Shown here piece by piece: positions 1 through 64,000 of a stretch of DNA of 64,000 nt. The DNA comes from Candidatus Bathyarchaeia archaeon (GTDB lineage Archaea > Thermoproteota > Bathyarchaeia > Bathyarchaeales > Bathycorpusculaceae). The position numbers were made by a program, and so were the translations under genes. The notes beneath the pieces are model-generated. The model did no database searches, had not been told where the DNA came from, and saw only the letters and a program-made list of their open reading frames with translations. The first letter of the stretch is position 1. Every line of letters begins with the position of its first letter. Location: NCBI GenBank assembly GCA_049512935.1, contig JBEKWR010000006.1, positions 1 to 64,000 of the forward strand, read 5' to 3'.

Positions 1-662
1 CCAACAAAAAGTGTTTGCGCGGCGCCCTCTACCGTTTTTACTGCGGTGTAGCCGTTGAAGGTTTGAGGCACACCTAAAGCGAGAAAGACGATTGCGGCTA
101 TTATGGCAAGAGGTAGGAAAATTCGTGTGATCGATCTAGTGAAGTCAACGTAGAAGTTGCCCATGTCTTTGGCGTCGGCAACAAAGCCTCGTATGAACGC
201 GATGCCCATGCAAAGGCCTGTTATCGCCGAGGAGAACATTAACCATTGTAGAACGCTTATTTGGCTGAGGTAGGAAAAAGTTGCCTCGCCTGCGTAGTGT
301 TGCAGGTCCGTGTTTGTCGTGAAGGACACTGTTTGCATGAAGGCGAGGTCTGGGCGCACGCCAGGAAAACCCATGGGGTTAAGAGGCAAAACGCCTTGGA
401 AAACCATGATTAGAAAGGCGATAACCATCATAACGACGTTTATCAGCAAACCCGAGAGGAAGTACTGTTTCCAACCCATCGTTTGTTGAGTATTTACGCC
501 TGTGATTTTGTAAATGAAGTTCTCGATGGGATTTAGAATTTTGTCGAGACGGCTTGGTTTTCGCTTAAAGACTCCTGTGATGTAGGGCGCTATGAGCCAA
601 GCTAAAAGTACGGTTACTCCAAGTATAAGAATAACCGTCAGCGCCTGAACTGCGTCGATCAT
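1..662 (-). CDS. kdpA: Potassium-transporting ATPase subunit A (5' part; runs off window start)
   Basis: Own translation from ATG at 662: MIDAVQALTVILILG...IENFIYKITGV...MGWKQY...LPLNPMGFPG...LAFMQTVSFTTNTDLQHYAGEATFSYLSQ, matching the KdpA N-terminal and first pore-loop pattern. Not in the ORF track because it is truncated. Confidence 0.9.
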   Translation of the reverse strand, partial: MIDAVQALTVILILGVTVLLAWLIAPYITGVFKRKPSRLDKILNPIENFIYKITGVNTQQTMGWKQYFLSGLLINVVMMVIAFLIMVFQGVLPLNPMGFPGVRPDLAFMQTVSFTTNTDLQHYAGEATFSYLSQISVLQWLMFSSAITGLCMGIAFIRGFVADAKDMGNFYVDFTRSITRIFLPLAIIAAIVFLALGVPQTFNGYTAVKTVEGAAQTLFV

Positions 663-709
663 TTATTCCGAAACTCCAGATTGCATTTGTGCTCACTATG
701 GCTCCTACC

Positions 710-997
710 TCAATTAGTGGGTGACGCAATAATTGCTTTTTGGCACCTGCGTCCTTTATGCGGCTTCAATATAATAGTGCTTATGGTGCTTTTTACGCCG
801 TTAATTTTCATTATTTGCTTTTGCAGTATGTCGCGAAACTCTTCAAGAGTTGAAGTGCTAACGAGGGTGACGATGTCATATTCGCCTGCGACTTCATAGA
901 CTTCCTCGATGTTTTCAAGCTTTCGCAGAGCAGCTACTACCTGGTCTATTTGAGTCGTGTCGGCGAAGATGTTGACTGACGCTAAGAACTTACTCAT
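710..997 (-). CDS. Stand-alone Lrp/AsnC ligand-binding (RAM) domain protein
   Basis: VEEVYEVAGEYD-like motif (IEEVYEVAGEYDIV...INGVKSTIS); no HTH; likely start MSKFLASV at 997 after GGAGAAGG (track ORF 710..1081). Confidence 0.8.
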   Translation of the reverse strand: MSKFLASVNIFADTTQIDQVVAALRKLENIEEVYEVAGEYDIVTLVSTSTLEEFRDILQKQIMKINGVKSTISTIILKPHKGRRCQKAIIASPTN

Positions 998-1477
998 TGT
1001 GATTCCTTCTCCAATTTGCCTGTAAATCCGAGACTGGAAACGGGCAAGTAGGAAACGAAACGGGACGCCACCGAAATGCAAAACATATGAACGCCATTCA
1101 AGTTCAACATAATAATCAGCAAGTCCTAAAGGAGAGTATTATGGAACCTCTTCTAGGTTCTTTCTCATGTTGTTAAAGAAGGCCAGATCGGAGATTCCTC
1201 TGTTTTTGCCTTGAGGAATTTCAGTTTCAACATAGTTCAATTTTTGACCCTCTTTTTCTCCTTTCACATATGGTTATTTACGCTCTTATATAAGGTTAAT
1301 TGTGATTTGTTCACACTTTTCGATAATGCATGAACTTTTTTGTAAAAAAAGTTGAAAAAAATAGAAAAAAAGCCTAGAAAACCAGAACATCTTTGAAAAT
1401 TCTTTGTTTATGCTGTGTAAATTCTGAGCAAAAGAATCGTTTTAGTAAGTATGGTTTGACACGTTTGTGCGTGTTAG

Positions 1478-3154
1478 TTAATTCTTGGCGCGTTTGTTCA
1501 ATGCGTGCTCATGCTCTTGGACGGATCTGCCTGATGGGTCAGCCATTTTGGCAAACTCCTCGCTCCATCTGAAGGCTGTCGGGGTAGAACAGGCAATTGT
1601 TGGACCAATTGGAACAGTTAAAGCTGCAGAGGGGCAAGTGAAGTAGTTGTCAAAAATCTGCCTGTAGAAGTACTCCTCCTTTGACGCTGGCGTCTGAACC
1701 GGGAACTTAGTTTTAGCCTTGCCCATCATTTCATCCGTAACTGCGCTTTCAGCGTGTTTTTTGAGGTAATCTATCCATCCGTAGCCGACGCCGTCGCTGA
1801 ATTGCTCTTTTTGGCGCCAAAGAATCTCGTCAGGAATGTAGCCTTCAAACGCCTTTCTCAGCACGTACTTTTCGATCTTGTCGCCTGAGCACATTTTCTC
1901 CTGCGGGTCAAAACCCATGGCAAAATCCAAGAACTCCCTGTCCAAAAAGGGCACGCGGGTTTCAACGCCCCAAGCGGCGGTTGCTTTGTTTGCTCGCAAG
2001 CAATCGTATTTGCTCAGCATGAAGAGTTTGCGTACGGTTTCCTCGTAGAATTCCTGCTTGTTTGGTGCTTTGTGGAAGTAGAGGTAGCCGCCGAAGACTT
2101 CGTCTGCGCCTTCGCCTGAGAGGACCATTTTTATGCCCATGGATTTTATTTTTCGAGCCATCAAATACATGGGTGTAGCAGCGCGGATCGTGGTAACGTC
2201 GAAGGTTTCAAGGTGGTAAATGACGTCTCGTATGGCGTCGAAGCCTTCCTGAATGGTAAAAATTATCTCATGATGCACCGTGCCGATGTAGTCTGCGACT
2301 TTCCTTGCGTACTTCAAATCAGGCGAATCAGCCAACCCAACAGCGAACGAGTGCAGACGCGGCCACCACGCCTCCTCCCTGTCTCCAGATTCCACCCGTT
2401 TCTTCCTGTATTTTGAAGCGATGGCAGCAATCAGCGAAGAATCCAGCCCGCCTGAAATAAGAACCCCGTAAGGAACATCAGACATCATTTCTCCCTTAAC
2501 GGATTTCTCCAAAGCTTTTCTAAGGTCCGAGAGAACCAGCTTTTTGGTGGGAATTTTCTCTGCCCATTCAGGCGTGTACCACCTGACAAAATCTTCCCCG
2601 CCGTTTCCCAGTAAGTAGTGTCCAGGCGGGAACTCTTTGACTGTGGTACAGTAGTCGTTTAGGGCTTTCATTTCGCTGGCGACATAAAAGGTTCCTTTGT
2701 CATCCCAGCCGACGTAGAGCGGGATGATGCCGATGTGGTCTCTTGCGACGAAAAACGCGCCTTTGCCCTTGTCGTACAGGACGAAAGCGAACATGCCGTT
2801 TAGCATGTTCAAGAAGTCTGGACCGTACTCGTCGTAAAGATACAGAATTATTTCGCAGTCGGACTTGGTCTGCCACAAATGCTCCTTCTCAAGTTTCCCG
2901 TGAAGAAGCATGTGGTTGTAGATTTCACCGTTCACCGCCAAAACGTTACCGTTAATCCTGTCAAACAAGGGTTGCGCGCCATGCTCAACATCAACAATCG
3001 AGAGCCGCTCATGCGCAAGAACCGCCTTATCATCACTGTAAATGCCGCTCCAATCAGGTCCCCTATGCCTAAGTTTAGTAGCCATTCTCAAGGCTTTGTC
3101 ACGTGCTTGGGGCACGGGCTCAGAAATGTTGAAAATCCCCACTATTCCGCACAT
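1478..3154 (-). CDS. asnB: Asparagine synthetase B (glutamine-hydrolysing)
   Basis: N-terminal MCGI, RHRGPD, NGEIYN, SGGLDSS, SGEGADEVFGGY, RQKEQFSDGVG. Confidence 0.97.
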   Translation of the reverse strand: MCGIVGIFNISEPVPQARDKALRMATKLRHRGPDWSGIYSDDKAVLAHERLSIVDVEHGAQPLFDRINGNVLAVNGEIYNHMLLHGKLEKEHLWQTKSDCEIILYLYDEYGPDFLNMLNGMFAFVLYDKGKGAFFVARDHIGIIPLYVGWDDKGTFYVASEMKALNDYCTTVKEFPPGHYLLGNGGEDFVRWYTPEWAEKIPTKKLVLSDLRKALEKSVKGEMMSDVPYGVLISGGLDSSLIAAIASKYRKKRVESGDREEAWWPRLHSFAVGLADSPDLKYARKVADYIGTVHHEIIFTIQEGFDAIRDVIYHLETFDVTTIRAATPMYLMARKIKSMGIKMVLSGEGADEVFGGYLYFHKAPNKQEFYEETVRKLFMLSKYDCLRANKATAAWGVETRVPFLDREFLDFAMGFDPQEKMCSGDKIEKYVLRKAFEGYIPDEILWRQKEQFSDGVGYGWIDYLKKHAESAVTDEMMGKAKTKFPVQTPASKEEYFYRQIFDNYFTCPSAALTVPIGPTIACSTPTAFRWSEEFAKMADPSGRSVQEHEHALNKRAKN

Positions 3155-3299
3155 AATTTCAACTCCTAGAGGCTTAAACAGATATTTTAAGGTAGATCTG
3201 AAAAAGAGAGGCTTTAGATAAGGAAATGCAGGGCATCCGAATTGTAGCTAAAAAATAAGAAGTTTTGGGATTATACCCAGTCAAACGACAACTGCAGGC

Positions 3300-4796
3300 T
3301 TATTTGCCGCCTGGGTGGGGGAAGATGCGGGATTCTTTGCTTCTTGAGTTGAACGCGAAGTATCCCAGACCGACAGCCATCCATACGGCTACTGCCGCGA
3401 CTGCGATGAACCCAGCGATCTGCGTTGATCCGCCGCCTATCGACGCCAGCCAAATGACCGCAACCAGCATGACGATGTTTGCCGCGAGACCTGCTAGCGG
3501 AATCACGTATTTTGTCAGGATTGAACGTCTTTCTTTGGAGAGCGCGTACACCGCTATTAGGCATGTGACACCGTACAGCATGAACGTTCCGAAGTTGGAC
3601 AGGTAAGTGATTGCACTCAAGTTCGTCAACGACAACACACCGAAAGCGCCTATGCCAGCAGTCACAAGAGTCAACACCCAAATGCCGATGGCGGGAGTGC
3701 CGTATCTCAGGTTGAGTTTTCCAAGCGGTTCAGGAACCTCTGCATCTCGACTGATTGCATATGTCACTCTTACGCCCGTGTTCATGCATGAAAGCGTTGT
3801 GCCAAGGATTGCAGCTGCGACGACCGCGGCGACGACAAGCATGATGAGGAAGCCGCCTCCGCCGAACAGCCCGTTAACCGATCGGGTTATCATGTCTCCT
3901 ACAGGCGAGCCTGAAGCCGCTGCGGAACTGAACGTGTAGTTTGAGTTGATCCACGCCTGCATGCCATAGTACTCCAGCAAGTAGCAGAATGCTCCCTGTA
4001 TCACCAGTGAGAGGATGATTGCTTTAGGAACATCTTTGGGGTTTTTCGCTTCAGCCGTCAACGCGGTGACCGACTCGAAACCAACAAGAACCAGAATGGC
4101 GATGGTTGCTTGAAAGAGCATGTGAGCTGCGCTGCTTGGAATCACCACGCTAATAGGGTTCGAGTAGTAGAACGTCACGTGCTGAGGGTTCATGAAGCGG
4201 TAAGCCAAAGCAATACCCGTTACGCCGACAAGCATGGCGATCTGCGCGATGTTGATCATAAGGTTTGTCCGCGTGGAACCGTTGATTCCTCTGTAAGCTA
4301 TGAAACCCACCGCTACGGCGAACAGAATCACGATTGCAACTTCAGTCAACGGAGCTATTACGATGCCTACTGTGCCCAATATGTAAGTGATGAAGAAACC
4401 CATCATCGCCACCATCACACCGGGATAAACCCAGTAGTAAAGGTGGGAAAGCCAGCCTACAATGAACTTCGCGTTTCTCGCTGTTTTGTTGCTGCTGCCT
4501 CGGTCAAGCAGTGCACGCTGCGCAAAGTAGTATGAGCTCCCTGCCCCCGCGTCTGGGTAACGGCGAGAGAGCCAAGAGTAGGAAGCAGCAGTTAGAAATG
4601 ACAATATCAATGCTAGGAAAAGGCCTGTCCATATGTCGGGAGCCGTGGATGCTCCTGAAGGATCCACCTGGGCAGCCTGCAATTCGTAAGTGAGCCAGAG
4701 AAATGCACCCGGCGCTATTAACGCCATGGCGTTGATGGTTAACCCTGAGAGGCTAAGTGTTTTCTTGAATTGGGGCGCGTTTTGTTCAGCAGCCAC
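3300..4796 (-). CDS. APC-family amino acid permease
   Basis: About 12 hydrophobic segments; GAGSSY, GFESVTALTAEAKNP, RVTYAISRD motifs. Confidence 0.88.
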   Translation of the reverse strand: MAAEQNAPQFKKTLSLSGLTINAMALIAPGAFLWLTYELQAAQVDPSGASTAPDIWTGLFLALILSFLTAASYSWLSRRYPDAGAGSSYYFAQRALLDRGSSNKTARNAKFIVGWLSHLYYWVYPGVMVAMMGFFITYILGTVGIVIAPLTEVAIVILFAVAVGFIAYRGINGSTRTNLMINIAQIAMLVGVTGIALAYRFMNPQHVTFYYSNPISVVIPSSAAHMLFQATIAILVLVGFESVTALTAEAKNPKDVPKAIILSLVIQGAFCYLLEYYGMQAWINSNYTFSSAAASGSPVGDMITRSVNGLFGGGGFLIMLVVAAVVAAAILGTTLSCMNTGVRVTYAISRDAEVPEPLGKLNLRYGTPAIGIWVLTLVTAGIGAFGVLSLTNLSAITYLSNFGTFMLYGVTCLIAVYALSKERRSILTKYVIPLAGLAANIVMLVAVIWLASIGGGSTQIAGFIAVAAVAVWMAVGLGYFAFNSRSKESRIFPHPGGK

Positions 4797-5205
4797 CCTA
4801 CTTTACCCCCAGGACTCTTTTGTTGTACATGACGTGGGGTTGTCTTTGAGCGTCTAGAACGATTACTTCTTCAATGTTCCGTTTAGCCTCTTTAGTAACT
4901 TTTTTCAACTGTAACACCGATTATATTTTTGAAAAGAGTGTGTTCAAATAAATATAAATGTAGTTAATACTTGTTCATAACTTTTATGAAAAACTCGCCT
5001 GATTTACAAAAATATCACCAATACCTAGACAATTGATGTATTAGCGGCAAAAAACTTTCAAGTCCACCAGCCAGCTAAGCGGAAAACCAAACAATCCAAA
5101 CAGAACCCAAACTTAAAGTACCCGAGCCTCGGGGCTACAAATCCCCTCCTAAACCAACTCTTCAATCCCCAAAATGAAAGTTCCAGGCTTTTACAGGGAA
5201 GGGGC

Positions 5206-5508
5206 TCATTGGCTTTCCGTGAGCTGCATGAATTGCTTCTTTGTCAGTCCTTCACCCGGCTCGGCGTCCAGCCTCTTGTGCACTTTGCCTTTTTTGAAGA
5301 GAATAACCGTTGGGTAGTAGTCGATTTGGTATTTGTCGCACACGTCAGGTTTATCATCAATCAGGACGCTTATGCACTCATCGGGGTTGCGTTTTGCATA
5401 TTCCTTAAAGACCGGGAGGAACGCCTGTGAAAAATGGCACCATGAAGCGTAAAACAGCACGAACGCCTTCTCCTTTGACGCCACTTCCCGCTCAAAATCA
5501 TCAACCAT
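5206..5508 (-). CDS. Thioredoxin-fold protein with CxxS site
   Basis: FYASWCHFS and YPTVILFKKG. Confidence 0.8.
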   Translation of the reverse strand: MVDDFEREVASKEKAFVLFYASWCHFSQAFLPVFKEYAKRNPDECISVLIDDKPDVCDKYQIDYYPTVILFKKGKVHKRLDAEPGEGLTKKQFMQLTESQ

Positions 5509-5509
5509 T

Positions 5510-6214
5510 TCACGTCACCTCTCTGTCCTCTTCAGGATAGTGGCTGCTGTCGCAGAACGGTTTATTCGTCGATTTCCCGCATCGGCAAAGAGTCATACGG
5601 TTCCGCACCTCGTAGAGCTTTCCGTCCGCAGAGTAAACTGGGATTCCGCCGCGGATCCAAAACGGTCCGCTGGTTTCTTTGCTTGGGTCTTCGATGACGC
5701 CGATCGACTTTTCCAGTGCGGGCTCGATCGCGGCGCCAGTTTTCTTGTTGTAAGCCACGAGCCTGCCAGAGGGGCATTCGGAGCAGTTTTCGATGACGTT
5801 TTTCTTTGCCTCGGATTTGTCTGTGCGGTAGATCATGTCCCAAACGTCTCCTCCTCGGTGGCAGAAACGTGCGGAAGCGCAAAGAATCACCGCGTCCTTC
5901 ATCTTCAAGTCTGGGCCGTCGTATTCCTGCGCTATCTTCTCGTAAGGTTCATTGTCGCTGACCTCTGTCCCGTCGAACTTGGCGCTGAAGTGCCTGCCAT
6001 CGCAGAAGGGCTTTTTGCCTGATAGCCCACATCGACATAAGGCGTAACTCTGCGACGTTTTGAGCCGTTCTCCGAAAAGCCACTGGATCGGAGTTCCCGT
6101 CCCATCGCATTTAATAATCATGGGAAACAGAGGAATACCTCCAGAAACCAGAAGTGGACCGTTCTTTGTGACTTTAATGTAGCTGTCAACAGTTTTGTCA
6201 GGGGTGCTTTCCAA
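5510..6214 (-). CDS. CDGSH iron-sulfur domain protein (two CDGSH domains around a ferredoxin-like domain)
   Basis: LCRCGLSGKKPFCDGRH and LCRCGKSTNKPFCDSSH; central CASARFC...CPSGRL. Confidence 0.9.
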   Translation of the reverse strand: MESTPDKTVDSYIKVTKNGPLLVSGGIPLFPMIIKCDGTGTPIQWLFGERLKTSQSYALCRCGLSGKKPFCDGRHFSAKFDGTEVSDNEPYEKIAQEYDGPDLKMKDAVILCASARFCHRGGDVWDMIYRTDKSEAKKNVIENCSECPSGRLVAYNKKTGAAIEPALEKSIGVIEDPSKETSGPFWIRGGIPVYSADGKLYEVRNRMTLCRCGKSTNKPFCDSSHYPEEDREVT

Positions 6215-6320
6215 AATTGCAGCCTCCCATTTATTCTATGAAAAATGACGGTAATAAGGTTACTTTAACTTGCATCGCTAAGCTGGCTAAGAACGCCGTA
6301 GGCAGCGAACAGTTGCGTGT

Positions 6321-6803
6321 TTACTGGATGTCTAGCGTTTCGTACTGAAGAACTATTTCCTCTATTAAGGGCACGCCTGAATGGCTATCCAATTTTCCCA
6401 GGCGCCAACTGCTTGGCCAAGCGTTTATCAAGTTCAGTCTTAAAGTTTCATTTCCCTTCCTGTCGATCACTATTACGGACATGTTCCTCTTCGCGTCGTC
6501 CCCGTTGATGACCTGTTTTGTCCAGTTCCACAAGTCCTTGTTACCCGCGCTGCACATGACTGGATTCCGCAAGATAAGCGGTCCATAATGGATCAAGCCG
6601 GGAACTGTTTTGGAAACGGGAGGCATATCCGTTCCTTCCCTGAAATCTTGAACTTCAATGTTAACGCAGAGCCCTTCAACCTCCCTGAAGCCAGTGTTCG
6701 TTATACCGTCAATTTCAACGCGGAACCTGTGTCTGCCGCAAACGTTCAACAAGCTACCAACCGCTGTCATACTTAACCCCCAAACAATAAAACAAGAATG
6801 CAA
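6321..6803 (-). CDS. Phage tail-tube protein (T4 gp19-like / contractile injection system tube family)
   Basis: FRVEIDGI..GFREVEGL..E...REG...PG..YG..L...LWNW......RN.S..V.D..G....NL.NAWPS.W......IEEI.L.YE pattern. Confidence 0.8.
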   Translation of the reverse strand: MHSCFIVWGLSMTAVGSLLNVCGRHRFRVEIDGITNTGFREVEGLCVNIEVQDFREGTDMPPVSKTVPGLIHYGPLILRNPVMCSAGNKDLWNWTKQVINGDDAKRNMSVIVIDRKGNETLRLNLINAWPSSWRLGKLDSHSGVPLIEEIVLQYETLDIQ

Positions 6804-6927
6804 CGTTTTGCATTATAAAATTTTCGCAAAGAAATGAACTGTTCCATTCACTCGTTAAGAGACAATTAATTATTTGATTTCGGGAAGTTTATATTTTGCA
6901 ACACTGGCATTATTCTGGTGGGAAAAA

Positions 6928-7194
6928 ATGGGCACCGAAGTGGTTGTGGACAGCAAAGGACGCGTGTTAATCCCGAAAAACCTTCGAGATAAGGTCGGGT
7001 TGAAAGCGGGGGGAAAGGCTCGTCTGCAATTAGAAAAAGGGAAGATAGTAATTTTGCCGCCAACATCGCCTGAAGACTTCATCAGGGAAATGGAAGGATG
7101 CATCAAAGAAGGAACCCCAACACTTGACCCTCTGGAAATAAAGAAAATGTGGGAACCAAACGGATCGCAGGCAAACTCAAGTTCGAAGTCATAG
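6928..7194 (+). CDS. AbrB/MazE/SpoVT-family DNA-binding protein (orphan antitoxin-like)
   Basis: VDSKGRVLIPKNLRDKVGL; likely ATG at 6928 (track ORF from 6874). Confidence 0.8.
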   Translation: MGTEVVVDSKGRVLIPKNLRDKVGLKAGGKARLQLEKGKIVILPPTSPEDFIREMEGCIKEGTPTLDPLEIKKMWEPNGSQANSSSKS

Positions 7195-7240
7195 ATTCCG
7201 TAGAAATGAAACCGTAGCTTTTCACAAAAGAAAGAGGGAC

Positions 7241-8740
7241 TTATTGCAGTTCTGTGATTTCTGAGCGTCTTATTTGACGTCTGGCTATTCCCGCGAAGAC
7301 CTTGTAGAACTGCTTGAGGGGAACCCTGTACCCCTTGTCCATGAAGGACATGTCAAGCAGGTTGTCTACCCAGCGGAGGCTGTGTTCCGCGCATTTGTAC
7401 ATCAGTTCCTCGTGAAGCTTGTTGACCTGCGTCTCCCTGAACCAATCCTTGTTTTTCAATCTGCCTAGCGGAACGAAGAAGAGTGGCACGATTAGGCTTC
7501 GGCAATCCTTTACGTCGTCCAGCAGCTCCATGGTTTTTATGATGTCGTCTTCTGTTTCTTCAGGAAGACCAACAATAAGCGTAGCTGCAGGGATCAGCTT
7601 GTGGTCATGCATTACACCGAAGCCTTGACGGGCAACCTGAGGCCATTCCTCAGCCTTGAACGGAAAGGCTTTCGCGGGCATAATTCTCTTGGCAAGTGCT
7701 GCTGAGCCTGTTTCAAGCCCGATTTCTGCTCCCCACCATGCTTGCTTTTGCAGTATGATTTCTGAGAGTTTGCCGACGAGCTGGGGTTTTGAGGCGACGG
7801 CGGCTAAGGAGCAGTGGCTCCAACTTATCGCCTGAACCCTGCTCATCACCATCTCATGAAGCTTCAGCAGTTTTTCATCGTTCGGCACGGCGTTTTGGGA
7901 GCCGTACAGCATGACGTCCTCAGAATGTAAACAAATGACCTTTTCTTTGCCGACTTCAACGTTGACGGCTATTTCCCGAAGTACCTTATCAAGAGGGTAC
8001 CAACGCAGCGGTCTGAGCGTCACGTTGCAGAATTCGCAGCCTCTACAGCAGCCCCTTCCAAGCTCCACCAAGCCGTTAACAGACGGGTGCACGATGTCAG
8101 GTATATCCTCCAATTTGGGCGCGTCCTTGGCTGAAACTTCAACGTGAGGCGGCAACGGCTCGCCGTTTAAGGCGGCTTTGAAAAGTTTTCCGATAATGTT
8201 TTCCGCTTCGCCTTCAACCACGCAGTCTATCGCCTTTTTTTCCACAAGCTGGGGCCTGTAGTTGAATTGCCAAGCGCCTGGGCCGCCCACGATTATTTTC
8301 GCTCCGTTTCGTTTTGCTTCCCTGATGACGGGGCTTGTAACTAACCCTTGGAAGTGTCTCGCCAAGAAAGGCTCTTTCTTGAACACGGAGGCTAAGGTTG
8401 TTGAAGCAGGACCGAACCCGAAGGGATCCATGGTGTGAACGCCGATAACCTTCGCAGTTTTCACGTATTTTCGCAGGTGCTGCGGGCTGACCGTCAGGAC
8501 GTTGAAGCCTTCTTTAAGCAGCTGCGCCTCAATTTTTCTTAACCCGTAGGGCGCGGCAGTCGGCAACCCCTTCTTCGTCCTTATCGGCGGAAAAAACAGG
8601 TAGCTATAGACTACGTCTGGGATGAAGTTGGATGGGGCGCATGTGCCGAAACCTAAGAACTCGTTGCCGTGGTAGTTGCTCATCAGAGTTCTGTCGGCTG
8701 TTAAGATTACTTCTGGACTGGGGTTTGCCATGCTCACCAT
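7241..8740 (-). CDS. Radical SAM protein with N-terminal B12-binding-like domain
   Basis: GRGCCRGCEFC (CxxxCxxC), IIVGGPG, GLETGS, IVGLPEET. Confidence 0.85.
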   Translation of the reverse strand: MVSMANPSPEVILTADRTLMSNYHGNEFLGFGTCAPSNFIPDVVYSYLFFPPIRTKKGLPTAAPYGLRKIEAQLLKEGFNVLTVSPQHLRKYVKTAKVIGVHTMDPFGFGPASTTLASVFKKEPFLARHFQGLVTSPVIREAKRNGAKIIVGGPGAWQFNYRPQLVEKKAIDCVVEGEAENIIGKLFKAALNGEPLPPHVEVSAKDAPKLEDIPDIVHPSVNGLVELGRGCCRGCEFCNVTLRPLRWYPLDKVLREIAVNVEVGKEKVICLHSEDVMLYGSQNAVPNDEKLLKLHEMVMSRVQAISWSHCSLAAVASKPQLVGKLSEIILQKQAWWGAEIGLETGSAALAKRIMPAKAFPFKAEEWPQVARQGFGVMHDHKLIPAATLIVGLPEETEDDIIKTMELLDDVKDCRSLIVPLFFVPLGRLKNKDWFRETQVNKLHEELMYKCAEHSLRWVDNLLDMSFMDKGYRVPLKQFYKVFAGIARRQIRRSEITELQ

Positions 8741-9059
8741 CTGGTTAAACAGTTTTTTAGGGATTGAATAGGCTATTCTACTTAGCGATAGGGCTTATAA
8801 CATTTTTGTTGCATGCAAGCAAATAAACGCTACATCGGCATGTAGCTTTGCGCTCATTCATAAATGCGCTGTGTCGAGGGTCTTATCTTGCAAAAATTTT
8901 TGCTCATGCACCCAATTGCACATTCGTTAATTTTCCATACGTCGATTGTCTACTTAACTGGCTTTTACCCCAACTAATGTTTACATTATTTCAGTTTTTT
9001 GGCGGTGACGTTTATATATGCCTTGATTTACTAAACAAACGTCACGTAAACGATAGGGT

Positions 9060-9542
9060 GTGAGAAGTTTGGGCTTGAACCCCAAAAAAAGCCCAAAAGA
9101 CAAAGTAGATCCCATAGACCTGCAAATAATAAGAGCGCTCGAAGAGGATTCACGCGTAAGCCTGCGTAAGTTAGCCCAAAGGCTCGGGATAACTCCAAAC
9201 ATCCTGCGCCACCACGTTGAAGCCCTCGAGCAGAGCAGCGTAATTCTCGGGTACGCTCCCGTCGTTGACTCGGCAAAAATGGGGTATGCTCTTACGGCGA
9301 TAATTATGATTCAGATTGAGGGAGGGCACATTTTGGAGGTTGAAAACGAGATAGCGAAAGAGAGTAATGTGCTGTCCGTGTATGACATAACTGGGGAGTA
9401 CGACGCCGTCGTCTTCGCCAAGTTCCGAGATAACCCGAGCCTCAACGCCTTTTTAAAAAGACTGTTAACTGAGCGTTACATAAAAAGAACCACCACGCTC
9501 ATCGCACTCAACGCCGTCAAGGAATACAGCAAAGTTATTTAA
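9060..9542 (+). CDS. Lrp/AsnC-family transcriptional regulator
   Basis: DPIDLQIIRALEEDSR...LAQRLG HTH and VYDITGEYD RAM motif. Confidence 0.92.
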   Translation: MRSLGLNPKKSPKDKVDPIDLQIIRALEEDSRVSLRKLAQRLGITPNILRHHVEALEQSSVILGYAPVVDSAKMGYALTAIIMIQIEGGHILEVENEIAKESNVLSVYDITGEYDAVVFAKFRDNPSLNAFLKRLLTERYIKRTTTLIALNAVKEYSKVI

Positions 9543-9666
9543 TTTAGGTTAAAGCTTCCCATCGCTGAATTCCCTAATTTTTGCAGGTTCAAAATTTCTG
9601 CTGCTCCAAGTTTTTTTTTGAGAATTGTAAAGTTTAATATGGGTTTTGACGTACTGTCCTTAGGGA

Positions 9667-10350
9667 GTGGTGTCTCGTTTGAAAAGTATCAAAGGCATCT
9701 TGGTTGTTGGAGAAAAAAACATTTTTGGCGAGCTATCCCAGATAGTTGACATAGCCGCGGAGGCTAACGCGCTTCTGGAAAAAATGTTCAAAATGGCCCC
9801 CACGGACAGCAAGTTGACTGAAGCTCAGCGTGCAGTCCAGACGCTGCATAGGAAAGCCAGTGAAGTTGGCTTCAAAGTCAGCGAAGACATCACAGGAGGC
9901 GCAGTCAGCCCCAACGTCATCGACAGCCTGCTCGCGTGCGCCGCAACAATCGGCGATGTAGTTCACACGTGCCTTCACATCAGCCGTGAGCTTGATAGAA
10001 TGGCTATAGCGTATTCCGCTGGGCTTGAAATGCACCATGCCGACTGGGACCCTGTGTTTGATAGAATGCTTGAACTCATAGAAAAATCGCTTGCAAAGCT
10101 CAAGCAGGCGCTTCTCTCTTCGGATATGGCCGAGATTTTAAGCCTGCATAAGGAGATACAAGCGTTAGAGGATCGGGGAGACGACATCAAGGATCAAGGG
10201 TTCGACAGGCTGTACGGTATAGCGCCGCAACTGAATTACCTTGAATTTTTCCACTACCAAAAAATGCTGCATAACTGCGAAGACATCCTAAACGGCTGCG
10301 CAGACTTTGCCTCTCTGATTGTGTCTGTGGTTACGTCAATCCTTAAGTGA
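9667..10350 (+). CDS. DUF47 / PhoU-like phosphate transport regulator
   Basis: Helical protein with LEDRGDDIK repeat motif; overlaps the start of a PiT gene. Confidence 0.8.
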   Translation: MVSRLKSIKGILVVGEKNIFGELSQIVDIAAEANALLEKMFKMAPTDSKLTEAQRAVQTLHRKASEVGFKVSEDITGGAVSPNVIDSLLACAATIGDVVHTCLHISRELDRMAIAYSAGLEMHHADWDPVFDRMLELIEKSLAKLKQALLSSDMAEILSLHKEIQALEDRGDDIKDQGFDRLYGIAPQLNYLEFFHYQKMLHNCEDILNGCADFASLIVSVVTSILK

Positions 10351-11270
10351 CCTTGATGATTTGGCTCTCCACCGCAGTTGTCATCTTAACTTTTGCCGCC
10401 GTCATGCTTGTTGCAGGCAACAACCTGTCTGCATGCGTCGGTCCCGCCGTCGGCTCTAGAATCATAACTAAACGGTTCGGGATGCTGATTGGCGCCGCCG
10501 GTTTTTCCCTGGGGCTTATCGTTCAAGGAGCTGGAATGACAAGAACAGTTAATCTGCTGTTGCCAAGCGGCGTCCTGCAGTTTCGGGCTGAAGCCTTGTT
10601 GGTCGCCATACTGATTTTTGTTATCGCCGACTTGATTAGGGCGCCAGTGTCTGTTAGCATGTCGCTTGTCGGGGGTCTTGCAGGCTTGTCAGTTGCACAG
10701 GGCGCTTTTAGAAGCGGCGTGTACGTGGCTGAAGTTGCATTTATGTGGGTTGCAGCTCCCCTTATCGCCATAGCCTTCTCGTTTTACCTCCTCCGAATCA
10801 TCAATAGAAGCAAACCCAAAAATTTTTGGCGGAGACTGCAGATCTACAAGATTCTGCTCATAGCTCTAGCGCTTTCTACCTCGTATGTATTGGGAGCAAA
10901 CACCATTGGCTTGATAGTTGCAACCGGCGGCTTCGACTTAACAACCATTGCCGTGGCGGTCGCCGCGATATTTGTCGGGACGTTCTATTTGAGCGCAGGC
11001 GAAATCCGCAGGGTTTCAGAGGAGCTTTTTCTCATGCGGTACCCTAACGCCATGGCGACCCTGCTTACTTCCACCGTGCTTGTCGAGGCGGCTACGCTTC
11101 TGAAAATTCCTCTTTCCAACACGCAAGCCCTAGCGTCAGCTGTTTTCGGCGCGGGATTATCCTACAAATCCAAGTTTGTCTCAGCGAAACCGTTTCTTTT
11201 GACGGCGTCCACTTGGGTTATCGCGCCTCTTTTGAGCTTCGCAATCGGGCTGATTTTAGGCTCTATTTAG
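10347..11270 (+). CDS. Inorganic phosphate transporter (PiT family)
   Basis: AGNNLSACVG and GANTIG signature repeats, PLSNTQ, multiple TM segments. Confidence 0.85.
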   Translation: MTLMIWLSTAVVILTFAAVMLVAGNNLSACVGPAVGSRIITKRFGMLIGAAGFSLGLIVQGAGMTRTVNLLLPSGVLQFRAEALLVAILIFVIADLIRAPVSVSMSLVGGLAGLSVAQGAFRSGVYVAEVAFMWVAAPLIAIAFSFYLLRIINRSKPKNFWRRLQIYKILLIALALSTSYVLGANTIGLIVATGGFDLTTIAVAVAAIFVGTFYLSAGEIRRVSEELFLMRYPNAMATLLTSTVLVEAATLLKIPLSNTQALASAVFGAGLSYKSKFVSAKPFLLTASTWVIAPLLSFAIGLILGSI

Positions 11271-11465
11271 CTTCGGTGCTTTCTGGGGTTTGGCGTCGTT
11301 TGGGGTATTGGTATGGTCAAATCTAGTTTTCTGATGGCATAGTCCTTTATAGTAGGTGCACGGTCATGTAGTTACAATGCGAGGATCGCATTATTCACTT
11401 TTCTAACCTTTGGATTGGCATTAGTGATTTAGTGACGATTCTAGGCAAATAAAAGAGATAAAGAT

Positions 11466-12425
11466 ATGAGTTTAACTATAGAAGTCCCGAAAGTTAATAG
11501 TCACTTAGCTAATGTGTGCCCTGAATGCACAAGCAAAAATCTTGTCCACGACTACGACACAGGCGAAACCATATGCGGCGACTGCGGTCTTGTCGTGTAT
11601 GAGCAGATGTTAGATAAAGGCCCCGAATGGCGCGCTTTTACGCAAGAAGAAAAAGCCTCGAGAAGCCGCGTTGGTATGCCGACATCGTATTCAATTCATG
11701 ATAAAGGGTTATCCACTTCAATCAGCCAAGTTGACAGAGATGCGTTCGGAAGGAAATTACCCGTTTCCACTCGACTGCAGATGTGGCGTCTTAGGAAATG
11801 GCAAATACGCAGCCGAGTCCACTCATCAACCGACCGAAACCTGGCACAAGCCATGTCTGAACTTGAACGTTTATCAGGCAAAGTTTCCATTTCACCGCAA
11901 ATAAAAGAAAAAGCCTCACTCGTCTACAGAAGAGCACTCGATAAAGGGTTAGTCCGGGGAAGATCAATCAACTCTATCGTCGCAGCCGCGCTTTATGCAA
12001 CTTGCCGTAAAAGTGGCGCGCCCAGAACCCTCAGCGAAATCGCTGAAGCAAGCCTTGTCGATAAGAAAGATGTTGCACGATGCTATAGAATGCTGCTGCA
12101 AGAACTCGATTTTCACATGCCTGTTGCTGATCCGTTGACGTACGTATCAAAGATTGCTGAGAAAAACGGAATTTCAGGCAAAACACAGGGCGCAGCCATA
12201 AAAATACTTGCAGATGCAAGGCGAAAACGATTTGGGTCAGGAAAAGACCCGTTGGGCCTAGCTGCTGCGGCGCTCTACATAGCTTGTCTTCAGGAGAATG
12301 AAAAGACAACACAAAAAAACATGGCGGAATCTGCTGGAGTCACCGAAGTTACTGTTAGAAACAGGTACAAGTTACTGAAGAAGCAGCTAAACCTCGTGAT
12401 ACCTGAACAAAGAACTATTTCGTAG
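11466..12425 (+). CDS. tfb: Transcription initiation factor IIB
   Basis: Zn ribbon CPEC...CGDCG, GPEWRAF, two cyclin repeats, GVTEVTVRNRYK. Confidence 0.97.
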   Translation: MSLTIEVPKVNSHLANVCPECTSKNLVHDYDTGETICGDCGLVVYEQMLDKGPEWRAFTQEEKASRSRVGMPTSYSIHDKGLSTSISQVDRDAFGRKLPVSTRLQMWRLRKWQIRSRVHSSTDRNLAQAMSELERLSGKVSISPQIKEKASLVYRRALDKGLVRGRSINSIVAAALYATCRKSGAPRTLSEIAEASLVDKKDVARCYRMLLQELDFHMPVADPLTYVSKIAEKNGISGKTQGAAIKILADARRKRFGSGKDPLGLAAAALYIACLQENEKTTQKNMAESAGVTEVTVRNRYKLLKKQLNLVIPEQRTIS

Positions 12426-12741
12426 TTTTCTTTGTTTTGCAACTCCTTTGTTGGTCTTTCAGAGCGTCCTAGGAATCTTTTCGTCCACAACGCATAAAAA
12501 ACTGTGTTAGCTTGATTATAAAGCAAGGAACGGTTTTACGAAGCATATCGTCGTTTCTTTTATGATAAGGGATGAGAAATGAGTAAGAAAGGCGAAACAG
12601 GAGAACAAGATCGGGGAAAACCTCAGCCTCGAAAAAAGAAAGAACGGGAAGATGCCCGTAAAAAGAAGAAACTTGACAGAGCTGAAAGACAAAAATCAAG
12701 AACTTGACGCTAAAAAGTTTAACAGAATAATCATTCTGATG

Positions 12742-12767
12742 AGGTTCAAATCCTGCCCTCCCAACCA
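12742..12767 (+). other. tRNA 3'-end remnant (att-like)
   Basis: AGG-TTCAAAT-CCT T-arm followed by GCCCTCCCAACCA ending in CCA; no 5' half. Confidence 0.55.
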
Positions 12768-12917
12768 AATTTTTCGTTTTTAAACGACTGCAAAGAGCTT
12801 TGAGTTAATGTTAGTGTTTCCAGTTGGGTTTGTTTAAAAGGTTTATTAGCGAAGGTCTTATCAGCGGAGTCTGATATATCAAATCACGCGGAAGATAACA
12901 ACTGTGGAAGGGCTTGA

Positions 12918-13451
12918 TTGAATAATAAAATGCTTGCGATCGGCCTCGTGGTGGTTCTGGCAATTTCAATAGGAATTGTAGCTACGATTTATTTTCAAAA
13001 TCAAAGCATTCATTCCAAATCAAGCAGTAGCGCATATTCCTCAAGCGGCATAACCGACGGCTTGCAACTATCAATTACTCTTCAAGACAACAAGACTGTG
13101 TATTCACTTGGAGAGCAGGTGAATATGACGCTTACAGTTACCAATGTAAGCAACAAAACACAAACATTCGTTAACCTGAACGCAAATGCATCCCTTAATT
13201 ATGTTGTTTACAACAGCAACGATACGCTAATTTATCAAGAATTGTTCGGGGCGGTTCCACCGCAAAACGGAAGCGTAGTACTTGCCCCAAACGAAAACTT
13301 CACTCAAACTCTAGACTGGCCACAGCAAAACATTGAACAGCAATTTCATCAAGTACCTCCAGGAGAATACTGTATTATAGGTGTAACAGGCGTCAATACG
13401 CCACACAAACTTCAGACCGCCCGTTTAAACATAACAATCGTGAACAATTAG
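12918..13451 (+). CDS. Membrane-anchored secreted protein with Ig-like (BsuPI-like) domain
   Basis: N-terminal TM helix; Y..GE.VN.TLTVTN, L.PNE, W.Q, VPPGEY pattern. Confidence 0.6.
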   Translation: MNNKMLAIGLVVVLAISIGIVATIYFQNQSIHSKSSSSAYSSSGITDGLQLSITLQDNKTVYSLGEQVNMTLTVTNVSNKTQTFVNLNANASLNYVVYNSNDTLIYQELFGAVPPQNGSVVLAPNENFTQTLDWPQQNIEQQFHQVPPGEYCIIGVTGVNTPHKLQTARLNITIVNN

Positions 13452-13690
13452 GTAACCAGATTCTTACAATTGCTAATCCTGTAAACAAAAAACAGGCACT
13501 TAATAATGACAAACCTTTAATTGTTTAATTCATGTTTTGTTTCAAGATTTGATAGATACTAATTCTAAATCAAAAGACATTGCCTCTTGAGATTAAGACA
13601 ACCCATAGAAGCCTTTTAAATGAAAAACAGATAACTAAAGTTAACCCCCTTTCTCTTGGCAGAGGTTCTCTTTCGGGAAAAAGAAATGCC

Positions 13691-13719
13691 ATGGGTTCAA
13701 TTCCGATCTCCCAACTCCA
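13691..13719 (+). other. Degenerate tRNA 3'-end remnant (Cys-like, ends TCCA)
   Basis: ATGGG-TTCAATT-CCGAT...CTCCA; resembles remnants at 16587, 44016 and 45028. Confidence 0.5.
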
Positions 13720-13766
13720 AAGTTTGCACAAAATGGTTTCCCGATTTGCAAAGTGTGGCTGTAAAG

Positions 13767-14432
13767 TTAAATCGTGGAAAAGGCGGTGAAATGCTGTGGA
13801 AACGCTTCCATGACAGTTCTTCTTTCTTTGAGTGACGTCATAATTGCTTCTTTCTTGTCTTTCGGGAGTTGAACCCAGACTTCTTTAGCGTTGGGAGCGC
13901 TTATTATTCCTGCAAGCTTCAACAAATGGTCTTCAATTACATGAACTGGTGAATTGAAATCTGGCAATCCGCTTATTACTGCAATAGTCTTGAACGCCTT
14001 TCCTGCTAACGTGCACTCATAAGTCTTGACGCGGTCACTTCCCGCCAGCAACTGGGAAGAAGTCACGGCTATTCCCTGTTCCTTGATTACGGATTCTATG
14101 CTATCAAATAATTCGTCCAATGGAAATTGGTCTTGGTCGATAATAAAAAGAAGACACTCAACCTTTAAGCTGGTAAAATACGATTTTGTTGTTCGGAAAG
14201 CGTCAACATGGTGCCTGTCAGGTTTGACTATTCCAACGATTTTATCCGTTTTCTGGTGCCAAGCCAGGATGCCGGCAATTTCATCTTCGGGAGAGCCATT
14301 GCCGAGAATGATTAATGTGTCAATTTCCGAGGGCACTGAGAGGACAATATCCCTGATGTTGTACGTCAATCTTCCGAGGCGGTGTATGTTAATGGCTGGT
14401 CTGCTTGTGGGGTCTGAGAAGTAAAGCTTCAT
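13767..14432 (-). CDS. Hypothetical protein coupled to an ABC/AAA ATPase (possible TOPRIM-like nuclease partner)
   Basis: Start overlaps the ATPase stop (TAATG); G..PED, FIIDQD and IEDHLL acidic motifs. Confidence 0.5.
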   Translation of the reverse strand: MKLYFSDPTSRPAINIHRLGRLTYNIRDIVLSVPSEIDTLIILGNGSPEDEIAGILAWHQKTDKIVGIVKPDRHHVDAFRTTKSYFTSLKVECLLFIIDQDQFPLDELFDSIESVIKEQGIAVTSSQLLAGSDRVKTYECTLAGKAFKTIAVISGLPDFNSPVHVIEDHLLKLAGIISAPNAKEVWVQLPKDKKEAIMTSLKERRTVMEAFPQHFTAFSTI

Positions 14433-15487
14433 TAAAGCAGTGCCTCAGCAGTTCTCGCATCCACTCCTAAAGCCTTGTAGTTCTCCAAATCTTTCAGCGT
14501 CATCAATTTGGTTTGCAATTCAGAGTTTTTCAAAGAGGTTAGACAAATTTTTGTTTCTTCCTCATTGACGCCGCCAATAACCCTTGCCAACTCCAACGAA
14601 TGAGTAGAAATGATTACTTGGTGCCCACTTTTTATGAGGTCGCTAAACCAATCAGCTATGGTTATGAGCATTCGGGGGTTAAGGTGAGATTCAATGTCGT
14701 CCCAGAGCAACACCTTTGGTTGGTATATTTCAAACAGTATCCTCGTGAGCAAATAACTTTGTATGCCTTCTCCTAGGTCGCCAAGCCGTATCCTTCTACC
14801 ATCCTCTAAGTAAGCGTTAATGTCTAATTGCCCGCCGATTACTGGCTCCATGGTAAAATCAGCATATTGCTCGGGAGACAGCTTTGAGATTTCTTTCGCT
14901 ATACGCTTGGAAACACGTGTATTAACTATACTAGCCCATTCGCGTTTTAGGTACTCATAGGCAGGGCGTGTCAATTTTGGGCTAACTAACAAGGTTTGCT
15001 CACTGAAGACACGGGCATCTGCGATGTTGAGAGACAATCCGTTAACATATACTTCTCCAAAAGACTGCATGGTTTCATTTGCAATCGAAATTTGGCGGTT
15101 TCTTGATTTATTGGAGCGGAAGAAAATCGTCTGTTGCCGTTTAAGCAAATTAAGCTCAACTTGGTTGGAACCTGCTTCGTCGGGATGGTCAAGAGTAATC
15201 GTAATTTTTGCATTATCAGAGGTATAATTATACATCAAAAAAGCGTATCCCTGATAGTCAAGGGTTCGATGAATATAGTATAGCGGTTCTATTGCCTTTG
15301 ATGGAAAGCTTTGAGATTCTGGGATAAAGTAGGGAACATTTCGAAAGGGATTAGGTGCTAAGAATAGTGCCTCAAGGATGGTTGATTTTGCTGCGTTGTT
15401 TGACCCTATGAGGATTGTTAGGGGGTGTAGTTCGATTTTGCCTTTTTCGATGCCTTTGAAGTTTGAGAATTCAACCTCTTTGATCAA
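14432..15487 (-). CDS. ABC-type ATPase (AAA_15/AAA_21-like)
   Basis: IKEVEFSNFKGI, Walker A-like GSNNAAKST, signature LGEG, Walker B LLWDDIESHLNP, H-loop ISTHS; likely TTG start at 15487. Confidence 0.85.
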   Translation of the reverse strand: MIKEVEFSNFKGIEKGKIELHPLTILIGSNNAAKSTILEALFLAPNPFRNVPYFIPESQSFPSKAIEPLYYIHRTLDYQGYAFLMYNYTSDNAKITITLDHPDEAGSNQVELNLLKRQQTIFFRSNKSRNRQISIANETMQSFGEVYVNGLSLNIADARVFSEQTLLVSPKLTRPAYEYLKREWASIVNTRVSKRIAKEISKLSPEQYADFTMEPVIGGQLDINAYLEDGRRIRLGDLGEGIQSYLLTRILFEIYQPKVLLWDDIESHLNPRMLITIADWFSDLIKSGHQVIISTHSLELARVIGGVNEEETKICLTSLKNSELQTKLMTLKDLENYKALGVDARTAEALL

Positions 15488-15617
15488 CTCGATCCCTGTA
15501 CTTGCTAAGACATCGATTTGCTTTATAAAACTAATTGACGCTGACACATTCAAATAATGACAAGTGGTTAAACGCAACTCAAATTAATCTCCGCTATCTT
15601 AAGCCTTAGAGGGCGGG

Positions 15618-16565
15618 ATGAGTATGGGTAAGCTTGAAAGCGAATTAAGTAAACTTGGCTTTGTGCGAAATCGAACAAGCAATTGGAGCCGCAAACATGA
15701 CATAGTTCAGATAGTTCGTTCCTCTGAGCATCCCAAAGTTAGAGTCACATGGCGAGAATATTGGAAAGATTTTCTTGCAATTATCTTTGACTACTCCAAA
15801 ATAGACGGCCCAGTTTGTATTGTGCCGACAAAAGACTTCTTTAATGCCCCTTTTGTTAGCCAGAAGCGTAGGGAACAAGCGTATGTTAACAGTGGTAATT
15901 ATTGGTCGCAGGTTTTCGTTTTTAATGATCCCTTGCCGAGATTGATCCTCAGTTTTTCAAACAGATGGGACGTTCTTGGAGGACAGCGAGGAGAAGTTAA
16001 TGGCTGGCCAGAAACCTCTATGCATCCGCCTCAACTGTCGCCCAATCCTCCTAAGCAGCCGCCTAACTATCCCAGACAACCTTCGCCAGTCAATTTTGAA
16101 GGGCTGTTAAAAGCCTTTAGCGACAAGCATCTTCTCCATTTATATTGTGACCTAATGAAAGAGCTGCGTGAACGTCATATGGCGAGAACGAATAATTTGG
16201 TGGCTGATTACGGCGAGAAAGTAGTCGCAGAGCTATTGAATCTAAAGCTTTCTGTAGGATCAAACAAAGGTTATGATGCAATCGATGAGAAATCAGGAGT
16301 TACATATCAGATTAAGTCAAGACAAGCAACTAAACACAATGGTGCAAGCTCAAAACAGCTTGGAGCTATAAAAGATTTAGATGAAAAACTTTTTGACTAT
16401 TTGATAGCTGTTATCTTCAATGAATTTATGGAACCAAAAGACATATGGCAAATACCCTTCGGCATCATAAGAAAATACTCCACGTTTTCGGAGCGCCAAA
16501 ATGGGCATATCTTGATTTTAGCAGGCGATATTTTGCAAGACGAAGAGGTTAAGAAATTACTGTAA
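15618..16565 (+). CDS. Two-domain protein with C-terminal PD-(D/E)xK restriction-endonuclease-like domain
   Basis: Pro-rich linker, then ADYGE...NKGYDAID...YQIKSR...FDYLIAVIF. Confidence 0.6.
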   Translation: MSMGKLESELSKLGFVRNRTSNWSRKHDIVQIVRSSEHPKVRVTWREYWKDFLAIIFDYSKIDGPVCIVPTKDFFNAPFVSQKRREQAYVNSGNYWSQVFVFNDPLPRLILSFSNRWDVLGGQRGEVNGWPETSMHPPQLSPNPPKQPPNYPRQPSPVNFEGLLKAFSDKHLLHLYCDLMKELRERHMARTNNLVADYGEKVVAELLNLKLSVGSNKGYDAIDEKSGVTYQIKSRQATKHNGASSKQLGAIKDLDEKLFDYLIAVIFNEFMEPKDIWQIPFGIIRKYSTFSERQNGHILILAGDILQDEEVKKLL

Positions 16566-16681
16566 TGCTTTAAAATCCAGTGCTTTATGGGTTCAATTTC
16601 CATAAACAGTTCTTAAGCGGAATCCTGAGCTTTTTGATGAATTGTTTGATTGTTGCTTGGTTTTCTGGGTGGGTCAGGTTG

Positions 16682-17083
16682 TTATGGGGTTTTGTTGTTG
16701 AGGGTTTTTCGGATGTCGTCGATTTTGTCAAGCAGCTTTGTTTCGGTGCTTTCTGGGGGTTTGACGTCGGCTTGGGGTTGGGCGCCGCCTGGTTCTTGAC
16801 CGGCGGGGCTGATTGTGACTTCGAAGATGCAGCCTGTGAGGTCTTTTTCTTCTTGTTTCTGCAGGATTTCCATGGTCAACTTTGGGACAGTGAGGCGTCC
16901 GTCGGCTGCCATTTTGGCGAGGAATTCTTCTTCGCTGTAGCTTTCGGGGCTGAGGGGTTTGAGGGTGACTTTTAGGAGTTGGGTGGGTTCGATTTTGTAG
17001 CGCCAGCGCAGGAGTTTGGGCACTGTGATTCTGTTGTGGCGCTGCATTTTGGTTTTGAACGTTGCACTTTCGGTCAGGGGCAT
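16682..17083 (-). CDS. Tandem AbrB-like DNA-binding protein, copy 1
   Basis: Two AbrB-like motifs (RHNRITVPKLLR; ADGRLTVPKL); ATG at 17083 aligns with the start of copy 2. Confidence 0.75.
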   Translation of the reverse strand: MPLTESATFKTKMQRHNRITVPKLLRWRYKIEPTQLLKVTLKPLSPESYSEEEFLAKMAADGRLTVPKLTMEILQKQEEKDLTGCIFEVTISPAGQEPGGAQPQADVKPPESTETKLLDKIDDIRKTLNNKTP

Positions 17084-17090
17084 GACGCGG

Positions 17091-17180
17091 GCACCTTTTT
17101 CCACCTTTTTTTACCTTTTCCAACCTTTTTAAACCTTTTTACACCTTTCCTAACCTTTTATAACCTTTCCCAACCCTAAC
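17091..17180. repeat. Nine phased 10-bp units (NNACCTTTNN) directly upstream of the AbrB-like gene
   Basis: gcaccttttt ccaccttttt ttaccttttc caaccttttt aaaccttttt acacctttcc taacctttta taacctttcc caaccctaac. Confidence 0.9.
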
Positions 17181-17432
17181 CAGAGCAAAAATCAAGCCCC
17201 AAACCAAAAAAGCAACCCAAAACACAAAAAACCAAAAACCCGACCCCTACCCCCATTTTTACAACCAAAACCCTACACAAAAAGCGCATCGCATACCAGA
17301 CGGAGCCAAGTTTAGGTGAACGCCAGCCGCCGACACACCGTTGGCAGAACAGCTGACGGACACAACACCCGCTAAACGCTAAACAGAACGGCTCTAAGCC
17401 CTAAAGCCAGAGGCAGCCACGCCAGAACGCGT

Positions 17433-17639
17433 TCAAGCGTAACCCATGATGCGCATCACAACCGTCACGCCGAAGCCTAAACCGCAGCCCAGAGCAATCA
17501 TCCGCAACGCAGCCTTGTCAAGAGCAACCGTCGCCGCAAACTCAGGCAGCGCATACAAGAACTCAGACGTAACCAACAGAATTATCGCCGTCACCGCAAG
17601 AAACAGGCTGACGTCGGACAAACCTAACGGAAAAAACAC
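17433..17639 (-). CDS. Small 2-TM membrane protein
   Basis: Two hydrophobic helices; directly follows the 17645..18469 gene. Confidence 0.65.
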   Translation of the reverse strand: MFFPLGLSDVSLFLAVTAIILLVTSEFLYALPEFAATVALDKAALRMIALGCGLGFGVTVVMRIMGYA

Positions 17640-17644
17640 GCCCG

Positions 17645-18469
17645 CTACACCTCAACAAAGTTGAACAGCACTTTAACACCGCAATCGCCAGGCGACAAAA
17701 CCTGCTGGCTAATAACAACCGTTTTACCCGACGCCTTAGCAAGAACGCTCGCAACCGCACTGACCACGGGACAACCCAGCAGGCTAACGCTTTTCATGGG
17801 CGGGTCAGCACGGTACAAACTCTCGTACACAAGACCCTTCGCCTCAAAACACACACCACCCTCAACAACAGACATATCCGCCGACTGAGCCAAATTAAAC
17901 GACTCCGTCAAACAACGAGGCAAAAACTCCAAAAGCTCCTCAAAGTCAACGTGGCTAAAATCACAATGCAACCGCTCCTCCATCTGAGCCATAAGCTCAG
18001 AGCCAGGACACGTCAAAAACACGCCAGCATTCTGCGACCAAAACTTCCCCGCAGCCAACTCGTCAGCCGAAGCCTTCCCATCAAACTTCTCAGAGACAAA
18101 AACAACAGGCTCCTTCAGGTTCTTAAGATACTCGGGAACGCTGAGGTCACGGGAAAAGGGAGGAATGAAGTATCCATGCCCGTTGAACTTCAAATCCCTA
18201 ATCACCCTGTCAAACGTGGAATAAGCCGACTTGGCAGTACCGTCAAGAAGCCCACTTTCAACGTACTTGCCGTCCCTCGCCAAAAGAAAGACGACGCCCC
18301 AAAAAGTCAACCCTAACCCGACGAAAGCCGCAACCTGCAATTCAAAAAAGACAGAGAAGACAAGCACAAGGACCCCCACGACTAAGAACAAGACGGCAAG
18401 CCTCAAAGCGTTACCACGTTTTCCACGGTCAATTTTCAACACAAACACCTTTCGCAAATAAACAAGCAA
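17645..18469 (-). CDS. Hypothetical membrane protein
   Basis: N-terminal TM hairpin and soluble domain ending in GCPVVSAVA. Confidence 0.7.
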   Translation of the reverse strand: MLVYLRKVFVLKIDRGKRGNALRLAVLFLVVGVLVLVFSVFFELQVAAFVGLGLTFWGVVFLLARDGKYVESGLLDGTAKSAYSTFDRVIRDLKFNGHGYFIPPFSRDLSVPEYLKNLKEPVVFVSEKFDGKASADELAAGKFWSQNAGVFLTCPGSELMAQMEERLHCDFSHVDFEELLEFLPRCLTESFNLAQSADMSVVEGGVCFEAKGLVYESLYRADPPMKSVSLLGCPVVSAVASVLAKASGKTVVISQQVLSPGDCGVKVLFNFVEV

Positions 18470-18557
18470 AAAACAAGCACTAACTCAACTGATAGAATAA
18501 TATTAAAAGCGAAGTTTAAGGTTTACAACAAAACCTCCAACGACCCCAAACCGAGCC

Positions 18558-19712
18558 TTAACTTTTCTGCCTAGACAAGCAGTACTCTGAAAGCAACTCT
18601 ATGAATCTCTTGGAAAAATTAGCTTGTGAAAAGCGCTCAGCAATGCGGGCAAGTCGAGAGGCTTCTTGAGGATTCCAATCGTCCATCGACTTTTCCACTA
18701 TTGCCGCCGCTTCTTGAGGAGACTCGTACCTGTAACAGTCAGGAACAAACTCAGGGGCACCACCAGAATTATGAGCCACAGGCGCGCAGCCCATAGCCAT
18801 CGCTTCAGCGATTGAAATCCCAAAATGCTCAAACTTCATAGTGTGCAAGTAAACCTTCGCAGCCCCAAGGTACGACTTAATCTCCTGCCTAGAAGCATTC
18901 GTCAAAATTTGAACACGATCTTCCACGTGCAACTTCTTAATTTTCTGTTTAATCGCCAGAATTATCTGCGGGTCATGGGCTAACCCAATCATAACAAAAC
19001 GAACCTTTTTGTCGGTGAAGCTCGCAATTTCTGGAACTAACTCCATGTTCTTATTCGGACCAAATCTTCCCACGGTAACCACCAGGTTTTCGCGGGAGGC
19101 TTCAAAGTTTCTTGATCCATTCACAAAGAAATAATTCGGCACTGGCGGATAAAGAACCTTAGAATTCAAACCCATAAAACGCATGATTGCTCTTGCAGTA
19201 AAAAAGCTGTTCGCCAGAATCAATTTGTTGTTAACCCGTTCTAAGCTTCTTTCTGAAAGGTTGTAAGGCAACCCTACGACATCTTCAATATGCGGACGCA
19301 ATGTTGAAAAACGGGGTTTATGATTAGAGTCAGGATCGCGGCTCCAGGGAAAATGGAAGTAGCAAACATCAAGCCATGGGAAACAGCAGCACGAGTACGT
19401 GTCCAAAAGCAAGTCAAAATGCGACTTGAGAATAAGAGATCGTATTGCAGATTCATAAATGTGAAATTTGCCTCGAGGCTGCAGAAAAAATGGATCCACA
19501 ATCACTTTAACTGACGGATCCAGCGGTTCACCCATCATTTCTTCAGTTCTGCGCTGGTCAACATCCTTATTAACGCACAAAACTGCCTCGTAACCGTTCT
19601 GAACCAAAGAATTCGCAACAGCCAAAGCGACTATTTCTGCGCCCCCGTAGTAATCGAGGGAGGGATGAAAAATACCGATTTTCATGTTGCTTGACCGCCG
19701 TTTGAGGCACAT
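18558..19712 (-). CDS. Glycosyltransferase family 4 (ALG11-like)
   Basis: HP....GGAE, ANSFFT, VLYPPV, EHFGISIAEAMA. Confidence 0.92.
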   Translation of the reverse strand: MCLKRRSSNMKIGIFHPSLDYYGGAEIVALAVANSLVQNGYEAVLCVNKDVDQRRTEEMMGEPLDPSVKVIVDPFFLQPRGKFHIYESAIRSLILKSHFDLLLDTYSCCCFPWLDVCYFHFPWSRDPDSNHKPRFSTLRPHIEDVVGLPYNLSERSLERVNNKLILANSFFTARAIMRFMGLNSKVLYPPVPNYFFVNGSRNFEASRENLVVTVGRFGPNKNMELVPEIASFTDKKVRFVMIGLAHDPQIILAIKQKIKKLHVEDRVQILTNASRQEIKSYLGAAKVYLHTMKFEHFGISIAEAMAMGCAPVAHNSGGAPEFVPDCYRYESPQEAAAIVEKSMDDWNPQEASRLARIAERFSQANFSKRFIELLSEYCLSRQKS

Positions 19713-19713
19713 T

Positions 19714-21831
19714 CTATTGTCCGCTTGGGAGATAATACACTTGGCTACCGCCGTTTGAATAAATCAGGTCAGTTTGGTTGAGAATTGGCAGTATTGTGTC
19801 GTTCCAAGTTAATTTTTCGTAGTTAACGCTGAGGGGGCTTAAGCCCACGAATTCACCAGAATGTAAAACGGTGGTGTTCGAAAGATCCCCAAAATACCCT
19901 GGGTAGATGGACCCATAAGCTACTAAAGCGTTGTAGAGTCCATAATCAGCGACGAGATTATTCTGGTAGGGAACATTATTTGAAATCCATTCTGAACTGT
20001 ACATGCTGTTGCTGTCGACGTAACCGTAGTTTCCGTACAACTGTAAGGGATCCATTCTGTACCCGCTGAGGGGAATAGACCAGCTCTCGGTTTTGGTTGC
20101 TTCATAAACGAAATTTGTCTGAAAGAGAAAATATGGTACCAGTATGGCAACAACCAGCAGTGAAAACAATATTGTTTTCTCATGTTTGAAGACAAACTTG
20201 ACAGATGTCCACATGCCTATCACGCAGAAAGGCGCTAAGAACATCAACAATATGTGATAGAACCGTGTCATGTTCAAAGTGTCAGCTAATCCTGGGACCA
20301 CAATCAACGCCACCAAAAGCGCGGCGGCGAACGCGCTGAACGCTGCGTAGTCTCTATCGAAACGGAAATGCGTCTTCTTCAAAATTAAAGCCACTATGCC
20401 AATTGCAATGAAGATTTCTGTCAAATACGCGAACGCTCGGCTCACAGTGTTTAGCATTGAAGGGGACTGCGCTAAGCCTAATCCGCTTAACACTTCTGTT
20501 CCTCTGGATGCGGGGGTAAAAATCCCGCCAAATTGCGCAGCAACCTGAGCGGCATTCAAGGTGAAACTGTTGAAAACTACTGCACCCGAGGTGAAAATAT
20601 ACCAAGCGAACATCACCACAAAAAGAAAAAGAATCATGCTTGCTTTCAGATTAATGCTTGGACGTTTTAGATAGACCGATGCAAGCCATCCAGCAAAAAT
20701 TAGGAAGAGGAAAATTTCCGCCATTGCATAATGTGACAAGATTAAGCCAAGGCTGAAGATCGCGAAACTTGTGAATTTAACTTCTCCCTTGATTTTTTTG
20801 TTTAATAATACAAGTAGCAATAAGACAAAAAATAATTCAGCGATCATTTCCCGGTTTAACCCAGTTAATTCAGTGAAAAATGTTATGTCAGCCATGAACA
20901 GAAAGGCTGAGAAAAAAGCAAATTTCGTGCCAATGTAAGGCTTCCATAAGAGGTATAATCCGAGCGGGACCAAGGCGAAAATGGCGGGGTAAATTATTTT
21001 GAATACCCATGTGAGAGAAAGCCCCGTCATGTTCGAGTAAACTGTTGGAAGAATGGTGATGCTTAGCATTGAGTTGTATCTGCCGTACACTATGTTAGAA
21101 GCGATTGGGAATACTGGATTCCAGTGGGAAAGGATTTGAGTGGTTGTGGCAACGTAAAGTTCGTTTGCAGAGTCGCTTCCGTAAGGCTGAATGAAGTTAG
21201 ATGTTAATGTAGTTTGAAATAGCAGTGTTATTGCAATTATAAGAATTGCGAAGGGGTAAATGGTTGTAAGTTTTGAGTTGAAAGCCACGACAGTGAACAG
21301 CAGGGCGATTAATGCTATCGCGATTAATAAAAATAGGCTGTTTCCAGTTGCGTTGACAAACCATGATCCTACAAAACTCAAGAGAGGAATTAAAGCTAGG
21401 ACCAAAAAAGATGGGGAAATGATTTGATTTTGAGGATTGACATCTTGCTTTTCTTTTCTCTGTCTAAAGTAAACAATCGCTGTGCCCGCAAGTACAAGTG
21501 TATTTATGAACAAGGACAATGGTAAAGTTGAAAGTGGAAAGCTAAATCCGACAAGTGAATCCAACTCGTTGATTAATAGTCCTGAAAGCATGAGAAAGGC
21601 TACGCTGAAGCCCACTGAGTAAAGTATGGATTCAAGCGTGCCGAGTTGGAGTTTCAAAAGTTTGATGAAGATGAATCCCGGTATGAAGGTCAGATAGATA
21701 ATTCCCACTGTTTCTCTAACGAACGGGAAATTAAGGAAAAGCGAAATGTACATTGTAACTTGTAGAAAAATCACGATGGCTAGAAAGTTCTGTGAAAGAA
21801 GTTTCTGGTCAATACTCATTTTAATGTTCAC
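19714..21831 (-). CDS. Multi-pass membrane protein (DUF2206-like, GT-C/polymerase-like)
   Basis: Many TM helices; GSDSANE, SHY, TRFYHI and C-terminal IYSNG motifs typical of archaeal glycosylation-cluster membrane proteins. Confidence 0.7.
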   Translation of the reverse strand: MNIKMSIDQKLLSQNFLAIVIFLQVTMYISLFLNFPFVRETVGIIYLTFIPGFIFIKLLKLQLGTLESILYSVGFSVAFLMLSGLLINELDSLVGFSFPLSTLPLSLFINTLVLAGTAIVYFRQRKEKQDVNPQNQIISPSFLVLALIPLLSFVGSWFVNATGNSLFLLIAIALIALLFTVVAFNSKLTTIYPFAILIIAITLLFQTTLTSNFIQPYGSDSANELYVATTTQILSHWNPVFPIASNIVYGRYNSMLSITILPTVYSNMTGLSLTWVFKIIYPAIFALVPLGLYLLWKPYIGTKFAFFSAFLFMADITFFTELTGLNREMIAELFFVLLLLVLLNKKIKGEVKFTSFAIFSLGLILSHYAMAEIFLFLIFAGWLASVYLKRPSINLKASMILFLFVVMFAWYIFTSGAVVFNSFTLNAAQVAAQFGGIFTPASRGTEVLSGLGLAQSPSMLNTVSRAFAYLTEIFIAIGIVALILKKTHFRFDRDYAAFSAFAAALLVALIVVPGLADTLNMTRFYHILLMFLAPFCVIGMWTSVKFVFKHEKTILFSLLVVAILVPYFLFQTNFVYEATKTESWSIPLSGYRMDPLQLYGNYGYVDSNSMYSSEWISNNVPYQNNLVADYGLYNALVAYGSIYPGYFGDLSNTTVLHSGEFVGLSPLSVNYEKLTWNDTILPILNQTDLIYSNGGSQVYYLPSGQ

Positions 21832-22185
21832 CGAAAAAGCAACTATTCTCTATTATCTGCGGCTAATTTCAGCGCCATTTTAGCCGTTCAAAAATGGACT
21901 TGCTCAATAAGCGCAAGTTTTTGTACTCTTTGCGTTCCTTGCGCTCTAATTTGCTCTTCAAACGCAATGATTTATCCGCTTAGCTGGAGGTAGCTATGGC
22001 TTTGGCAGCTTGCTGATTAGTGGAGCATACGTTTGGTATCATGCTTACTGCGCTTCGCAAACTTGTCAAGTGGACTTCGCAAGATCTTCGCTAAAGTTGA
22101 CAACGCACGTTAACGGGTTTTTCAAAAACTTATAAAACTGATTAAAGCGATAGAGGGGCTTCGAGATTCAGGAAGAGAGAGAAAA

Positions 22186-23946
22186 ATGAAAACACATACG
22201 ATAGGGAACACACTAAAAGCCATAAATCTTAGGAAATTTGCAAAGCCAGCAGTTCTATGCATAAGTGCATTGTTCATCATAAGCATGCTGTCAATGTTCG
22301 CTTCAACTGGAGTTCAGGGTGCGTCGGCGACGTTGCCGCTGCACACAACGGGAGCCCAGATTCTGGACTCAAACAACAACGTCGTAAACATCCGCGGCAT
22401 GGGCATAGCAGGCTACCTGCCCGACCTCATACTCTGGGGACAAGGCGGCAGCGACAACTGGGGCGATCAATGGACAGCAGCTTCAAGCACAGCCGCAACG
22501 CAGACGCTCCAGGAGCTGTCAAGCACGTGGCACGTCAACATGCTAAGGCTGTTCATCTACCCCGAATGGTGGTGGCTAAACACCGTAACGCCCTCGGCGG
22601 AGTCAGGATCAGGCTACAGCACCGCGCCGGTAAGCACGCAGACATTCGTTGAAACACTGGCCAGCGAAGCAGAACAGTACGGCATCTACCTTGACATAGT
22701 TCCGTACCAGCTCACGGCGCACGAGGGAAGCTTCAGCAGCGACCCCTACATGACGCCAAACCAGGGCGGAGCCCAAGGCTTACCAATGATGAACAACTGG
22801 GACTCTGCGGGCCAAAGCTTCATCGCAAGCACTGGCCTGACCGAGCAGGCGTTCTGGACACAGTACTGGACGTCAATGGCAAACGCGTTCAAAGCTTATC
22901 CCAACGTGATCTTCGAAGCGTGGAACGAACCCAGCACAGGAAGCAACAGCAACACCATACCCACCGGGTACATCAGCTATCTCACAACGATGTACGACGC
23001 CATCAGAGCCACGGGAGCAACAAATTTGATCATGATGCAGTGGCAGATGGGATGGGAACCCAACGGCTGGGGACAAACCGACGCTTGGGCAGCACAAATC
23101 AACACCGCACTAGGCGGAAGCCCAACCAACATCGTATACACAACACACCTGTACTACTACTCGCCCTCGGACTTAACGCCCTACTGGAACCAGAACGGTC
23201 TGGACTCCAGCTCAGGAGGCGTACCCATGACCGAGACGCAGATACAGACGCAGCTTCAAGGACTCCAGGCAAGCATGGGCGTTACGGCGCCGCTGGTTAT
23301 GAACGAGGAAGGCGACTGCAGCTCAGGAACAAGCAACATACAGAACGACTACACATGGTGGAACAACCTGCTTCAGGCGCAGAACGCTTTGGGTATCGGC
23401 GCAGGCGCGTACTACTGGCTAAGCAGTAGCGGCCTAGGCGGAACCTTCGACGGCGAAGAACTCCTAACAAGCGGATACACGCCGAACACGTTCGGAACAG
23501 ACTACATCAACGCCTACACGGCAACAACAAGCCCAACGCCCACACCGACCGCAACGCCAACGCCATCTCCAACACCCACACCAACGCCTACACCTACACC
23601 GACCGCTACTCCAACACCAACTCCAATGCCTAGTCCAACTCCAGCGCCAACTCCAACTCCGACGGCGACACCAACCCCGATTCCCACACCAACTCCAACC
23701 TCAGTGCCTACGCCTAATCCAACGCCAACTCCGACTTCACATCCTACGCCAAACCCAACTTCCGCACCAACACCAAGCCCTACCGCGACACCTAAACCAG
23801 CTTCATCCACACCAGCGCCTACTGCCTCTCCTAAACCGCAACATGCCAACTTCGCTACCAATCGACATCATAGAGGAGGGAGACAACACGGAACAATGTT
23901 TGCATTCCCATTCATGTTCGTCTTCAAATTCCCTTTTTCTTTTTAG
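22186..23946 (+). CDS. Secreted GH5-family glycoside hydrolase with Pro/Thr-rich tail
   Basis: Signal peptide; LHTTG.QILD, NMLRL, FEAWNEP (acid/base Glu), HLY, VMNEEG (nucleophile Glu). Confidence 0.85.
23525..23835 (+). repeat. Coding (PT)n low-complexity repeat
   Basis: [14 protein letters not shown]... about 100 codons. Confidence 0.9.
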
Positions 23947-23998
23947 ATAAAAAATTAAGAAATCTCGATTTTGCTTCAGGAACTTGAAAAGGCAAATA

Positions 23999-24592
23999 TT
24001 AATTTTTTGGGCTGAATTTGTCTATGAAAATATCTATGTCTTTATAGAAATAGTCGCGGTTTGCAGCTATTTCTTGGTCAGGCCAATTCCACCACGCTAT
24101 CTTAAGAAGTTTAGCTCTTTGCTCTTCATCGTAGCGGTAACGCTTAACTTTCGCAGGAACGCCAGCGGCAACGGCGAATGCTGGAACATCACGAGAAACG
24201 ACTGCGCCCGCCCCAATTATGGAGCCGTCACCGATCCTTACTCCTGGAAGAATGACCGTGTTTACTCCTACCCAAACATCGCTGCCGATAATAACGTGGT
24301 TACGTTTCAGCGGCAAAGAGTACTCTTTTTTCCAGCCGCCATAAAGTGCTGCTACGGGAAACGTTGATACTCTGAGTCGTTCATGTTGCTTTTCCTCAGG
24401 GATGTGCCCGTTATTCGGGACTATAATACAATTTCTTCCAAAGGAACAGTAGTTTCCGATTATCACGGTATCGTAAGGTGAACCGTTCACAATGTAAGGT
24501 AGACCCCAGCAATGTCTACCAATTTTCACGTTGGCTTTTGGAAACTTCCGCATTTGAAGTAGGTTGGTCAATATAACTGATAAGCTAACCAT
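23999..24592 (-). CDS. CatB-related hexapeptide-repeat O-acetyltransferase
   Basis: IGNYCS, IIGSDVWVG, IGDGSIIGAGAVV, GVPAKV.RYR, WWNW. Confidence 0.9.
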   Translation of the reverse strand: MVSLSVILTNLLQMRKFPKANVKIGRHCWGLPYIVNGSPYDTVIIGNYCSFGRNCIIVPNNGHIPEEKQHERLRVSTFPVAALYGGWKKEYSLPLKRNHVIIGSDVWVGVNTVILPGVRIGDGSIIGAGAVVSRDVPAFAVAAGVPAKVKRYRYDEEQRAKLLKIAWWNWPDQEIAANRDYFYKDIDIFIDKFSPKN

Positions 24593-24631
24593 TCTAACTT
24601 ACCCGATTTCCTAGAACCAGTGGAACTCTGC

Positions 24632-25567
24632 TTACTTTTTGTTGCTGGAAGCCCAAAATCTGAGTTTGAAATCTTGGATTTGCCCCTTCATGAAACCGAA
24701 AGTCCAAGCCGCACGTTTTAACCCGTAATGAAAAGGCAAAAGAAAGACAGTCTTTTTGCCCAAAAACCTGTAAGCTTGAAAGGAATAAAAAATGCCTGCA
24801 ACAAAACCTCCGATTGGTGTCATGCGAGGTAATGAGAATGCGCCTTTTGTTTGACGAAAGGTTCTCTGAGAGCCGTACCCGTACCAGAAATATTTTTTCC
24901 ACAGATCTTTAGGCTTCGATAATCCGCCATGCAGCTCGATTAGTTCCGCCGTATTGGGTCTTATCAGCCAGCCTGCTTTCCTAATTCTGAAAACTAAGTC
25001 AGTGTCTTCACCCGAACCACTGATGCGCTCGTCAAACCCATTTACCTGCCTTAAGGCTTTGACTCTGAAAGTCGAGCCGCCAGCGCCGATCAGCTTGTCA
25101 GTTTTCCAAATGAAACTTCTGGGCTTAAGGAAATTTAGTTGGTCAACAATGTTGGGAATAACTTCAAGGTTTAGCATCATGTTGTCGGGCACAATTTTGA
25201 ATATTCCTGCAGTCACCCCCACTTTGGGATTTTTCTCCATGACGCTGATCTGCTCCTTAACGTAACCACTTGTCAACACCTCATCGGCATCAACAAAAAG
25301 CAGGTATCTTCCGTCTGCGTTATTTACTATTAAGTTTCTTGCGTGCCCCAAACCTCTTGACGAGTTTTGGAAAAATTTTGCCTTCTCGCCGAGAACACGT
25401 GTATAATCTTTGATAATTTTGGAGGTTTTATCTCTGCTTCCATCGTCTACGAATATTATTTGTAATCGTTCATGGGGAAAATCTTGGTTGATTACGCTTT
25501 CAACGGCGTTTCGAAGCATATTCTCTCCATTACGCACACAAATGCCGACGGTAACAAGAGTTTCCAT
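24632..25567 (-). CDS. Glycosyltransferase family 2
   Basis: VDDGSRD, ARN, FVDAD, GFDE, GED. Confidence 0.92.
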   Translation of the reverse strand: METLVTVGICVRNGENMLRNAVESVINQDFPHERLQIIFVDDGSRDKTSKIIKDYTRVLGEKAKFFQNSSRGLGHARNLIVNNADGRYLLFVDADEVLTSGYVKEQISVMEKNPKVGVTAGIFKIVPDNMMLNLEVIPNIVDQLNFLKPRSFIWKTDKLIGAGGSTFRVKALRQVNGFDERISGSGEDTDLVFRIRKAGWLIRPNTAELIELHGGLSKPKDLWKKYFWYGYGSQRTFRQTKGAFSLPRMTPIGGFVAGIFYSFQAYRFLGKKTVFLLPFHYGLKRAAWTFGFMKGQIQDFKLRFWASSNKK

Positions 25568-25625
25568 GCTTAACCACCGTCAAAAGTGTCTAACGCCAGT
25601 CACGAAAAGAGAGCTGAATTGATTT

Positions 25626-26582
25626 CTATCGCGTTGAAGCTAATCTGTGACTTTTCATAAATCCTAAGAACCAAGCTATTCTTTTGAAGACATAATGAAT
25701 GGGCAGCAAGACAGCCGCCTTCTGATAGGTTAACTTGTATGCTTTAGGAACCCTAGCAATTTCCGCGGCTACAGCAACTGGAGGCAACAACTTTGCGATG
25801 TTAACCATGTCACGGTTTTTGCTTAGCAGAGATTGCCAACCGTAACCGTGCCAGAAATACTCATCCCAAAGAGACCGCCAAGTTTGACGACGCTTCTCAT
25901 AGAAAACGGCGTTTGTAACGTAAAGCTTCCAACCTTGCTCCCGCACGCGGTATTCTGCATCCATGTCTTCACCGACGCCCTTAAAGTTCTCATCAAAACC
26001 GCCGGCTTCTCTTATGGCCTGAGTTCGGTAAATACAGCCAGATGTTCCAAGGAATTTCGAGTCTGTTTCTCCTTCATCATGGAAATTCACGAGAAACTCC
26101 ATGTTCTCAAGAGCGGCTACAAGATTATCTGCCCTGTTCAGGGCATACTTACCTTTTCCAATTCCGACAAAGGGATAAGCGTTCATGAAGTCAACCTGTT
26201 TGCGGATAAAATCACTTGGCAATTCCATGTCGCCGTCAACCCAAACGACATAGCGCCCCAAGGCATTTTGAACAACTGTCTGCCTTGCTTTTCCTAAACC
26301 TTGATTTTCAAAGAAAAATCTGTGTTTAATACCCGCATTGAGTAATCGTTCCTTAATGAGCGGGACTGTTCTGTCGCGGCTTTGTCCATCCACAACTAGG
26401 AGCTCCATTAGTTCAAGCGGATAATCCTGAGAGATTATGCCATCGACCGATTTCTCGATAGTGGCTTCTGAGTTTTTAACGCATAAACCCACAGTAACTT
26501 CCACGTCAGCTGGCAGTCGGCTCATCAAGTTTCCCCCTTTCAGATCAGGTGATAAGATGACAAATTTTCCGCAGTCAACCAA
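25626..26582 (-). CDS. Glycosyltransferase family 2
   Basis: VDGQSRD, WVDGD, GGFDE, GED; paralogue of the adjacent GT2. Confidence 0.92.
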   Translation of the reverse strand: MVDCGKFVILSPDLKGGNLMSRLPADVEVTVGLCVKNSEATIEKSVDGIISQDYPLELMELLVVDGQSRDRTVPLIKERLLNAGIKHRFFFENQGLGKARQTVVQNALGRYVVWVDGDMELPSDFIRKQVDFMNAYPFVGIGKGKYALNRADNLVAALENMEFLVNFHDEGETDSKFLGTSGCIYRTQAIREAGGFDENFKGVGEDMDAEYRVREQGWKLYVTNAVFYEKRRQTWRSLWDEYFWHGYGWQSLLSKNRDMVNIAKLLPPVAVAAEIARVPKAYKLTYQKAAVLLPIHYVFKRIAWFLGFMKSHRLASTR

Positions 26583-27700
26583 ACACGGTCATCAGGCTTT
26601 GACCACAACGAAAACTTTTGACCAAATAGAATCGCAAAGATTGACACAAAAAGCAGGATATTATTTTCAAGAATCTGATAAATGTAGAACCTTACTTGAG
26701 GTGCAAGCAGAAGCAAAGAGAAAATTAAGAGCAGAGGGTAAGACACCACAAGATAGAGTGTTAGCGCCGAAAAGACGACGAAAGCGATGGGTGACACGAG
26801 GTAAAGAAGCGTATTCGGAACCACAATGCTTTTTGTTGACTTAACTTTTTTCTTAGCTAACAAATCAAGATACTTGGCGAAAACCCTGATTAACTGATTT
26901 ATTCTTCGGAGCTTAATGCTAATCTTGCCTTGGAAAGTTGTTGGGAAGCTGGAGTAGAATTTTGCTTCTTTTACGAGCATAGCCCTATAATTATTTTCGA
27001 TTAGACCAATTATTGTGCCGCAGTCGTCTGAGCCGGTTGCGTAAGGGTCAAACTTTTTGAGAGCCTCTTTTCGGAAGGCGCTGAAGCCGCCCTCAAGGAA
27101 AACGGTTGATCCAGCCTTAGATTCTCCAACCCTGAGATAATTTGCAGATTTTAGGTAGCGTTCCTCCATCCGCGTTATCCAGGTTTGTTTTGAATTGAAA
27201 AGAATTTTTGGTCCACCGATAGCGCCAACCGATGGGTCGGCTAAGTAAGGAACAGCCTTCTCAAGGATGTCTGAAGGCCAAAAGCAGTCGGCATCTGATA
27301 TTATGATTACATCGCCATTGCAGCAGGTCAATGCTTCGTTTAAGGCTTGGGATTTTCCATGCCTTTCGCTTTCAACCATTAACTTGATGTTTACGTCTTT
27401 CTTATTTTCTGAAAAATCCCGGATTATTCTAACGGTGTCGTCGGCAGAGTTGCTGTCAACGATGACGATTTGCACGAGGTCTTTTGGGTAGGTTAACTTG
27501 CTTGAGTTTTCCAGCTTGTAGCGGATTATGCCAGCTTCATTATATGTTGGGATGATGATCGATACCTTAGGCTTGTAGGCGTAATCGACCCTTGTAGGCC
27601 AAGACGCGTTGGATTTGTGCTTCATGTACAAAAAAATGAATGCAGGAGGCCCCAGAGCTAAAGCCCCGAATGCGAACCAGATTGCTAAGAAAAGAAGCAT
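26540..27700 (-). CDS. Membrane glycosyltransferase family 2 (PgaC/IcaA-like architecture)
   Basis: N- and C-terminal TMs; IIPTYNE, GKSQALN, SDAD, SDD. Confidence 0.88.
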   Translation of the reverse strand: MLLFLAIWFAFGALALGPPAFIFLYMKHKSNASWPTRVDYAYKPKVSIIIPTYNEAGIIRYKLENSSKLTYPKDLVQIVIVDSNSADDTVRIIRDFSENKKDVNIKLMVESERHGKSQALNEALTCCNGDVIIISDADCFWPSDILEKAVPYLADPSVGAIGGPKILFNSKQTWITRMEERYLKSANYLRVGESKAGSTVFLEGGFSAFRKEALKKFDPYATGSDDCGTIIGLIENNYRAMLVKEAKFYSSFPTTFQGKISIKLRRINQLIRVFAKYLDLLAKKKVKSTKSIVVPNTLLYLVSPIAFVVFSALTLYLVVSYPLLLIFSLLLLAPQVRFYIYQILENNILLFVSIFAILFGQKFSLWSKPDDRVWLTAENLSSYHLI

Positions 27701-27727
27701 TAGATTCCCACTTTGAAGCAGTTGAGG

Positions 27728-28660
27728 TTATTTTTCCAGAAACGGCGGCAAAACGTCGCCGGATACAGCCGTGTAAGCTTTTAGCATTTTCAGCTGCATC
27801 CCCCACGAAAGCGAGTGAACAAGGTGGTTGTAATGCGGAAAGCTTTTTATGGCTTCAGCCATTTTAATTCCGTCTTCAATTACGCTTATGTTTTTCATTT
27901 CACCGAGTTTTTCTTTTGCAGCCAAATTGATGTAGGGAATTTTTTTTGGATTAAAACTCATGAGCTTGGCTGCCACAAAATCATTTGCCAGCACATCATC
28001 GCTGGCCATTACGATTCCTAGCCTCTTTGGACATGAGCCTCTGACAATTAAGCCGTCAACCACAACTATGTCTGACTTAACAATTTTATTTGCAGCAACA
28101 ATCACATTTACGATGTTGTCATGGTAAGAATATTTTCTCGGTTTTGATATCGCGCCGAAAATGTTTTTCATGCCGCAGGTAACGCCGATAAAATTGTGCG
28201 TTTTCAGTTTAGGAACATTGATTATTAAATCAGCGTTCAAGAGAGCCTCGTTAAAGGGCAGAGTTACCTCGGTTTTGCCTACTTTGACGGTTTTTTCAAC
28301 TACGTTTCCCTCGCTTAAGTTCATCAAGTTAACGTTGTTTCTTAGGCATAATTCGTCATACTCCAAAATGCTGAAGGCATACTTTGTCTTCATGGCTGAC
28401 GCGTCTGCTTCCGCAACTGTAATGTTAACATCTTTGCCAATTCTCTCTCGAAGGTATTTTATTACAGCGCAAACAACGCGGCCGTCAGTAGTTTCGCCTG
28501 TTGAGGCGTCCCAGTAATAGCAAAGGTTAGGCTTGATGAAGACGTTTTTAATGCCTGCAAAATAGTGATTTAAGCTGTCAATCGCCCTCTTGACAACAAC
28601 GTCAATTTCGCTGTTGGAGAACCGTTGACTCTTAACCGATGAGAGAATAACCTTTGACAT
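27728..28660 (-). CDS. DUF362 domain protein, copy 1
   Basis: IKPNLC, TT, INVPKLKTH, GMKNIFG, VDG, DVLAND. Confidence 0.85.
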   Translation of the reverse strand: MSKVILSSVKSQRFSNSEIDVVVKRAIDSLNHYFAGIKNVFIKPNLCYYWDASTGETTDGRVVCAVIKYLRERIGKDVNITVAEADASAMKTKYAFSILEYDELCLRNNVNLMNLSEGNVVEKTVKVGKTEVTLPFNEALLNADLIINVPKLKTHNFIGVTCGMKNIFGAISKPRKYSYHDNIVNVIVAANKIVKSDIVVVDGLIVRGSCPKRLGIVMASDDVLANDFVAAKLMSFNPKKIPYINLAAKEKLGEMKNISVIEDGIKMAEAIKSFPHYNHLVHSLSWGMQLKMLKAYTAVSGDVLPPFLEK

Positions 28661-29761
28661 CTACTTGACCTCATTTAAGAGATAGTTTGCTTCAACCTGT
28701 TGCATTTCATCAAACGATTTGTCGCTGGAGCGCATTTTGTTCAGTTTATAGGCTGAATCAATTATTCTCATAACCTTCAACTGTTCATCTAATGAAATCG
28801 GAAAATCAGAACCATGCTTTAACGCGTCGAAAAACATGTCCATTATCGTGTAGAAAGAAGAGTAATAGTAAGTGTAAGAAAGGTAACTTAGCCTTCGCAT
28901 CGCGACTTTTCGCATGAGATTAAGCATTCCTTCTTTAACGGCGTTTACGCGCGGATCATTTGGAATATAATGGTCAGTTGAGTCAAAACCGACTGTTCCG
29001 TGCATGTTAACTCTGAAGTTGAAATCTGGGAAAATCGATTTTGAAAACCAGCCGACGTTCACAATTCCTGTGTAATCGTTGCTTTTTGATCTTAAAACTA
29101 ACGTGCCAGCGTCTTCAACGGGCAAATGCATTTTATGATCCAAGTTTGAGTAAGTAACGTTGAAATCGCCCATCAACCAGCTTAAAAGATCTATCAGGTG
29201 GTAGCCTAAATCCAAAAGTGCTCCGCCGCCAGCTAATTCCTTGCTTAGCCACCACTCGGGAACTGGGACAGGCACAACAGCGTGTGAAATAGGCCCGTTA
29301 AGAATCAATTCAGACATAGCTATTTGCGGGTCACCGATTTCTCCGTTATCCAGCTTTTTCTTAAGCTTCTGGACGCACGGGAAATAACGATAGTTTACAC
29401 CAACAAACATTCTCACATTTTCTTTATCAACCTTACTTACTATTTCCTGAGCTTCAGCAAGAGTGCGGGAAATGGGCTTGTCCAAAAAGATGCTCAGGCC
29501 ATTTTCAGCAGCGTAAAAAACGCCTTCTTTCTTTAAGAAATTCGGCAACGATATAATGACGGCATCCAACTTTTCGGCGTCGATCAATCTTGTGTAATTG
29601 TTGTAAGTTTTAACGTGGAATCTTTCAGCATAACAACGGTTTTTTTCACTTTTGTCAGCTCCAGCCACAACTTTAACTCCATTCACACGCATGGCATTAA
29701 GAAGGTGAAGTTGACCCATGTGTCCCAAACCAATAATTCCAACTTTTATCAAAATTCTCAA
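28661..29761 (-). CDS. Gfo/Idh/MocA oxidoreductase, copy 1
   Basis: GIIGLGHMG, DKP, GGGALLDLGYHLID. Confidence 0.92.
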   Translation of the reverse strand: MRILIKVGIIGLGHMGQLHLLNAMRVNGVKVVAGADKSEKNRCYAERFHVKTYNNYTRLIDAEKLDAVIISLPNFLKKEGVFYAAENGLSIFLDKPISRTLAEAQEIVSKVDKENVRMFVGVNYRYFPCVQKLKKKLDNGEIGDPQIAMSELILNGPISHAVVPVPVPEWWLSKELAGGGALLDLGYHLIDLLSWLMGDFNVTYSNLDHKMHLPVEDAGTLVLRSKSNDYTGIVNVGWFSKSIFPDFNFRVNMHGTVGFDSTDHYIPNDPRVNAVKEGMLNLMRKVAMRRLSYLSYTYYYSSFYTIMDMFFDALKHGSDFPISLDEQLKVMRIIDSAYKLNKMRSSDKSFDEMQQVEANYLLNEVK

Positions 29762-29827
29762 CCCGGAAAAATTACTGACTTACGCTACCAAAACTGAAAA
29801 GATTGAAAAGTCATCCTGCGTAATTCC

Positions 29828-30595
29828 TTAAAACTTTACACTTTCCGAGAGAATTCTCTTCATTATCCCCAAACCATGTCTGAGCTTAAGCTTTTTATCG
29901 CCCAGCCTAATTCGATAATCAATCGGAATTTCCACAATTCGGTAACCTTTACGCCCCACTGCCGCGTTCATTTCGGCTTCCACATCGAAACCTTTGCTTT
30001 TAGGTTTCCACTCGTCGAGTATTTCGCTTCGAACAATGCGGAGACCAGACAGAGGATCACCGAGTTTGATGCCGTTCAGTACTAACTGAGCAAACGCAAG
30101 CATTTTGTTGCCTAAGTAAAACGAGTTTGTCATCGATTTACCCAGGTTGTGTTCGCCTTTGAACCTGTTTCCGATGACCATGCCCACATCAGGGTTTTGC
30201 TCTAAAACCTCGACCATTCTCGGAATGTACTCAGCAGGATAAGTGAAATCGGCATCAATAAAAACGACGAAGGGGACTTTTGAGCTTAGATTTTGGAAAC
30301 CCTGAAACATTGCGTCTCCTTTTCCTTGTCCCTCTTGAAGCAAAACGTCTGCACCCATATTTTTCGCTATTTCAATGGTCCTGTCAGCGCTGTTACCGTC
30401 CACGATGACCAAATAAGGATTATCAAGAACTTTTTGTAGTTCATCAATGGTCGGCCCTATTCCTTCTTCTTCGTTGAGCGTCGCGATGACCACTGATACA
30501 TTTGACCGATACTCCTTGGCGATTTTTGAGTCTACACTGTCTCTATCAGTAAGAGAAGAAATAACAACTGGGGTATTTAATCGAATTTCAGTCAT
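29828..30595 (-). CDS. GT2, dolichol-phosphate glycosyltransferase-like
   Basis: ATLNEE, GKG, DADFTYP, IGNR, DPLSG, FDVEAE, EIPIDY. Confidence 0.9.
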   Translation of the reverse strand: MTEIRLNTPVVISSLTDRDSVDSKIAKEYRSNVSVVIATLNEEEGIGPTIDELQKVLDNPYLVIVDGNSADRTIEIAKNMGADVLLQEGQGKGDAMFQGFQNLSSKVPFVVFIDADFTYPAEYIPRMVEVLEQNPDVGMVIGNRFKGEHNLGKSMTNSFYLGNKMLAFAQLVLNGIKLGDPLSGLRIVRSEILDEWKPKSKGFDVEAEMNAAVGRKGYRIVEIPIDYRIRLGDKKLKLRHGLGIMKRILSESVKF

Positions 30596-30777
30596 AAAAA
30601 GAACCCCAAAAACATAAAAATAGTACTATAAGATAGGCACCAAACCGCGCATTTAAAGCTGTAAGTATTAAAGCTACCGAACAATAAACAGATGTTCTAT
30701 ATCTTTTTCAGCAATATACTTGATATTGCATTCTCAACCGGACAGGGCAGATAAAAGGCAATTAGACAAAACCTATT

Positions 30778-31461
30778 TCATTTGTAGAAGATCTCTGTCT
30801 TCTTGAGATGCCGCGCAACATCAACAACCTTAACAACGGGTTTTTTCTGATTGCTTACGTATATGAAAATTTCGCTCCTGAACTTTTCGATTGCCTGCCT
30901 CTTAATATCCAAGTACTTTGAGATATCAACGGTTCTCGTTCGGTTGCTTAAAGAGCCGAGCACTTTTTCGAGTGTTGGCCCGACGCGCGAAAGTTTGTGT
31001 GTAATAGAATACTGAAACCCTCGATTTTCCAAGTTAAATTTTTTGAGGCAGCGTCTAATTACCCTGTTTGCGGCTTGATGATCAGGATGACCATCTCGTT
31101 TTATTGGGAAATAAACCTCATCTGGCAAATGGCCTTCAATAAAAGCAGCTACGGCTTGCTCAACTTCTTCCTCGTGTTTTTCAAGAGTAGAATCCTCGAA
31201 ATCAAAGAAAAACAGGTTGCTCTGCGGAACGCCCAATACAGAAACAGCTTCAGTCACTTCTTCTTCTCGAATTTTCTTTATTTCTTCTGGACTTGGGTTT
31301 GAAGTTATGTTAAAGTTCTTTGAGAATGCATGCCTGCCGTCAGTCAAGATCACGACAAATACGTTGTAACCTTCACTCATTCTTTTTGCTATTGTTCCCC
31401 CGCAACCGAGAGTCTCATCATCCGGATGCGGAGCAAAAACAATTGCCGTTCTTTCATTCAT
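30778..31461 (-). CDS. PIG-L/LmbE-family deacetylase
   Basis: APHPDDE and HPDH motifs. Confidence 0.93.
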   Translation of the reverse strand: MNERTAIVFAPHPDDETLGCGGTIAKRMSEGYNVFVVILTDGRHAFSKNFNITSNPSPEEIKKIREEEVTEAVSVLGVPQSNLFFFDFEDSTLEKHEEEVEQAVAAFIEGHLPDEVYFPIKRDGHPDHQAANRVIRRCLKKFNLENRGFQYSITHKLSRVGPTLEKVLGSLSNRTRTVDISKYLDIKRQAIEKFRSEIFIYVSNQKKPVVKVVDVARHLKKTEIFYK

Positions 31462-31587
31462 AGCAGGTGGTCCTGTTACAAAATTAAAATCGATAACTTG
31501 AGCTCATTTGCGTTTCAATCAACTTGTAAAAAGAAGGAGTAAATGAAGGAAGGCTGTCGGAGAAGAAGTGGTTATCAAAAGGTTATT

Positions 31588-32715
31588 TTATCTAATTGTC
31601 TTCAGGGAAAGCCCTATTTTGGTCGCGAAATTCTCAACTGTTTCTCCCCACGTGACCCAGTCGTAAAGCTCGCTAGTTATTTTTTTGTGAACAAGCCTTA
31701 CTTCAAAGTTTTTTCTGTACTTATTCGTCCACTGCAACTTGTAAGGTTCAAGTCCCCTGGTCATGTCGTATTCTGTGAATCCCTTTTCTATGCATTCTCT
31801 TAAAAGAAACATGATCATTAGATTGCCGACAGAGAAACTGGAATATTTCGGAAGAAAACCAGCGAGGTAATAGTACATTTTTTGATAATACTCAAATGTG
31901 TATTGAGATGCAACGGGTTCCCCGTCTACCATGAGAAAATAGATGCCAAGCCAACGGTTCTGCGCAAAGGACTCCGCCACGTCCATGTGGAAATCTCGAA
32001 AAGTGTCCTCAGCGAAAGCTCCAGGCTTACCCTGTGAACCCCATTTCGCCTCATGCAGTCTGATGAAAAGATCCATCGCTTCTTTAGCAGAGAACCCTGC
32101 TTCGTCAAATCTCTTTAAATCTAAGGTATGACCTGTTTGAATTTTTCTCAGGTAACGATTTAGGTTTTGCCTCAGATTCCGCCTAAAAGTCTTCTTCAAG
32201 CTTTCGAATTTTTTCGGCAACTCTACGTAGGGGCATAGATTACAGACTCTTTCTTTCATCTCCAGTTTCAAAGAAGGATCCGCAAATAGCCGTCTTGAAT
32301 AACTTGTACTTTCAGGAATTTCTTTTAGTTCAATCCAATCCCAATCTTCGACTCCATTAAGATAATCTATTATGCTCCTTACAACCGCCCTTTCCTTTTT
32401 GCAAATGATGAAATTGTTATAGTCAGAATGGCGCGTTCCCAGGAATTCTATTTTCCTAATTGAGCCGAAAGCGGGCAGCTTATACTTGGACAGCATCATT
32501 GGGGCGATGCCCAGAACCCGGTTGTTTTCTTCGACTTTCAAGAGAAGAAGTTTTCTTTGCCCACCGAAATGCTTCCACCATGTTGATAACCAATCCAATG
32601 TCAAGAAAACGTTGTTGCCAAATCGGTTTTCTTCAAGAACTTGATTCCATTCTTTTCGAACACTCTCAAAGTCGCTAACTTCAGTTACTCTCACGCTGCC
32701 ATCCAACTCCCGCAA
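31588..32715 (-). CDS. GNAT acyltransferase (CelD/BcsL-like), copy 1
   Basis: WLSTWW, DY, CPY, YYLAGF, DMTRG.EPYK.QW. Confidence 0.85.
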   Translation of the reverse strand: MRELDGSVRVTEVSDFESVRKEWNQVLEENRFGNNVFLTLDWLSTWWKHFGGQRKLLLLKVEENNRVLGIAPMMLSKYKLPAFGSIRKIEFLGTRHSDYNNFIICKKERAVVRSIIDYLNGVEDWDWIELKEIPESTSYSRRLFADPSLKLEMKERVCNLCPYVELPKKFESLKKTFRRNLRQNLNRYLRKIQTGHTLDLKRFDEAGFSAKEAMDLFIRLHEAKWGSQGKPGAFAEDTFRDFHMDVAESFAQNRWLGIYFLMVDGEPVASQYTFEYYQKMYYYLAGFLPKYSSFSVGNLMIMFLLRECIEKGFTEYDMTRGLEPYKLQWTNKYRKNFEVRLVHKKITSELYDWVTWGETVENFATKIGLSLKTIR

Positions 32716-32727
32716 CTGTTTGCCAAT

Positions 32728-33606
32728 TCAATGTTCGCTGAAAATCTGTAGATAAATATTGGCGGCTGTCGCTCGCAAATCGTCTTTTAGGGTTTTGCTT
32801 GGAAATTGACTCTTGAAATAACTAAATTCGCCGACTGGAGAAAAACTCGAAATGCCAATTCCCTTTTTTGCCGCTAAGACAATCGCCCCAATTGATTTCG
32901 GAGCCAATCCCATCATCTGAGAAACCGCGCTATCCGCCGAGACAGGATCTTCGCTTGACATCACTAAGTTCAACCGTTTAGTGTATTTTCCAACCACTAC
33001 TAAACCGTCAAGAACAACAAGATGAGTCTTAACACTTTCATTTATTGCAACGATGGCATCGTCCAACACTTTGTGATAAATGAACTTATTCTGGTAGGCG
33101 TTGCATCCATAGAAGTTTTTTAGTGCACAACTGATTTTGACAACTTCCATGTACTTCGGCTTAGGAACATTAACGACCAGATCGGCTTCAGAAAAAAGTT
33201 CAGGAATATGAAACTTGAAGTCGCGTCCCCGAATTGTTTTATTAACGACTCTGTACTTCATGTTGCACAGGTTGACCAGAGTCACCCTTTTCTCAGCAGC
33301 CATCTCATCGTACCCAAGCATGCTGAACGCATTTTTGCATGTCATTGCTGAAGCGTCCGATTCAACTACAAGAATTTCTGAAGCGCCCAATTTTTCCCTA
33401 AAAACGTCAATTAAGGCACCAACAAACCGTGGGTCAGTTACCTCGCCAGTTGATGGATGATAGTAGTAGCACATGTTTGGCTTGATTACAATCTTCTTGG
33501 CTTTTTTGCCAAAATCGAATTTGATTAGTTCCAGCGATTCCACGATTGCTTTCTTTAAGAGTTCAGGCTCGGCGCTTTGAGCACGAACAAAACTGACAAG
33601 ACTCAA
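32728..33606 (-). CDS. DUF362 domain protein, copy 2
   Basis: IKPNMC, TDP, VNVPKPK, ALKNFYG, DPVSAD. Confidence 0.85.
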   Translation of the reverse strand: MSLVSFVRAQSAEPELLKKAIVESLELIKFDFGKKAKKIVIKPNMCYYYHPSTGEVTDPRFVGALIDVFREKLGASEILVVESDASAMTCKNAFSMLGYDEMAAEKRVTLVNLCNMKYRVVNKTIRGRDFKFHIPELFSEADLVVNVPKPKYMEVVKISCALKNFYGCNAYQNKFIYHKVLDDAIVAINESVKTHLVVLDGLVVVGKYTKRLNLVMSSEDPVSADSAVSQMMGLAPKSIGAIVLAAKKGIGISSFSPVGEFSYFKSQFPSKTLKDDLRATAANIYLQIFSEH

Positions 33607-33630
33607 AACATGTTTCCCCCAGTTTGCTTC

Positions 33631-34620
33631 TTACATCACTGTTTTTGCGTTTCTGTAAGCTGATGATATAGCCTGCAGGCTGCGCATGCTTTCTTCCCCT
33701 GACGGCTGCGGTTGTTTATCCGCTAACAGGCAATTGACGAAATGTTGCAGTTCTAAACTGTATGGATCGTTTTTCCCACGCCCGATTTTTTTCACGATAC
33801 CTTTCAGTATCATGCTTGAAGTGCTTTCGGGAGCCAACCGAACTAATGTGTTTTTAGCTGTGCCGCAAACTTGAATTGATTGAATATAACCTTTTGAAAA
33901 CCAGCCGACTTTTACAGTTGCAACGGGGCCATTCTCAAATTGCAGTATGCATGTTGCTGCGTCGTCTAATTCTGTTCTGAACATGTACTTCAGGTAGCAG
34001 TCCACGGAAGAAACTTGTCCAAAGTACCATATGAACAGGTCTATGAGATGGGAGCCTAAATCCATTAGAGCCCCTCCTCCTACAAGTTCTTTGTTAAGCC
34101 ACCACGAGGGCACTTTGACAGGCCCAACGCTGTCATTTCTCGGGGAAAACGGTCCGCCGCTTATGTTCGTAGCTTCAGCTATTTCCACCTCACCAAAAAA
34201 ACCGTCCGCTATTTGATCATGGACCCTTTTTAGAACTGGGTCAAACCTCATGTCATACCCTACCATTAATCTAACAGAGTTCCTCTTGACCGCAGAGAGA
34301 ATTTTCTCGCCCTCATCCACAGTTCTCGCGAAAGGTTTCTCCAAAAGAATGTGCTTTCCAGCTTCAGCTGATTTCACGGCAGCTTCTTCGTGGAGAAAAT
34401 TGGGCAAACTAATAATGACGCCGGCAATGTCATCATCTTTAAGAAGATCGTCATATTTCTCGAACACCTTCGGAATTCCCAAGTTTCTCGCTCTGCTTCG
34501 CGCTTTCACAGATAGGTCTGCGACAGCCTCGATTCTCGCTGTTTTCAACTTTTTTGAGTTAAGAAGGAGCAATCGTCCTTCGTTTCCGAAACCGATAATT
34601 CCTAAATTAATTTGCTTCAA
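33631..34620 (-). CDS. Gfo/Idh/MocA oxidoreductase, copy 2
   Basis: GIIGFG, HILLEKP, GGGALMDLGSHLID. Confidence 0.92.
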   Translation of the reverse strand: MKQINLGIIGFGNEGRLLLLNSKKLKTARIEAVADLSVKARSRARNLGIPKVFEKYDDLLKDDDIAGVIISLPNFLHEEAAVKSAEAGKHILLEKPFARTVDEGEKILSAVKRNSVRLMVGYDMRFDPVLKRVHDQIADGFFGEVEIAEATNISGGPFSPRNDSVGPVKVPSWWLNKELVGGGALMDLGSHLIDLFIWYFGQVSSVDCYLKYMFRTELDDAATCILQFENGPVATVKVGWFSKGYIQSIQVCGTAKNTLVRLAPESTSSMILKGIVKKIGRGKNDPYSLELQHFVNCLLADKQPQPSGEESMRSLQAISSAYRNAKTVM

Positions 34621-34701
34621 AACACGACCTCACGGGCTTTTATTCCAAGATTTTAGAGTTAAACGATTTTTAAATAAAAACTGGTCTTTGAGAGAGACAA
34701 G

Positions 34702-35946
34702 TCAAAAGCTAACTCTCGGAGGACTCCAAGCGCGGCTCTTGTCTCTTAACACATGGACTAAGCCAGAAGGGGATAGGGCGATTCGGAAGAGGAATGGTAA
34801 AGGGTCATTCGCTTCGAACAAGTCATAAAACAAACCGGGTTCGTAAAACTTAAGCCAGTTTACAAGCAACTTTAAGTCGCGAATCTTCCCGTCGGAATTC
34901 CCTGGGAACCCCTTGATTAGACTTACTAGGTAAAAGAGCTCTTGCTCCAATAATCTTCCTTTGACACCTACTTTGTAGTTGAAAGTTCCGTCGGTGTCTC
35001 CGTCCACCGCTATTTTGTAAAGCAAATATGGAAAGTCAACTCCAGCTTTGACTGCAACACAGAGCGATCCCCAGAAACGTGGATTTATCTCCATTAATTT
35101 AGGAATGTTGTCTCGGGGGTCAAGTCTAAACTCAACTTCAGCGATTCCATGCCAATTTAATTTTTCAAGCAGCCTTTCAGCATACATTTTCATGGTTGGA
35201 TCTAATGGAACAGTTTCACGGTAACAACTGTTTCCGCCATTACGTGGCCACGCTCTTTGAACTTTTATGCAGCAAAAGGCTCTCGGTCTTCCTTCGTTGT
35301 ACACTGTGGCGATTGAATAGTTGAACCCTGGAACGTACTCTTGAATTAACGGGTATGGAAAATATTGATGAATGCTGTTGTAGGTCGCGATAAGCTCGGA
35401 AGGAGAGTTAACGAATCCGCCCCGCCTATCGAGGGCGCGATCTTTTTGCCACACCATCGACCAACGTGGCTTAACAACACAGGGATAGCTCATTTCTCTG
35501 GCGGCAACGTTTAGTTCGGCTGAATTCTTCACAAAACGCGTCAGTGGAACTGGAACCCCGTTTTCTTCCGCCAAGTCAAGCGTTGAACGTTTATCAAAAC
35601 ATGTAAGAATCGATTCGTGACTGGGAATTGGCAGCTTAATGTATGGGGTTAACCTGTCTCTGTTTTTGGAGATCGGCATAAGCGACCATTCAGAAAGCGG
35701 AAAAAACACCTCAAACTTTATTTTTTTTACGATTTTTTCTACTGCCTGAAACCAGTCATTTTCAAGGCTAGTCGATGGGACCAAAAACTGTCTGCGGCAA
35801 TACTTAGAAAAACGGGAAGTATGCACAGGAAAACTTGTCATGACCGCCGTGTTTATGTTCTTTTTTTCCAGCGACCTCATGATCGGAAGACAGGTAGGAT
35901 TGTAGCCCTCCGGAATTAAAACGCCGCCGCTTGACATTTTGAGCAC
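34702..35946 (-). CDS. ATP-grasp ligase
   Basis: DK, YPCVVKP, LIQEYVPG, EVEF, MEINPRFWGS. Confidence 0.9.
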   Translation of the reverse strand: MLKMSSGGVLIPEGYNPTCLPIMRSLEKKNINTAVMTSFPVHTSRFSKYCRRQFLVPSTSLENDWFQAVEKIVKKIKFEVFFPLSEWSLMPISKNRDRLTPYIKLPIPSHESILTCFDKRSTLDLAEENGVPVPLTRFVKNSAELNVAAREMSYPCVVKPRWSMVWQKDRALDRRGGFVNSPSELIATYNSIHQYFPYPLIQEYVPGFNYSIATVYNEGRPRAFCCIKVQRAWPRNGGNSCYRETVPLDPTMKMYAERLLEKLNWHGIAEVEFRLDPRDNIPKLMEINPRFWGSLCVAVKAGVDFPYLLYKIAVDGDTDGTFNYKVGVKGRLLEQELFYLVSLIKGFPGNSDGKIRDLKLLVNWLKFYEPGLFYDLFEANDPLPFLFRIALSPSGLVHVLRDKSRAWSPPRVSF

Positions 35947-36094
35947 AACCGATTTGGGGTTTAAGTCAGGTTTTGATTAGCCTATAACCGCTTTTATCTT
36001 CCCACCAAGACATTCTATGCATGCTTCATTCCAACGAGTGACGAGTTCCTTGTCAACGGCTCGGAGACCCAACGTATAGAATTAGACTGTTAAT

Positions 36095-36169
36095 TGGAGC
36101 CAGGGGTCGGATTTGCACCGACATAAACAGCTCTGCAGGCCGTCGCTTTCTTTACTCAGCCACCCCGGC
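36095..36169 (-). tRNA. tRNA-Cys(GCA), copy A
   Basis: Cloverleaf: acceptor GCCGGGG/CCCTGGC, anticodon arm ACGGC-CTGCAGA-GCTGT, T-arm GTCGG-TGCAAAT-CCGAC, U73 and encoded CCA. Confidence 0.9.
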
Positions 36170-36435
36170 AAACAAATTTTTTTACTCTGAAAAAACTTGA
36201 CATTTAGCGCTTGAAAAGGTCTGCTTTCAGGGCAGCTTCGGGCTTGCCGTAGTTGTTGTTGATGTTGTTGTTGATGATACAATTGTTTTCGCCGCAAGCC
36301 TCAACGTCTACGGCAGTCTTAACGTCGGGTTGTTGATGATGAAGGACACTTTTCCTTCTTGAAAAAACTCCGGAGTCAAGGCACCTTAAATTGAGCCTTA
36401 CGAATTTGAAGGCCTCTGCTATCACCGCAATTGTT

Positions 36436-37128
36436 TTAGTTTTTTGCAGTAAGAATTGCGTATATCCTGACCGTCGCCCATTTCTCTTTAAACTGAGCAT
36501 CATACTGACCGACATCTGTAACTTCGTAACCATGGCTAGTCAACAACTCAAGCATGGCATTGTAACCTTTAAGATGAATCGAGCGCATAGCCGCGGACTC
36601 CTCAACGAATGGACTTGCCATGGAAGGCGCCTTTTCTATGCTTCTATTAGTCTCCAGAAAGAAGACGCGAGGTTTGTTAACGTCCAACAATTTGCCCATT
36701 AAATCCAGAAAAGACAACTGACAACATAACTCGAAAGCGCCAAGGAGAAGAAATACCGAAAAGCCACGATCTACATCAGATTGAACTTTCAAGTTTTCAT
36801 AAGAAGAAAGTATCCACTTGCCGTCTGGATAGATTTTTCTCAGATCTTTTATGGCTTGGCGGTTATCATCAAAGCCGGTAATTTGGTACCCTGATTTTAA
36901 CAAAGGTCCAGCTAACGGAGAATAACCACAAATTATATCCAAGAAATTATCGCCTGATTTAAGATTTGGCCTAATGATGTCAAAAAGGGTGTCCCCTCTA
37001 AAGCTAACACCTTTAAGATAGGGATACTCGTACCGAGCGGTAATCTTTTTTAAAATTGCCAATGCCGGCTTTTCCAAATGTAAAAATCGCAGAGCCTCAA
37101 AACCCCAATTTTTTATTGTTTGGCTCAC
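36436..37128 (-). CDS. Class I SAM-dependent methyltransferase-like protein
   Basis: FLDIICG motif I-like, followed by ITGFD. Confidence 0.6.
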   Translation of the reverse strand: MSQTIKNWGFEALRFLHLEKPALAILKKITARYEYPYLKGVSFRGDTLFDIIRPNLKSGDNFLDIICGYSPLAGPLLKSGYQITGFDDNRQAIKDLRKIYPDGKWILSSYENLKVQSDVDRGFSVFLLLGAFELCCQLSFLDLMGKLLDVNKPRVFFLETNRSIEKAPSMASPFVEESAAMRSIHLKGYNAMLELLTSHGYEVTDVGQYDAQFKEKWATVRIYAILTAKN

Positions 37129-37252
37129 TTTGTTTATCTCCTAAAATCACCGATAAATCTTCACTTTTTACTTTGCTTCAAAAATAAATGCCCTTGGACC
37201 TTGCGGCAGCGTTTTTTCGCGAGCCAAATAGCCCAATGGTTTTTTAATTCAA

Positions 37253-38365
37253 TCATTGAATTTTCGCCGTGGAAAGACGTTTTCCAAGACTGTTGATCAG
37301 AGGCGTTAACGAGTCTTTAGTTTTGATAAAGTCGTAGACTACTGGAACTATTCTCTTTTTTATAGCCCTTACTTCCTTGTTGTTCCTTATCAAGGTATTC
37401 CATTGCTGCTTGTAGCTTTCATCGCCTCTCATGAAATCAAATTCTCTTAATCCGTTTTCAATAGAGTTCTTAATCGAGTACAAAAAGAGAATATGGCCTA
37501 CACGATAATCGGAATATTTCGGGTCAAATCCCGTAAGGTAGTTGAACATCTTATTTCTGTACTTGAAAGCGTAAATTGCCGAAACAGGTTCATCATTTAA
37601 TGTTAGAAAGCTCAGATTCAACCAACCCTTTTCAGCGAAAGATCTTGCGACGTTTAGATGGAAATCTCTGAATTTAGGGTCTGAGAAAGCTCCGACGCGT
37701 TCTTCTGACTCCCACTTTATTTGATGTAAATAAAAGAATGTCTTCATTGCCTTGTCAAGAGTATCTAAATTGTTATGAATGCAGAAATTGACTTTGAAAT
37801 CATTTTTTAATCTCTTTTCCCATCTGCGCATGTTTCTACGCCAGTTGGAGCCCAGACCTTGGAAGTAATCTTCAAACTTAGTTGGCAAAATGATGTATGG
37901 GCAAATGTGGAGGTTTCTTTCCGCCAATTTGAGTTTTTTTGTGGAGCAAGCATTGAGGGCCTTTATTGTCTCAGAGTCTTCGGGAACATCTACAAACTCG
38001 ATGCAGTCCCAAGGCAAGGCTTTGCTATTCGCGTAATCCACCATCATCTTTGCACATTCTTCTTTCTGTTCCGTTAAAAGAAAAGTTTGATAGTCAGCTG
38101 CTGGTGTTCCCATGAACTCCATTTTTTTCAATTTGAGACCTGCCAATTTATAACTTGAACTCATTAGAGGGGCTGCAGCAATTAGTTTTCCTTCATCCTT
38201 GACAGTGATCAGGCACAATATTCTATCGTCGCCAAAGTGTTCCCACCAAGTGGAAAGCCACTCCCACGTAAGGAATATGTGGTTATCGCCGCTTCTTTGA
38301 AGAGCATCGTTCCATTCCGTTTTATAGTTCAAAAATTGCCCAAAGGTTAATTCGTCTACCTTCAT
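37253..38365 (-). CDS. GNAT acyltransferase (CelD/BcsL-like), copy 2
   Basis: FLTWEWLSTWW, ADY, CPY, GFDP, FDFMRGDESYK. Confidence 0.87.
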   Translation of the reverse strand: MKVDELTFGQFLNYKTEWNDALQRSGDNHIFLTWEWLSTWWEHFGDDRILCLITVKDEGKLIAAAPLMSSSYKLAGLKLKKMEFMGTPAADYQTFLLTEQKEECAKMMVDYANSKALPWDCIEFVDVPEDSETIKALNACSTKKLKLAERNLHICPYIILPTKFEDYFQGLGSNWRRNMRRWEKRLKNDFKVNFCIHNNLDTLDKAMKTFFYLHQIKWESEERVGAFSDPKFRDFHLNVARSFAEKGWLNLSFLTLNDEPVSAIYAFKYRNKMFNYLTGFDPKYSDYRVGHILFLYSIKNSIENGLREFDFMRGDESYKQQWNTLIRNNKEVRAIKKRIVPVVYDFIKTKDSLTPLINSLGKRLSTAKIQ

Positions 38366-38393
38366 GCTGTTTTCCTCGCATTAACATTGCTTT

Positions 38394-39557
38394 CTAAATT
38401 TCTGATTTGCAAATTACGTTCAATTCTCCCCGCAAACATTCCTCGTAGATATTGATAGTTATTTCGGCAACTTTGTCCCAAGAGAACTTTTCAGCCCTTC
38501 TTCTCGCCGTGTTCGATAATCTTTCTCTTAAGGGCGGGTCGTCAAGTAACTTTACCATGGCTGAGGCGAGCGCCTGGGGATCACTTGGCGGAACAAGTAA
38601 TCCTCCTTCTCCTAAATACTCGGGAATACCACCGATGTTTGATGCGATAATCGGAGTTGCATTTGCCATTGCCCGCGCGACGACACTGCTTCCCGACACA
38701 CTGACCGTGTTGACTGCCAGGGTGAAAACGCTTTCTTGCATCTTTCGATCGAATTCTGCCTCGCTGATTCTGTTTCCCCAAACGAGCAAATCGGCTACAC
38801 CGAAGTTCATCGCCGCTTTAATCGCTTCATTTTTTTCTGAGTCACTGTAGATGCCATAAATGTGTAAGTGTATCTCCCTGCTTTGATCTCTCAGTATTTT
38901 CATCGATTGCAGAATTGTCCAAAATCCTTTGGCGCTTTTTGGGGATCCAAAGAAGGTAATCTCTTCGCGAGATGTTTTTAGCAGGGGCGGCAATCTTGCT
39001 CCGTGAGGAACTAACCTTATTTTACCTTCCGGGACAGATAAAGAAATCATCTTTCGCTTCATTTCATTTGAGTGAACAATTATTCTGTCGGCTTTTCTGT
39101 ACGACCTACTATAGAAACTGAACTTGTTCAGCGGGTCAATGGAGTGAACTGTGACTACGCGCTTCTTTTCCGAGGGGATAGAAAGAAGCCCGAAAAGCGA
39201 GCTTACTCCAAACGATTGTGACGCGCTTAACTGATAATGAATTATGTCGTCGCTTTTGCATTTTGTCAAGTAAGCGACTCCCCTTAATGATTCAAGGAGC
39301 AAAGAAGTTGCAGAAAGCAACATGTGAAGAGCCCGAGGACTAGAAGCCTTTTCAACCGAGGGTACGTATGAAGGAAAGGAAACAAATTTGCAAACGCTTT
39401 GAAGAAAATTCTTTCTTCCAGAATAGCGGTTGCAGCAGCCGCAATGAGATGAGACCACCTGCCATTCTACCTTGGCGCTTGAGGCATTCTGCAAATTCGC
39501 CGAATAGTTCGCCATCGAGATGTCCTTGTACCAGCAAGTGATCAACGCGACCTTCAT
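38394..39557 (-). CDS. Glycosyltransferase family 4
   Basis: TVH, VPHG, KG, AMA..TPIIASNIGGIPE, FSW. Confidence 0.85.
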   Translation of the reverse strand: MKVALITCWYKDISMANYSANLQNASSAKVEWQVVSSHCGCCNRYSGRKNFLQSVCKFVSFPSYVPSVEKASSPRALHMLLSATSLLLESLRGVAYLTKCKSDDIIHYQLSASQSFGVSSLFGLLSIPSEKKRVVTVHSIDPLNKFSFYSRSYRKADRIIVHSNEMKRKMISLSVPEGKIRLVPHGARLPPLLKTSREEITFFGSPKSAKGFWTILQSMKILRDQSREIHLHIYGIYSDSEKNEAIKAAMNFGVADLLVWGNRISEAEFDRKMQESVFTLAVNTVSVSGSSVVARAMANATPIIASNIGGIPEYLGEGGLLVPPSDPQALASAMVKLLDDPPLRERLSNTARRRAEKFSWDKVAEITINIYEECLRGELNVICKSEI

Positions 39558-39654
39558 GGTAAGTTCAACTCTTCAGGTTAACCTTGACCGAATTTTTCAA
39601 GGGCATTGACCATTCTAACCTCCAACAAATCGATGAGGAATTTATCATTGATGA

Positions 39655-39729
39655 TGGAGCCAGGGGTCAGATTTGCACCGGCGTAAACGGCTCTGCAGGC
39701 CGTCGCTTCCTTTACTCAGCGACCCCGGC
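39655..39729 (-). tRNA. tRNA-Cys(GCA), copy B (T-stem mismatch)
   Basis: Same cloverleaf as copy A; T-stem GCCGG/CTGAC has a C-A mismatch. Confidence 0.8.
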
Positions 39730-39803
39730 TCTTCATCTTGAGCGCTCAGCAATTAAGCTTGGAAAAAACCGCTTTATCATTTGCGGAGCAGATTTCATAA
39801 TAA

Positions 39804-40421
39804 TTAGCTGACAATTGGCGAGGTCATGTTCAACCAAAGGCTTACATAGCGTTGGTCATACTGGAAAGTGTTAGTTGTGTCGTTGAAGATCCACAGTTCA
39901 AAAAACAGGTTTCCATAAAATCCGTTTCTTTGGGAATCCCACGTTATCGTTGTTGAGCTTAGGCTTAACGGGAAACCGTTCAAAATAACGTTTTTCATGT
40001 CGAGTTGGTTAATGTTTTTCAGGTCAGGCATGAAGTAAAAGAAAAAGGAAACATTGATCGGTAATTCTAACGCTTCATTATTGGCTACGCAAAATGAAAT
40101 GTTGCCTAAAGATGGAAGATTGCTGCTTGTTTGGTTGAAACTGTTTGGTGCAGATTGTGTTTGGTTCCTGAATTTTACTTCTATCTGATAGTAAGCAAAG
40201 GATCCTAAATTGTTGTCGACGTCTATGTATAAGGGGTAATTTTGTCCAATTGTACCGTTGTAGGGGTAAGTGGCGTTGTGGTAAGCGCCCAAAATCGATA
40301 ATTCGGTAAGGTGAGTGGTTTGCGGAACTATTGTGAGACGTTGAATAGCAGGCGAAGCGGTGAATAATGCTAAAAACACAGTTACTACAAGTATAAGCGT
40401 TTTGTACTGTTGGGTCGCCAT
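39804..40421 (-). CDS. DUF1616-like membrane protein
   Basis: N-terminal TM, TELSILG, YP, C-terminal LWLN. Confidence 0.65.
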   Translation of the reverse strand: MATQQYKTLILVVTVFLALFTASPAIQRLTIVPQTTHLTELSILGAYHNATYPYNGTIGQNYPLYIDVDNNLGSFAYYQIEVKFRNQTQSAPNSFNQTSSNLPSLGNISFCVANNEALELPINVSFFFYFMPDLKNINQLDMKNVILNGFPLSLSSTTITWDSQRNGFYGNLFFELWIFNDTTNTFQYDQRYVSLWLNMTSPIVS

Positions 40422-40886
40422 TCAACTTTTCCTGCCTTTCCTGCTTAAAATAAACCAAGCAGCTATTCCAACGCTTAAGACAGCTACAGAACCTATTATC
40501 GACAGAATAACAATTACTAGGTTTTGAGTATCGTTATTGTTGGCGTTTTGTTGTAGGGCTGTTGCTTGGGAAATTAAGCCGCTTAGCTCGTTTTGGCTTT
40601 GAACCGCGTACGTGTAGGCTGAACTGTAATCGTTAGCAGCGTAAGCTAGTTGAGCTTCAGACAGCAATCCTGATGCCTTGTTAAGAGTAGCCGTTAATTG
40701 GTCTACGTTCGCTCCTGCGGCTTGCGCTTGCTTGGTCGCGTCATAACAGCTTTTGAGGGTGTTTTGCGCTGAAATAATCGCTGACTTGGCGTCGTTTGGG
40801 TCGGCGAAGACTTGAGAAGAGAAAAGTGCAGTGGCTACGAAGAGGATCATGATTGCTGCTGCACAAGCTCTTACGCCTTTACTCAA
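40422..40886 (-). CDS. Hypothetical secreted helical protein with C-terminal TM anchor
   Basis: Signal peptide, Ala/Gln-rich helices, C-terminal TM and basic tail. Confidence 0.7.
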   Translation of the reverse strand: MSKGVRACAAAIMILFVATALFSSQVFADPNDAKSAIISAQNTLKSCYDATKQAQAAGANVDQLTATLNKASGLLSEAQLAYAANDYSSAYTYAVQSQNELSGLISQATALQQNANNNDTQNLVIVILSIIGSVAVLSVGIAAWFILSRKGRKS

Positions 40887-40907
40887 AACGCGACACCGCT
40901 GAAAGAA

Positions 40908-41261
40908 TTAGACATCCATTGGTTGTTGCACTGATTCTTCTAGGAATTGCTTGACTGGGCACAAGTTTTCTAGGGCTTTCCTTTTCACTGAAAAATCGTT
41001 AAGGTGCTTTTCCATGGTTTTGCTGCAGCGGGCGTATTCCTTGTAAGCGTCCAAATACTCGTGGCCTTTAACTGTTAATTTGTAGCGTTGATCATGGTTT
41101 TCGAAGGTGATGAGCAAGGCGTCGGTGACTTCGTTTAGGTACCGTTGAAGAACCTTGTAGCTTAGATTTGCTTGATACATTATCTGAGTTTTTTTAGCGT
41201 CTTGACTTGCGACGTTAAGAATGTCAGCTATTATGTCTAGTCTATCTCTATAATTACCCAA
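40908..41261 (-). CDS. Winged-helix transcriptional regulator (archaeal HTH_45-like)
   Basis: RDRLDIIADIL...KTQIMYQANLSY...YL...Y.LT.KG. Confidence 0.85.
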   Translation of the reverse strand: MGNYRDRLDIIADILNVASQDAKKTQIMYQANLSYKVLQRYLNEVTDALLITFENHDQRYKLTVKGHEYLDAYKEYARCSKTMEKHLNDFSVKRKALENLCPVKQFLEESVQQPMDV

Positions 41262-41301
41262 GCGATATTTCCCCTGAAAAATTACATAAAATTATTGAAA
41301 C

Positions 41302-41683
41302 TTAGATGTGAAGCCAGCCTCTTCCGTTTTTCTTGAATTGTTGTCTTTCTTTCTTTACTTCAGAATCGGGTTGAAGCCTTTTTCGTTGTGATTTTTGGCT
41401 GGTGATGTTCATTTTTACAAATTTTGTCCATCCGCCAACGTGTGGGTCTGGAGGGATGAATCTTTCGGCGTTTAAGACTTCGTGCTCTTCGAGGATTTCT
41501 TTAAAGTTTAGGGCTTTGAAATCGCGTGTTGCGTGGATTATGGTGCCTTTGTCGACGAAGAGCTGATTATAGTCGTTGAGTGCTATGCCTTCGGCTCTGA
41601 CTTTGTCATCTATCCTTTCGCGCCAGAGCCTTTTCCACTCGACTCTTAACTCTTCGACGAACTCTTTTTGTTTTATGGACATT
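41302..41683 (-). CDS. Hypothetical protein
   Basis: ORF 41302..41775; likely ATG (MSIKQKE) after GGAGG. Confidence 0.6.
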
Positions 41684-42108
41684 GCTACCAAAATCCCTCC
41701 ATGGCAGAAGTGGATTAGAAAAAACAAGTTTAGCCTGTTGTTGTTGACAAAACTATGGTGAGGACTGGTCCTCAAAATAATTAGAGTCTGGACGGCTTAT
41801 TTAAATTGACAGGATAAATTGTTCTATTCTTATCAAAAATTAGGAGTTTTTTTCTGTATCTTATTTCATTTTGTGGGTGATTATGTTATTGATTGCTATA
41901 GAACAAAGCCGTGTTCTTAATAGAAGAATCCTAGGCATGTTGCCTGTGGCGAGTGTGTTGCTGTTTGGAACACGTGTTTCGTTGGTTGAAGCTGCATTAG
42001 TAGGTGAATTTAATGATTCTATTAATGGTTATCCCTTGCTTCTTTACGTGTTTAGCTAGCTTGCAACGTTTAAATTCCACTTTGAGCATTTAGTCAGAAG
42101 GGATTATT

Positions 42109-43290
42109 ATGGCAAGGCAAATTTTTGCTGAAGATGTGTATTCGAAGGGCTTTAGCGGAGTTCAAGAGAACGATACGCTTTCCCGATGTTTAGAAGCGTT
42201 TGAAAAAGGAAGGCCGCCTGTCTTAGCTGTCTTAAATGACAAAGGAAAGTATGAAGGCATGATTACTCGCCGCGCGATTTTAAGGTCAAGATTGGACCTT
42301 AACGCCTCAAAAGTTAAGACGCTCATGAAGACTGCTCCTCCTGTGACTGTTGATTTTTCGCTTAGTAAAATGGCGAAGTTGATGATTGAGAGCGGGTTGA
42401 GGCAGCTTCCGGTTTTTGACAAGAGCAAGCTTTTGGGTTTTGTCACGGATGAGAACATTATTCATGCCGCCGTGATGCTGGAGTGGGGTGCCTCTAAGGT
42501 TGAGACGATTATGACTCGTGCGCCGCACACTCTTGAGGCTGACCGTTCTGTGGGTGCGGTTCTGAGTGTGATGCGTGAATACGGTGTCTCGCATGTTCCG
42601 ATCATGGAGGGCGGGAGGCTTGTGGGCATGATTAGTATTCAGGATATTTTGGAGAATATCTATTGGCCGCAGAGGCGTCAGACGACGGGGGACATTGTTG
42701 GGGAGAAGATTGAGACTTTGAGCGTTGCGGCTAAAGGCATCATGAGTCGGCCTGCGGTTACGGTTGATCCGCAGACGAGTTTGCGGGATGCTGAGAAGGC
42801 GATGCATGATCATGACATTTCCTGTTTGGCGATTACGTCGAACGAGCGGCTTGTGGGTGTTGTGACGAAGCTTGATTTTTTGGAGCCTATCAGCCAGTTG
42901 GAGGTGGCGGAGCGTAAGTTGTCGGTGCAGTTCGGTGTTAAGGAGGTGGAGATTTCGCCTGAGCAGCAGGCTTTCATGATGGAGGAGTTTGACTCGTTCA
43001 CGCGTAAGTATGAGGGCGCGTTCCAGCTGGGCACGTTGTTTGTGTACATGAAGAGTCATGGCAACACGAGTTTGCGTGGGACGCCGATGATTCAGTGTCG
43101 TCTGCAGTTTAGGACGGTTCGGGGCACTTTTGTCAGTGCGAGTGAAGGGTGGGGTGTTGAGCCCACGTTCAAGGTGGCTCTGGAGCGCCTCGACCGTAGG
43201 CTGCTGCGCAGCAAAGAGCTGCTGGCTTACAACCCCAGGTACGCGAGAGACTACCTGCGCAAGATCGGGCTGCCCCAGGAAGAATCATAA
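42109..43290 (+). CDS. Four-CBS-domain protein with C-terminal HPF/RaiA-like domain (putative ribosome hibernation factor)
   Basis: Four CBS motifs; C-terminal pattern LFVYMK...CRLQFRT.RGTFVSASEGW...FKVALERLDRRL. Confidence 0.7.
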   Translation: MARQIFAEDVYSKGFSGVQENDTLSRCLEAFEKGRPPVLAVLNDKGKYEGMITRRAILRSRLDLNASKVKTLMKTAPPVTVDFSLSKMAKLMIESGLRQLPVFDKSKLLGFVTDENIIHAAVMLEWGASKVETIMTRAPHTLEADRSVGAVLSVMREYGVSHVPIMEGGRLVGMISIQDILENIYWPQRRQTTGDIVGEKIETLSVAAKGIMSRPAVTVDPQTSLRDAEKAMHDHDISCLAITSNERLVGVVTKLDFLEPISQLEVAERKLSVQFGVKEVEISPEQQAFMMEEFDSFTRKYEGAFQLGTLFVYMKSHGNTSLRGTPMIQCRLQFRTVRGTFVSASEGWGVEPTFKVALERLDRRLLRSKELLAYNPRYARDYLRKIGLPQEES

Positions 43291-43440
43291 GCGTAGCCCT
43301 CCCCTTTTTCCCTGTTTGTTTTTAGGCTTGATGCTTTTTGTGTAGGTTTTTGGTTGTAAAAATGGGGGTAGGGGTCGGGTTTCTGGTTTTTTGTGTTTTG
43401 GGTTGCTTTTTTGGTTTAGAGCTTGGATTGGGCTCAGGTT

Positions 43441-43530
43441 AGGGTTGGGAAAGGCTAGAAAAGGTCTAAAAAGGTGTAAAAAGGTTTAAAACGATACGGA
43501 AAGATACAGAACGATACGGAAAGGTGCACC
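43441..43530. repeat. Phased 10-bp array upstream of AbrB-like copy 2
   Basis: agggttggga aaggctagaa aaggtctaaa aaggtgtaaa aaggtttaaa acgatacgga aagatacaga acgatacgga aaggtgcacc. Confidence 0.88.
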
Positions 43531-43534
43531 ATAC

Positions 43535-43939
43535 ATGCCGCTGAATGAGCAAGCAACATTCAAAACCAAACTGCAACGCCACAACAGGCTCACCGTCCCC
43601 AAACTCCTGCGGTGGCGCTACAAAATCGAACCCACCCAACTCCTAAAAGTCACCGTTAAACCGCTCAGCCCGCAGAGCTTCGGCGAAGAAGAAGAATTCC
43701 TCGCCAAAATGGCAGCCGACGGACGCCTCACCGTCCCGAAACTGACCATGGAAATCCTCCAAAAACAAGAAGAAAAAGACCTCACAGGCAGCATCTTCGA
43801 AGTAACAATCAACCCAGCAGACGAAGAGCCAAGCCGCGCCCAACCCTCAGCCGACGCTAGACCCCAAGAAAGCACCGAAACAAAACTCCTCGGCAAAATC
43901 AACGACATCCGAAAAAGCCTCAACAACAAAACCCCATAG
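43535..43939 (+). CDS. Tandem AbrB-like DNA-binding protein, copy 2
   Basis: Close paralogue of 16682..17083. Confidence 0.78.
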   Translation: MPLNEQATFKTKLQRHNRLTVPKLLRWRYKIEPTQLLKVTVKPLSPQSFGEEEEFLAKMAADGRLTVPKLTMEILQKQEEKDLTGSIFEVTINPADEEPSRAQPSADARPQESTETKLLGKINDIRKSLNNKTP

Positions 43940-44015
43940 CACTACCCTTCCTCAAAGACCCAGAGAACCAAGTAGGAACCAAACAATTCATCAAAAAGCT
44001 TGGTACTTAGCTAAA

Positions 44016-44065
44016 GAGCTTCGGATGGGAATTGAACCCGTCTATAACAGCTCTGCAGAGTTGTC
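44016..44065 (-). pseudogene. Degenerate tRNA-Cys 3' portion (anticodon loop to discriminator)
   Basis: Minus strand: CTGCAGA-GCTGT...ACGGG-TTCAATT-CCCAT-CCGAAGC-T. Confidence 0.65.
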
Positions 44066-44100
44066 TATTGTTGATGCAAGCGTTTAGGCTTAGTGGTCGT

Positions 44101-44433
44101 TTAGTCTGTCGTTTTTTTTCCCGCTCTCTTGTAGAAGTTCTTCATGTCTTCCTCTAAATCTTCTCTATCGTATTGAGAGACCGTTTTCTTCTGCTTGAAA
44201 TAGTCCATCATCTCTCTAACAGACACGCCAGAGTCCATTGCAGCCCGCTCCAAAGTTATTGATCCATCAGCATAACGTTTCGCCGCGTACTCTTTCTTCC
44301 AGTCCATCACAGCCTTGTAGAGGAGCTTTCTAAGTACAGTTGAGCGGTCTGTTTGCTCCACGCCCTCTATCTTCTTAATGTCCGATACTAAGGTTTCAGG
44401 CAGTCTTGCAGCAACCATCTCTTCCTTCTTCAT
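44101..44433 (-). CDS. UPF0175-like antitoxin (RHH + HTH)
   Basis: ARLPE...DRSTVLRKLL; Y..G.ITLERAA..SGVS. Confidence 0.8.
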   Translation of the reverse strand: MKKEEMVAARLPETLVSDIKKIEGVEQTDRSTVLRKLLYKAVMDWKKEYAAKRYADGSITLERAAMDSGVSVREMMDYFKQKKTVSQYDREDLEEDMKNFYKRAGKKTTD

Positions 44434-44948
44434 TTTCTCACCTTCCTAGCCATGTTAATAATCTCAGTTGTAACATCCGTAGATATCCACATCACCTTTG
44501 CCAGTTTAGCAAAGTCTTCAACCAACTCATCGTAATTAATCAGTTTACAAACGAACGCTTCGTACAACACCATAACGGTGCCTCTATACTCCAAATCCCA
44601 ACTCTTCGCAATGGCTCGGGCTTCTTTATCATCGAGTATTATGAGTGCTTTTTCATCTTTTGCAAGAGTTAAAGCTTCAGCCTCGCCTAAACCAATCCTC
44701 ATCTCACCAATTAGCCTCTGCACTGTTTCATCTTGGCTCTCTGTTGGTTCGGTTACTGTGATCCAGCCTTCCTCAATGGCTTTTTCAATTTCTAAAGCAT
44801 CACTGGCGCCAAGCTCCTTTCCTTTGTCCACACTTTCAACCTTCACTGAGTGCGAGATTATGACTGTACCGTAAAGATCCCGTAGCAGTTTTAGCCTTCC
44901 GATCTTAGCTAAACAGATTAACGGTGACGTATTCGATGTTACTTTCAT
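44430..44948 (-). CDS. PIN-domain protein (DUF3368-like)
   Basis: SNTSPLI.LAKIG.L.LL, GEAEAL.LA, LDDKEAR, GT. Confidence 0.88.
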   Translation of the reverse strand: MKVTSNTSPLICLAKIGRLKLLRDLYGTVIISHSVKVESVDKGKELGASDALEIEKAIEEGWITVTEPTESQDETVQRLIGEMRIGLGEAEALTLAKDEKALIILDDKEARAIAKSWDLEYRGTVMVLYEAFVCKLINYDELVEDFAKLAKVMWISTDVTTEIINMARKVRK

Positions 44949-45027
44949 ACATTAATTATTGCGAAAATAAGATATTTAAATGTTAACAATCTACACAAAT
45001 GTTAACAAACTCATCTAGGCACATTAA

Positions 45028-45053
45028 GAGCGGTGGATGGGAATTGAACCCAT
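45028..45053 (-). other. tRNA 3'-end remnant (att-like, Cys-type U73)
   Basis: Minus strand: ATGGG-TTCAATT-CCCAT perfect T-arm, then CCACCGC-T. Confidence 0.65.
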
Positions 45054-45220
45054 AAAATTTGGTGGTTCAGGTTTTTGTGAAATTAATAGGTTTTTGACCG
45101 TTGAAAGTGCGGTTTTTTTCAAGCAATATTTATATCAAAAGCGCTGCAATTCGTACCAATTAAACTGTATGTCGCCGCGCACGGTCTGTTCGGTGCGATG
45201 GGAACCCTTGGTGTGAACGT

Positions 45221-46159
45221 ATGCCGTTTAAAACCGTAAAGAAGGATGCGGCAGATGCCTTAACGATAGAATGGGGTTTGCAAGTTAAAAATTACAAGTT
45301 AACCCTTGACAAGAAACGCTGCGTCAGCTGCCAAATATGCAGTTTAGCCTGCCCGAAAGAGGCGATAACAGTGCAGAAGCAGCCTAAAGTTGCGGGGGAA
45401 AAAGCCAAAAGAGCCAAAGTCGACGTTGACTTGGCGAAGTGCAATTTCTGCGGAATCTGCGACGTCACATGCCCCTACGGCGCAATCAGGGTTACTTTGA
45501 ACGACAAGCACGAGCTTAACCTTCTGGCGAAGGACAGCTTTCCACAGCTTGTCAGGGACATAAAAGTTGACACGCGCCACTGCACCAAAGAATGCGTCGA
45601 ATGCGAAACAGCCTGTCCCTTAGGGTTGATAACGGTGTCTAAAGTCGGTTTTGACGGCAAACCAGTGGAAAACGTTGATGCCCTGTCGCCGAGCGCTAAA
45701 GACCGCGTTCAGGTTAGCCTCGCCATCAAAAGCGAGTACTGCCCAACTTGCAGGGTGTGCGAGTTCAAATGCAGCCCAGGCACCATAAAAGTCAAGAAAG
45801 CCTACGACGGCGTAATCGCCATCACACAGGAAAAATGCCCAGAAGGCTGCACAGACTGCCTTGACGTTTGCCCAATCCCAGGCGCGCTTGTTCTCGAAGA
45901 AGACAAGAAAGTTCATGTTAACGATTTGTTCTGCACTTACTGCGGCGCATGCAAAAACGTTTGCCCCGTTCCCGAAGCCCTCATGGTTAAACGCACGGCA
46001 ATACACCACACACCCATCCATTCAGGCGCGTGGAACAAAGCCTTAGAAAGATTAACCTCGCCAGCTGACGCGGCTAAAGAGTTCCGAAGCGTGGCTGGTG
46101 AGAGCAGGCGCAAGGCAGTAGGTAAAAGATTCCCAGCCTTTGAGGAGACGGAAAAATGA
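45221..46159 (+). CDS. Polyferredoxin (MvhB/FwdF-like, about six 4Fe-4S motifs)
   Basis: Repeated CxxCxxCxxxCP motifs; directly upstream of hdrA. Confidence 0.9.
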
Positions 46160-46205
46160 GCACATCACAAACTTCCAAAAGATTCAACTTAGAGGAGATA
46201 ATGAA

Positions 46206-48713
46206 ATGAGCAAACCAGAAGCCCCAAAACAACCCGAAACCCAAAAACCAGAAGAACTGCGGATCGGCGTTTTCATCTGCCACTGCGGCATGAACATCGC
46301 AGGAACCGTGGACGTACCATCAGTCGCCGAGTACGCAAGAACCATACCCGACGTAGTCTACGTTAAAGAAAACCGCTACACCTGCGCTGACCCGGGACAA
46401 GAAGAAATCAGAAAAGCAATAAAAGAACAAAAATTGAACCGTGTCGTCGTAGCCGCTTGTAGCCCAAGGATGCATGAGCCAACATTTCGGAAAACCGTAA
46501 GTGAAGCAGGGTTAAATCCCTATGTGTTTGAAATGGCGAACATACGCGAGTTCGCTTCTTGGTGCCATCCCAATGCTCCAAAAGAAGCCACAGCAAAAGC
46601 AAAAGATATCGTAAGGATGGCTGTCGCCAAGGCGAGGCTGCTTAAGCCTCTTGAAACCATGGAGGTTCCTGTAACCAAAAACGCCTTGGTTATCGGCGGC
46701 GGCATTGCCGGCATCAACTCCGCTCTGGATTTGGCGAATATGGGGTTCCAAGTATACCTTGTCGAGAAGAACACGAGCATAGGAGGACACATGGCACAGC
46801 TCGACAAGACTTTTCCGACTTTGGATTGCAGCATATGAATTGAAGGACCTAGGATGGTGGAGGTAAATCGCCATCCTAAGGTCCAAGTAATAACCAATGC
46901 GGACATCCTCAGTGTGGAGGGGTTTGTAGGCAATTTCAAAGTTAAGGTCCGCAAGAACCCAAAGTACGTTGATGCCAAAAAATGTACTGGCTGCGGGGAA
47001 TGCAAAGACGCCTGCCCAATAGAATATCCCAATGAGTGGGATATGAACTTAGGCGTAAGAAAAGCCATCTCCATTCCGTTTGACCAAGCAGTGCCTCTGA
47101 TCTACTCGATAAACAGGGATTACTGCATAGAGTGCTTCAAATGCGTGGATGCCTGTGGTGCGCGTGAAGCCATCAACTTTGACCAAAAGCCCGAAGAAGT
47201 TGAATTGGACGTTGGAGCAATCATTGTAACAACGGGTTGTGACATTTATCTACCATATGATGACGCCACGTACGGCTATGGAAGATACGATAACGTAGTT
47301 ACAGCTTTGGAGTTTGAGAGACTCATCACAGCGGGCGGTCCAACAAGTGGACACGTAGTCCGCTCATCCGATGGAAAGACACCGAAAAGCGTTGCCATCA
47401 TTCAATGCGTCGGTTCAAGGGACGTAAACAAGTACGAATACTGTTCAGGTTTCTGCTGCATGTATGGGCTCAAAGAAGCCATCCTTCTGAAAGAACATTA
47501 CCATGATGACGTGGAAGTCTACATTTTCTACATGGATATGCGCACTCCCGCCAAAGGTTATGAAGAATTCTATCGACGAGCCCGTGAAAAGGGAATTACC
47601 TTCGTCATGGGAAAGCCGTCCCGAATAATGGAAGACCCAAAGACCAAAAATTTGATTATCCGAGCAGAGGACACGAAGCTGGGGCAGCCCATCGAAGTCG
47701 AAGCGGAGATGGTTGTGTTAAGCACAGCCGCCATACCGAGTAAGGGAGCCGAAGAATTGGCCAGCATCCTCCACATAACGCGAGGGTCAGACGGGTTCTT
47801 CATGGAAAGTCACCCGAAACTCAAACCAATGGACACGCCTATGGACGGAGTATTCCTAGCAGGTGCTTGCCAAGGACCAAAGGACATACCCTACAGCGTA
47901 GCCCAAGGAAGCGGCGCGGCTTCAAGAGCTGCCACCATTCTTTCGCAGCCGAAATGGAAGATAGAACCGATTGTCTCCATCGTTGACGTCGCCAAATGCA
48001 GAAACCCGAAAGCAAAGTGCGGTGTATGCGTGAAAAGCTGCCCCTTCGGAGCCATAACCGCGGTTGAGGGGCAACCAGCCCAGATCAACGCAGCTCAGTG
48101 CCATGGCTGCGGAACATGCGTTGCTGAATGCCCACAAGACGCCATAACCCAGATGCACTTTACGGATGAACAAATAACCTCACAAATCAGAGCCGCGCTG
48201 GAAAGGGACCCTGAAGACATTATACTGACGTTTATGTGTAACTGGTGAGGTTACGCCGGCGCGGACCGAGCGGGGACGAGCCGGCTTGAATACCCTCCGA
48301 CGACGAGGGCTATTCGGGTAATGTGCACAGGACGGGTAGACAGAGACTTCGTCATGGAAGCCTTTAGACTGGGAGCCGGAGGCGTATTGATTACCGCCTG
48401 CCATCTTCCCAACGACTGCCACTACATCTCTGGAAACGTCAGGATGAAAGCGCGCATGGATGCCTTAGCTGGCATGCTTCAAAAGCTTGGATTGAGCCCG
48501 CATAGATTCAGGGTTGAGTACGTTTCGTCAGCTGAAGGAGAGAAATTCGTCAGCATCATCAAGGAAATGACTAGTCAAATGCAAGCTTTAGGCAAAGACA
48601 AGATACTCGCGGAAAACGCAAAGCTTCGACCAACCTTAGAGAACATGCTGAAACGCAAAGCAGCCGCCCCAGCCCCTGCAGCTAAACCCGCCGATCAAGC
48701 ACCCGCAAAGTAG
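46206..48713 (+). CDS. hdrA: HdrA-MvhD fusion selenoprotein (835 aa; Sec at residues 211 and 681)
   Basis: Track ORFs 46140.., 46854.. and 48321.. are one frame broken only by TGA at 46836-38 ([18 protein letters not shown]) and 48246-48 (FMCNW-U-GYAGAD). HdrA motifs [30 protein letters not shown]; MvhD motifs MCTGRV, CHY. ATG 46206 has a GGAG RBS. Confidence 0.92.
46845..46884 (+). promoter_or_regulatory. Candidate Sec-recoding hairpin 6 nt 3' of the first UGA
   Basis: GGACCT-AGGATGGTG-loop(GAGGTAAAT)-CGCCATCCT-A-AGGTCC: 15 bp, one G-U, one bulged A. Confidence 0.7.
48255..48285 (+). promoter_or_regulatory. Candidate Sec-recoding hairpin 6 nt 3' of the second UGA
   Basis: GCCGGC/GCCGGC 6-bp GC stem, G-A mismatch, CG/CG, internal loop, CC-GAGC-GG. 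Confidence 0.5.
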
Positions 48714-49114
48714 GCAAAGAATTGGCTCCTGAGCCATTGCGGTTGGGTGGAAGGTTCTTGTGGCAGTATGGGCTGTTCGATACGGATATCTTTAGCCTTG
48801 GCGGTAAGCTCAACACCTAGAGCCTTGACTTTCTGGGTCTTGTCATCTATAATAGCTCACTTTCAACATGTATAATCAACTTATCTTTTTGTGAATTGGC
48901 TAACTGTTAAGAGTCAACTAATGTCAGGAAGTGCCTGCAGATCCTTTCCTCGATTATCTAAAGCACAAGTTTTAAAAACAAATTAAACAATACCAGAATT
49001 TGTCCTCTATTTAATTGCTGAAGGACTGGGAAGATAATCCGATCCAGATGGAAATGCCTCACAATTCTCTGTTTAATACTTATCTTAGTCGCAAGCTTAG
49101 GTTTACCCGCTAAA

Positions 49115-50215
49115 GTGAAAGCACAATCAAATGGATTAACCCAACAGATTCCGCCGATGGACTTACACCCCGTAACGACTCAGCCTCAGCCTGATGGCGG
49201 CTTCATTAAAGATTGTGGTGTTTCTCAAGACGATGTCTGCAGCTCAAGCTGGATGGTATGGAGGGATTACACGCAGATGGGCAACCCGCTAACTGAGAAA
49301 CTGGAGGGTGGCTTTGGAGAAACCGTCAACGGAACTGAGTTTACTCTGGGCTTCGGTCTAACCTCATTTATTCCTCCACCCCAAGCCCCAAATATTCCGG
49401 TGGGAACGATAAGCCAGACAACAGACAACCCATGCGGAATCTGGATAAGCTGCCAGTACGGAGCATTCCCAATCTGGCTCTACAATGCCACAGACGTGAC
49501 AACAAATTCAGGTCAGGTCACAACAGTCAATGGGTTGCCGAGTGTCACACTTAATGAGACATTCAGCAACATCCAGCTCGACACAGGCGGGCACGGTGAC
49601 TCCACAGTGAATCTTGTTGTAAGCCAACAAATAACTGGTAACGCCACCACCATGATAGCTCAAGTCAATGTCTACGCCGACCTGAGCAACATGCACTTTT
49701 ACCTGCCTGACGGCACAGAGATACCGCAGGGCACCGACTACTCACTTAACCTCCTGTGGATAACTGGATTATCCAATGGAACCGAGTCGGCACAGCTCGG
49801 ATACTTTACTGCTTATCCATATACAATCATCGGGAACTCATTATACTTCATTGTGAACGGCGAAGTAGGCAACATTGCAGGCATAACTTTAAGCGACAAA
49901 TACGTGGAAAGCCAAGGTGCAAATCAAATGTCAAGCCGCCAAGCACAAGTCCAGTTCATAAGCACTAACGCAACTGTGGGTGCACATCGTGCACCAGAGT
50001 GCCTCTGTCTCCAAACGTTCCCAAACCTGACCTACGGAGTTACTACTAGCGTGCAGAGCGACCCCACCATCTACATGAACCATGCATTAATGTCGACTCT
50101 TCCCCTAATCACTCTCATTGTTGTCGTGGCTGTTGTAATTGCTGCATGCGTCGTTCTTTTCCGATATCGAAAAAGATTCAGGAAGGGAGCTAAAAAAATA
50201 AATGCCGAAACTTAA
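49115..50215 (+). CDS. Hypothetical secreted/surface protein with C-terminal TM anchor
   Basis: Thr/Asn-rich ectodomain, C-terminal TM then RYRKRFRK; open frame extends upstream through a signal-peptide-like stretch to about 49034. Confidence 0.75.
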   Translation: MKAQSNGLTQQIPPMDLHPVTTQPQPDGGFIKDCGVSQDDVCSSSWMVWRDYTQMGNPLTEKLEGGFGETVNGTEFTLGFGLTSFIPPPQAPNIPVGTISQTTDNPCGIWISCQYGAFPIWLYNATDVTTNSGQVTTVNGLPSVTLNETFSNIQLDTGGHGDSTVNLVVSQQITGNATTMIAQVNVYADLSNMHFYLPDGTEIPQGTDYSLNLLWITGLSNGTESAQLGYFTAYPYTIIGNSLYFIVNGEVGNIAGITLSDKYVESQGANQMSSRQAQVQFISTNATVGAHRAPECLCLQTFPNLTYGVTTSVQSDPTIYMNHALMSTLPLITLIVVVAVVIAACVVLFRYRKRFRKGAKKINAET

Positions 50216-50302
50216 TGCTTAATGAAATCCCAAGCTTGTGGCTTGATAGTATTCTGGGACTTTTCTTAATCTAATCATTAAAATCACCCAACGCGCGTTT
50301 CT

Positions 50303-50475
50303 GAGCGGAATATGTCTATGTTGCCGAGTGAATACAGAAATCGCACTGCGAGAAAAATTATTCAGCAGCTGAAGGCATCAATCGGGGCGTCCCACGGCTA
50401 GGCGGTCATAGCATCGGACTTCAAATCCGGTGAGCCCGCAAGGTCTCGGAATCCGATTCCCCTTGGACGCCGCCA
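50303..50475 (+). repeat. Direct repeat copy 1 (upstream region + tRNA-Sec); partner 51341..51514
   Basis: Both begin GAGCGGAATATGT...CGAGTGAATACAGAAATCGCACT and end at the tRNA CCA. Confidence 0.9.
50386..50475 (+). tRNA. selC: tRNA-Sec(UCA), copy 1 (D- and T-stem mismatches; variant or pseudogene)
   Basis: 90 nt, anticodon TCA at 50421-23; 4 differences from copy 2. Confidence 0.8.
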
Positions 50476-50504
50476 CTATACCACTGCAAAATCTGGCAAG
50501 AAAT

Positions 50505-50942
50505 TCACTTGAAAGGATTTACGACGTTTAGAAAGTTATATTTCTTGAAGTCATCAACATTTTCTGTATAAATGCATTCCACTTTGTCATCTTTGGCTGT
50601 GACCGCCATGGCGCAGTCGAAAATCTTGCCTTTAGTCACTTTCATTTCCTTCGTTAACCTCAAAACGTCCATGACTGCATTCGATGCTGGATTGATCTTC
50701 TCGATTTCGCGGCATTCCCAAAAGTCGAGGCATACATTTACGGCTTCACTTAATTTCATTGGAGACTCCACTCTCTTGGGATTCGTGATTACCGCAAAAA
50801 ATTCATATATCACTTGTGCAGTCAAACATGCATCAAGTTTTCCAGTCATCGCATCCTCAATTACGGCGCTGGCGCGTTTCTGAAAAGGAGATGACTTGTT
50901 ATGGGCGTGAACAAGGATATTGGTGTCAAGTAATGTCTTCGT
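50505..50942 (-). CDS. VapC-like PIN toxin; full domain starts at an ACG codon (50942)
   Basis: Frame extends upstream of the track ORF to (M)KTLLDTNILVHA; ...EFFAVIT...IFDC.....IYTENVDDF. Confidence 0.8.
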   Translation of the reverse strand, partial: TKTLLDTNILVHAHNKSSPFQKRASAVIEDAMTGKLDACLTAQVIYEFFAVITNPKRVESPMKLSEAVNVCLDFWECREIEKINPASNAVMDVLRLTKEMKVTKGKIFDCAMAVTAKDDKVECIYTENVDDFKKYNFLNVVNPFK

Positions 50943-51168
50943 AGATTTCCTCTCGCGAAAGTTTCCCTTTTATTTTCCCTAAGTCAGGTGGATTCTTAAG
51001 TCTTTTAAGAATTCGGGCTGCTGCATCGCAGCTGCGTGCAATTTCCAATTTGGCTACCCCTTTCTCGACAACCTCGATGCGCAATACGTCGCCTTCAGCT
51101 AGTCCCAGCCGTTCTTGGACTTCGCGTGGGAGGTATACCTTATCTTTATAGAACGTGGTTTCAGTCAT
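50926..51168 (-). CDS. AbrB/VapB-like antitoxin
   Basis: KVYLPREVQERLGLAEGD; C-terminal LSREEIYED; overlaps the PIN gene. Confidence 0.85.
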   Translation of the reverse strand: MTETTFYKDKVYLPREVQERLGLAEGDVLRIEVVEKGVAKLEIARSCDAAARILKRLKNPPDLGKIKGKLSREEIYEDIT

Positions 51169-51424
51169 GCACTCATCATTTACCCAATAAGTTGGGCAAA
51201 ATATAAGCGTTTACCCAAAGACTCACCCAAACCCTTGTGAAAACGAGTAGCAAGAAGCTTGAAAGATTCGATTGAAAGATAAAGCCCGAAGGATAATTAA
51301 TGAACGCTGCAGAAGCTTAAAATGGGTCTACAGCGGTCCAGAGCGGAATATGTTTATTTTGGCGAGTGAATACAGAAATCGCACTTCGAGACAAATTGCT
51401 TCATAGCTGAAAGCACCAGTTGAG

Positions 51425-51514
51425 GGCGTCCCACGGCTAGGTGGTCCTAGCATCGGACTTCAAATCCGGTGAGCCCGCAAGGTCTCGGGGTCCGATTCCC
51501 CTTGGACGCCGCCA
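51425..51514 (+). tRNA. selC: tRNA-Sec(UCA), copy 2 (intact 9/4 archaeal-eukaryotic fold)
   Basis: 90 nt. Acceptor GGCGTCCCA/TTGGACGCC (9 bp, one C-U); D-stem GCTAGG-TGGT-CCTAGC; anticodon arm ATCGGA-CTTCAAA-TCCGGT; long variable arm with GCAA loop; T-arm GGGG-TCCGATT-CCCC; G73 and CCA. Confidence 0.95.
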
Positions 51515-51574
51515 TCGCTCACAGTTTCAAAACAGCTCAGAATGAGTTCTCAATAACCAGCATGATGGGCTCGG

Positions 51575-52006
51575 TTGTCACAAGACATAAAAACAATTGA
51601 GGATACCTTACTGGGTATGAAGAGCCGTTCGCTAAAGGGCGAATCCCCGTCTCAGCTGATAGATGCGAGAATCAAGGAGCTTGGCGACTGGCGAGGCGAG
51701 ATGCTCTTACACCTCCGTGCTCTCATCAAGCAAGCCGATCCCGGAATCGTTGAAGAATGGAAGTGGGGGATTCCTGTGTGGTCTCACAATGGATTGGTCT
51801 GCACAGGCGAGACGTACAAGAGCGTCGTGAAGATGACTTTCTCCAAGGGTGCCTCGTTGAAAGACCCCTCGCACCTCTTCAATTCGAGCCTCGAAGGTAA
51901 TACAAGGCGCGCCATTGACTTCCATGAGGGTGACGAGGTTAACGAGAAGGCTCTGATTGCTCTTGTTCGTGCAGCCGTGGCTGCGAATGCCTCGACCCGT
52001 GTCTAG
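51575..52006 (+). CDS. DUF1801 (YdhG-like) protein
   Basis: DWRGE.L..LR.LI..ADP.I.EEWKWG.PVW...F.KGA.L.DP..LFN.SLEG. Confidence 0.88.
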   Translation: MSQDIKTIEDTLLGMKSRSLKGESPSQLIDARIKELGDWRGEMLLHLRALIKQADPGIVEEWKWGIPVWSHNGLVCTGETYKSVVKMTFSKGASLKDPSHLFNSSLEGNTRRAIDFHEGDEVNEKALIALVRAAVAANASTRV

Positions 52007-52064
52007 TGTGCCAAACTTCGATAGCTCCCTCTCCTTGCTGAACGGAATGGTCCAGAGGAAGTGA

Positions 52065-53396
52065 TCACGTCACTGTTTTCAAAACGGTGTCTAACCTCTC
52101 TGCTGCTGTGGTGATTTCGTTTTTTTGTATTCCTATGCTGGCGTCGAAGTTGATGTAGGATGAGACGTACTGTGGGCAGCACACTCCGAAATCGTTTTTT
52201 TCCAGCGCTCTTGCGCCGTTGACCCTTGCCGCGTACAAGGCTTTGCCTATTTTCTTGGCGTCTCTTCCATCTAGCGTCATAGCCACGGATATTGGATTGT
52301 AAACATTCAGTATTCGCTGTCCGTGCCTCTCCGCCACCGCCTTGAGGGATGATTCAAGGAACCGCCTGTTTTCTTCCTGCTGGGTTCTCAGCTTCTCGTA
52401 CCCGTCTAATCCTATCGACAGTACGGCTGCTAGGAACTGCGCTATGGGAGCGGCTGTTGCCCTTCCCGCGTAGATTTCAGACACGGCGTCTAGGAATTCT
52501 TCGTTGGGCGCGGCGACTATTGCTCCTCCGACTGGGGTTAGGAAATTCTTGTCTGTGCTCTGGATTATGGCGTCCACGCGTCCTGCGTCGATTGCGCCTC
52601 TTACGAGTTTCATGATTTCGCGGCTCTGCACTCCGAAGGCGTTGTTTATGATATGCGGCACTTTCTTCTCCTGTGCGATCTTTGCGATTTCTTTGATTTT
52701 ATCTGGTTCTCTGGGTGAAAAGAAAGTGGTTGTTGACAGAATCGCGGCGGTATTTTCGTTAACTGCTTTTTCTATCTCTTCTGGGGGAACGTTCACTGCG
52801 TCTCCGCAGACTTCTCCTGCCACTATTCTTTCTTGAAGACCTGCAAGATGAATCGCCTTCAGTGGAGTTTTAAGGTCAATCTGTGGGTAAACAACCTCTT
52901 TTCCCCCAGTTTGGTTTCTTGCGGCGCACAAGGCAAGAGCAAGCGTCATTCCTGTTGCCACAGGAAAAACCACCGCCTTCTTGATGTTTGGAACCCCGAA
53001 CCTTTTCATGGCGTCAGTTGCCAATTTGTTAGCGAAATAATACATGAGAGACCCACCTGCCGCCTTAGGCTGGGCTTCGGTCAGGTCACCTGACCTTCCT
53101 ACCCCATGATGAAATCCAAATGCCAGCTTTGAAACCACTGGAGAAGCAACCCTGCCCTCGCGTTCGCCTAAGAAAACTGCTTTGCTGTCCTTGTCCGAAT
53201 CCATTGCAGACAGCAGATTCAGCAGCGTTTCGATTTGGCTGTCTTTCCAGCCTTCTTTTGGTATTCTTCTTTGCTCGAAAAGTAGTTTTATCGACTGGGA
53301 CTCTGTGCCCAGCACTGTCAAGCCCCTTTCAAGTATGCTCTTTGGGATTGTGTCCTTCAACTTATCAAACGGCAACATAAAACATACCTTTAGCAC
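52065..53396 (-). CDS. spcS: O-phosphoseryl-tRNA(Sec) selenium transferase (SepSecS)
   Basis: GEREGRV, HGVGRSGDL..AQPKAAG, PVATGM, HIINNAFG, IQSTDKNFLTPVGG (PLP Lys), YAGRA. Confidence 0.95.
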   Translation of the reverse strand: MLKVCFMLPFDKLKDTIPKSILERGLTVLGTESQSIKLLFEQRRIPKEGWKDSQIETLLNLLSAMDSDKDSKAVFLGEREGRVASPVVSKLAFGFHHGVGRSGDLTEAQPKAAGGSLMYYFANKLATDAMKRFGVPNIKKAVVFPVATGMTLALALCAARNQTGGKEVVYPQIDLKTPLKAIHLAGLQERIVAGEVCGDAVNVPPEEIEKAVNENTAAILSTTTFFSPREPDKIKEIAKIAQEKKVPHIINNAFGVQSREIMKLVRGAIDAGRVDAIIQSTDKNFLTPVGGAIVAAPNEEFLDAVSEIYAGRATAAPIAQFLAAVLSIGLDGYEKLRTQQEENRRFLESSLKAVAERHGQRILNVYNPISVAMTLDGRDAKKIGKALYAARVNGARALEKNDFGVCCPQYVSSYINFDASIGIQKNEITTAAERLDTVLKTVT

Positions 53397-53528
53397 TGTC
53401 GGGCTCCCGATTTGTCTTTCCCTGTATATAAATTGTTAGTTTTGGCATCGTGGAGTCTGACGCGACTTGACTACATTTGCTGGCATTTAGGGGATGCAAC
53501 CACTTGATAAGCCTTAAATAGCGTTCTC

Positions 53529-53771
53529 TTGCACAATAAGTATGCAGTGATGGCAATGGGAAGAATAATAATCATAGATGACGATTCTCCCACAACCAGA
53601 GGAAAATTGATAACTTGCCCGATATGCAATGGTACAGGAAAATGCAAACCTTGTAAAGGTACAGGTACTGTTTGGGATAGAAGAGGTCCTTTTATAACAA
53701 ATAATTGCGAGGGCTGCGGTGGAACTGGTAACTGCCCAAGATGTCACGGTGACCGATACATTAGAGTCTAA
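53529..53771 (+). CDS. Small DnaJ-type CxxCxGxG zinc-finger protein
   Basis: CPICNGTG, CKPCKGTG, CEGCGGTG, CPRCHG. Confidence 0.75.
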   Translation: MHNKYAVMAMGRIIIIDDDSPTTRGKLITCPICNGTGKCKPCKGTGTVWDRRGPFITNNCEGCGGTGNCPRCHGDRYIRV

Positions 53772-53775
53772 CAGG

Positions 53776-53976
53776 AGTGTTGCATTGGCAAAACCTAAAG
53801 TCATCACTCTCGATCAAATGAAAAACGAATTGTCTAAAACTTATTGTGATGTCCATACGTGCAGTCGAATGGCAGAACTTATTTTTAAAACTGAGGATAA
53901 TGAGTTGTGGCTTTGTTTCTGCAAGAATCATGATCCAAGAAACTGGAAACCAGTCTATCCCACATCTAAGAAATAA
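53776..53976 (+). CDS. Small hypothetical Cys/His protein (start approximate)
   Basis: CDVHTC...FCKNH; follows the zinc-finger gene after AGGAG; track ORF 53719..53976. Confidence 0.45.
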   Translation, partial: SVALAKPKVITLDQMKNELSKTYCDVHTCSRMAELIFKTEDNELWLCFCKNHDPRNWKPVYPTSKK

Positions 53977-54127
53977 CTTGTAAATCTCAAAGCTAAACTT
54001 TGATTATCTAAATATTGTTACTTGTTCGTTAATTCAAACAGGCACACCTCCATTAAACGCCTTTGGCGAGCCCGATGCTCGACACAATTATAAACCCAAG
54101 ACGGCATAGACAACTGGGGAAAACAGG

Positions 54128-56323
54128 GTGTCGCAGAGTTATCCTTACCTGCTTATAATGTGCGGATTGCCTAGTTCAGGAAAGACCACCATCAGCAAAA
54201 ACGTCGCCTCCCTGCTTGAGGACAAACACGAGATATCGACCATGGTCATCAGCTCGGACGATTTTCGGGACATGCTCTCGTACAGCTCCAAAGGATTCAA
54301 GCCTGAGCGGGAAGCGTCGGTGAAGGCTCTTTATGAGAAGGCGATTGCAACTGGTTTGGAAGCTGGTTTTCTCGTCATCAGCGATGACTTAAACTACTAC
54401 AAATCGATGAGGAGCGAGCTTAGGCAGATTGCTAAACGGTCAGGCTCCGACTACGACATTGTCTTTGTTGATACACCCGTTGAGGTAGCCGTCAAATGGA
54501 ACCAAGAACGAGGGTCGCCGATACCGCAGTCCCTCATTGAGGAAATCAATCAGAAACTTGACCCGCCCAAAGGCGACTACAAATGGGACACTCCCCTCGC
54601 CGTTGTCGACCCAAGCAAGCAAAGCTTAGAGGGAATCGCCAGTGCCATCGTTACTGCGGTTCTGAAGAGGCTGGAAAACCCGATTAGGTCCAAGCCCAAA
54701 AAAGTTGTGGAAGACGAGAAATCACTGAGGGCAAGAGGCATTGAGCGGGAAACCCGAAAAGCCATGATGGAGGTCATGACGCGGTACAAGAACCCGGACT
54801 TGGGCATTTCTCTTTCCGCCATCAGAAAAGAAGTGGTGCACAAGGCGCTGGCGGACGGCTTGAAGCCTGTAGATGCGGTCGAATTGTTCCTCAGGGAAGC
54901 CAATGCGGTCGCAAAAAGTTACGCCGTGACTGAAGGCAAGGGCCTCATTCCCGTTCATGTGGGTCTTTTCGGGCATGTTGACCACGGCAAGACAATGATT
55001 GCCCGGCAGCTAACTGAGAAACCTTCGACGGCTGCATTGGACAAGGCACCGGACTCCGCCCGCCGTGGAATGACGCTGGACATGGGCTTCTCCGCTTTCA
55101 CCTTAGGTCCGTACCTGGCTACTCTCGTCGACTTGCCGGGGCACTTCAGCTTGGTCAGGCATGCGGTGGCGGGCGCCAACATAATTGACGCGGCGGTGCT
55201 GGTTGTGTCCGCCGACCTCGGATTGCAGGTTCAGAGCGTGGAGCATTTCGCAATAATCAAAGACGTGGGAATAAAGAATCTTGTAGTTGCCCTCAACAAG
55301 GTTGATTTGGCGTCCAAAGAGAGAATTGATGAAGTCAAGACAAAAGTCAAGCTTCTCCTAAAGGGAACTCCATACGAGAACGCAAAGATTGTGGAGGTCT
55401 CAGCCTTAACTGGCAAGGGAATTGATGAACTCAAACGCGCCTTGCAAGATTCCATCAGTCCACCCATTCGCCAGTGGAATGGCCCGTTCAAGATGCCTAT
55501 CGACCACGCATTCACCATAGCCGGAGTAGGAACTGTCTTAACTGGCACGATTCACCGTGGGAAAGTTAAGGTGAAAGACACCGTTGAAATCAAGCCCATC
55601 GACAAAAAAGGTCAAGTGCGTTCGCTGCGGTCATTCGGCGAGGACAAAGAGGAAGCTATCGCTGGAGACAGGGTAGGCGTCGCCGTCAAAGACCTAAAAC
55701 CTGATGACGCTCACAGGGGTTACGTAGCCGTTTCTCCTGGCTCCATCAGTTCTACCCGCCGAGTGATAATCGAGTTGGAAGTGGACAAGTACTATCTGCG
55801 TCCGTTGACGCCGTACAGCGATGTAGATGTGTTTGTTGGGTCTTATGAAGTGCTGGGAAACGTTGTGCCCGGCGCCGTGGAAGACGGCAAGTTCGTTGTG
55901 AAGCCGTCGGTGAAGGCTCCTGAAAAATGCCTAGTTTACATAGAACTCAGACAACAAGTCGTGGCGGAAAGAGGAGACCACATGCTCTTGATGAACCCTG
56001 GACTCCAAGCCCGCGAATTCCGAATAATCGGCGGAGGAAGAATCACTGAGACAGACAGCAAACTGGAATTCTTCTCAAAAAAGACCAAACAGGGAACTGC
56101 AGGACAAAAAAGAGAAGCCGACGAGTACTCAGTGACGGGTCTCTTTGGCACCTCGGAAGCTGCCTCCAAATTCGTGGGAAAACAAGTTGTTACAGCAACG
56201 GGAGTTACAGGCGAAATCAGGGCTTCGCTGTCATTGGGCGAAGTTTCAGTCAAGTTCAAAGAACCCGTGCACGAAGGCGAAAAAGTATTTCTCTACGTCT
56301 ACAAGAAGTTAAAAATCAAATAG
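54128..56323 (+). CDS. selB: Fusion of L-seryl-tRNA(Sec) kinase (PSTK) and Sec-specific elongation factor SelB
   Basis: N-terminal ~270 aa: CGLPSSGKTT, SSDDFR, DDLNYYKSMR, WN.ERG, YKWDTP. C-terminal: GHVDHGKT, RGMTLDMGF, DLPGH, NKVD, PIDHAF, VRSL, FRIIG and a short archaeal-type domain IV. Confidence 0.92.
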   Translation: MSQSYPYLLIMCGLPSSGKTTISKNVASLLEDKHEISTMVISSDDFRDMLSYSSKGFKPEREASVKALYEKAIATGLEAGFLVISDDLNYYKSMRSELRQIAKRSGSDYDIVFVDTPVEVAVKWNQERGSPIPQSLIEEINQKLDPPKGDYKWDTPLAVVDPSKQSLEGIASAIVTAVLKRLENPIRSKPKKVVEDEKSLRARGIERETRKAMMEVMTRYKNPDLGISLSAIRKEVVHKALADGLKPVDAVELFLREANAVAKSYAVTEGKGLIPVHVGLFGHVDHGKTMIARQLTEKPSTAALDKAPDSARRGMTLDMGFSAFTLGPYLATLVDLPGHFSLVRHAVAGANIIDAAVLVVSADLGLQVQSVEHFAIIKDVGIKNLVVALNKVDLASKERIDEVKTKVKLLLKGTPYENAKIVEVSALTGKGIDELKRALQDSISPPIRQWNGPFKMPIDHAFTIAGVGTVLTGTIHRGKVKVKDTVEIKPIDKKGQVRSLRSFGEDKEEAIAGDRVGVAVKDLKPDDAHRGYVAVSPGSISSTRRVIIELEVDKYYLRPLTPYSDVDVFVGSYEVLGNVVPGAVEDGKFVVKPSVKAPEKCLVYIELRQQVVAERGDHMLLMNPGLQAREFRIIGGGRITETDSKLEFFSKKTKQGTAGQKREADEYSVTGLFGTSEAASKFVGKQVVTATGVTGEIRASLSLGEVSVKFKEPVHEGEKVFLYVYKKLKIK

Positions 56324-56549
56324 CCAGTTTCCTTATACGCCGAATCTCCTTCAGTCAGAAACAACATTTCCGCAGTTTAGCGCTCAAAGTATCGGTGATG
56401 TAAGCATGAGCCTGCATAAGATCGGCAGCATGGAGGTCAGACATCCAAGCGATTGAAACGGTATGACGTCTTAACGGTTTTTTCCATATCAATTAAAATA
56501 TAACTTACGAGCAAGGTTTTCCACAGTATTGATATAGCATTGTCGAAGG

Positions 56550-58694
56550 ATGAGGGAAGGAGACATGAACAAAATAACCAAACCAACCACTGTTATCTTA
56601 ACAGTCTCAATCATAATAGTATTATTGGTGTCCCTTGGAACACTAAACATCTCTCGAGCATTTCAAGCATCTGGTTTAAACGCGAACCTTACGCTTTACG
56701 CTTCTGCAGGCGACCAAAACTCCGGAAGTGACACCGCCCAGGTATATGTCACAGGCGGCACTGGGCCACACTTGACTTTCAACTGGTATGTTAACAGTGA
56801 ATATGTTCAAACGAACTATGGCGATTATGCTTCGGTCGGCGATTACGCGTACGGTTATTTTGATTTCGCGTTTTCCTTCTCGGATCTTAACCTCGGCTCA
56901 AACACCATTTCCTGTGAAGTCACGGACAGCGCTTCCAATGAGGTCACGGCGACTGCAGGTTTCTATTTATACCCTCCACTCTCAGTGACCGTTTCACCTA
57001 ACCCTGAAACTGTAGATTCGGGTCAATCTGCCACGTTTACCGCCGATGTATCAGGCGGTTCAGGGTCTTATTCGTACCAGTGGACTTCTCAAAGTGCCGC
57101 GCCAGTTGGTGGTACGACATCTTCAACGCTTACTTGCACCGCCCCAACTGTTGTGCAAACCACTCAATACGCTGTTTATGTAAAGGTGACCGACGCCCTT
57201 CCCGCCTGCGACGGACTCAGCCTCTGTGATTCTTCTCTCACGCCAAACCTCACAGTTAATCCTCTACCAACCGCCACTGTTTCTCCTGCCAGCGCCAATT
57301 TGGCTGTTGGATCAACTCAGCAATTCAGTGTTCTTTCAGCGAGCGGCGGCACAGGGTCGCTGAGTTATGAATGGTACGTCAACAACCATGACCATGGCAC
57401 CGGTTACGATACTGGTGATTCAGGCCCAATTTACTATTACACTGCCGCACCCGACGACGCTACCTTCACACCAAGCGTTTACGTCGAGGTTACTGACAGC
57501 CTCGGTGGAATTGGCGATTCCAACTATGCAAGCGTAAACGTGAACTCCGCTTCTTCTGTCAGTGTTACTGTTTCTCCAGATCCTTGCACTATGTATGTCG
57601 GAGGCACCCAGACTTTCACGGCTTCAGCCACAGGCGGCACGGGATCCTATACTTACGACTGGTATCTCAACGGCGCTGATACTGGACAAACTGGTTCAAC
57701 TTTCGATTATACTGCTCAAGCAGGAGACGTTAACACTCCACCCAGCATTTACGTAGTCGCATGGGACACCAATCTCAATGGTGGGACATCTAACACTCCC
57801 ACCATAACCGTAAATCCTTTCACCGCAATTGTTTCCCCAAGCGCTTGGACCATGGACGTTGGGCAAGTGCAAACATTCACGGCTTCTGTCTACGGCGGTA
57901 CCCCACCGTTCGATATCGAATGGTACGTCAGCAACAGTTTTTATGGTTCCGACGTCAATGTTCAATCAGGAGGAACGTCTTTTGACTACATTGCTCAATC
58001 CCAGGACACCAGCTATCCACCCAGTATTTATGCCATCGTTACTGACAGCAGTACCCCACAGTTACAGGCTACTTCTAACGTGGCGACAATCACAGTGAGC
58101 TTTGGTCCTGTTAACCAGGCGAGCACAGGAGCGAGCGGCACCGTGCAAGGCGGCTCTGTAACGATAGATGAGTCATCAACAACAGGTGTCTCCGCAACCA
58201 TCTCAACTCCCACAGGAACTCCTCTACCGGACGGCACACAGATTGATGTTAACTCAGCGTCTTACGGAAGCACCCCGCCAGCGGAGGTAACTACACCGCC
58301 GCCCATATCTATAACTGGCGGAGGAACGGCGATCTATTATGATGTTTCGGTTTCACAAGGCGGCGGCGCTCCTTTGGGGTCAAACGTTAATGTTCAAGTA
58401 AGCTTTACCGACCCAAGCATCACCAGCTCAAGCACCATAGCGTATTGGGATGCCTCTACTAGCAGTTGGATTCAAGTGACTCCCACAGTCTTCACAGCTC
58501 CCGACACAATATCCGGCAGCATCCCTGCATCCGCTTTAACAGGAACACCCATCGTAGTAGGCTCTCCACAACCTGTTTTCGTCGCACCCGAATACTCCAT
58601 CGGCGCCCTCCTCGCCGTAATCGCATGCTTCGCAGCCTTCATCGCAATTCGCAAACCACACGCCCCCGCCTTGCTAAACCGCAGCAAATACTAA
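56550..58694 (+). CDS. Cell-surface protein with tandem Ig/PKD-like repeats and a PEF-CTERM-like anchor
   Basis: Signal peptide; repeated V.VSP...G..QTFTA...GG.G.Y.Y.WY.N units; C-terminal VAPEY + TM + RK. Confidence 0.8.
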   Translation: MREGDMNKITKPTTVILTVSIIIVLLVSLGTLNISRAFQASGLNANLTLYASAGDQNSGSDTAQVYVTGGTGPHLTFNWYVNSEYVQTNYGDYASVGDYAYGYFDFAFSFSDLNLGSNTISCEVTDSASNEVTATAGFYLYPPLSVTVSPNPETVDSGQSATFTADVSGGSGSYSYQWTSQSAAPVGGTTSSTLTCTAPTVVQTTQYAVYVKVTDALPACDGLSLCDSSLTPNLTVNPLPTATVSPASANLAVGSTQQFSVLSASGGTGSLSYEWYVNNHDHGTGYDTGDSGPIYYYTAAPDDATFTPSVYVEVTDSLGGIGDSNYASVNVNSASSVSVTVSPDPCTMYVGGTQTFTASATGGTGSYTYDWYLNGADTGQTGSTFDYTAQAGDVNTPPSIYVVAWDTNLNGGTSNTPTITVNPFTAIVSPSAWTMDVGQVQTFTASVYGGTPPFDIEWYVSNSFYGSDVNVQSGGTSFDYIAQSQDTSYPPSIYAIVTDSSTPQLQATSNVATITVSFGPVNQASTGASGTVQGGSVTIDESSTTGVSATISTPTGTPLPDGTQIDVNSASYGSTPPAEVTTPPPISITGGGTAIYYDVSVSQGGGAPLGSNVNVQVSFTDPSITSSSTIAYWDASTSSWIQVTPTVFTAPDTISGSIPASALTGTPIVVGSPQPVFVAPEYSIGALLAVIACFAAFIAIRKPHAPALLNRSKY

Positions 58695-58778
58695 GCTGGC
58701 GCTCGTCACAAAACTCCAAGCAAGTCCTTGAAAACATGCTAAAACGCAATTAAAAACCCATTTTCTTTTTCCCCTGTT

Positions 58779-58982
58779 TTAGGACTTGCTTGTTTTCTTA
58801 AACCATGCTATGCCTATCACGATGACTGTTAGAGCTGCAGCGGCGGCGACTGGGTTGATGCCTGGCGCGGTAATGTAGGTTTCAGCGAGAAGCGCCGCTA
58901 CAGTTATGAGCGAAACCGCGATTACCGTGCCCACGGCGATGGTTTTGTTGCTCACCTTAACGTCAACCTGCCTGTTCTGCAC
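58779..58982 (-). CDS. Small 2-TM membrane protein
   Basis: Two hydrophobic helices and a basic tail. Confidence 0.55.
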   Translation of the reverse strand: MQNRQVDVKVSNKTIAVGTVIAVSLITVAALLAETYITAPGINPVAAAAALTVIVIGIAWFKKTSKS

Positions 58983-59112
58983 GGATAAAAAACAGGTTTT
59001 TGATTTAATTCTACGCTTTAGAACAGCATGTTCAGTTAGTAGGACACTTTTGCCCAGAAAGTTTCTTAGGCAAGAAAAATTTTGTTTATAAACGTTTAAA
59101 AGGGAAAAAGGT

Positions 59113-59409
59113 TTAGTCTTCTTCGTCGAATCCGCGGTTTTTGATTTTAAGCTGGTTTTCTTTTTCGCCGATGACTCTGAACCGTTCTGTCAGGTCATGC
59201 TTGTGCAGAAACTTCTTTACAGTTATCTTCACGTACTTCTTGCTTAGTGCTTCGCCTTCGCCTTTCACCGTGACAACTTGCTCTGCCGTGGACACTTCCC
59301 CGCCTGTTTTCTCCTTCAGGAAATCTGACAGCTTCGAAACCAGGTCCTTCTCCTCGTGTTTAAGATCTGACGCGTCGACTTTCATCTCAACAACTTTTGA
59401 TTCACTCAT
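59113..59409 (-). CDS. rpl22e: Ribosomal protein eL22 (L22e) homologue
   Basis: VDAS...DFLKEK...VTV....SKKYVKITVKKFLHKHDL.ERFRVI resembles eukaryotic SKRYLKYLTKKYLKK.NLRDWLRVV; ATG 59409 after GAGGTG. Confidence 0.8.
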   Translation of the reverse strand: MSESKVVEMKVDASDLKHEEKDLVSKLSDFLKEKTGGEVSTAEQVVTVKGEGEALSKKYVKITVKKFLHKHDLTERFRVIGEKENQLKIKNRGFDEED

Positions 59410-59587
59410 ATTCAATTCACCTCGGTTCACGTGCGCCCATAAGCTCATGTTTAGCAATGCATCTCACTAAAGCTTCACTGATAAGTTTTCCGCTGCCAAC
59501 CCACCCGCACATCCAAAAGAAAAGCAACGAAAACGTCAACCTATGCCATTTTGGGTGCAGCACAACCTAGCGGGAAAATGTTGGGGG

Positions 59588-60346
59588 CTAACTCTTTTGG
59601 CTTCTTGTGAAGTACGCGGAAAAAATCGCTAACCTGTCAATGGGGTAGAAAATAAGCATTGAGTAACATTTTGTTTTGCGTACGACGGCTACGGCGCGAA
59701 TCGGGCTGGTCAGCAGCAGCCGAAAACAGTTCACCTTGTCCCTTCCACTGTAGGACGGCAACGAAAGCATGTGTATGCGAAGGTCATGCTGAATGGTCTC
59801 GCCTAAGCCAGCTCTTGTAATATGGTCGGAGACAACGTCTGAGAGGACAACCCACTTGTACCCCGCTTGCCGCATCCGCGCGGGACTGGAAGACTCGCAG
59901 AAACCAAACCGTTTCACGACGTCGGTTCGGCAGAGGTTGTTGTCGACGCTGCGCTTGTCAGGTCTGTTCTGGTACTCGTAAGCGTCAAGCTTGCGCAGCC
60001 TCGGCTCGGTGGAAAGACGTATGCCCTGGACAACGCCGACATGCGGGTCTTTCATGGCTTCAAAGGCTTTGCGCCACCAGTCACGGCTCAAAAGCACGTC
60101 ATGCTCGAAGCTGGCGAAGAGTGGCGTGGAAACGAGGCTCAGCGCCGTCTGCTTGTTAGCCTGTAACCCCCTGCCTCTGTTAAAGTGGACTTCCCAACCG
60201 AACTCCTTAGCGATCTTCACAGTCTGGTCCGTGCTGTGGTCGTCGCTGATGATTTTTCGGTTGACGCACTCGGCAGGTATTACCTCGGAGATTCTTTGAA
60301 GCACGGCTGGCAAAAGTTTTTCACTGTTAAAAGTCCACATAATCAA
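59588..60346 (-). CDS. Glycosyltransferase family 2
   Basis: TFNSE, SDDHSTDQT..IA, FEHDV. Confidence 0.8.
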   Translation of the reverse strand: MIMWTFNSEKLLPAVLQRISEVIPAECVNRKIISDDHSTDQTVKIAKEFGWEVHFNRGRGLQANKQTALSLVSTPLFASFEHDVLLSRDWWRKAFEAMKDPHVGVVQGIRLSTEPRLRKLDAYEYQNRPDKRSVDNNLCRTDVVKRFGFCESSSPARMRQAGYKWVVLSDVVSDHITRAGLGETIQHDLRIHMLSLPSYSGRDKVNCFRLLLTSPIRAVAVVRKTKCYSMLIFYPIDRLAIFSAYFTRSQKS

Positions 60347-60748
60347 GTCGATTTTGCCTATTTTCGCCGTTTCAGAATCACCTGCTTAACGTTTTCCAAA
60401 CTTTTCGGGTTGGACTTTGCTGATAGCAATGGCAAAAAACTTGTATTTATCAGTTGCTAACAAATCGCCAAGTTCACTTTTAACAGGGCGGCAATCTGAA
60501 AGCCGACGCAATCGATGGATTGCTTGTGCTCATCATGCATCGTGAAGAGGGCTCAGCCAACCAAGAAACGTTGACTGTTGCCGTTTTGGTTTTTTCGTCA
60601 GTTCGCCCGTCGAGTCAATATCACCGCCGAAAGGCTCAGTGACTCTAGTGCTCATCATCCAAACCATAAATTGAGCGGCAATCCTTAAGACTGTTACGGC
60701 AGATTTCTTCATCGAAACTTGCAATGGAATATTTTGCAGGTGTTATTC

Positions 60749-61084
60749 TCACTCGTTGTCTAAAATTTCTTGAAGGAGAGGCTTTAACGGAGGTAATTCG
60801 CATTTTGCCGTGTCCCATAGATCTTTGAACTCGACTTTAGGGTATTCATGGGCTAAGAAGTTTCTTGCGGATTTCATTCTTGCCCAGGGAATTTGGTTGT
60901 ATTTCTGTCTTATTTCGAGTGGAATCAGCTTCACGTTTTCGCCTATGAGTAGCAGATTCATGGAAACAGCTTTTATCGCCATTTTGTTTTGGAGGAAGCC
61001 CTCGTATGTCAGGTTTTTAGTGAATTCCTCGACTTCTAAGATCGCTTCAAGAATTTCGTTAATGTACACTTTGAAGTTTTTCAT
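60749..61084 (-). CDS. HEPN (DUF86) toxin
   Basis: IGE..K, IPW, RNFLAHEY (Rx4H). Confidence 0.92.
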   Translation of the reverse strand: MKNFKVYINEILEAILEVEEFTKNLTYEGFLQNKMAIKAVSMNLLLIGENVKLIPLEIRQKYNQIPWARMKSARNFLAHEYPKVEFKDLWDTAKCELPPLKPLLQEILDNE

Positions 61085-61374
61085 ACAGTAACTATCTCAT
61101 TTAGAACTTGGTTTTTTATCATCGGCAAAAGAGCGCCTTTTTGTACAAGGTCGATCTTTAATCCCAGTTTCTTTCTGATGAATTGCTGTACCTCAATGAA
61201 CTTATAGAGACCAATCGGCTGCGAAAACGTCACCAATATGTCCAAATCGCTGTTGTTGGTTTGTTGTCCTCGCGAGTAGGAACCAAATATAGCTATCGTG
61301 TCGACCTTGTAGCGCCTTTTGAGCTCTGGCTTGAGTTCCTGCAACTCAGCTTTGAGTTCTTCCAATGATCTCAT
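61081..61374 (-). CDS. MNT nucleotidyltransferase antitoxin
   Basis: FGSYSRG.....SDLDILV, KIDLV. Confidence 0.93.
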   Translation of the reverse strand: MRSLEELKAELQELKPELKRRYKVDTIAIFGSYSRGQQTNNSDLDILVTFSQPIGLYKFIEVQQFIRKKLGLKIDLVQKGALLPMIKNQVLNEIVTV

Positions 61375-61533
61375 TCCAAGCCACCTTCGGTTAACAGGGT
61401 AATTATTACGTTAACCAATATTTATTTTCGCCTTCGGTGTGTGCGTTTAACGCACTTTATCAGGCAATGCATTTGCGGAGTATTGTTTTTATTTTCCGCA
61501 AGTGTTCTCCCTTTCAAGGAAGTTGATCTGGCT

Positions 61534-62055
61534 ATGGATCTTTTGGAAATCATCCGAAACAGGCGAAGCATAAGAGCCTACAAGAGCGAAGACTTGCCAG
61601 AGGGCACCGTTGAGAAACTTCTTGAAGCCGCAAGGTGGGCGCCTTCAGCTGGAAACGTTCAGCCATGGGCGTTCGTCGTCGCCGCCACACATAACATGAA
61701 GCTAAACCTCTCTGTGGCGGCTTACGGGCAGAAGCAAGTTGAGGAAGCCTCGGTTGTGATCATTGTTTGCGCCGATGAAGCACGCGCGGAAGAAAGTTAC
61801 GGGTTACGGGGAAAGACCCTTTTTTGCTTACAGGATACCGCCGCAGCGATTCAAAACATCCTCCTGTCCGCCCACGCTCTGGGTTTGGGCTCATGCTGGG
61901 TCGGCGCCTTCAAGGAGGAACAAGTGCGGAAAGCGGTGAACGCGCCCAAGAACATGCGACCAGTCGCGTTGATTCCCGTCGGGACCCCTGATGAGACTCC
62001 TGAGGCTCGGGTTAGGCGCCCGTTAAGCGAGATAATGCACAGAGAAACCTTTTGA
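61534..62055 (+). CDS. Nitroreductase family protein
   Basis: RRSIRAY, APSAGNVQPW, GLGSCW; likely ATG 61534. Confidence 0.92.
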   Translation: MDLLEIIRNRRSIRAYKSEDLPEGTVEKLLEAARWAPSAGNVQPWAFVVAATHNMKLNLSVAAYGQKQVEEASVVIIVCADEARAEESYGLRGKTLFCLQDTAAAIQNILLSAHALGLGSCWVGAFKEEQVRKAVNAPKNMRPVALIPVGTPDETPEARVRRPLSEIMHRETF

Positions 62056-62183
62056 CACCAGCCAAAAACGAAAAGTCGAAGCGTCGGCAGAAAAAGCATA
62101 TATGACTTAAACCCCACTCTTCTTGAAAGACACACAGGTGAAACAAGACGGCTTCGTCTAACGCTGAAGAAAACAACAATGAG

Positions 62184-63290
62184 ATGGTGGTTACACCTTG
62201 GGAAGTGAAAGGCAAAGTTGACTATGAACGCCTTATCCGAGAATTCGGCACCCAACCGCTCACCCCCCAGCTTCTTGAAAGAGTGGAAAAGCACACGGGC
62301 AAACTGCACTTGCAGCTTGAGAGGCAAATTTTCTTCAGCCACCGCGACCTAGACACCGTGCTTGACCTCTACGACCAAGGCGTCAAATTCGTTCTTTACA
62401 CGGGCAGAGGACCCTCAGGGCCAGTGCACATCGGGCATCTTGTCCCGTGGATTTTCACCCTTCACATACAACAAAAATTCAATACGCGACTCTACTTCCA
62501 GATGACAGACGACGAAAAATTCTTGATTGATGATGATGCCAACCTCAAGGAAACGGGGAAATACGCCTACGAAAACGCGCTCGACCTCATCGCGCTGGGC
62601 TTCAAACCCGAAAACACCTTCATAATCTACGACACACAAGACATCGACCTCCTCTACGACATCACCCTTGAAGTGGCGAAACGCATCACTTACAGCACGG
62701 CGCGCAGCAGCTTCGGCTTCCAAGACAGTACAAACATCGGCTGGGTAATGTGGCCAGCCATCCAAGCCGCGCCATGTTTCATCCACAAAAAACTCACGGG
62801 CGAAAACGTCCCAGCGCTCATCCCCGCAGCCATCGACCAGGACCCGTACTGGAGAGTAACCCGCGACATAGCCCAGAAACTCGGCTACTACAAACCCGCG
62901 CAAATCCACTGCCGCTTTCTGCCTGGTCTGGGGCAAGGCGGAAAAATGAGCGCGTCAATGCCTGAAACCAGCATTTTCACCATGGACCCGCCTGACGTGG
63001 TTAAGAAGAAGATTTGGAACGCTTTCACAGGCGGCAAGGGGACGGCGGCTGAGCAGCGGAAAGAGGGCGCTGACCCGACGGTGTGCAGCATCTTCCAGTA
63101 CTACTTCTACCTGTTTGAGGAGGACAGCAGCAAGCTTGCGGAGCGGGAACGTCGATGTCGAGGCGGCGAAATTCTGTGCGGCGAATGCAAGAAAGACATC
63201 GCAGAAAAACTCAACCGTTTCCTCGAGCAGCACAGGGAACGACGGGAGAAAGCTAAAGACGTCATCGAACAATACCATATAAAGCGGTAG
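62184..63290 (+). CDS. trpS: Tryptophanyl-tRNA synthetase (archaeal/eukaryotic type)
   Basis: VTPWEV, YTGRGPS, HIGH, TDDEK, AIDQDPY, KMSAS, CGECK. Confidence 0.97.
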   Translation: MVVTPWEVKGKVDYERLIREFGTQPLTPQLLERVEKHTGKLHLQLERQIFFSHRDLDTVLDLYDQGVKFVLYTGRGPSGPVHIGHLVPWIFTLHIQQKFNTRLYFQMTDDEKFLIDDDANLKETGKYAYENALDLIALGFKPENTFIIYDTQDIDLLYDITLEVAKRITYSTARSSFGFQDSTNIGWVMWPAIQAAPCFIHKKLTGENVPALIPAAIDQDPYWRVTRDIAQKLGYYKPAQIHCRFLPGLGQGGKMSASMPETSIFTMDPPDVVKKKIWNAFTGGKGTAAEQRKEGADPTVCSIFQYYFYLFEEDSSKLAERERRCRGGEILCGECKKDIAEKLNRFLEQHRERREKAKDVIEQYHIKR

Positions 63291-63365
63291 ATGACGGTTC
63301 TTTTCAGGTTTTCAAGCGTGGCGGCTGAAAAGTATTTTAGGCAGGTATGAAAATCATACTAGCAG

Positions 63366-63671
63366 TTGATTTGGATGCAGGAAGAACCTGAAATCGCGGT
63401 TGTCGGAACCAAAGGTCAAATAGTTATCCCGCAGCGAATGCGAAAAGAATTGGCGATCAAGCCCAACACCAAGCTATGCGTGTACAAAAGGGACGATAAA
63501 CTGGTTATCATGAAGCTCGCTGTCTCCCCCTTAGATGATATGAAAGCGCTTTTCAAAGAAATAGACAAACAGAACAGAGGAAAAAAGAAGCCAGCCGAGA
63601 ACGAGATTTTGGAGGATATCCAGCAATATAGACGGGAGAAAAGAGCTAAGGAAAACAAATGCGCCGAGTAG
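63366..63671 (+). CDS. AbrB-family antitoxin
   Basis: VGTKGQIVIPQRMRKELAI. Confidence 0.88.
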   Translation: MIWMQEEPEIAVVGTKGQIVIPQRMRKELAIKPNTKLCVYKRDDKLVIMKLAVSPLDDMKALFKEIDKQNRGKKKPAENEILEDIQQYRREKRAKENKCAE

Positions 63672-64000
63672 TTGTCGACACAAACGTTCTGGTTTCAGCG
63701 GCTATTTGGGGCGGCAAACCCCGAGAGCTTTTGCTCAAGTTGCTCGAGCACGATGTAGTGATATCTTCACCCCAACTGGTTGCTGAGTTATCTGATGTTC
63801 TTGCTAGGCGCGAATCCCTTGTAGGTAATGTTCAAACAAAACGATTCGTTAGAGATTTTGTGCAACAAGCCGAAATGACGAAAGATACAGCCAGATTCAA
63901 ACTGGTCTTGGATGATCCCGATGACAATGTCATTTTGGATGCTGCTTACTCCGGAAAAGCAGATTACATTGTCACTGGCGATAAGCATCTACTCGCCCTA
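63659..64000 (+). CDS. PIN-domain toxin (partial, runs off window end)
   Basis: Own translation: MRRVVVDTNVLVSA...DDPDDN..LDAA..GKADYIVTGDKHLL. Confidence 0.9.
   Translation, partial: MRRVVVDTNVLVSAAIWGGKPRELLLKLLEHDVVISSPQLVAELSDVLARRESLVGNVQTKRFVRDFVQQAEMTKDTARFKLVLDDPDDNVILDAAYSGKADYIVTGDKHLLAL

Follow-up and report, generated by a model that had tools for sequence, protein, structure and literature searches.

How does a Bathyarchaeia archaeon decide which of its UGA codons to read as selenocysteine (Sec)? In the window (the whole stretch of DNA analysed here, 64,000 nucleotides), an intact tRNA-Sec, a degenerate copy of it, and genes for SepSecS, a PSTK-aSelB fusion and an HdrA-MvhD protein with two in-frame TGA codons all lie within 11 kb. 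Very likely this is a chromosomal Sec-decoding cluster of the published 'PSTK-aSelB fusion' type, placed beside what is apparently its sole client gene, with the second tRNA-Sec as a decayed duplicate; UGA-proximal hairpins are, less firmly, its probable recoding signal. The main features of the cluster are:

45221–46159, + strand: polyferredoxin, 312 aa, conserved as the gene that opens the cluster (Pfam: several 4Fe-4S dicluster domains)
46206–48713, + strand: fused HdrA-MvhD selenoprotein, two Sec codons (ORF open apart from exactly two TGA)
50386–50471, + strand: tRNA-Sec copy 1, probably degenerate (46.7 bits; gathering score 47)
50505–51168, − strand: toxin–antitoxin (TA)-like pair between the tRNA-Sec copies (114-aa partner, 50505–50849; AbrB/MazE-like, 50926–51168)
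51425–51514, + strand: functional tRNA-Sec with UCA anticodon, 9/4 fold, 6-bp D stem, G73 and encoded CCA (Rfam, ARAGORN)
52065–53396, − strand: SepSecS, O-phosphoseryl-tRNA(Sec) selenium transferase (PF05889, 389.5 bits, E 1.8e-116)
54128–56323, + strand: PSTK-aSelB fusion, a single 731-aa ORF (PSTK, residues ∼1–270; aSelB domains I–IV, ∼276–731)

Host and gene content of the cluster

A preliminary description had grouped the Sec machinery and HdrA-MvhD in about 11 kb, as an archaeal/eukaryotic Sec route with its target selenoprotein. All components were found, intact: tRNA-Sec, SepSecS, aSelB, SelD and a gene with UGA opposite Cys are all there. The assignment of the host to Bathyarchaeia also holds, as, of the 18 closest loci, 15 are labelled Bathyarchaeota/Bathyarchaeia, and the flanking housekeeping genes are 64–94% identical to theirs. 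The same description took Sec not to be established in this group, which is contradicted by Mukai et al. 2022 (Front Genet 12:794509; PMC8762117): they described an unusual system for encoding Sec in Bathyarchaeota and one Archaeoglobus, characterized by a PSTK-aSelB fusion, and found the fusion with a typical Sec gene cluster in 'diverse Bathyarchaeota'. The claim of novelty falls with it, the lineage being already known for Sec; a 2022 review (PMC9499178) restates the Bathyarchaeota system.

The polyferredoxin gene (best NCBIfam match FwdF-like, 151 bits, under its cut-off) is upstream of HdrA in 14 of the 18 related loci, and its product is a likely electron-transfer partner of HdrA-MvhD. 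Going by the known roles of the families, SerRS would charge the 9/4 tRNA-Sec, the PSTK half of the fusion would phosphorylate Ser-tRNA(Sec), and SepSecS would make Sec-tRNA(Sec) with selenophosphate supplied by an unlinked Cys-type SelD. The aSelB half would then carry Sec-tRNA(Sec) to both UGA codons of HdrA-MvhD, where Sec would take the place of a conserved Cys.

The HdrA-MvhD selenoprotein

The HdrA-MvhD product scores 1075.8 bits with the NCBIfam HdrA2 model (cut-off 1100), and its residues 671–800 are VhuD-like; in the PDB it matches HdrA (5odc_A, 841 bits) and MvhD chains (125–139 bits). U212 is aligned with the second Cys of DCSIC in 5odc_A, a Cys conserved in the solved HdrA structures. 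In three neighbouring paralogues (L019, L020 and L022), site 1 is TGC or TGT and site 2 is TGC. TGA terminates 347 of the 1270 long ORFs of the genome; the code is therefore not reassigned, and TGA is still an ordinary stop. The two in-frame TGA codons reported earlier are thus upheld, both being kept in 15–16 orthologues with Cys codons in the paralogues. It is extremely improbable that they really end translation, the gene being split or in decay, or that they are products of a chimeric assembly: translation with table 11 cuts HdrA-MvhD into three ORFs and frameshifted pieces occur in some related loci (L030, L029 and L027), but both TGAs are at identical codons in these 15–16 orthologues from separate assemblies and opposite Cys in paralogues and solved structures, the MvhD Pfam domain runs across TGA2, the full Sec machinery lies alongside, and the cluster gene order recurs in 13 of the 18 related genome loci, with the tandem tRNA plus TA arrangement recurring in L139 (93% identity).

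HdrA-MvhD is apparently the only selenoprotein detected in this genome, as judged from crude scans (just one of which recovered both known TGA sites) of a genome that is 93% complete.

The Sec machinery

The preliminary description counted two 90-nt tRNAs with a UCA anticodon and 9/4 fold; this is right for the copy at 51425, and the one at 50386 is probably degenerate. The former (51425–51510, +) scores 64.5 bits with RF01852 (gathering score 47) and is called by ARAGORN as tRNA-SeC with anticodon tca; its Rfam alignment shows an acceptor stem of 9 bp with one C.U mismatch (C8.U), a D stem of 6 bp and a T stem of 4 bp. With the G and CCA that come after the 86-nt gene, its length is 90 nt (86 + 4), and this GCCA is conserved in four out of four aligned copies. 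The tRNA is 100% identical to that of L014, L015 and L017. The copy at 50386–50471 was not called in the ARAGORN run. It differs from the intact gene at four bases; among these changes, a GG in the T stem has become AA, and two of the four T-stem pairs are broken. Of the 'two tRNA-Sec', therefore, one is an intact gene and the other probably a degenerate copy. The degenerate copy is preceded by its own copy of a ∼95-nt conserved upstream region, and the related metagenome locus L139 has the same degenerate upstream tRNA-Sec (46.8 bits). It probably arose by duplication when a small TA cassette was inserted, and then decayed. The TA module noted earlier inside the block is indeed present: the AbrB/MazE-like gene is just under the PF04014 cut-off (24.5 bits; cut-off 24.7), its 114-aa partner has no family match, and AbrB-like homologues adjoin tRNA-Sec in L014 and L018 too.

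SepSecS and a fused PSTK/SelB were also rightly recognized, the latter in one ORF. SepSecS is well above the TIGR03531 cut-off (483.5 bits; cut-off 224.9) and matches M. maripaludis SepSecS (PDB 2z67) over its full length with 315.8 bits. In the fusion, KTI12/PSTK covers residues 8–220, and the EF-Tu GTPase, domain 2 and aSelB domain III cover residues 277–641. The PSTK half scores 126 bits with Pfam KTI12 (cut-off 22), and its top kinase match is TIGR03574 (selen_PSTK), over 227 of 249 model positions, at 145.1 bits against a cut-off of 290.5. The aSelB half is above the TIGR00475 (selB) cut-off (280.5; cut-off 242.3). The top PDB match of the fusion is archaeal SelB (4ac9, 255.6 bits; query 276–722 with chain residues 20–475 of 482), and its C-terminus matches aSelB domains III and IV, domain IV being of the short archaeal form; bacterial SelB (4zu9 and 5lzb) aligns with residues 279–591 only, that is, domains I–III (∼143 bits). 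No bacterial winged-helix SECIS-binding domains were found in the aSelB part. A tblastn search of the genome gave no second copy, so the fusion is its only PSTK and its only SelB.

SelD is missing from the window, as had been stated, and the genome search found it on a contig apart from the cluster (G000:C11:6313–7191; NF010705, 340.7 bits with cut-off 291; TIGR00476, 234.5 bits with cut-off 125). This SelD is of the Cys type, with Cys at the Sec/Cys position and no internal stop. The best matches to SepRS and SepCysS in the same genome (G000) have only 50 bits against 381 and 39 bits against 365, and SepRS is above its cut-off in none of the six Sec-positive genomes of the family (G000 and five others). 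The rationale given for the fusion in PMC8762117 is that it shields Sep-tRNA(Sec) from SepCysS, with SepRS-SepCysS co-occurring without SepCysE; since the present lineage is without SepRS and SepCysS, this cannot be the purpose of the fusion here.

Hairpins next to the UGA codons

Each of the two Sec codons is followed by a predicted hairpin:

46836–46838, + strand: Sec codon 1 (TGA in 15 out of 15 orthologues covering the site: the window and 14 of 14 loci)
46845–46884, + strand: hairpin 1, stem starting 10 nt from the U of UGA1, 13–16 bp, one bulge, variable loop (folding)
48246–48248, + strand: Sec codon 2, in the MvhD part, context FMCNW-U-GYAG (TGA in 16 out of 16 orthologues: the window and 15 of 15 loci)
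48255–48285, + strand: hairpin 2, stem starting 10 nt from the U of UGA2 (folding)

Hairpin 1 has a folding energy of −25.8 kcal/mol (z −5.44); none of 200 shuffles was as stable, nor was any of 1500 random in-frame coding windows. Thirteen pairs are kept across 12 distinct sequences, and changes are limited to the loop, the bulge and the spacer. Hairpin 2 is similar in energy (−26.5 kcal/mol), with a modest z of −2.33: five out of 200 shuffles were as stable and one out of 1500 random coding windows, and 10 pairs are invariant across eight distinct sequences, variation being in the loop. The Cys paralogues give −6.7 to −7.0 at the position of hairpin 1, and for the Cys paralogue compared by shuffling the z values at the two hairpin positions are +1.65 and −0.93.

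Synonymous diversity reaches its gene-wide minimum in the 12-codon window that begins exactly at the UGA2 codon (0.023 versus a gene mean of 0.294). After U1 the constraint ranks ∼15th–25th among overlapping windows (the windows 4–7 codons past U1 are within the 25 lowest of the gene), and an unrelated Lys/Glu-rich stretch is lower. As the stems are invariant, there is no covariation in the HdrA hairpins, and their support therefore consists of synonymous constraint and stability only.

Hairpins placed alike were found in further selenoprotein genes, in distant Bathyarchaeia that carry a fusion and whose PSTK-SelB is 41–44% identical to the fusion of the window. In a secreted CARDB-like family, an 11-bp helix starts at +11 and four of its pairs are changed on both sides (compensatory); 94.8% of its cells are paired, a value attained by none of 500 shuffles. 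The hairpins of a second CARDB-like family and of a UGAC protein are in the top 0.07–0.3% of random windows. For the hairpins of Sec-SelD, two folds compete and there is no covariation; the most stable is in the top 0.07% and the least stable, at 20%, is ordinary. A hairpin is lacking in one UGSC-like candidate (24% of random windows).

Taken together, it is probable that the recoding signal is a hairpin within the coding sequence, its stem starting 10–11 nt from the U of each UGA. Such a hairpin would sit at the mRNA entrance of the ribosome with UGA in the A site. This is the position of a bacterial SECIS or a eukaryotic SRE, not the 3′ UTR position described for archaea. What speaks against it is that the aSelB part is without the bacterial winged-helix domains that would read such a hairpin.

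Search for a SECIS in the 3′ UTR

The hairpins could instead be mere helpers, like SREs, or have another role, with Sec directed by the classical archaeal mechanism through a distal SECIS in the 3′ UTR or elsewhere. PMC13188914 and PMC11227280 place every archaeal SECIS described so far in UTRs, and the absence of a SECIS-binding domain from aSelB is in keeping with this mechanism, as is the help that eukaryotic stem-loops beside UGA give to a 3′ UTR SECIS (PMC4561486). A candidate region exists: of the 16 orthologue 3′ UTRs, 12 share a conserved stretch of ∼35 nt just past the stop codon. The other four, however, are missing this stretch and yet keep both TGAs and both hairpins, and the stretch has no consensus fold (−0.84 kcal/mol for the orthologue 3′ UTRs, in a crude test). 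Equally crude tests showed no unusual stability in the 3′ UTR of the window itself (z −0.25) and no match to the GAA_A pattern in any of 46 3′ regions; Rfam SECIS families gave no match at E ≤ 1 within 44–59 kb. We regard the classical mechanism as rather unlikely here, though it is the strongest of the alternatives.

Comparison with known Sec systems

The cluster with its UGA-proximal hairpins is most like the Bathyarchaeota system of Mukai et al. 2022 (PMC8762117): in both, PSTK and aSelB are one ORF, SepSecS adjoins tRNA-Sec, the machinery lies beside Sec-using genes and the host is a bathyarchaeote. The contig in their Fig. 9B is our locus L184, and the fusion there shares 42% identity with that of the window. 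The two differ in that the lineage of the window has no SepRS or SepCysS, its SepSecS is divergently oriented (theirs is downstream in an operon), and its tRNA-Sec has the C8.U mismatch in the acceptor stem where U6:U67 was reported. The word SECIS is absent from the main text of their paper. In the distant fusion-bearing lineages a Sec-SelD is in the cluster, whereas the SelD of the window is of the Cys type and unlinked.

Methanococcales and Methanopyrus have separate PSTK, SepSecS and aSelB, and a 3′ UTR SECIS with a GAA_A bulge. The enzyme families are the same as here, the nearest structures being aSelB 4ac9 and SepSecS 2z67. HdrA and VhuD are among the shared archaeal selenoproteins (Mukai 2017, PMC5424206), and the HdrA-MvhD of the window has the same two Sec sites as HdrA and VhuD of these methanogens. 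In contrast, the window has PSTK fused with aSelB and HdrA fused with MvhD, its tRNA-Sec has a D stem of 6 bp instead of 7, and the bathyarchaeial hairpins lie 6–7 nt past UGA, compared with UGA-to-SECIS distances of 88–679 nt in M. maripaludis (PMC9622424). A GAA_A-type 3′ UTR element was not found (0 of 46 3′ regions).

The bacterial SECIS is a coding-region stem-loop right after UGA that is bound by the C-terminal domains of SelB. The bathyarchaeial hairpins resemble it in lying within the ORF straight after UGA, one per UGA, and in being simple stem-loops without a kink-turn; a common sequence motif is not established. The factor, however, is an archaeal aSelB with a short domain IV, matched by bacterial SelB in domains I–III only, and Sec is made via PSTK and SepSecS, not SelA. 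Like the eukaryotic SRE, the hairpins are stem-loops beside UGA within an ORF and occur with PSTK/SepSecS-type machinery, and the SRE of SEPN1 likewise begins 6 nt past UGA; but SREs work with a 3′ UTR SECIS, none of which was found here, and the host is an archaeon. The eukaryotic SRE/HRE is a UGA-proximal stem-loop that promotes recoding, and Mariotti et al. 2015 (PMC4561486) propose its descent from bacterial SECIS.

It is quite possible, then, that Bathyarchaeia with a PSTK-aSelB fusion decode Sec via coding-region hairpins 6–7 nt past each UGA, without a 3′ UTR SECIS, although we hold this only tentatively. If true, archaea would here have their first example of the bacterial layout operating with archaeal/eukaryotic-type enzymes, and it would be an extant intermediate in the proposed evolution of SREs from bacterial SECIS. 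A more speculative idea, which we think quite unlikely, is that the fused PSTK domain, whose usual task is to hold the 13-bp acceptor/T helix of tRNA-Sec, may read the 11–16-bp mRNA helices; this would account for the persistence of the fusion in lineages without SepCysS. As far as the literature searched goes, three points seem to be unpublished: the UGA hairpins of HdrA-MvhD, which show no nucleotide change at synonymous sites and which the Cys paralogues lack; the +10/+11 hairpins of further selenoprotein genes in distant Bathyarchaeia with the fusion, no 3′ UTR SECIS having been found; and HdrA-MvhD as sole detected selenoprotein in a lineage without SepRS/SepCysS, to which the rationale for the fusion is inapplicable.

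Age and mobility of the cluster

The following features at or in the block bear on how it came to be there:

44101–44948, − strand: flanking toxin–antitoxin-like pair, window-specific (UPF0175 antitoxin-like, 44101–44433; PIN-like, 44430–44948)
45030–45052, − strand: tRNA 3′-half-like remnant (T arm and acceptor 3′ strand), 23 nt, at the upstream edge of the block
49115–50215, + strand: 366-aa protein with C-terminal hydrophobic anchor, window-specific insertion (no Pfam match)
51575–52006, + strand: DUF1801 protein, window-specific insertion between tRNA-Sec and SepSecS (PF08818, E 2.5e-23)

The tRNA remnant placed at the start of the block by the preliminary description is a tRNA-like stretch that neither Rfam nor ARAGORN calls as a tRNA. 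It is unique in the window and has no match in 100 shuffles; contig C3 has a tRNA-Cys(GCA) whose 3′ part matches it with three mismatches. The flanking pair (PF03683, E 2.4e-8; PF20698 PIN, E 9.2e-5, under its cut-off) has no homologue in related loci, nor has the 366-aa protein among the 18 related loci; in the relatives, tRNA-Sec is 8–14 nt from the 3′ end of SepSecS.

It had also been suggested that the block may be a transferable Sec island. On this reading the 11 kb would be a recent acquisition by which machinery and target entered an otherwise Sec-less lineage. The patchy distribution, the variable stretch between conserved flanks, the TA pairs and the tRNA remnant lend this a little weight; the lack of an integrase, the average GC and the synteny speak against it, and we consider it unlikely. 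Full-length SepSecS (at least 356 bits) occurs in 12 out of 401 sampled genomes of the class (four of 40 in the genus of the window and four of 12 in its sister genus), and a Sec-negative congener (G324) keeps the upstream flank, but with 31 kb of unrelated genes separating the flank markers. Client and machinery are contiguous; selD, on the other hand, is unlinked. No recombinase families were found among the genes examined in 42–64 kb, and neither integrase, transposase nor direct repeats bound the block, whose GC of 0.43–0.53 resembles the 0.477 of the genome. Two TA-like pairs, the tRNA remnant and the duplicated tRNA are in or at the block, but the mobile-looking pieces (the TA pairs, DUF1801 and the 366-aa and 714-aa proteins) are window-specific insertions within an older cluster. 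The cluster and both its flanks are syntenic in related species, and identities with L014 are alike outside and inside it: 87% for a CBS protein and 94% for a class I Trp/Tyr-type aaRS, versus 92% for SepSecS and 91% for the fusion.

Selenocysteine machinery

The layout of the recoding signal in this cluster matters more than the cluster itself. The genome of the window is a 2.30-Mb assembly in 49 contigs (93% complete, 1.8% contamination), of which the window is contig C6. The Sec parts that the preliminary description placed within ~11 kb (tRNA-Sec, SepSecS, a PSTK–SelB fusion and an HdrA-MvhD gene with two TGA codons) are all found:

46206–48713, HdrA-MvhD gene with exactly two in-frame TGA codons
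50386–50471, second tRNA-Sec copy
51425–51510, tRNA-Sec
52065–53396 (-), SepSecS
54128–56323, PSTK–aSelB fusion, 731 a.a. in one ORF, archaeal SelB complete

The best structural relative of the SelB half is the Methanococcus maripaludis aSelB (PDB 4ac9, 255.6 bits, domains I–IV); bacterial SelB aligns to the fusion over domains I–III only. No second PSTK or SelB is found elsewhere in the genome. Full-length relatives of the fusion (70–95% identity) occur in 18 loci of species-representative genomes, and the host proposed earlier, a member of the Bathyarchaeia, agrees with the labels of these loci: 15 are labelled Candidatus Bathyarchaeota or Bathyarchaeia, the other three being binned under different names. 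A search of the rest of the genome for selD, also proposed there, located the gene on contig C11; its product exceeds the two NCBIfam cut-offs, and the residue at the Sec/Cys position is Cys. Around selD (C11:4813–8691) we observed a DsrE/TusD-like gene upstream and, downstream, a small helix-turn-helix gene (putative ModE) and a gene for a periplasmic-binding-protein-like protein (putative ModA).

Sec in Bathyarchaeia, which the preliminary description had taken for a possible novelty, is not new. A Bathyarchaeota Sec system with a PSTK–aSelB fusion was described in 2022 by Mukai et al. (PMC8762117; the contig they name is our locus L184) and recurs in a review (PMC9499178), and the present cluster is one more member of that system. 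Membership of a lineage already known to use Sec is what the preliminary description had named as refuting its proposal. Two later selenoproteome papers (PMC11227280 and PMC13188914) make no mention of Bathyarchaeia in the passages searched. The rationale published in 2022 for the fusion, namely that Sep-tRNA(Sec) is shielded from SepCysS, does not apply to this genome: neither SepRS nor SepCysS was found in it, so shielding cannot explain the fusion here, and as a general rationale it fails. SepRS was likewise not found in any of five further Sec-positive genomes of the family (88–98% complete).

tRNA-Sec genes

The tRNA-Sec gene at 51425 (anticodon UCA) is detected by both ARAGORN and Rfam, with 64.5 bits (gathering score 47). 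Two such tRNAs had been claimed, and both loci are present, but the second was recovered only by a permissive Rfam scan, just below the threshold (46.7 bits), with four base differences, two of which disrupt two of the four T-stem pairs. The two copies have a conserved upstream region of ~95 nt in common. A G and an encoded CCA lie 3' of tRNA-Sec in all four aligned copies (51511–51514, 50472–50475 and the related loci L015 and L017); archaeal tRNA-Sec genes are said not to encode CCA in the 2022 review (PMC9499178). The tandem arrangement of tRNAs with a toxin–antitoxin (TA) pair recurs at 93% identity in one metagenome locus, where the upstream copy is decayed in the same way.

Selenocysteine codons of HdrA-MvhD

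TGA is found at the same codons in all HdrA-MvhD orthologues, the window included (15/15 at site 1 and 16/16 at site 2), and three loci also contain a neighbouring paralogue in which both sites read TGC or TGT. U212 lies opposite a Cys that is conserved among the solved structures of HdrA (5odc_A, 841 bits), and the second TGA, the codon of U682, falls inside the match to the FlpD/MvhD Pfam model. TGA ends 347 of the 1270 long ORFs of the genome, so the codon has not been globally reassigned. In three related loci (L030, L029 and L027), HdrA, SepSecS or the fusion is split into several frame-shifted pieces; assembly indel errors seem the more likely cause, rather than decay, because neither the TGA codons nor the hairpins are disrupted.

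Three crude scans of the genome (read-through ORFs and hairpins) gave no supported candidate for a further selenoprotein, and in the five best read-through candidates separate Pfam domains flank the TGA. Among the classical archaeal selenoprotein families, none of the four NiFe hydrogenase large subunits has an internal stop, nor does the other FlpD/MvhD copy, and no molybdopterin oxidoreductase was found. Judged by these scans, all of the machinery seems to be there for two HdrA-MvhD residues: a minimal case, in which four dedicated genes and a tRNA are apparently maintained for two positions in a single flavoprotein.

Hairpins follow the UGA codons

We computed the minimum free energy of the region from +7 to +54 and compared it with random in-frame coding windows, together with the position at which the stem starts, for bathyarchaeal genes and their Cys paralogues. 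Each UGA of HdrA-MvhD directly precedes a hairpin whose stem begins 10 nt from the U:

Table. Stability of the two hairpins of HdrA-MvhD. The last two columns give the number of sequences as stable as the hairpin.
Hairpin; energy (kcal/mol); z; shuffles; random in-frame coding windows
1 (after TGA at 46836–46838); -25.8; -5.44; 0/200; 0/1500
2 (after TGA at 48246–48248); -26.5; -2.33; 5/200; 1/1500

The same positions of the Cys paralogues show ordinary folding (-6.7 to -13.3 kcal/mol). Synonymous diversity among 16 orthologues (mean 0.294) has its gene-wide lowest 12-codon window (0.023) starting exactly at the second Sec codon, and the windows four to seven codons past the first (0.10–0.12) are within the 25 lowest. 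All stem pairs of both hairpins are kept in the distinct orthologue sequences, the varying columns being in loop, bulge, spacer or flank. The stems are invariant and show no covariation; they stayed so since the HdrA homologues of four genomes searched for distant Sec-HdrA orthologues (G110, G220, G037 and G103) have either no stops or unrelated ones.

The 3'UTR of the window has no significant fold (z = -0.25), those of the orthologues have no consensus structure, and a conserved stretch at the start of the 3'UTR (35 nt) is absent from four of the 16. The euryarchaeal GAA_A model was compared with 46 distinct 3' regions from bathyarchaeal selenoprotein genes and fits none of them, and the Rfam SECIS families have no match at E ≤ 1 between 44 and 59 kb. 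From sequence data alone we infer that the in-gene hairpins would be the UGA recoding signal.

Reviews up to 2026 (PMC13188914 and PMC11227280) place the SECIS in the 3'UTR in archaea and in the coding region in bacteria; in M. maripaludis the distance from UGA to SECIS is 88–679 nt (PMC9622424). The bathyarchaeal hairpins have the same position as bacterial SECIS, but they occur with enzymes and an elongation factor of archaeal type. Their position is also that of the eukaryotic SRE elements, and UGA-proximal eukaryotic stem-loops have been proposed as descendants of bacterial SECIS (Mariotti et al. 2015, PMC4561486); an archaeon with only UGA-proximal hairpins would fit between the two. The factor that reads the archaeal SECIS was still unknown according to the 2022 review (PMC9499178). 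The aSelB half of the fusion does not contain the bacterial winged-helix domains; one may speculate that the fused PSTK domain reads the hairpins. If it is true that a hairpin stands beside every Sec codon and that the fusion is the only Sec-specific translation factor, the system would provide a compact, testable model of SECIS reading and would bear on the evolutionary move of the SECIS from ORF to UTR. UGA-proximal hairpins were not found linked with bathyarchaeal Sec in the accessible portions of the literature on Sec and SECIS of Bathyarchaeota/Bathyarchaeia, on the fusion and on archaeal and Asgard selenoproteomes, and Figures S2/S3 of PMC8762117 may show tRNA-Sec or recoding elements.

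Selenoprotein candidates in distant Bathyarchaeia

Distant lineages of Bathyarchaeia encode a fusion 41–44% identical to that of the window, with SepSecS directly after it. Adjoining this machinery are genes for a Sec-containing SelD, two secreted CARDB-like families, a UGAC protein and a UGSC-like protein. Sec-SelD (G-U-x-C-K-L-P) lies within the cluster in 14 loci (e.g. L133:13494 (+), L135, L168, L174, L177 and L179); SelD of the window's genome, by contrast, is Cys-type and unlinked to the cluster. CARDB-like candidates with an in-frame TGA are:

L133:14560–16020 (+)
L135:1755–2798 (-), with a tandem paralogue
L172, L175, L179, L197 and L208

These proteins combine a signal peptide with a CARDB-like domain at the N-terminus, with TGA contexts such as C-U-G and G-U-G-G-C, and are candidates for an extracellular selenoprotein family. 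In the first family, an 11-bp helix begins at +11 in every sequence, with four pairs altered on both sides. Paired cells make up 94.8% (23–48% in slid controls), and neither this fraction nor the covariation score is reached in any of 500 shuffles, in a set of seven sequences only, some of them paralogues. Hairpins of the second family and of the UGAC protein are within the top 0.07–0.3% of random windows. The Sec-SelD hairpin is at +10 or +21 with variable stability, and covariation is not above shuffles for either of the two alternative helices tested. No hairpin follows the UGA of the UGSC-like gene (H-C-D-U-G-S-C; L134:4185–4859 (-)); in a larger relative in L180/L184 (G-D-U-G-A-C), the hairpin is 14 bp long and lies at +9/+10. 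The family names of these candidates are putative. Over eight Sec sites or families, the hairpin pattern is clear in six, ambiguous in one and missing in one.

Genomic context of the cluster

The cluster had been suggested to be a transferable island. In favour of this, the trait is patchy (full-length SepSecS in 12 of 401 genomes sampled from the class and four of 40 from the genus), and TA-like pairs and a tRNA duplication are present. But the mobile-looking pieces (two TA-like pairs, DUF1801, a 366-a.a. protein, a 714-a.a. Ig/PKD-repeat protein and the tRNA duplication) are specific to the window among related genome loci, the GC content of the cluster region is ordinary, and no recombinase is found among the genes examined around it. 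Polyferredoxin, HdrA-MvhD, tRNA-Sec, SepSecS and the fusion recur together in 13 of the 18 loci, each with one tRNA-Sec 8–14 nt from the SepSecS end, and in the closest loci both flanks (CBS-domain protein, ribosomal L22e-like protein, glycosyltransferase, nitroreductase and class I aminoacyl-tRNA synthetase) are syntenic, with identities similar to those of the cluster. An empty site was sought in five Sec-negative congeners: the flank markers are on different contigs in four, and in the fifth (G324) unrelated genes fill the 31 kb that separate them, so no clean insertion boundary can be drawn. Recent acquisition of the cluster as an island appears unlikely; we read these comparisons as an old resident in a variable region, with losses and perhaps some transfer.

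Just past the fusion, the gene for the 714-a.a. protein (56550–58694 (+)) encodes a secreted protein with a C-terminal anchor and contains no TGA. We considered and rejected an origin of the tRNA remnant at 45030 from the tRNA-Cys genes in the window, which it does not match. There are two tRNA-Cys(GCA) genes in the window (36095–36169 and 39655–39729, both -), 3.5 kb apart, and four in the genome; contig C3 carries a tRNA-Cys with two partial copies of its own 3' end behind it (~44540, 45773 and 46811), a pattern resembling serial integration at tRNA-Cys.

Follow-up and report, generated by a model that had tools for sequence, protein, structure and literature searches.

Candidate selenocysteine insertion hairpins within the coding sequence of a bathyarchaeal hdrA-mvhD gene

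Known selenocysteine signals and the bathyarchaeal locus

Stem-loops close behind a UGA that is read as selenocysteine (Sec) are described from eukaryotes and bacteria. The eukaryotic Sec redefinition element (SRE) of SELENON/SEPN1 starts about 6 nt past its UGA, and a stem lying at the mRNA entrance of the ribosome is the geometry of read-through and frameshift stimulators. Bacterial SECIS elements (bSECIS) are modelled with a loop of 3–9 nt, an upper stem of 4–16 bp, a UGA-to-loop distance of 16–37 nt and a G as the first or second loop nucleotide, frequently with G or U after it (PMC13188914). The SEPN1 SRE is described as a stem-loop 3′ of the UGA that stimulates read-through (PMC2248747). 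For archaea, the euryarchaeal SECIS is placed in the 3′ UTR, with a 5′-UTR location for one gene. The lokiSECIS of Asgard archaea is a single AUGA..GA kink-turn 3′ of vhuD that serves as many as six UGAs at a distance of about 2 kb (PMC4989117). Reviews assign archaeal and eukaryotic SECIS elements to UTRs and in-ORF SECIS elements to bacteria only, report that no archaeal SECIS-binding factor is known, and state that in vitro archaeal SelB (aSelB) failed to bind the SECIS belonging to it; a 2026 review names only Methanococcales, Methanopyrales and Asgard archaea as Sec-using archaea.

The window analysed here, a 64,000-nt stretch of a contig (JBEKWR010000006.1) from a Candidatus Bathyarchaeia archaeon, contains a fused hdrA-mvhD gene with two in-frame TGAs, each followed by a hairpin inside the coding sequence. 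Such in-ORF, UGA-proximal hairpins are known from bacteria but are not known from archaea. The features of the locus, in window coordinates, are:

45221–46159, plus strand: polyferredoxin gene, 5′ of hdrA-mvhD; Pfam Fer4 families
46206–48713, plus strand: hdrA-mvhD fusion (HdrA plus MvhD/FlpD domain), selenoprotein gene of 835 codons with Sec211 and Sec681; from the ORF and its translation
46836–46838, plus strand: TGA1 (Sec211), in frame; 28 orthologues have Cys (TGC/TGT) at this position
46845–46884, plus strand: hairpin 1, 40 nt, 6 nt past TGA1; stem of 15–16 bp with one bulged A, 7-nt loop
48246–48248, plus strand: TGA2 (Sec681), in frame, in the CNWU motif of the MvhD part; Cys in every Cys-type orthologue
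48255–48285, plus strand: hairpin 2, 31 nt, 6 nt past TGA2; GCCGGC/GCCGGC base of 6 bp, 5-nt loop
51425–51510, plus strand: tRNA-Sec, anticodon TCA; Rfam 64.5 bits, ARAGORN
52065–53396, minus strand: SepSecS (O-phosphoseryl-tRNA(Sec) selenium transferase); Pfam SepSecS 2.5e-116
54128–56323, plus strand: PSTK-aSelB fusion, 731 aa, with a KTI12/PSTK-like kinase at residues 8–220 and a complete archaeal SelB at residues 276–722; Pfam, phmmer

The polyferredoxin gene and hdrA-mvhD, whose product matches Pfam FlpD (4.8e-45) plus Fer4 and FAD domains, probably form one operon. The Sec machinery that adjoins hdrA-mvhD is complete, and all three of its components (tRNA-Sec, SepSecS and PSTK-aSelB) are of archaeal/eukaryotic type; tRNA-Sec lies 3′ of Sec-type hdrA-mvhD at 11/19 loci scanned. 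The locus can be viewed as a minimal, self-contained archaeal Sec system, with one or two selenoprotein genes, adjacent machinery and a short proximal element per UGA.

That the TGAs encode something other than Sec is highly improbable. A pseudogene, a gene split into three products, or read-through with a standard amino acid would each accord with the frequent use of TGA as a stop in the source genome, where it ends 329/1173 long open frames; this same frequency means that a local Sec signal is needed. However, the TGAs occupy conserved Cys positions in all 17 full-length TGA-type orthologues, exactly two per gene, with no further stop or frameshift. The adjoining machinery also speaks against these options, as do the presence of SepSecS in 15/16 genomes with TGA-form hdrA-mvhD (order sample) and a genome-wide search that returned one full-length hdrA-mvhD match and no second full-length copy.

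We consider the two hairpins to be probably (about 0.6) the lineage's in-ORF, bacterial-style Sec insertion signals, each marking its upstream UGA for Sec instead of termination, as judged from comparative sequence evidence.

Hairpin anatomy, stability and conservation

The original prediction had described a stem exactly 6 nt past each UGA, and the TGAs, spacers, hairpin coordinates and anatomy were all reproduced. Hairpin 1 follows the spacer ATTGAA and its loop starts 22 nt past TGA1. Hairpin 2 follows the spacer GGTTAC, with its loop starting 19 nt past TGA2; above its base, G/A and a GA/GA internal loop break up a further 2+2 bp. Both fall within the bSECIS geometry, hairpin 1 with its 7-nt loop, 15–16 bp and 22-nt distance, and hairpin 2 with its 5-nt loop and 19-nt distance. 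As in the bSECIS of E. coli fdhF and bacterial hdrA, an in-ORF stem-loop with a small loop stands straight after the Sec UGA, one per UGA. For the loop G of the model the picture is mixed. The hairpin-1 loop reads A-G/A/C-G-T..., with the GT invariant; in A-A-G-T variants the G falls in positions 1–2 only on counting the weak closing G·U as loop, and in 2/14 hairpin-2 variants neither of these positions is a G. Compared with bSECIS, the stems are much longer (15–16 bp; 31 nt) and start at +6, and the host, an archaeon, uses the SepSecS/PSTK pathway. No sequence motif common to hairpins 1 and 2 is evident.

The 60-nt segment from TGA1 folds at −25.8 kcal/mol, with z = −5.44 against dinucleotide shuffles (0/200 as stable) and z = −4.5 against synonymous-codon resampling (3/5000 as stable). 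The corresponding values for TGA2 are −26.5 kcal/mol, z = −2.33 (5/200) and z = −2.7 (47/5000). Both stems are thus more stable than codon-resampled controls, and hairpin 2 is the weaker, as had been predicted, against a G+C-rich background. In a scan of 3733 genomic TGAs open on both sides, the two hdrA TGAs have the most stable downstream folds of all those with coding-like sequence on either side, TGA for TGA the top two.

Both hairpins are present, together with exactly two TGAs, in 17/17 full-length TGA-type orthologues from four genera, and hairpin 1 was also found in 41 metagenomic TGA-bearing sequences (site 1). At site 1, the hairpin-1 stem is absent from 28 Cys orthologues, with 60-nt energies of −6.2 to −17.2 versus −25.8 kcal/mol, and from five tandem Cys paralogues that share genomes with the Sec type (−6.9 to −10.0). 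At site 2, the GCCGGC helix is absent from Cys forms, whereas raw energies overlap (orthologues −9.9 to −22.8 and paralogues −14.6 to −24.0, versus about −26); a few Cys forms are about as stable there as the Sec type, yet without the hairpin-2 helix. The expectation that Cys homologues lack the stems therefore held for both helices but not for the raw energies at site 2. In a scan of the whole gene in 60-nt windows, a much more stable fold in the Sec type than in the Cys type was confined to the windows past the two TGAs. Sec-minus-Cys differences there are −13 to −16 and −8 to −10 kcal/mol; the mean over the gene is −0.3 (sd 2.8). The hairpins are tied one-to-one to UGA.

Third-position diversity, computed in 13-codon windows of the 835-codon gene on orthologues 77–93% identical in DNA, is lowest at hairpin 2 (0.056) and second lowest at hairpin 1 (0.127), with a mean of 0.327; synonymous sites in the hairpins are under strong purifying selection. 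Variation in hairpin 1 is concentrated in a loop codon, represented by six different codons, and 92.1% of cells are paired across 31 distinct sequences. In hairpin 2, 10/10 pairs are invariant among 14 distinct sequences, and wobble positions just beyond the stem are variable. The suggestion that local residues at site 1 complete the stem was borne out: K>R, D>E and NI>KV occur only in the TGA form and contribute nucleotides to the stem, as do S>G and L>R at site 2. Covariation between the stem arms, the further sign of RNA-level selection that had been proposed, did not appear, with 0 two-sided pair changes in either hairpin 1 (31 distinct sequences) or hairpin 2 (14), so that the support claimed here is conservation and not covariation; the invariance could reflect a sequence-specific or DNA-level constraint equally well. 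Sec-type hdrA-mvhD genes group in a single clade (SH-aLRT 97, in a quick tree whose badly cut row X_L133, with a branch length of 10, is to be ignored), and the hdrA evidence is therefore a single origin seen many times. Some candidates were discarded along the way, namely an hdrA paralogue of G129 listed with one TGA, which is its ordinary terminal stop, and 13 metagenome plus several genome matches to the hdrA pattern that are not hdrA.

Both stems contain palindromic DNA (CCTAGG and GCCGGC), which, like conservation without covariation, would suit elements kept for a reason other than recoding, be it mRNA stability, translation rate for Fe-S assembly, a DNA palindrome acting as a protein-binding or restriction-type site, or the relic of a transferred bacterial SECIS. 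The relic would have a plausible source: bacterial hdrA-mvhD genes with a same-register SECIS exist, and the polyferredoxin-hdrA-mvhD cluster is found across domains. Nevertheless, we regard this family of explanations as improbable. Within one gene the hairpins go strictly with TGA at two sites, and selD shows the link again; bacterial homologues with a TGA at site 1 only have no hairpin 2, with Cys at site 2 in 7/7 that reach it. Moreover, in orthologues this divergent (77–93% identical) a relic would not remain the part of the gene with the least synonymous diversity.

Related hairpins in bacterial hdrA and in selD

Relatives of the hdrA element bear on its spacing. In a sister sequence, L146, the TGA is followed by the upper stem only, starting at about +12, and bacterial hdrA carries a 7-bp hairpin from +15 with the loop register of hairpin 1 (nt 26–29 from the T of TGA), so that the hairpin-1 loop is in register with the hairpins of bacterial hdrA-mvhD contigs, a further likeness to bSECIS. 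The identical 6-nt spacer that had been predicted is thus real at both TGAs, but the +6 stem base is not the most conserved feature. Stems that start at +12 to +15 while keeping the loop register point to the apical part of the hairpin, not to a roadblock at +6. Matches to the polyferredoxin (tblastn, 37–54% identity) lie 5′ of hdrA in 11/16 metagenome contigs, 10 of bacterial type plus L146, and the polyferredoxin-hdrA-mvhD cluster is common to Bathyarchaeia and bacteria.

The original prediction had also asked for the same stem in other TGA genes of the genome. The source genome offers none: of 3733 TGAs open on both sides, and of 244 whose upstream frame is short, none but the two in hdrA are credible, and its selD is of the Cys type. 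Elsewhere in Bathyarchaeia, however, selD with an in-frame TGA, found in four genomes of families f6 and f7, has a 13-bp hairpin exactly 6 nt past the UGA (z = −2.1 to −3.0 versus synonymous resampling). This is an independent gene with a proximal hairpin at +6. The Sec-type selD of three genomes from the hdrA-hairpin clade (G266, G159 and G156) displays no compact proximal hairpin, with 60-nt energies of −9.6 to −12.9, and only a longer structure of ~88 nt from +9, partly shared with Cys-type selD. Four other matches to the selD pattern (L200, L201, L206 and L207) were dismissed as chance, their frames not being selD.

Search for a SECIS elsewhere and the possible reader

Alignment of the 3′ flanks of the 17 Sec-type orthologues disclosed no conserved block, and oligo-T runs directly follow the hdrA-mvhD stop in three of the genera. 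One block common to five g21/g22-type loci in this alignment turned out to be the 5′ region of a tandem Cys paralogue, and a GTGA..GA-like match at L086 likewise belongs to the 5′ leader of such a paralogue. A GAA_A-type (euryarchaeal) SECIS was found in 0/17 3′ flanks (−60 to +600), using our own pattern search modelled on the published PatScan model and applied to 3′ flanks, with 5′ UTRs covered by the Rfam scan. For the Asgard/eukaryote-like AUGA..GA element, defined as a 7–15 bp upper stem that has an AUGA..GA/AA quartet at its base and an 8–20 nt loop and stands near the gene 3′ end, loose matches occurred in 6/17 3′ flanks at non-homologous positions (+93 to +403) and none in the other 11/17; pattern searches of this kind can miss a divergent SECIS, whether it lies in a UTR or at another place in the operon. 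Rfam SECIS families gave no match at E ≤ 10 in 44900–51600 on either strand, which is a further difference from bSECIS. On three counts, therefore (stability beyond codon-resampled controls, stems missing from Cys homologues and no canonical UTR SECIS in these searches), the results favored the original idea of UGA-adjacent signals.

One metatranscriptome run contained 5% of sampled words and, at 85% likeness, contigs of relatives only (4/65 at 99% or more). A 229-nt contig spans TGA1 and a 646-nt contig spans TGA2 with 72 differences. Cover 3′ of the hdrA-mvhD stop was nil in this one run, which gives no firm indication of the source gene's transcript or of its 3′ end.

The locus shares the protein families HdrA, MvhD/VhuD and SelD and the aSelB type with the Sec systems of Methanococcales and Methanopyrus, but the euryarchaeal SECIS differs in its UTR location, GAA_A bulge, S-S pairs and use of one element for several UGAs. 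Asgard archaea, with their lokiSECIS/eSECIS-like elements, likewise have hdrA and vhuD/mvhD as selenoprotein genes with several Sec codons, whereas here each UGA has its own proximal hairpin and no homologously placed AUGA..GA element is seen. The SRE is also a coding-sequence stem-loop just past a Sec UGA; it works, however, with a 3′-UTR SECIS and SBP2, while in hdrA-mvhD no UTR SECIS was detected and an element stands at every UGA.

The SelB part of the fusion protein aligns with archaeal SelB 4ac9 over residues 20–475 of 482 (phmmer) with nothing extra at the C-terminus, and the best genome-wide scores for SelB-wing Pfam domains (SelB-wing_3, 12.1 bits; SelB-wing_2, 13.9 bits) stay below their cut-offs of 23.2 and 22.3. 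This agrees with the earlier statement that the SelB of this archaeon lacks winged-helix domains. In contrast to the bacterial factor, whose C-terminal winged helices read bSECIS, SelB here is archaeal-type and PSTK-fused. A PSTK-SelB fusion has also been reported from one Archaeoglobus genome.

These observations bear on a further explanation, which we judge rather unlikely, in which the hairpins are SRE-like helpers that act by slowing the ribosome or by impeding the release factor, with Sec specificity supplied by a missed SECIS in a UTR, in a neighbouring gene or in trans. A 6-nt spacer recurs at three different UGAs and sets the stem at the mRNA entrance. No mRNA-binding domain is known in aSelB, the two hairpins offer no obvious common motif to one binding protein, and the SEPN1 SRE provides a precedent (PMC2248747). 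Against such helpers stand the 3′ flanks, with their lack of conserved structure and oligo-T at the stop in three genera, and the searches that returned no GAA_A, no consistent AUGA..GA element and no Rfam SECIS match. In addition, outside the two hairpin windows the gene is nowhere more structured in the Sec type than in the Cys type, and the stems of L146 and bacterial hdrA begin at about +12 to +15 with the loop register kept.

If the hairpins are indeed in-ORF Sec insertion signals, then with the UGA in the A site the +6 stem would still be folded where the mRNA enters the small subunit, and the apical part of the hairpin, with its loop 19–22 nt past the UGA, would be exposed. The hairpin may then recruit or retain PSTK-aSelB·GTP·Sec-tRNA(Sec), directly or through a further factor; alternatively, it may slow the ribosome so that the PSTK-aSelB complex outcompetes the release factor.

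A more far-reaching reading, possible but tentative, is that Bathyarchaeia use a third kind of Sec decoding, in which archaeal/eukaryotic-type Sec synthesis is combined with bacterial-style in-ORF SECIS hairpins and the reader is the lineage-specific PSTK-aSelB fusion itself or the ribosome, with neither an SBP2-like adaptor nor winged helices. Attachment of the factor to the mRNA hairpin would fall to its kinase half or to aSelB domain IV, and the selenoprotein gene, tRNA-Sec, SepSecS and PSTK-SelB would move together as a compact island. Were this third kind real, SECIS position (ORF or UTR) would not be a domain-level trait, and the element might represent an intermediate between the bacterial and the archaeal/eukaryotic systems. 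The locus in any case bears on how SECIS position evolved between domains, and makes the question of the archaeal SECIS reader testable with two RNAs of 31–40 nt and one fusion protein. Short in-ORF elements working with an archaeal/eukaryotic-type SelB would also be of interest for engineered site-specific Sec insertion.

Mimicry of the tRNA-Sec D-arm (GCTAGG/CCTAGC) was considered and set aside: CTAGG is present in the 5′ arms of hairpin 1 and of the f6/f7 selD hairpin but not of hairpin 2, and may be a coincidence.

A selenocysteine island with two hairpins in one reading frame

The archaeal genome to which the window belongs (2.30 Mb in 49 contigs; the window is contig 6) holds one full-length copy of hdrA-mvhD, whose reading frame is interrupted by TGA at codon 211 and at codon 681. 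This gene, its hairpins and the adjoining Sec genes are arranged as follows:

46206–48713, plus strand: hdrA-mvhD (HdrA plus MvhD/FlpD domain), 835 residues; Pfam FlpD 4.8e-45
46845–46884: hairpin 1, 40 nt, following TGA1 (46836–46838) and ATTGAA
48255–48285: hairpin 2, 31 nt, following TGA2 (48246–48248) and GGTTAC
51425–51510: tRNA-Sec, downstream of hdrA-mvhD
Minus strand, downstream of hdrA-mvhD: SepSecS, 2.5e-116
54128–56323, plus strand: PSTK-aSelB fusion, 731 residues in a single ORF, archaeal SelB part complete

Coordinates and spacers agree with the original prediction of a hairpin exactly 6 nt after each UGA within the coding sequence. The 60 nt from TGA1 fold at −25.8 kcal/mol (dinucleotide shuffles, z = −5.44, 0/200 as stable; synonymous-codon resampling, z = −4.5, 3/5000) and those from TGA2 at −26.5 kcal/mol (z = −2.33, 5/200; z = −2.7, 47/5000). 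Both stems thus exceed their synonymous-codon controls, and hairpin 2 is, as had been proposed, the weaker relative to either control. A scan of 3733 genomic TGAs with open frames on either side ranked TGA1 and TGA2 as having the most stable downstream 60 nt among those flanked by coding-like sequence. The two hairpins are genuine and go far beyond what chance would give. A relaxed scan of 244 sites in the genome yielded no further candidate among N-terminal TGAs, and its selD is the Cys form; hdrA-mvhD therefore appears to be the sole selenoprotein gene. TGA closes 329 of 1173 long frames in this genome and is an ordinary stop, so that the two Sec codons have to be singled out by some signal nearby.

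Across the genomes compared, the island comprises selenoprotein gene(s), tRNA-Sec, SepSecS and PSTK-SelB, with no further conserved gene seen. A PSTK-SelB fusion in Bathyarchaeota is already known (Mukai et al., PMC8762117, whose accessible text mentions neither SECIS nor HdrA), and in three other genomes (G317, G039, G128) selD and SepSecS adjoin fusions of 739–767 residues. The SelB half (residues 276–722) aligns with residues 20–475 of the 482-residue Methanococcus maripaludis SelB (4ac9), with no extra domain beyond the aligned part, and no SelB winged-helix domain scored above threshold in the whole genome. The expected lack of bacterial winged-helix SECIS-binding domains is borne out.

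Hairpins follow TGA rather than the protein family

Of the 30 orthologues drawn from 40 relatives, two have TGA, those of the window and one other genome, and they have it at both sites; the remaining 28 have TGC or TGT, with 60-nt energies of −6.2 to −17.2 (site 1) and −9.9 to −22.8 (site 2). Of 401 genomes of the order screened by pattern, 16 have TGA at site 1, and these belong to a single family and four genera. With the earlier one, all 17 TGA-type genomes possess hairpin 1, and TGA2 with hairpin 2 occurs in 14/14 genes readable to site 2 (two of the others are truncated and one is frame-broken). Full-length Sec-type genes (17) contain two TGAs each and no other stop. Gene-wide, Sec-type genes (17) fold much better than Cys-type genes (27) only in the windows after both TGAs. 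Residue changes specific to the TGA form (at site 1 K>R, D>E and NI>KV, at site 2 S>G and L>R) provide nucleotides of the stems, in keeping with the suggestion that local residues of hairpin 1 complete its stem.

In genera g21 and g22, five genomes (L086, L095, L096, L097, L100) carry a Cys-type paralogue in tandem directly behind the Sec-type gene, recalling Methanococcus Sec/Cys isoenzyme pairs. In these paralogues hairpin 1 is missing (60-nt energies −6.9 to −10.0 at site 1), as is the helix of hairpin 2. The absence of the stems from Cys homologues thus stands for the paralogues and for the 28 Cys orthologues; a few Cys forms reach about the same stability at site 2, but without the helix. 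The tandem paralogue comes with an AT-rich, promoter-like region and a 5′ leader hairpin of its own; the window's genome has the Sec form alone.

The 17 Sec-type genes share 77–93% DNA identity, and their third-position diversity averages 0.327. The lowest 13-codon windows of the whole gene are codons 684–696 (0.056), corresponding to hairpin 2, followed by codons 215–227 (0.127), corresponding to hairpin 1. Variable codons of hairpin 1 are those of the loop, codon 221 appearing as six different codons; all ten pairs of hairpin 2 are invariant across 14 distinct sequences, and wobble positions just beyond the stem vary. The covariation sought among TGA-bearing homologues did not materialize, formal pair counts giving no compensatory two-sided change in either helix. 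In a quick tree, all Sec-type genes group as a single clade (SH-aLRT 97). What carries the case is thus thermodynamics, invariance and the strict TGA link, rather than covariation or repeated origins.

Four Sec-type contigs (L064, L072, L082, L087) come from MAGs whose NCBI titles are Limnocylindrales, Nanoarchaeia, Sulfotelmatobacter and Acidoferrum. Genome search placed the two that were checked (G009/L087 and G274/L082) in the window's own genus and family; the titles are therefore probably wrong labels or binning errors. One Sec-type gene (L073) is broken by a 1-nt insertion in the hairpin 1 loop and another (G141, L092/L074) loses frame ~450 nt past TGA1, which may reflect assembly indels or real decay.

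Bacterial counterparts and the search for another SECIS

Scanning metagenomes for TGA-type hdrA gave 71 loci, of which 13 proved to be chance matches outside hdrA.

TGA-type hdrA loci in metagenomes
Bathyarchaeial form: 41 loci, long hairpin
Sister form (L146): 1 locus, TGA with the upper 11-bp stem only, starting at about +12
Second hdrA-mvhD type: 13 loci, 7-bp hairpin with 4-nt loop
Nitrospiria-like type: 2 loci, similar short hairpin
Too short: 1 locus

Contigs of the second type are, judged by their gene content, bacterial, because they encode an F-type ATPase epsilon subunit and an OmpR-type regulator. This type has Sec at site 1 only, with Cys at site 2 in 7/7 loci reaching it and no hairpin 2 there. 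The loop lies at nt 26–29 from the T of TGA in all three hdrA types. Hairpin 1 is thus equivalent in position to the SECIS of bacterial hdrA, with its stem lengthened downward as far as +6. Compared with the published model of bacterial in-ORF SECIS, both window hairpins conform in geometry, but only partly in the loop G.

No conserved block is common to the 3′ flanks of the 17 orthologues; oligo-T runs directly follow the stop in three of the genera. Pattern searches with published models found the archaeal GAA_A element in none of the 17 flanks and loose AUGA..GA-type matches in six, at non-homologous places, and no Rfam SECIS family matched at E ≤ 10 across 44900–51600. A canonical UTR SECIS, the alternative originally raised, was thus detected in neither search. 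Archaeal SECIS elements are placed in UTRs in PMC4989117, PMC11227280, PMC13188914, PMC9499178, PMC8762117, PMC8211752, PMC5424206 and PMC2248747, whose accessible text, figures and supplements aside, describes none in the coding region of an archaeon. The main rival reading, in which the hairpins are helpers resembling the SELENON redefinition element and act beside a SECIS that escaped these searches, is considered rather unlikely. The likeliest reading (probability about 60%) takes the hairpins for Sec insertion signals of bacterial style that lie within the ORF and operate with an archaeal PSTK-aSelB machinery.

selD hairpins and tRNA genes

SepSecS (E below 1e-100) occurs in 22 of the 401 genomes, namely 15 of the 16 with TGA-hdrA and seven others; five of these seven were searched, and each has selD with one in-frame TGA. 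In four of these five (families f6 and f7), a hairpin of 13 bp with a 4-nt loop again begins exactly 6 nt past the selD UGA (z = −2.1 to −3.0 against synonymous resampling), and one-sided changes in it keep the pairing. The suggested check of other TGA genes for a +6 stem thus finds one in these four; the window's genome gave no further candidate. No compact hairpin follows the selD UGA in G317 or in the hdrA-clade genomes G266, G159 and G156, which instead have a ~88-nt structure from +9 (for the Sec-type genes of the three hdrA-clade genomes, G317 not included, z = −2.1 to −3.5; −0.7 and −1.9 in two Cys-type genes). G317 and these three are the chief internal evidence that the short +6 hairpin is not universal. 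Several Bathyarchaeia lineages (L192, L193, L194, L199, L102, L202–L204) have selD as a selenoprotein (GUSCK motif); three Sec-selD genomes also have Sec-type hdrA-mvhD, so the selenoproteome of this class varies in size between one gene and at least two.

CCTAGG is present in the 5′ arms of hairpin 1 (46848–46853) and of the f6/f7 selD hairpin (L192–L194, L199), and the tRNA-Sec D-stem (51436–51451) reads GCTAGG/CCTAGC. Nothing of this kind occurs in hairpin 2. The likeness may be fortuitous; should it be more than that, it would hint at a protein contact in common, because PSTK binds the tRNA-Sec D-arm.

A second, degenerate tRNA-Sec-like sequence (50386–50471, plus strand; Rfam 46.7 bits, gathering score 47) with D-arm and T-arm mismatches lies ~950 nt upstream of the intact gene. 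The insert between them has two small minus-strand ORFs, one of which weakly matches a MazE/AbrB-type antitoxin (24.5 bits, slightly short of the 24.7 cut-off), and the region 50386–51510 looks like a tRNA-Sec gene duplication around an inserted toxin-antitoxin-like cassette. Elsewhere in the window, two minus-strand tRNA-Cys(GCA) genes (36095–36169 and 39655–39729), 3.5 kb apart, enclose a glycosyltransferase/GNAT gene cluster.

Follow-up and report, generated by a model that had tools for sequence, protein, structure and literature searches.

Among the closest described systems are the selenocysteine (Sec)-containing HdrA and VhuD proteins of Methanococcales and Methanopyrus, whose partners are HdrBC, the [NiFe] hydrogenase MvhAG/VhuAG and a polyferredoxin. 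According to the sections available of the sources cited, Cys197 of HdrA is a ligand of the N-terminal [4Fe-4S] cluster that is donated in trans (PMC9012536), the HdrA of Methanococcus maripaludis has Sec197, with a Cys-Sec pair proposed to lie close to the FAD (PMC13518236), and VhuD is reported with two Sec residues ~50 codons apart (PMC4989117). In Lokiarchaeota/Asgard, which are non-methanogenic, multi-Sec HdrA and VhuD are produced from one mRNA with UGAs up to ~2 kb apart (PMC4989117, PMC11227280), from separate cistrons that share one eukaryote-like K-turn element, the 3′ lokiSECIS, after vhuD (Mariotti 2016, PMC4989117; Huang 2024, PMC11227280). A Sec gene cluster with a PSTK-aSelB fusion has been described in Bathyarchaeota (Mukai et al. 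2022, PMC8762117); the available text of that paper names no selenoprotein, SECIS or hairpin and its supplement has no text on them, while its Fig. 9B may well show the hdrA-type gene treated here. As for the recoding signal, reviews describe the bacterial SECIS as lying within the ORF and those of archaea and eukaryotes as lying in untranslated regions, and the available portions list the archaeal SECIS-binding factor as not known (PMC11881835, PMC13188914). In HdrA2 (NF040770) of the Methanosarcina-type HdrA2B2C2, a single HdrA polypeptide carries an MvhD-like domain at its C terminus. The Methanosarcina HdrA2 enzyme is a Cys protein and uses F420H2/ferredoxin.

We analyzed a stretch of 64,000 nt (hereafter, the window) from a Bathyarchaeon and found a gene that can be set against each of these systems (Table 1). 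The two protein families and the HdrA Sec position are those of Methanococcales and Methanopyrus, and the same kinds of partners are encoded; of the two Sec positions reported for VhuD, one appears to be shared and the second is Cys here. In contrast to these methanogens, the two proteins form a fused polypeptide in a non-methanogen-type Bathyarchaeon, hairpins lie within the ORF, and no GAA_A-type UTR SECIS was found. The fused ORF, the local hairpin at each UGA and the lack of a detectable K-turn element also distinguish the locus from Asgard hdrA-vhuD. As with bacterial SECIS elements, there is one hairpin per UGA, in the ORF and directly after the codon, whereas the pathway is the archaeal/eukaryotic one (PSTK and SepSecS), with a SelB that lacks the C-terminal SECIS-binding domains. 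Unlike Methanosarcina HdrA2, the gene has two Sec codons and its inferred partners include the MvhGA hydrogenase. The window belongs to the published Bathyarchaeota Sec cluster, with PSTK-aSelB as one ORF near SepSecS and tRNA-Sec, and acceptor pair 8 of its tRNA-Sec is a C:U mismatch, whereas a wetland lineage is reported, in the available text, to have the mismatch U6:U67 (PMC8762117). Sec-HdrA/VhuD and the Bathyarchaeota Sec system are already published, and what is new here is a stable hairpin after each UGA.

Table 1. Features of the hdrA-mvhD locus and the Sec machinery in the window (positions counted from its first nucleotide; energies are predicted).
Feature	Position	Strand	Evidence or description
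Polyferredoxin gene, 312 aa, directly upstream of hdrA-mvhD	45221..46159	+	Multiple Fer4 dicluster domains
hdrA-mvhD fusion gene, two Sec codons	46206..48713	+	Frame; domain, structure and profile matches
UGA codon 211, canonical HdrA Sec site (equivalent to Cys/Sec197)	46836..46838	+	Context LDCSI-U-IEGP
Putative recoding hairpin 1, within coding sequence, 6 nt after UGA-211	46845..46884	+	16-bp stem, one bulged A, 7-nt loop; −26.0 kcal/mol
UGA codon 681, second Cys position of the MvhD-domain CNWC motif	48246..48248	+	Context CNW-U-GYAGAD
Putative recoding hairpin 2, within coding sequence, 6 nt after UGA-681	48255..48285	+	5-nt loop; ~−22 kcal/mol
Degenerate second tRNA-Sec copy, 4 mismatches (D loop, D stem, T stem)	50386..50471	+	95.3% identical to the tRNA-Sec gene
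tRNA-Sec gene, anticodon UCA, 9-bp acceptor and 4-bp T stem	51425..51510	+	ARAGORN; Rfam RF01852, 64.5 bits (gathering score 47)
SepSecS (O-phosphoseryl-tRNA(Sec) selenium transferase)	52065..53396	−	PF05889, E 1.8e-116; TIGR03531, 483.5 bits (cut-off 224.85)
PSTK-aSelB fusion (Ser-tRNA(Sec) kinase and archaeal Sec-specific elongation factor)	54128..56323	+	KTI12/PSTK, residues 8–240; SelB, residues 277–642

Translation confirmed what a preliminary description of this DNA had stated, namely that hdrA-mvhD is a single frame: it comprises 835 codons on the (+) strand, from the ATG at 46206 to the TAG at 48711–48713, with a 5′ UTR of only 46 nt and exactly two internal stops, both TGA (codons 211 and 681). 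The same description had held that gene callers split the gene into three, and a standard ORF listing reproduced this, cutting it into 46140–46838, 46854–48248 and 48321–48713. TGA is an ordinary stop codon in this genome, terminating 303 of 1105 ORFs of at least 250 aa. Aligned against 29 orthologues of its genus and order, the gene had both TGAs on conserved Cys columns, again as previously claimed: all 28 Cys-type orthologues have Cys at both columns, and the remaining one (G009) has TGA at both. All 13 full-length Sec-type copies first collected keep the two TGAs, which also occur in 3 further genomes (16 genome copies in total), and 80 metagenome loci carry TGA in 24 cases at site 1 and in 20 at site 2. 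Across the 16 genome copies and the 20–24 metagenome loci, frameshifts are absent and amino-acid conservation is strong on the flanks of both TGAs. The Sec-type genes are 84–93% identical to one another and fall into a single 16-tip clade in a tree of 50 sequences (FastTree; the support value of this clade is unusable after re-rooting), and since they are fairly close relatives within one clade, the copies are not independent.

Sequencing error had been named among the findings that would refute this reading. Since both TGAs recur across 16 genome copies and 20–24 of 80 metagenome loci, both sequencing error and a chance stop can be excluded. In a comparison with public runs, which used assembled contigs instead of raw reads, contigs of two independent DNA runs (X1 and X4) bridged the second TGA with 0 differences; at the first TGA there was depth coverage in X1 and X2 and no variant among the variants listed, and no listed error-free DNA contig bridged this site. 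A contig from an RNA library of a relative crosses the first TGA by 27 nt, which is no proof of transcription. The three ORFs reported by gene callers would fit a broken gene, i.e., a pseudogene, a source of three small products or an assembly error, but this reading is scarcely credible: the TGAs are conserved, the frames are intact with strong conservation on either side, DNA contigs from independent runs show the same second TGA, and the genome's sole HdrA would be interrupted within its thioredoxin-reductase-like domain and within the CNWC motif. Judged from these sequence comparisons, hdrA-mvhD is very probably a genuine selenoprotein gene with two Sec codons.

Structure and profile matches bore out the assignment of the product as an HdrA-MvhD fusion. 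Specifically, residues 16–663 align to residues 2–648 of HdrA in the solved HdrABC-MvhAGD complex (5odc_A; E 7.5e-252), four more HdrA structures match with E 2e-204 or better, and this part also has Rossmann/FAD and Fer4 Pfam matches. Residues 671–803 align to the MvhD/VhuD chains 7bkb_F, 9sw2_D and 5odc_D, and Pfam FlpD (PF02662) matches residues 673–796 with 153 bits (curated cut-off, 22.3). The best NCBIfam model is HdrA2 (NF040770), which is covered over profile positions 1–774 of 777 with 1075.8 bits, below its cut-off of 1100. U211 aligns with Cys197 of 5odc_A, so that the first TGA occupies the site that is Sec in methanococcal HdrA, as had been proposed. The MvhD domain keeps the CNWC, MCxGR and C-H...DCHY motifs, although the second Cys of CNWC is replaced by U. 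Cys is found both 51 and 57 codons after UGA 681, in agreement with the earlier remark that the later MvhD site is Cys in this protein, and UGA is found at the first VhuD-type position only; the VhuD Sec positions were compared via structure-bank sequences, which show C there, and U681 appears to correspond to one of them.

The preliminary description had noted a polyferredoxin as the neighbor and, with no hdrBC or mvhAG adjacent, had placed the partners elsewhere in the genome; both points held. The upstream polyferredoxin has weak NCBIfam matches, below cut-off, to the FwdF and VhuB polyferredoxins and precedes hdrA-mvhD in 13 of 15 related loci. On another contig we found an hdrC-hdrB-mvhG-mvhA operon (G000:C3:120060-123940) that contains neither hdrA nor mvhD, has an hdrB with two CCG domains and is accompanied by a HycI protease gene. 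Judging by gene content, the HdrA-MvhD protein is reasonably likely to partner with the products of this operon. It would then serve as the flavin-bifurcating subunit and the [2Fe-2S] connector for HdrCB and the MvhGA [NiFe] hydrogenase, with Sec211 at the HdrA Cys/Sec197 position and Sec681 in the CNWC motif, and the adjacent polyferredoxin may be the low-potential acceptor.

The genes for tRNA-Sec, SepSecS and the PSTK-aSelB fusion lie 2.7–7.6 kb downstream of hdrA-mvhD, and 14 of 15 related loci retain this gene cluster. Neither this machinery nor the hairpins after the UGAs had been mentioned in the preliminary description, although all lie in the same window. The degenerate tRNA-Sec copy was not called by ARAGORN and was absent from the Rfam matches at the gathering score. 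Residues 276–722 of PSTK-aSelB align to residues 20–475 of the 482 in M. maripaludis aSelB (4ac9_A), and the SelB part ends 9 residues past the end of this alignment; since the alignment runs almost to the end, there is no bacterial-type C-terminal extension. In bacteria, a C-terminal winged-helix extension of SelB binds the SECIS and Sec is made by SelA, whereas the pathway enzymes here are PSTK and SepSecS. A PSTK-aSelB fusion is also reported from Archaeoglobi. A Cys-type SelD is encoded on another contig. We looked for a Cys paralogue of hdrA-mvhD, a check that the preliminary description had suggested, and found none in the 93%-complete genome, in which the gene is the only HdrA found. 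A search for a second selenoprotein gene in the same 93%-complete genome, in which 40 of the 45 best among 222 candidates were checked under length limits, likewise found none, and hdrA-mvhD is, as far as detected, the sole client of the Sec machinery in this genome.

This machinery also bears on the identity of the inserted residue. The UGAs might be decoded partly or mainly as Cys, via SepCysS acting on Sep-tRNA(Sec) or via near-cognate read-through, so that the product would largely be a Cys protein, and cross-talk between Sep-tRNA(Sec) and SepCysS is discussed, in the available text, for Bathyarchaeota without SepCysE (PMC8762117). We consider this very unlikely, given that a dedicated SepSecS, SelD and tRNA-Sec are retained and that a TGC or TGT codon would be cheaper and is the one used by paralogues. 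Insertion of Sec at both UGAs remains the preferred reading.

The two hairpins follow their UGAs with an identical 6-nt spacer and differ in sequence; hairpin 2 is predicted to consist of a 6-bp G+C stem, a small internal loop, 2 bp, a possible tandem G-A/A-G, another 2 bp and the loop. When we folded the coding sequence in 2466 segments of 42 nt, the two most stable ones started at +10 of the UGAs (−26.0 and −22.3), with a mean of −7.1 (sd 3.9) for the gene. By stability at +10 among the 2303 in-frame TGAs of the genome, the hairpin sites ranked 2 and 5, and ranks 1, 3 and 4 all lay on one 6.3-kb contig of 68.8% GC that is likely a contaminant. Synonymous-site identity among the 13 Sec-type genes was highest in two stretches, codons 213–227 (0.97) and 682–696 (0.93), against a mean of 0.71. 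In the genome copies, the energies at the two sites were −25.3 and −22.0 for the Sec type (n = 13) compared with −7.9 and −8.5 at the same positions for the Cys type (n = 30), with no overlap. The metagenome loci gave a similar picture, with −18.8 to −27.6 (TGA present; n = 24) versus −3.8 to −18.5 (TGA absent; n = 56) at site 1 and −21.6 to −22.1 (n = 20) versus −3.7 to −12.4 (n = 52) at site 2; a single locus without TGA at site 1 (L220, −18.5) came near the Sec-type range, and none of the 52 did so at site 2. In one mosaic gene (L208), site 1 is Cys and lacks the hairpin, and site 2 is TGA and has it.

We also compared the hairpins with the bacterial SECIS model, which, in the part of the source available, calls for a loop of 3–9 nt, G in loop position 1 or 2, a UGA-to-loop distance of 16–37 nt and an energy of −7.5 kcal/mol or lower (PMC13188914). 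Hairpin 1 (7-nt loop, G at position 2, spacing of 22 nt, −26.0) and hairpin 2 (5-nt loop, G at position 1, spacing of 19 nt, −22.1) agree with it on all four counts, which by itself is weak evidence because the consensus model is loose. The stems showed no covariation, with 0 compensatory changes in 13 pairs of hairpin 1 (23 distinct sequences) and in 10 pairs of hairpin 2 (12 distinct sequences). As the stems are invariant, the case for the structures comes not from covariation but from the predicted energies, the reduced synonymous change and the difference from Cys-type genes. The missing compensatory changes would suit hairpins unrelated to recoding, for example elements that stabilize the mRNA, bind proteins or cause a pause for cofactor insertion, and whose position is incidental. 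Such roles seem highly improbable to us, since the hairpins are confined to UGA-bearing genes, share the +10 spacing although the two places are unrelated, occur in none of the 30 Cys orthologues taken from genomes and, in L208, follow the UGA site by site. From these folding predictions and comparisons, the hairpins are probably cis-acting Sec recoding signals, and we found no description of them in the published literature searched.

Other SECIS signals were sought as well. Rfam SECIS families gave no match at E up to 10 over 46000–49300, and an lncRNA match in the same search was spurious. For the euryarchaeal type, we looked for UTR hairpins in which three S-S pairs lie above a GAA_A internal loop, in regions that took in the final 60 nt of the gene and the 400 nt beyond it; for the Asgard/eukaryote-like type, we looked for an AUGA...GA K-turn core with a helix of at least 8 bp and an A-rich loop in the 3′ UTR. 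Each pattern, the GAA_A type and the K-turn/Loki type, occurred in 1 of 37 downstream regions, compared with a mean of 1.0 in shuffles; these pattern scans are simple, and a divergent element could escape them. Three further candidates were rejected. The first, a stretch of ~35 semi-conserved nt after the stop codon, is present in 13 of 16 loci and absent from L052, L058 and L061, and its small hairpins differ in register. The second, a conserved block of ~45 nt further downstream, travels with tRNA-Sec even where hdrA-mvhD lies elsewhere and, since it always accompanies that gene, is taken as a tRNA-Sec upstream element. The third comprised a stable segment at 52435 (+) and the most stable segment of the SepSecS mRNA, which lack synonymous-site conservation.

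Sec-type SelD genes of relatives, a second selenoprotein family, give the hairpin model mixed support. A hairpin at +10 is predicted in G039 (−16.6) and, more weakly, in G230 (−11.4), and none was found at this position in G170 (−6.7) or in the family-f1 genomes G086 (−3.2), G333 (−8.6) and G345 (−6.3). Since these four lack the hairpin, another signal must exist at least there; the SelD flanks in G086, G333 and G345 had no common conserved non-coding element and no K-turn pattern. TGAs in HdrA-like matches of G336 and in one MvhD-like match of G086 were set aside as terminal stops or as lying outside the domains, with no hairpin.

An alternative is that both UGAs are indeed Sec codons and the hairpins are mere helpers that pause the ribosome, in the manner of eukaryotic Sec redefinition elements (SREs) or read-through stimulators, with specificity coming from an undetected SECIS elsewhere on the mRNA or from none; in the latter variant, aSelB would deliver Sec-tRNA to any sufficiently paused UGA. 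The machinery apparently works without a hairpin on SelD of G086, G333 and G345, and aSelB has no extra RNA-binding domain. Moreover, the spacers are an equal 6 nt and the hairpin sequences are unlike, so that a steric effect at the mRNA entrance fits better than sequence-specific recognition; the SRE of human SEPN1 likewise begins 6 nt after the UGA. Against this stands the finding that no conserved UTR element accompanies hdrA-mvhD: in L052 and L058, where the gene is found at the opposite flank of the PSTK-SelB gene, it is followed by unrelated AT-rich sequence. The Loki-type and GAA_A-type patterns are at chance level, and a eukaryotic SRE, to our knowledge, is not sufficient alone. On balance, we regard a purely auxiliary role as rather unlikely.

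If the hairpins are the recoding signals, each UGA would be redefined by its own in-frame hairpin starting 6 nt later. While the UGA occupies the A site, the hairpin would be positioned at the ribosomal mRNA entrance, where it may recruit or activate the PSTK-aSelB/Sec-tRNA complex or, at minimum, hold the ribosome until this complex outcompetes the release factor. Signal placement would thereby be bacterial in style and the machinery archaeal in type. Taken together, it is fairly likely that the gene product is an HdrA2-type HdrA-MvhD fusion of a peat Bathyarchaeon in which both UGAs are read as Sec, including recoding by the hairpins and partnership with the proteins of the C3 operon. We propose more tentatively, as a possibility slightly less likely than not, that this Bathyarchaeia lineage represents a fourth Sec-decoding architecture, in which PSTK-aSelB and SepSecS operate with per-UGA hairpins in the ORF and no UTR SECIS and are kept for one two-Sec enzyme. 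If this is true, SECIS position does not divide along domain lines, and the fusion of PSTK to aSelB may be what allows an archaeal factor to read a signal at the mRNA entrance.

The gene provides a natural example of archaeal machinery that seems to operate with a local hairpin for each UGA, and it bears on the coupling between aSelB and the recoding signal and on the evolution of SECIS position. It also adds Bathyarchaeia to the archaeal users of selenoproteins, a class missing from the available portions of the 2024 and 2026 surveys. A complete Sec system is seemingly kept for one subunit of a bifurcating enzyme, and since no HdrA other than the Sec-type one was found in the genome, the H2 and ferredoxin metabolism of this organism should depend on the selenium supply of the peat.

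The preliminary description had read hdrA-mvhD as a single frame containing two TGAs, and translation bore this out: the gene forms one frame of 835 codons whose only internal stops are the TGAs at codons 211 (site 1) and 681 (site 2). As had been said of standard gene callers, ordinary ORF listing cuts it into three pieces (232, 464, and 130 aa). Its identity as an HdrA-MvhD fusion also held, with Pfam revealing a Rossmann/FAD segment, two ferredoxin dicluster regions, and a complete FlpD/MvhD domain at residues 673-796. An end-to-end alignment to 5odc_A, the HdrA of the solved HdrABC-MvhAGD complex, covers residues 16-663 (E 7.5e-252), and residues 671-803 match MvhD/VhuD chains. The top NCBIfam model was the fused HdrA2 type, at a score (1075.8 bits) below its cut-off of 1100.

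Both TGAs fall in conserved Cys columns, as had been proposed. In a set of 30 orthologues out of 41 genomes (genus and order level), 28 carry Cys in these columns and two, those of the window genome and of genome G009, carry TGA. The first encoded Sec, U211, aligns to Cys197 of 5odc_A, which PMC9012536 describes as an in trans ligand of the N-terminal [4Fe-4S] cluster. In M. maripaludis HdrA the position is Sec197, and a Cys-Sec redox pair close to the FAD is proposed (PMC13518236). U681 occupies the second Cys position of the MvhD CNWC motif. VhuD is reported to have two Sec ~50 codons apart (PMC4989117); the window protein differs in that the later candidate positions are Cys, in agreement with the preliminary description of the later MvhD site.

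We then considered related loci. Among 15 loci retrieved via SepSecS, hdrA-mvhD and PSTK-SelB were each present in 14, and all 13 full-length Sec-type copies kept both TGAs, as did copies in three further genomes (G333, G086, and G345). Second hdrA-mvhD copies at two loci (L052 and L061) are of the Cys type. Metagenome loci (n = 80) showed TGA at site 1 in 24 cases and at site 2 in 20. In a tree of 50 sequences, the 16 Sec-type copies formed one clade beside a Cys-type clade of the same family, with a support value that was unusable after re-rooting. TGA terminates 303 of 1105 long ORFs in the genome, indicating that the codon is not reassigned. We therefore regard hdrA-mvhD as very probably a selenoprotein gene in which both UGAs are read as Sec.

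Positions of features in the window and of two loci elsewhere in its genome
Feature	Position	Strand	Remark	Predicted energy (kcal/mol)
PIN-domain gene and upstream UPF0175 gene	44101-44948	-		
Polyferredoxin gene	45221-46159		upstream of hdrA-mvhD	
hdrA-mvhD	46206-48713	+		
Hairpin 1	46845-46884		6-nt spacer from UGA codon 211	-26.0
Hairpin 2	48255-48285		6-nt spacer from UGA codon 681	about -22
Unannotated 366-aa ORF	49115-50215			
~45-nt block, second copy	50299-50345			
Degenerate tRNA-Sec copy with shared upstream stretch	50299-50486			
Degenerate tRNA-Sec copy	50386-50471			
VapC-family PIN gene	50505-50849	-		
~45-nt block	51337-51381			
tRNA-Sec	51425-51510		downstream of hdrA-mvhD	
SepSecS	52065-53396	-	downstream of hdrA-mvhD	
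PSTK-aSelB fusion	54128-56323		downstream of hdrA-mvhD	
Small ORF	59113-59457	-		
[NiFe] hydrogenase gene sets (L077)	C3:99000-113500			
IS240-family transposase (L093)	C5:62560-63603			

The genome (2.30 Mb, 49 contigs, 93% complete), in which the window is contig C6, encodes its SelD on contig C11; the position normally occupied by Sec is Cys in this SelD. The Sec trait has a patchy distribution. Within the genus, SepSecS was found in 10 of 120 genomes, and across the class in 12 of 401 sampled genomes and 6 of 131 genera. Public runs containing the stretch carry peat and wetland metagenome labels. Two contigs, C41 (6314 bp, 68.8% GC) and C45 (3698 bp, 64.1% GC), are outliers against ~47% GC in the rest of the genome and are probably binning contaminants. 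Within the window, the polyferredoxin/hdrA-mvhD operon is closely preceded by a likely toxin-antitoxin pair (PIN-domain and UPF0175 genes), and the small ORF matches eukaryote-type ribosomal protein L22e weakly (PF01776, E 1.2e-06).

Alignment of the Sec-type 3′ regions was poor, so we measured synonymous-site identity along the 13 Sec-type copies. The top two 15-codon windows, codons 213-227 (0.97) and 682-696 (0.93; gene mean, 0.71), lie directly behind the two UGAs. The predicted hairpins 1 and 2 are the two most stable among 2466 42-nt windows of the gene (mean -7.1, SD 3.9), and across the 64-kb window, plus-strand values of -21 or lower occur only at both hairpins and at one unrelated place. 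When 2303 in-frame TGAs of the genome were ranked by stability at +10 (where hairpins 1 and 2 start), sites 1 and 2 took ranks 2 and 5, and the TGAs ranked 1, 3, and 4 all lay on one probably foreign contig (6.3 kb, 68.8% GC). Cys-type genes (n = 30) averaged -7.9 and -8.5 at the same positions, and their ranges are separate from the Sec-type values. Metagenome loci reproduced this contrast, with one Cys-type outlier (-18.5 at site 1). A mosaic gene on one metagenome contig (L208, match 701-3226) is evidence of recombination between HdrA lineages. Identity to the window gene is 82-98% at its ends, whereas the middle third reaches only 43-60% identity with any of the copies examined. Site 1, in the divergent middle part, is Cys and lacks the hairpin; site 2, in the Sec-type end, has TGA together with the hairpin. 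The stems are invariant, none of the 13 and 10 predicted pairs showing a compensatory change, so covariation neither supports nor opposes the hairpins; variation is seen in the loops and in the synonymous sites on either side. Overall, the hairpins are likely to be Sec recoding signals, which may act through factor binding or ribosome pausing.

Searches for another SECIS covered Rfam, which returned none at E up to 10, and pattern scans of 37 Sec-type downstream regions (the final 60 nt of hdrA-mvhD and as much as 400 nt beyond), in which the K-turn/Loki-type and GAA_A-type patterns each hit 1 of 37, equal to the mean of 50 shuffles (1.0). At L052 and L058, hdrA-mvhD sits on the other side of PSTK-SelB and is followed by unrelated AT-rich sequence, with both UGAs and both hairpins retained. 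A conserved downstream block was rejected as the SECIS of hdrA-mvhD because it stays with tRNA-Sec even where hdrA-mvhD sits elsewhere. The block, ~45 nt long, lies 40-90 nt upstream of tRNA-Sec and always accompanies it; conservation is 80-100% in 10 of 15 related loci, and possible roles are those of a promoter-distal element or a leader. The distance from hdrA-mvhD to the tRNA-Sec behind it is ~270 nt in most related loci; in the window it is 2.7 kb and includes the unannotated ORF. A degenerate second tRNA-Sec copy (four mismatches in D loop, D stem, and T stem; no call from ARAGORN or Rfam) shares the ~90-nt upstream stretch of the true gene, and the two copies bracket ~1 kb with the VapC-family PIN gene, which looks like duplication or insertion at the tRNA gene.

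Both hairpins satisfy all four constraints of the bacterial SECIS consensus (PMC13188914), which is itself loose. However, the bacterial element is read by a SelB with a winged-helix extension, whereas the SelB part here (residues 276-722) aligns to archaeal aSelB and the protein ends nine residues further, i.e., without that extension. PMC11881835, a 2025 methanogen SECIS study, places SECIS elements in UTRs in archaea and eukaryotes and in the ORF in bacteria, and calls the archaeal binding factor unknown.

A second selenoprotein family bears on how general such hairpins are. Six other Bathyarchaeia that use Sec (G170, G039, G086, G230, G333, and G345; loci L248-L251, L253, and L254) have a SelD with UGA in place of Cys15, and Sec-type SelD often adjoins SepSecS. 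A hairpin at +10 was predicted in G039 (-16.6), a weaker one in G230 (-11.4), and little structure in G170 (-6.7). In G086, G333, and G345, all members of the same family as the window genome and all likewise with a two-hairpin hdrA-mvhD, SelD showed no hairpin at +10 (-3.2, -8.6, and -6.3) and its flanks no common conserved element. A local hairpin is thus not a universal requirement in the class; alternatively, SelD is decoded in another way or less efficiently.

The preliminary description placed the HdrBC and MvhAG partners elsewhere and proposed a search for a Cys paralogue. The genome contains one HdrA, and contig C3 carries hdrC, hdrB (two CCG domains), mvhG, mvhA, and the HycI protease gene consecutively, with hdrA and mvhD absent, so that the fusion would supply exactly the two subunits missing from this operon. 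Near it lie two more [NiFe] hydrogenase gene sets, one with NuoE/F/G-like subunits (HoxEFU-type arrangement) and the other with a Fer4_22/NAD-binding subunit.

A selenoprotein screen reduced the 2303 in-frame TGAs to 222 with an overlapping-ORF filter, followed by coding-potential ranking and comparison of read-through products from 40 of the 45 best candidates with Pfam. Among these 40, no domain spanned a TGA except that of an IS240-family transposase, whose single in-frame TGA lies at a non-Cys position inside the DDE domain; this gene is probably a pseudogene or a case of programmed read-through. Within the limits of the screen (length cut-offs, 93% complete genome), hdrA-mvhD is apparently the only selenoprotein gene. 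The pairing of Cys-type SelD with Sec-type hdrA-mvhD is usual among relatives: in the family, 13 genomes have Sec machinery, and SelD lacks TGA in 10 of them.

Sec-containing HdrA and VhuD are already known, as are HdrA-MvhD fusions and a Bathyarchaeota Sec system with PSTK joined to aSelB (PMC8762117). In the sections seen of a 2024 Asgard survey (PMC11227280) and a 2026 review (PMC13188914), the archaeal Sec users named are limited to Methanococcales, Methanopyrales, and Asgard archaea. HdrA, SECIS, hairpin, and stem-loop go unmentioned in the available text of PMC8762117 (2022), as do HdrA, SECIS, selenoprotein, VhuD, and the contig name Ga0105158 in its supplement, and we found no open paper or preprint describing in-ORF Sec signals in archaea or a Bathyarchaeial SECIS. 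As far as we found in print, what is new is above all a hairpin for each Sec codon within the ORF, with no UTR SECIS detected, and also a fused protein with two Sec that is apparently the only client of a Sec system.
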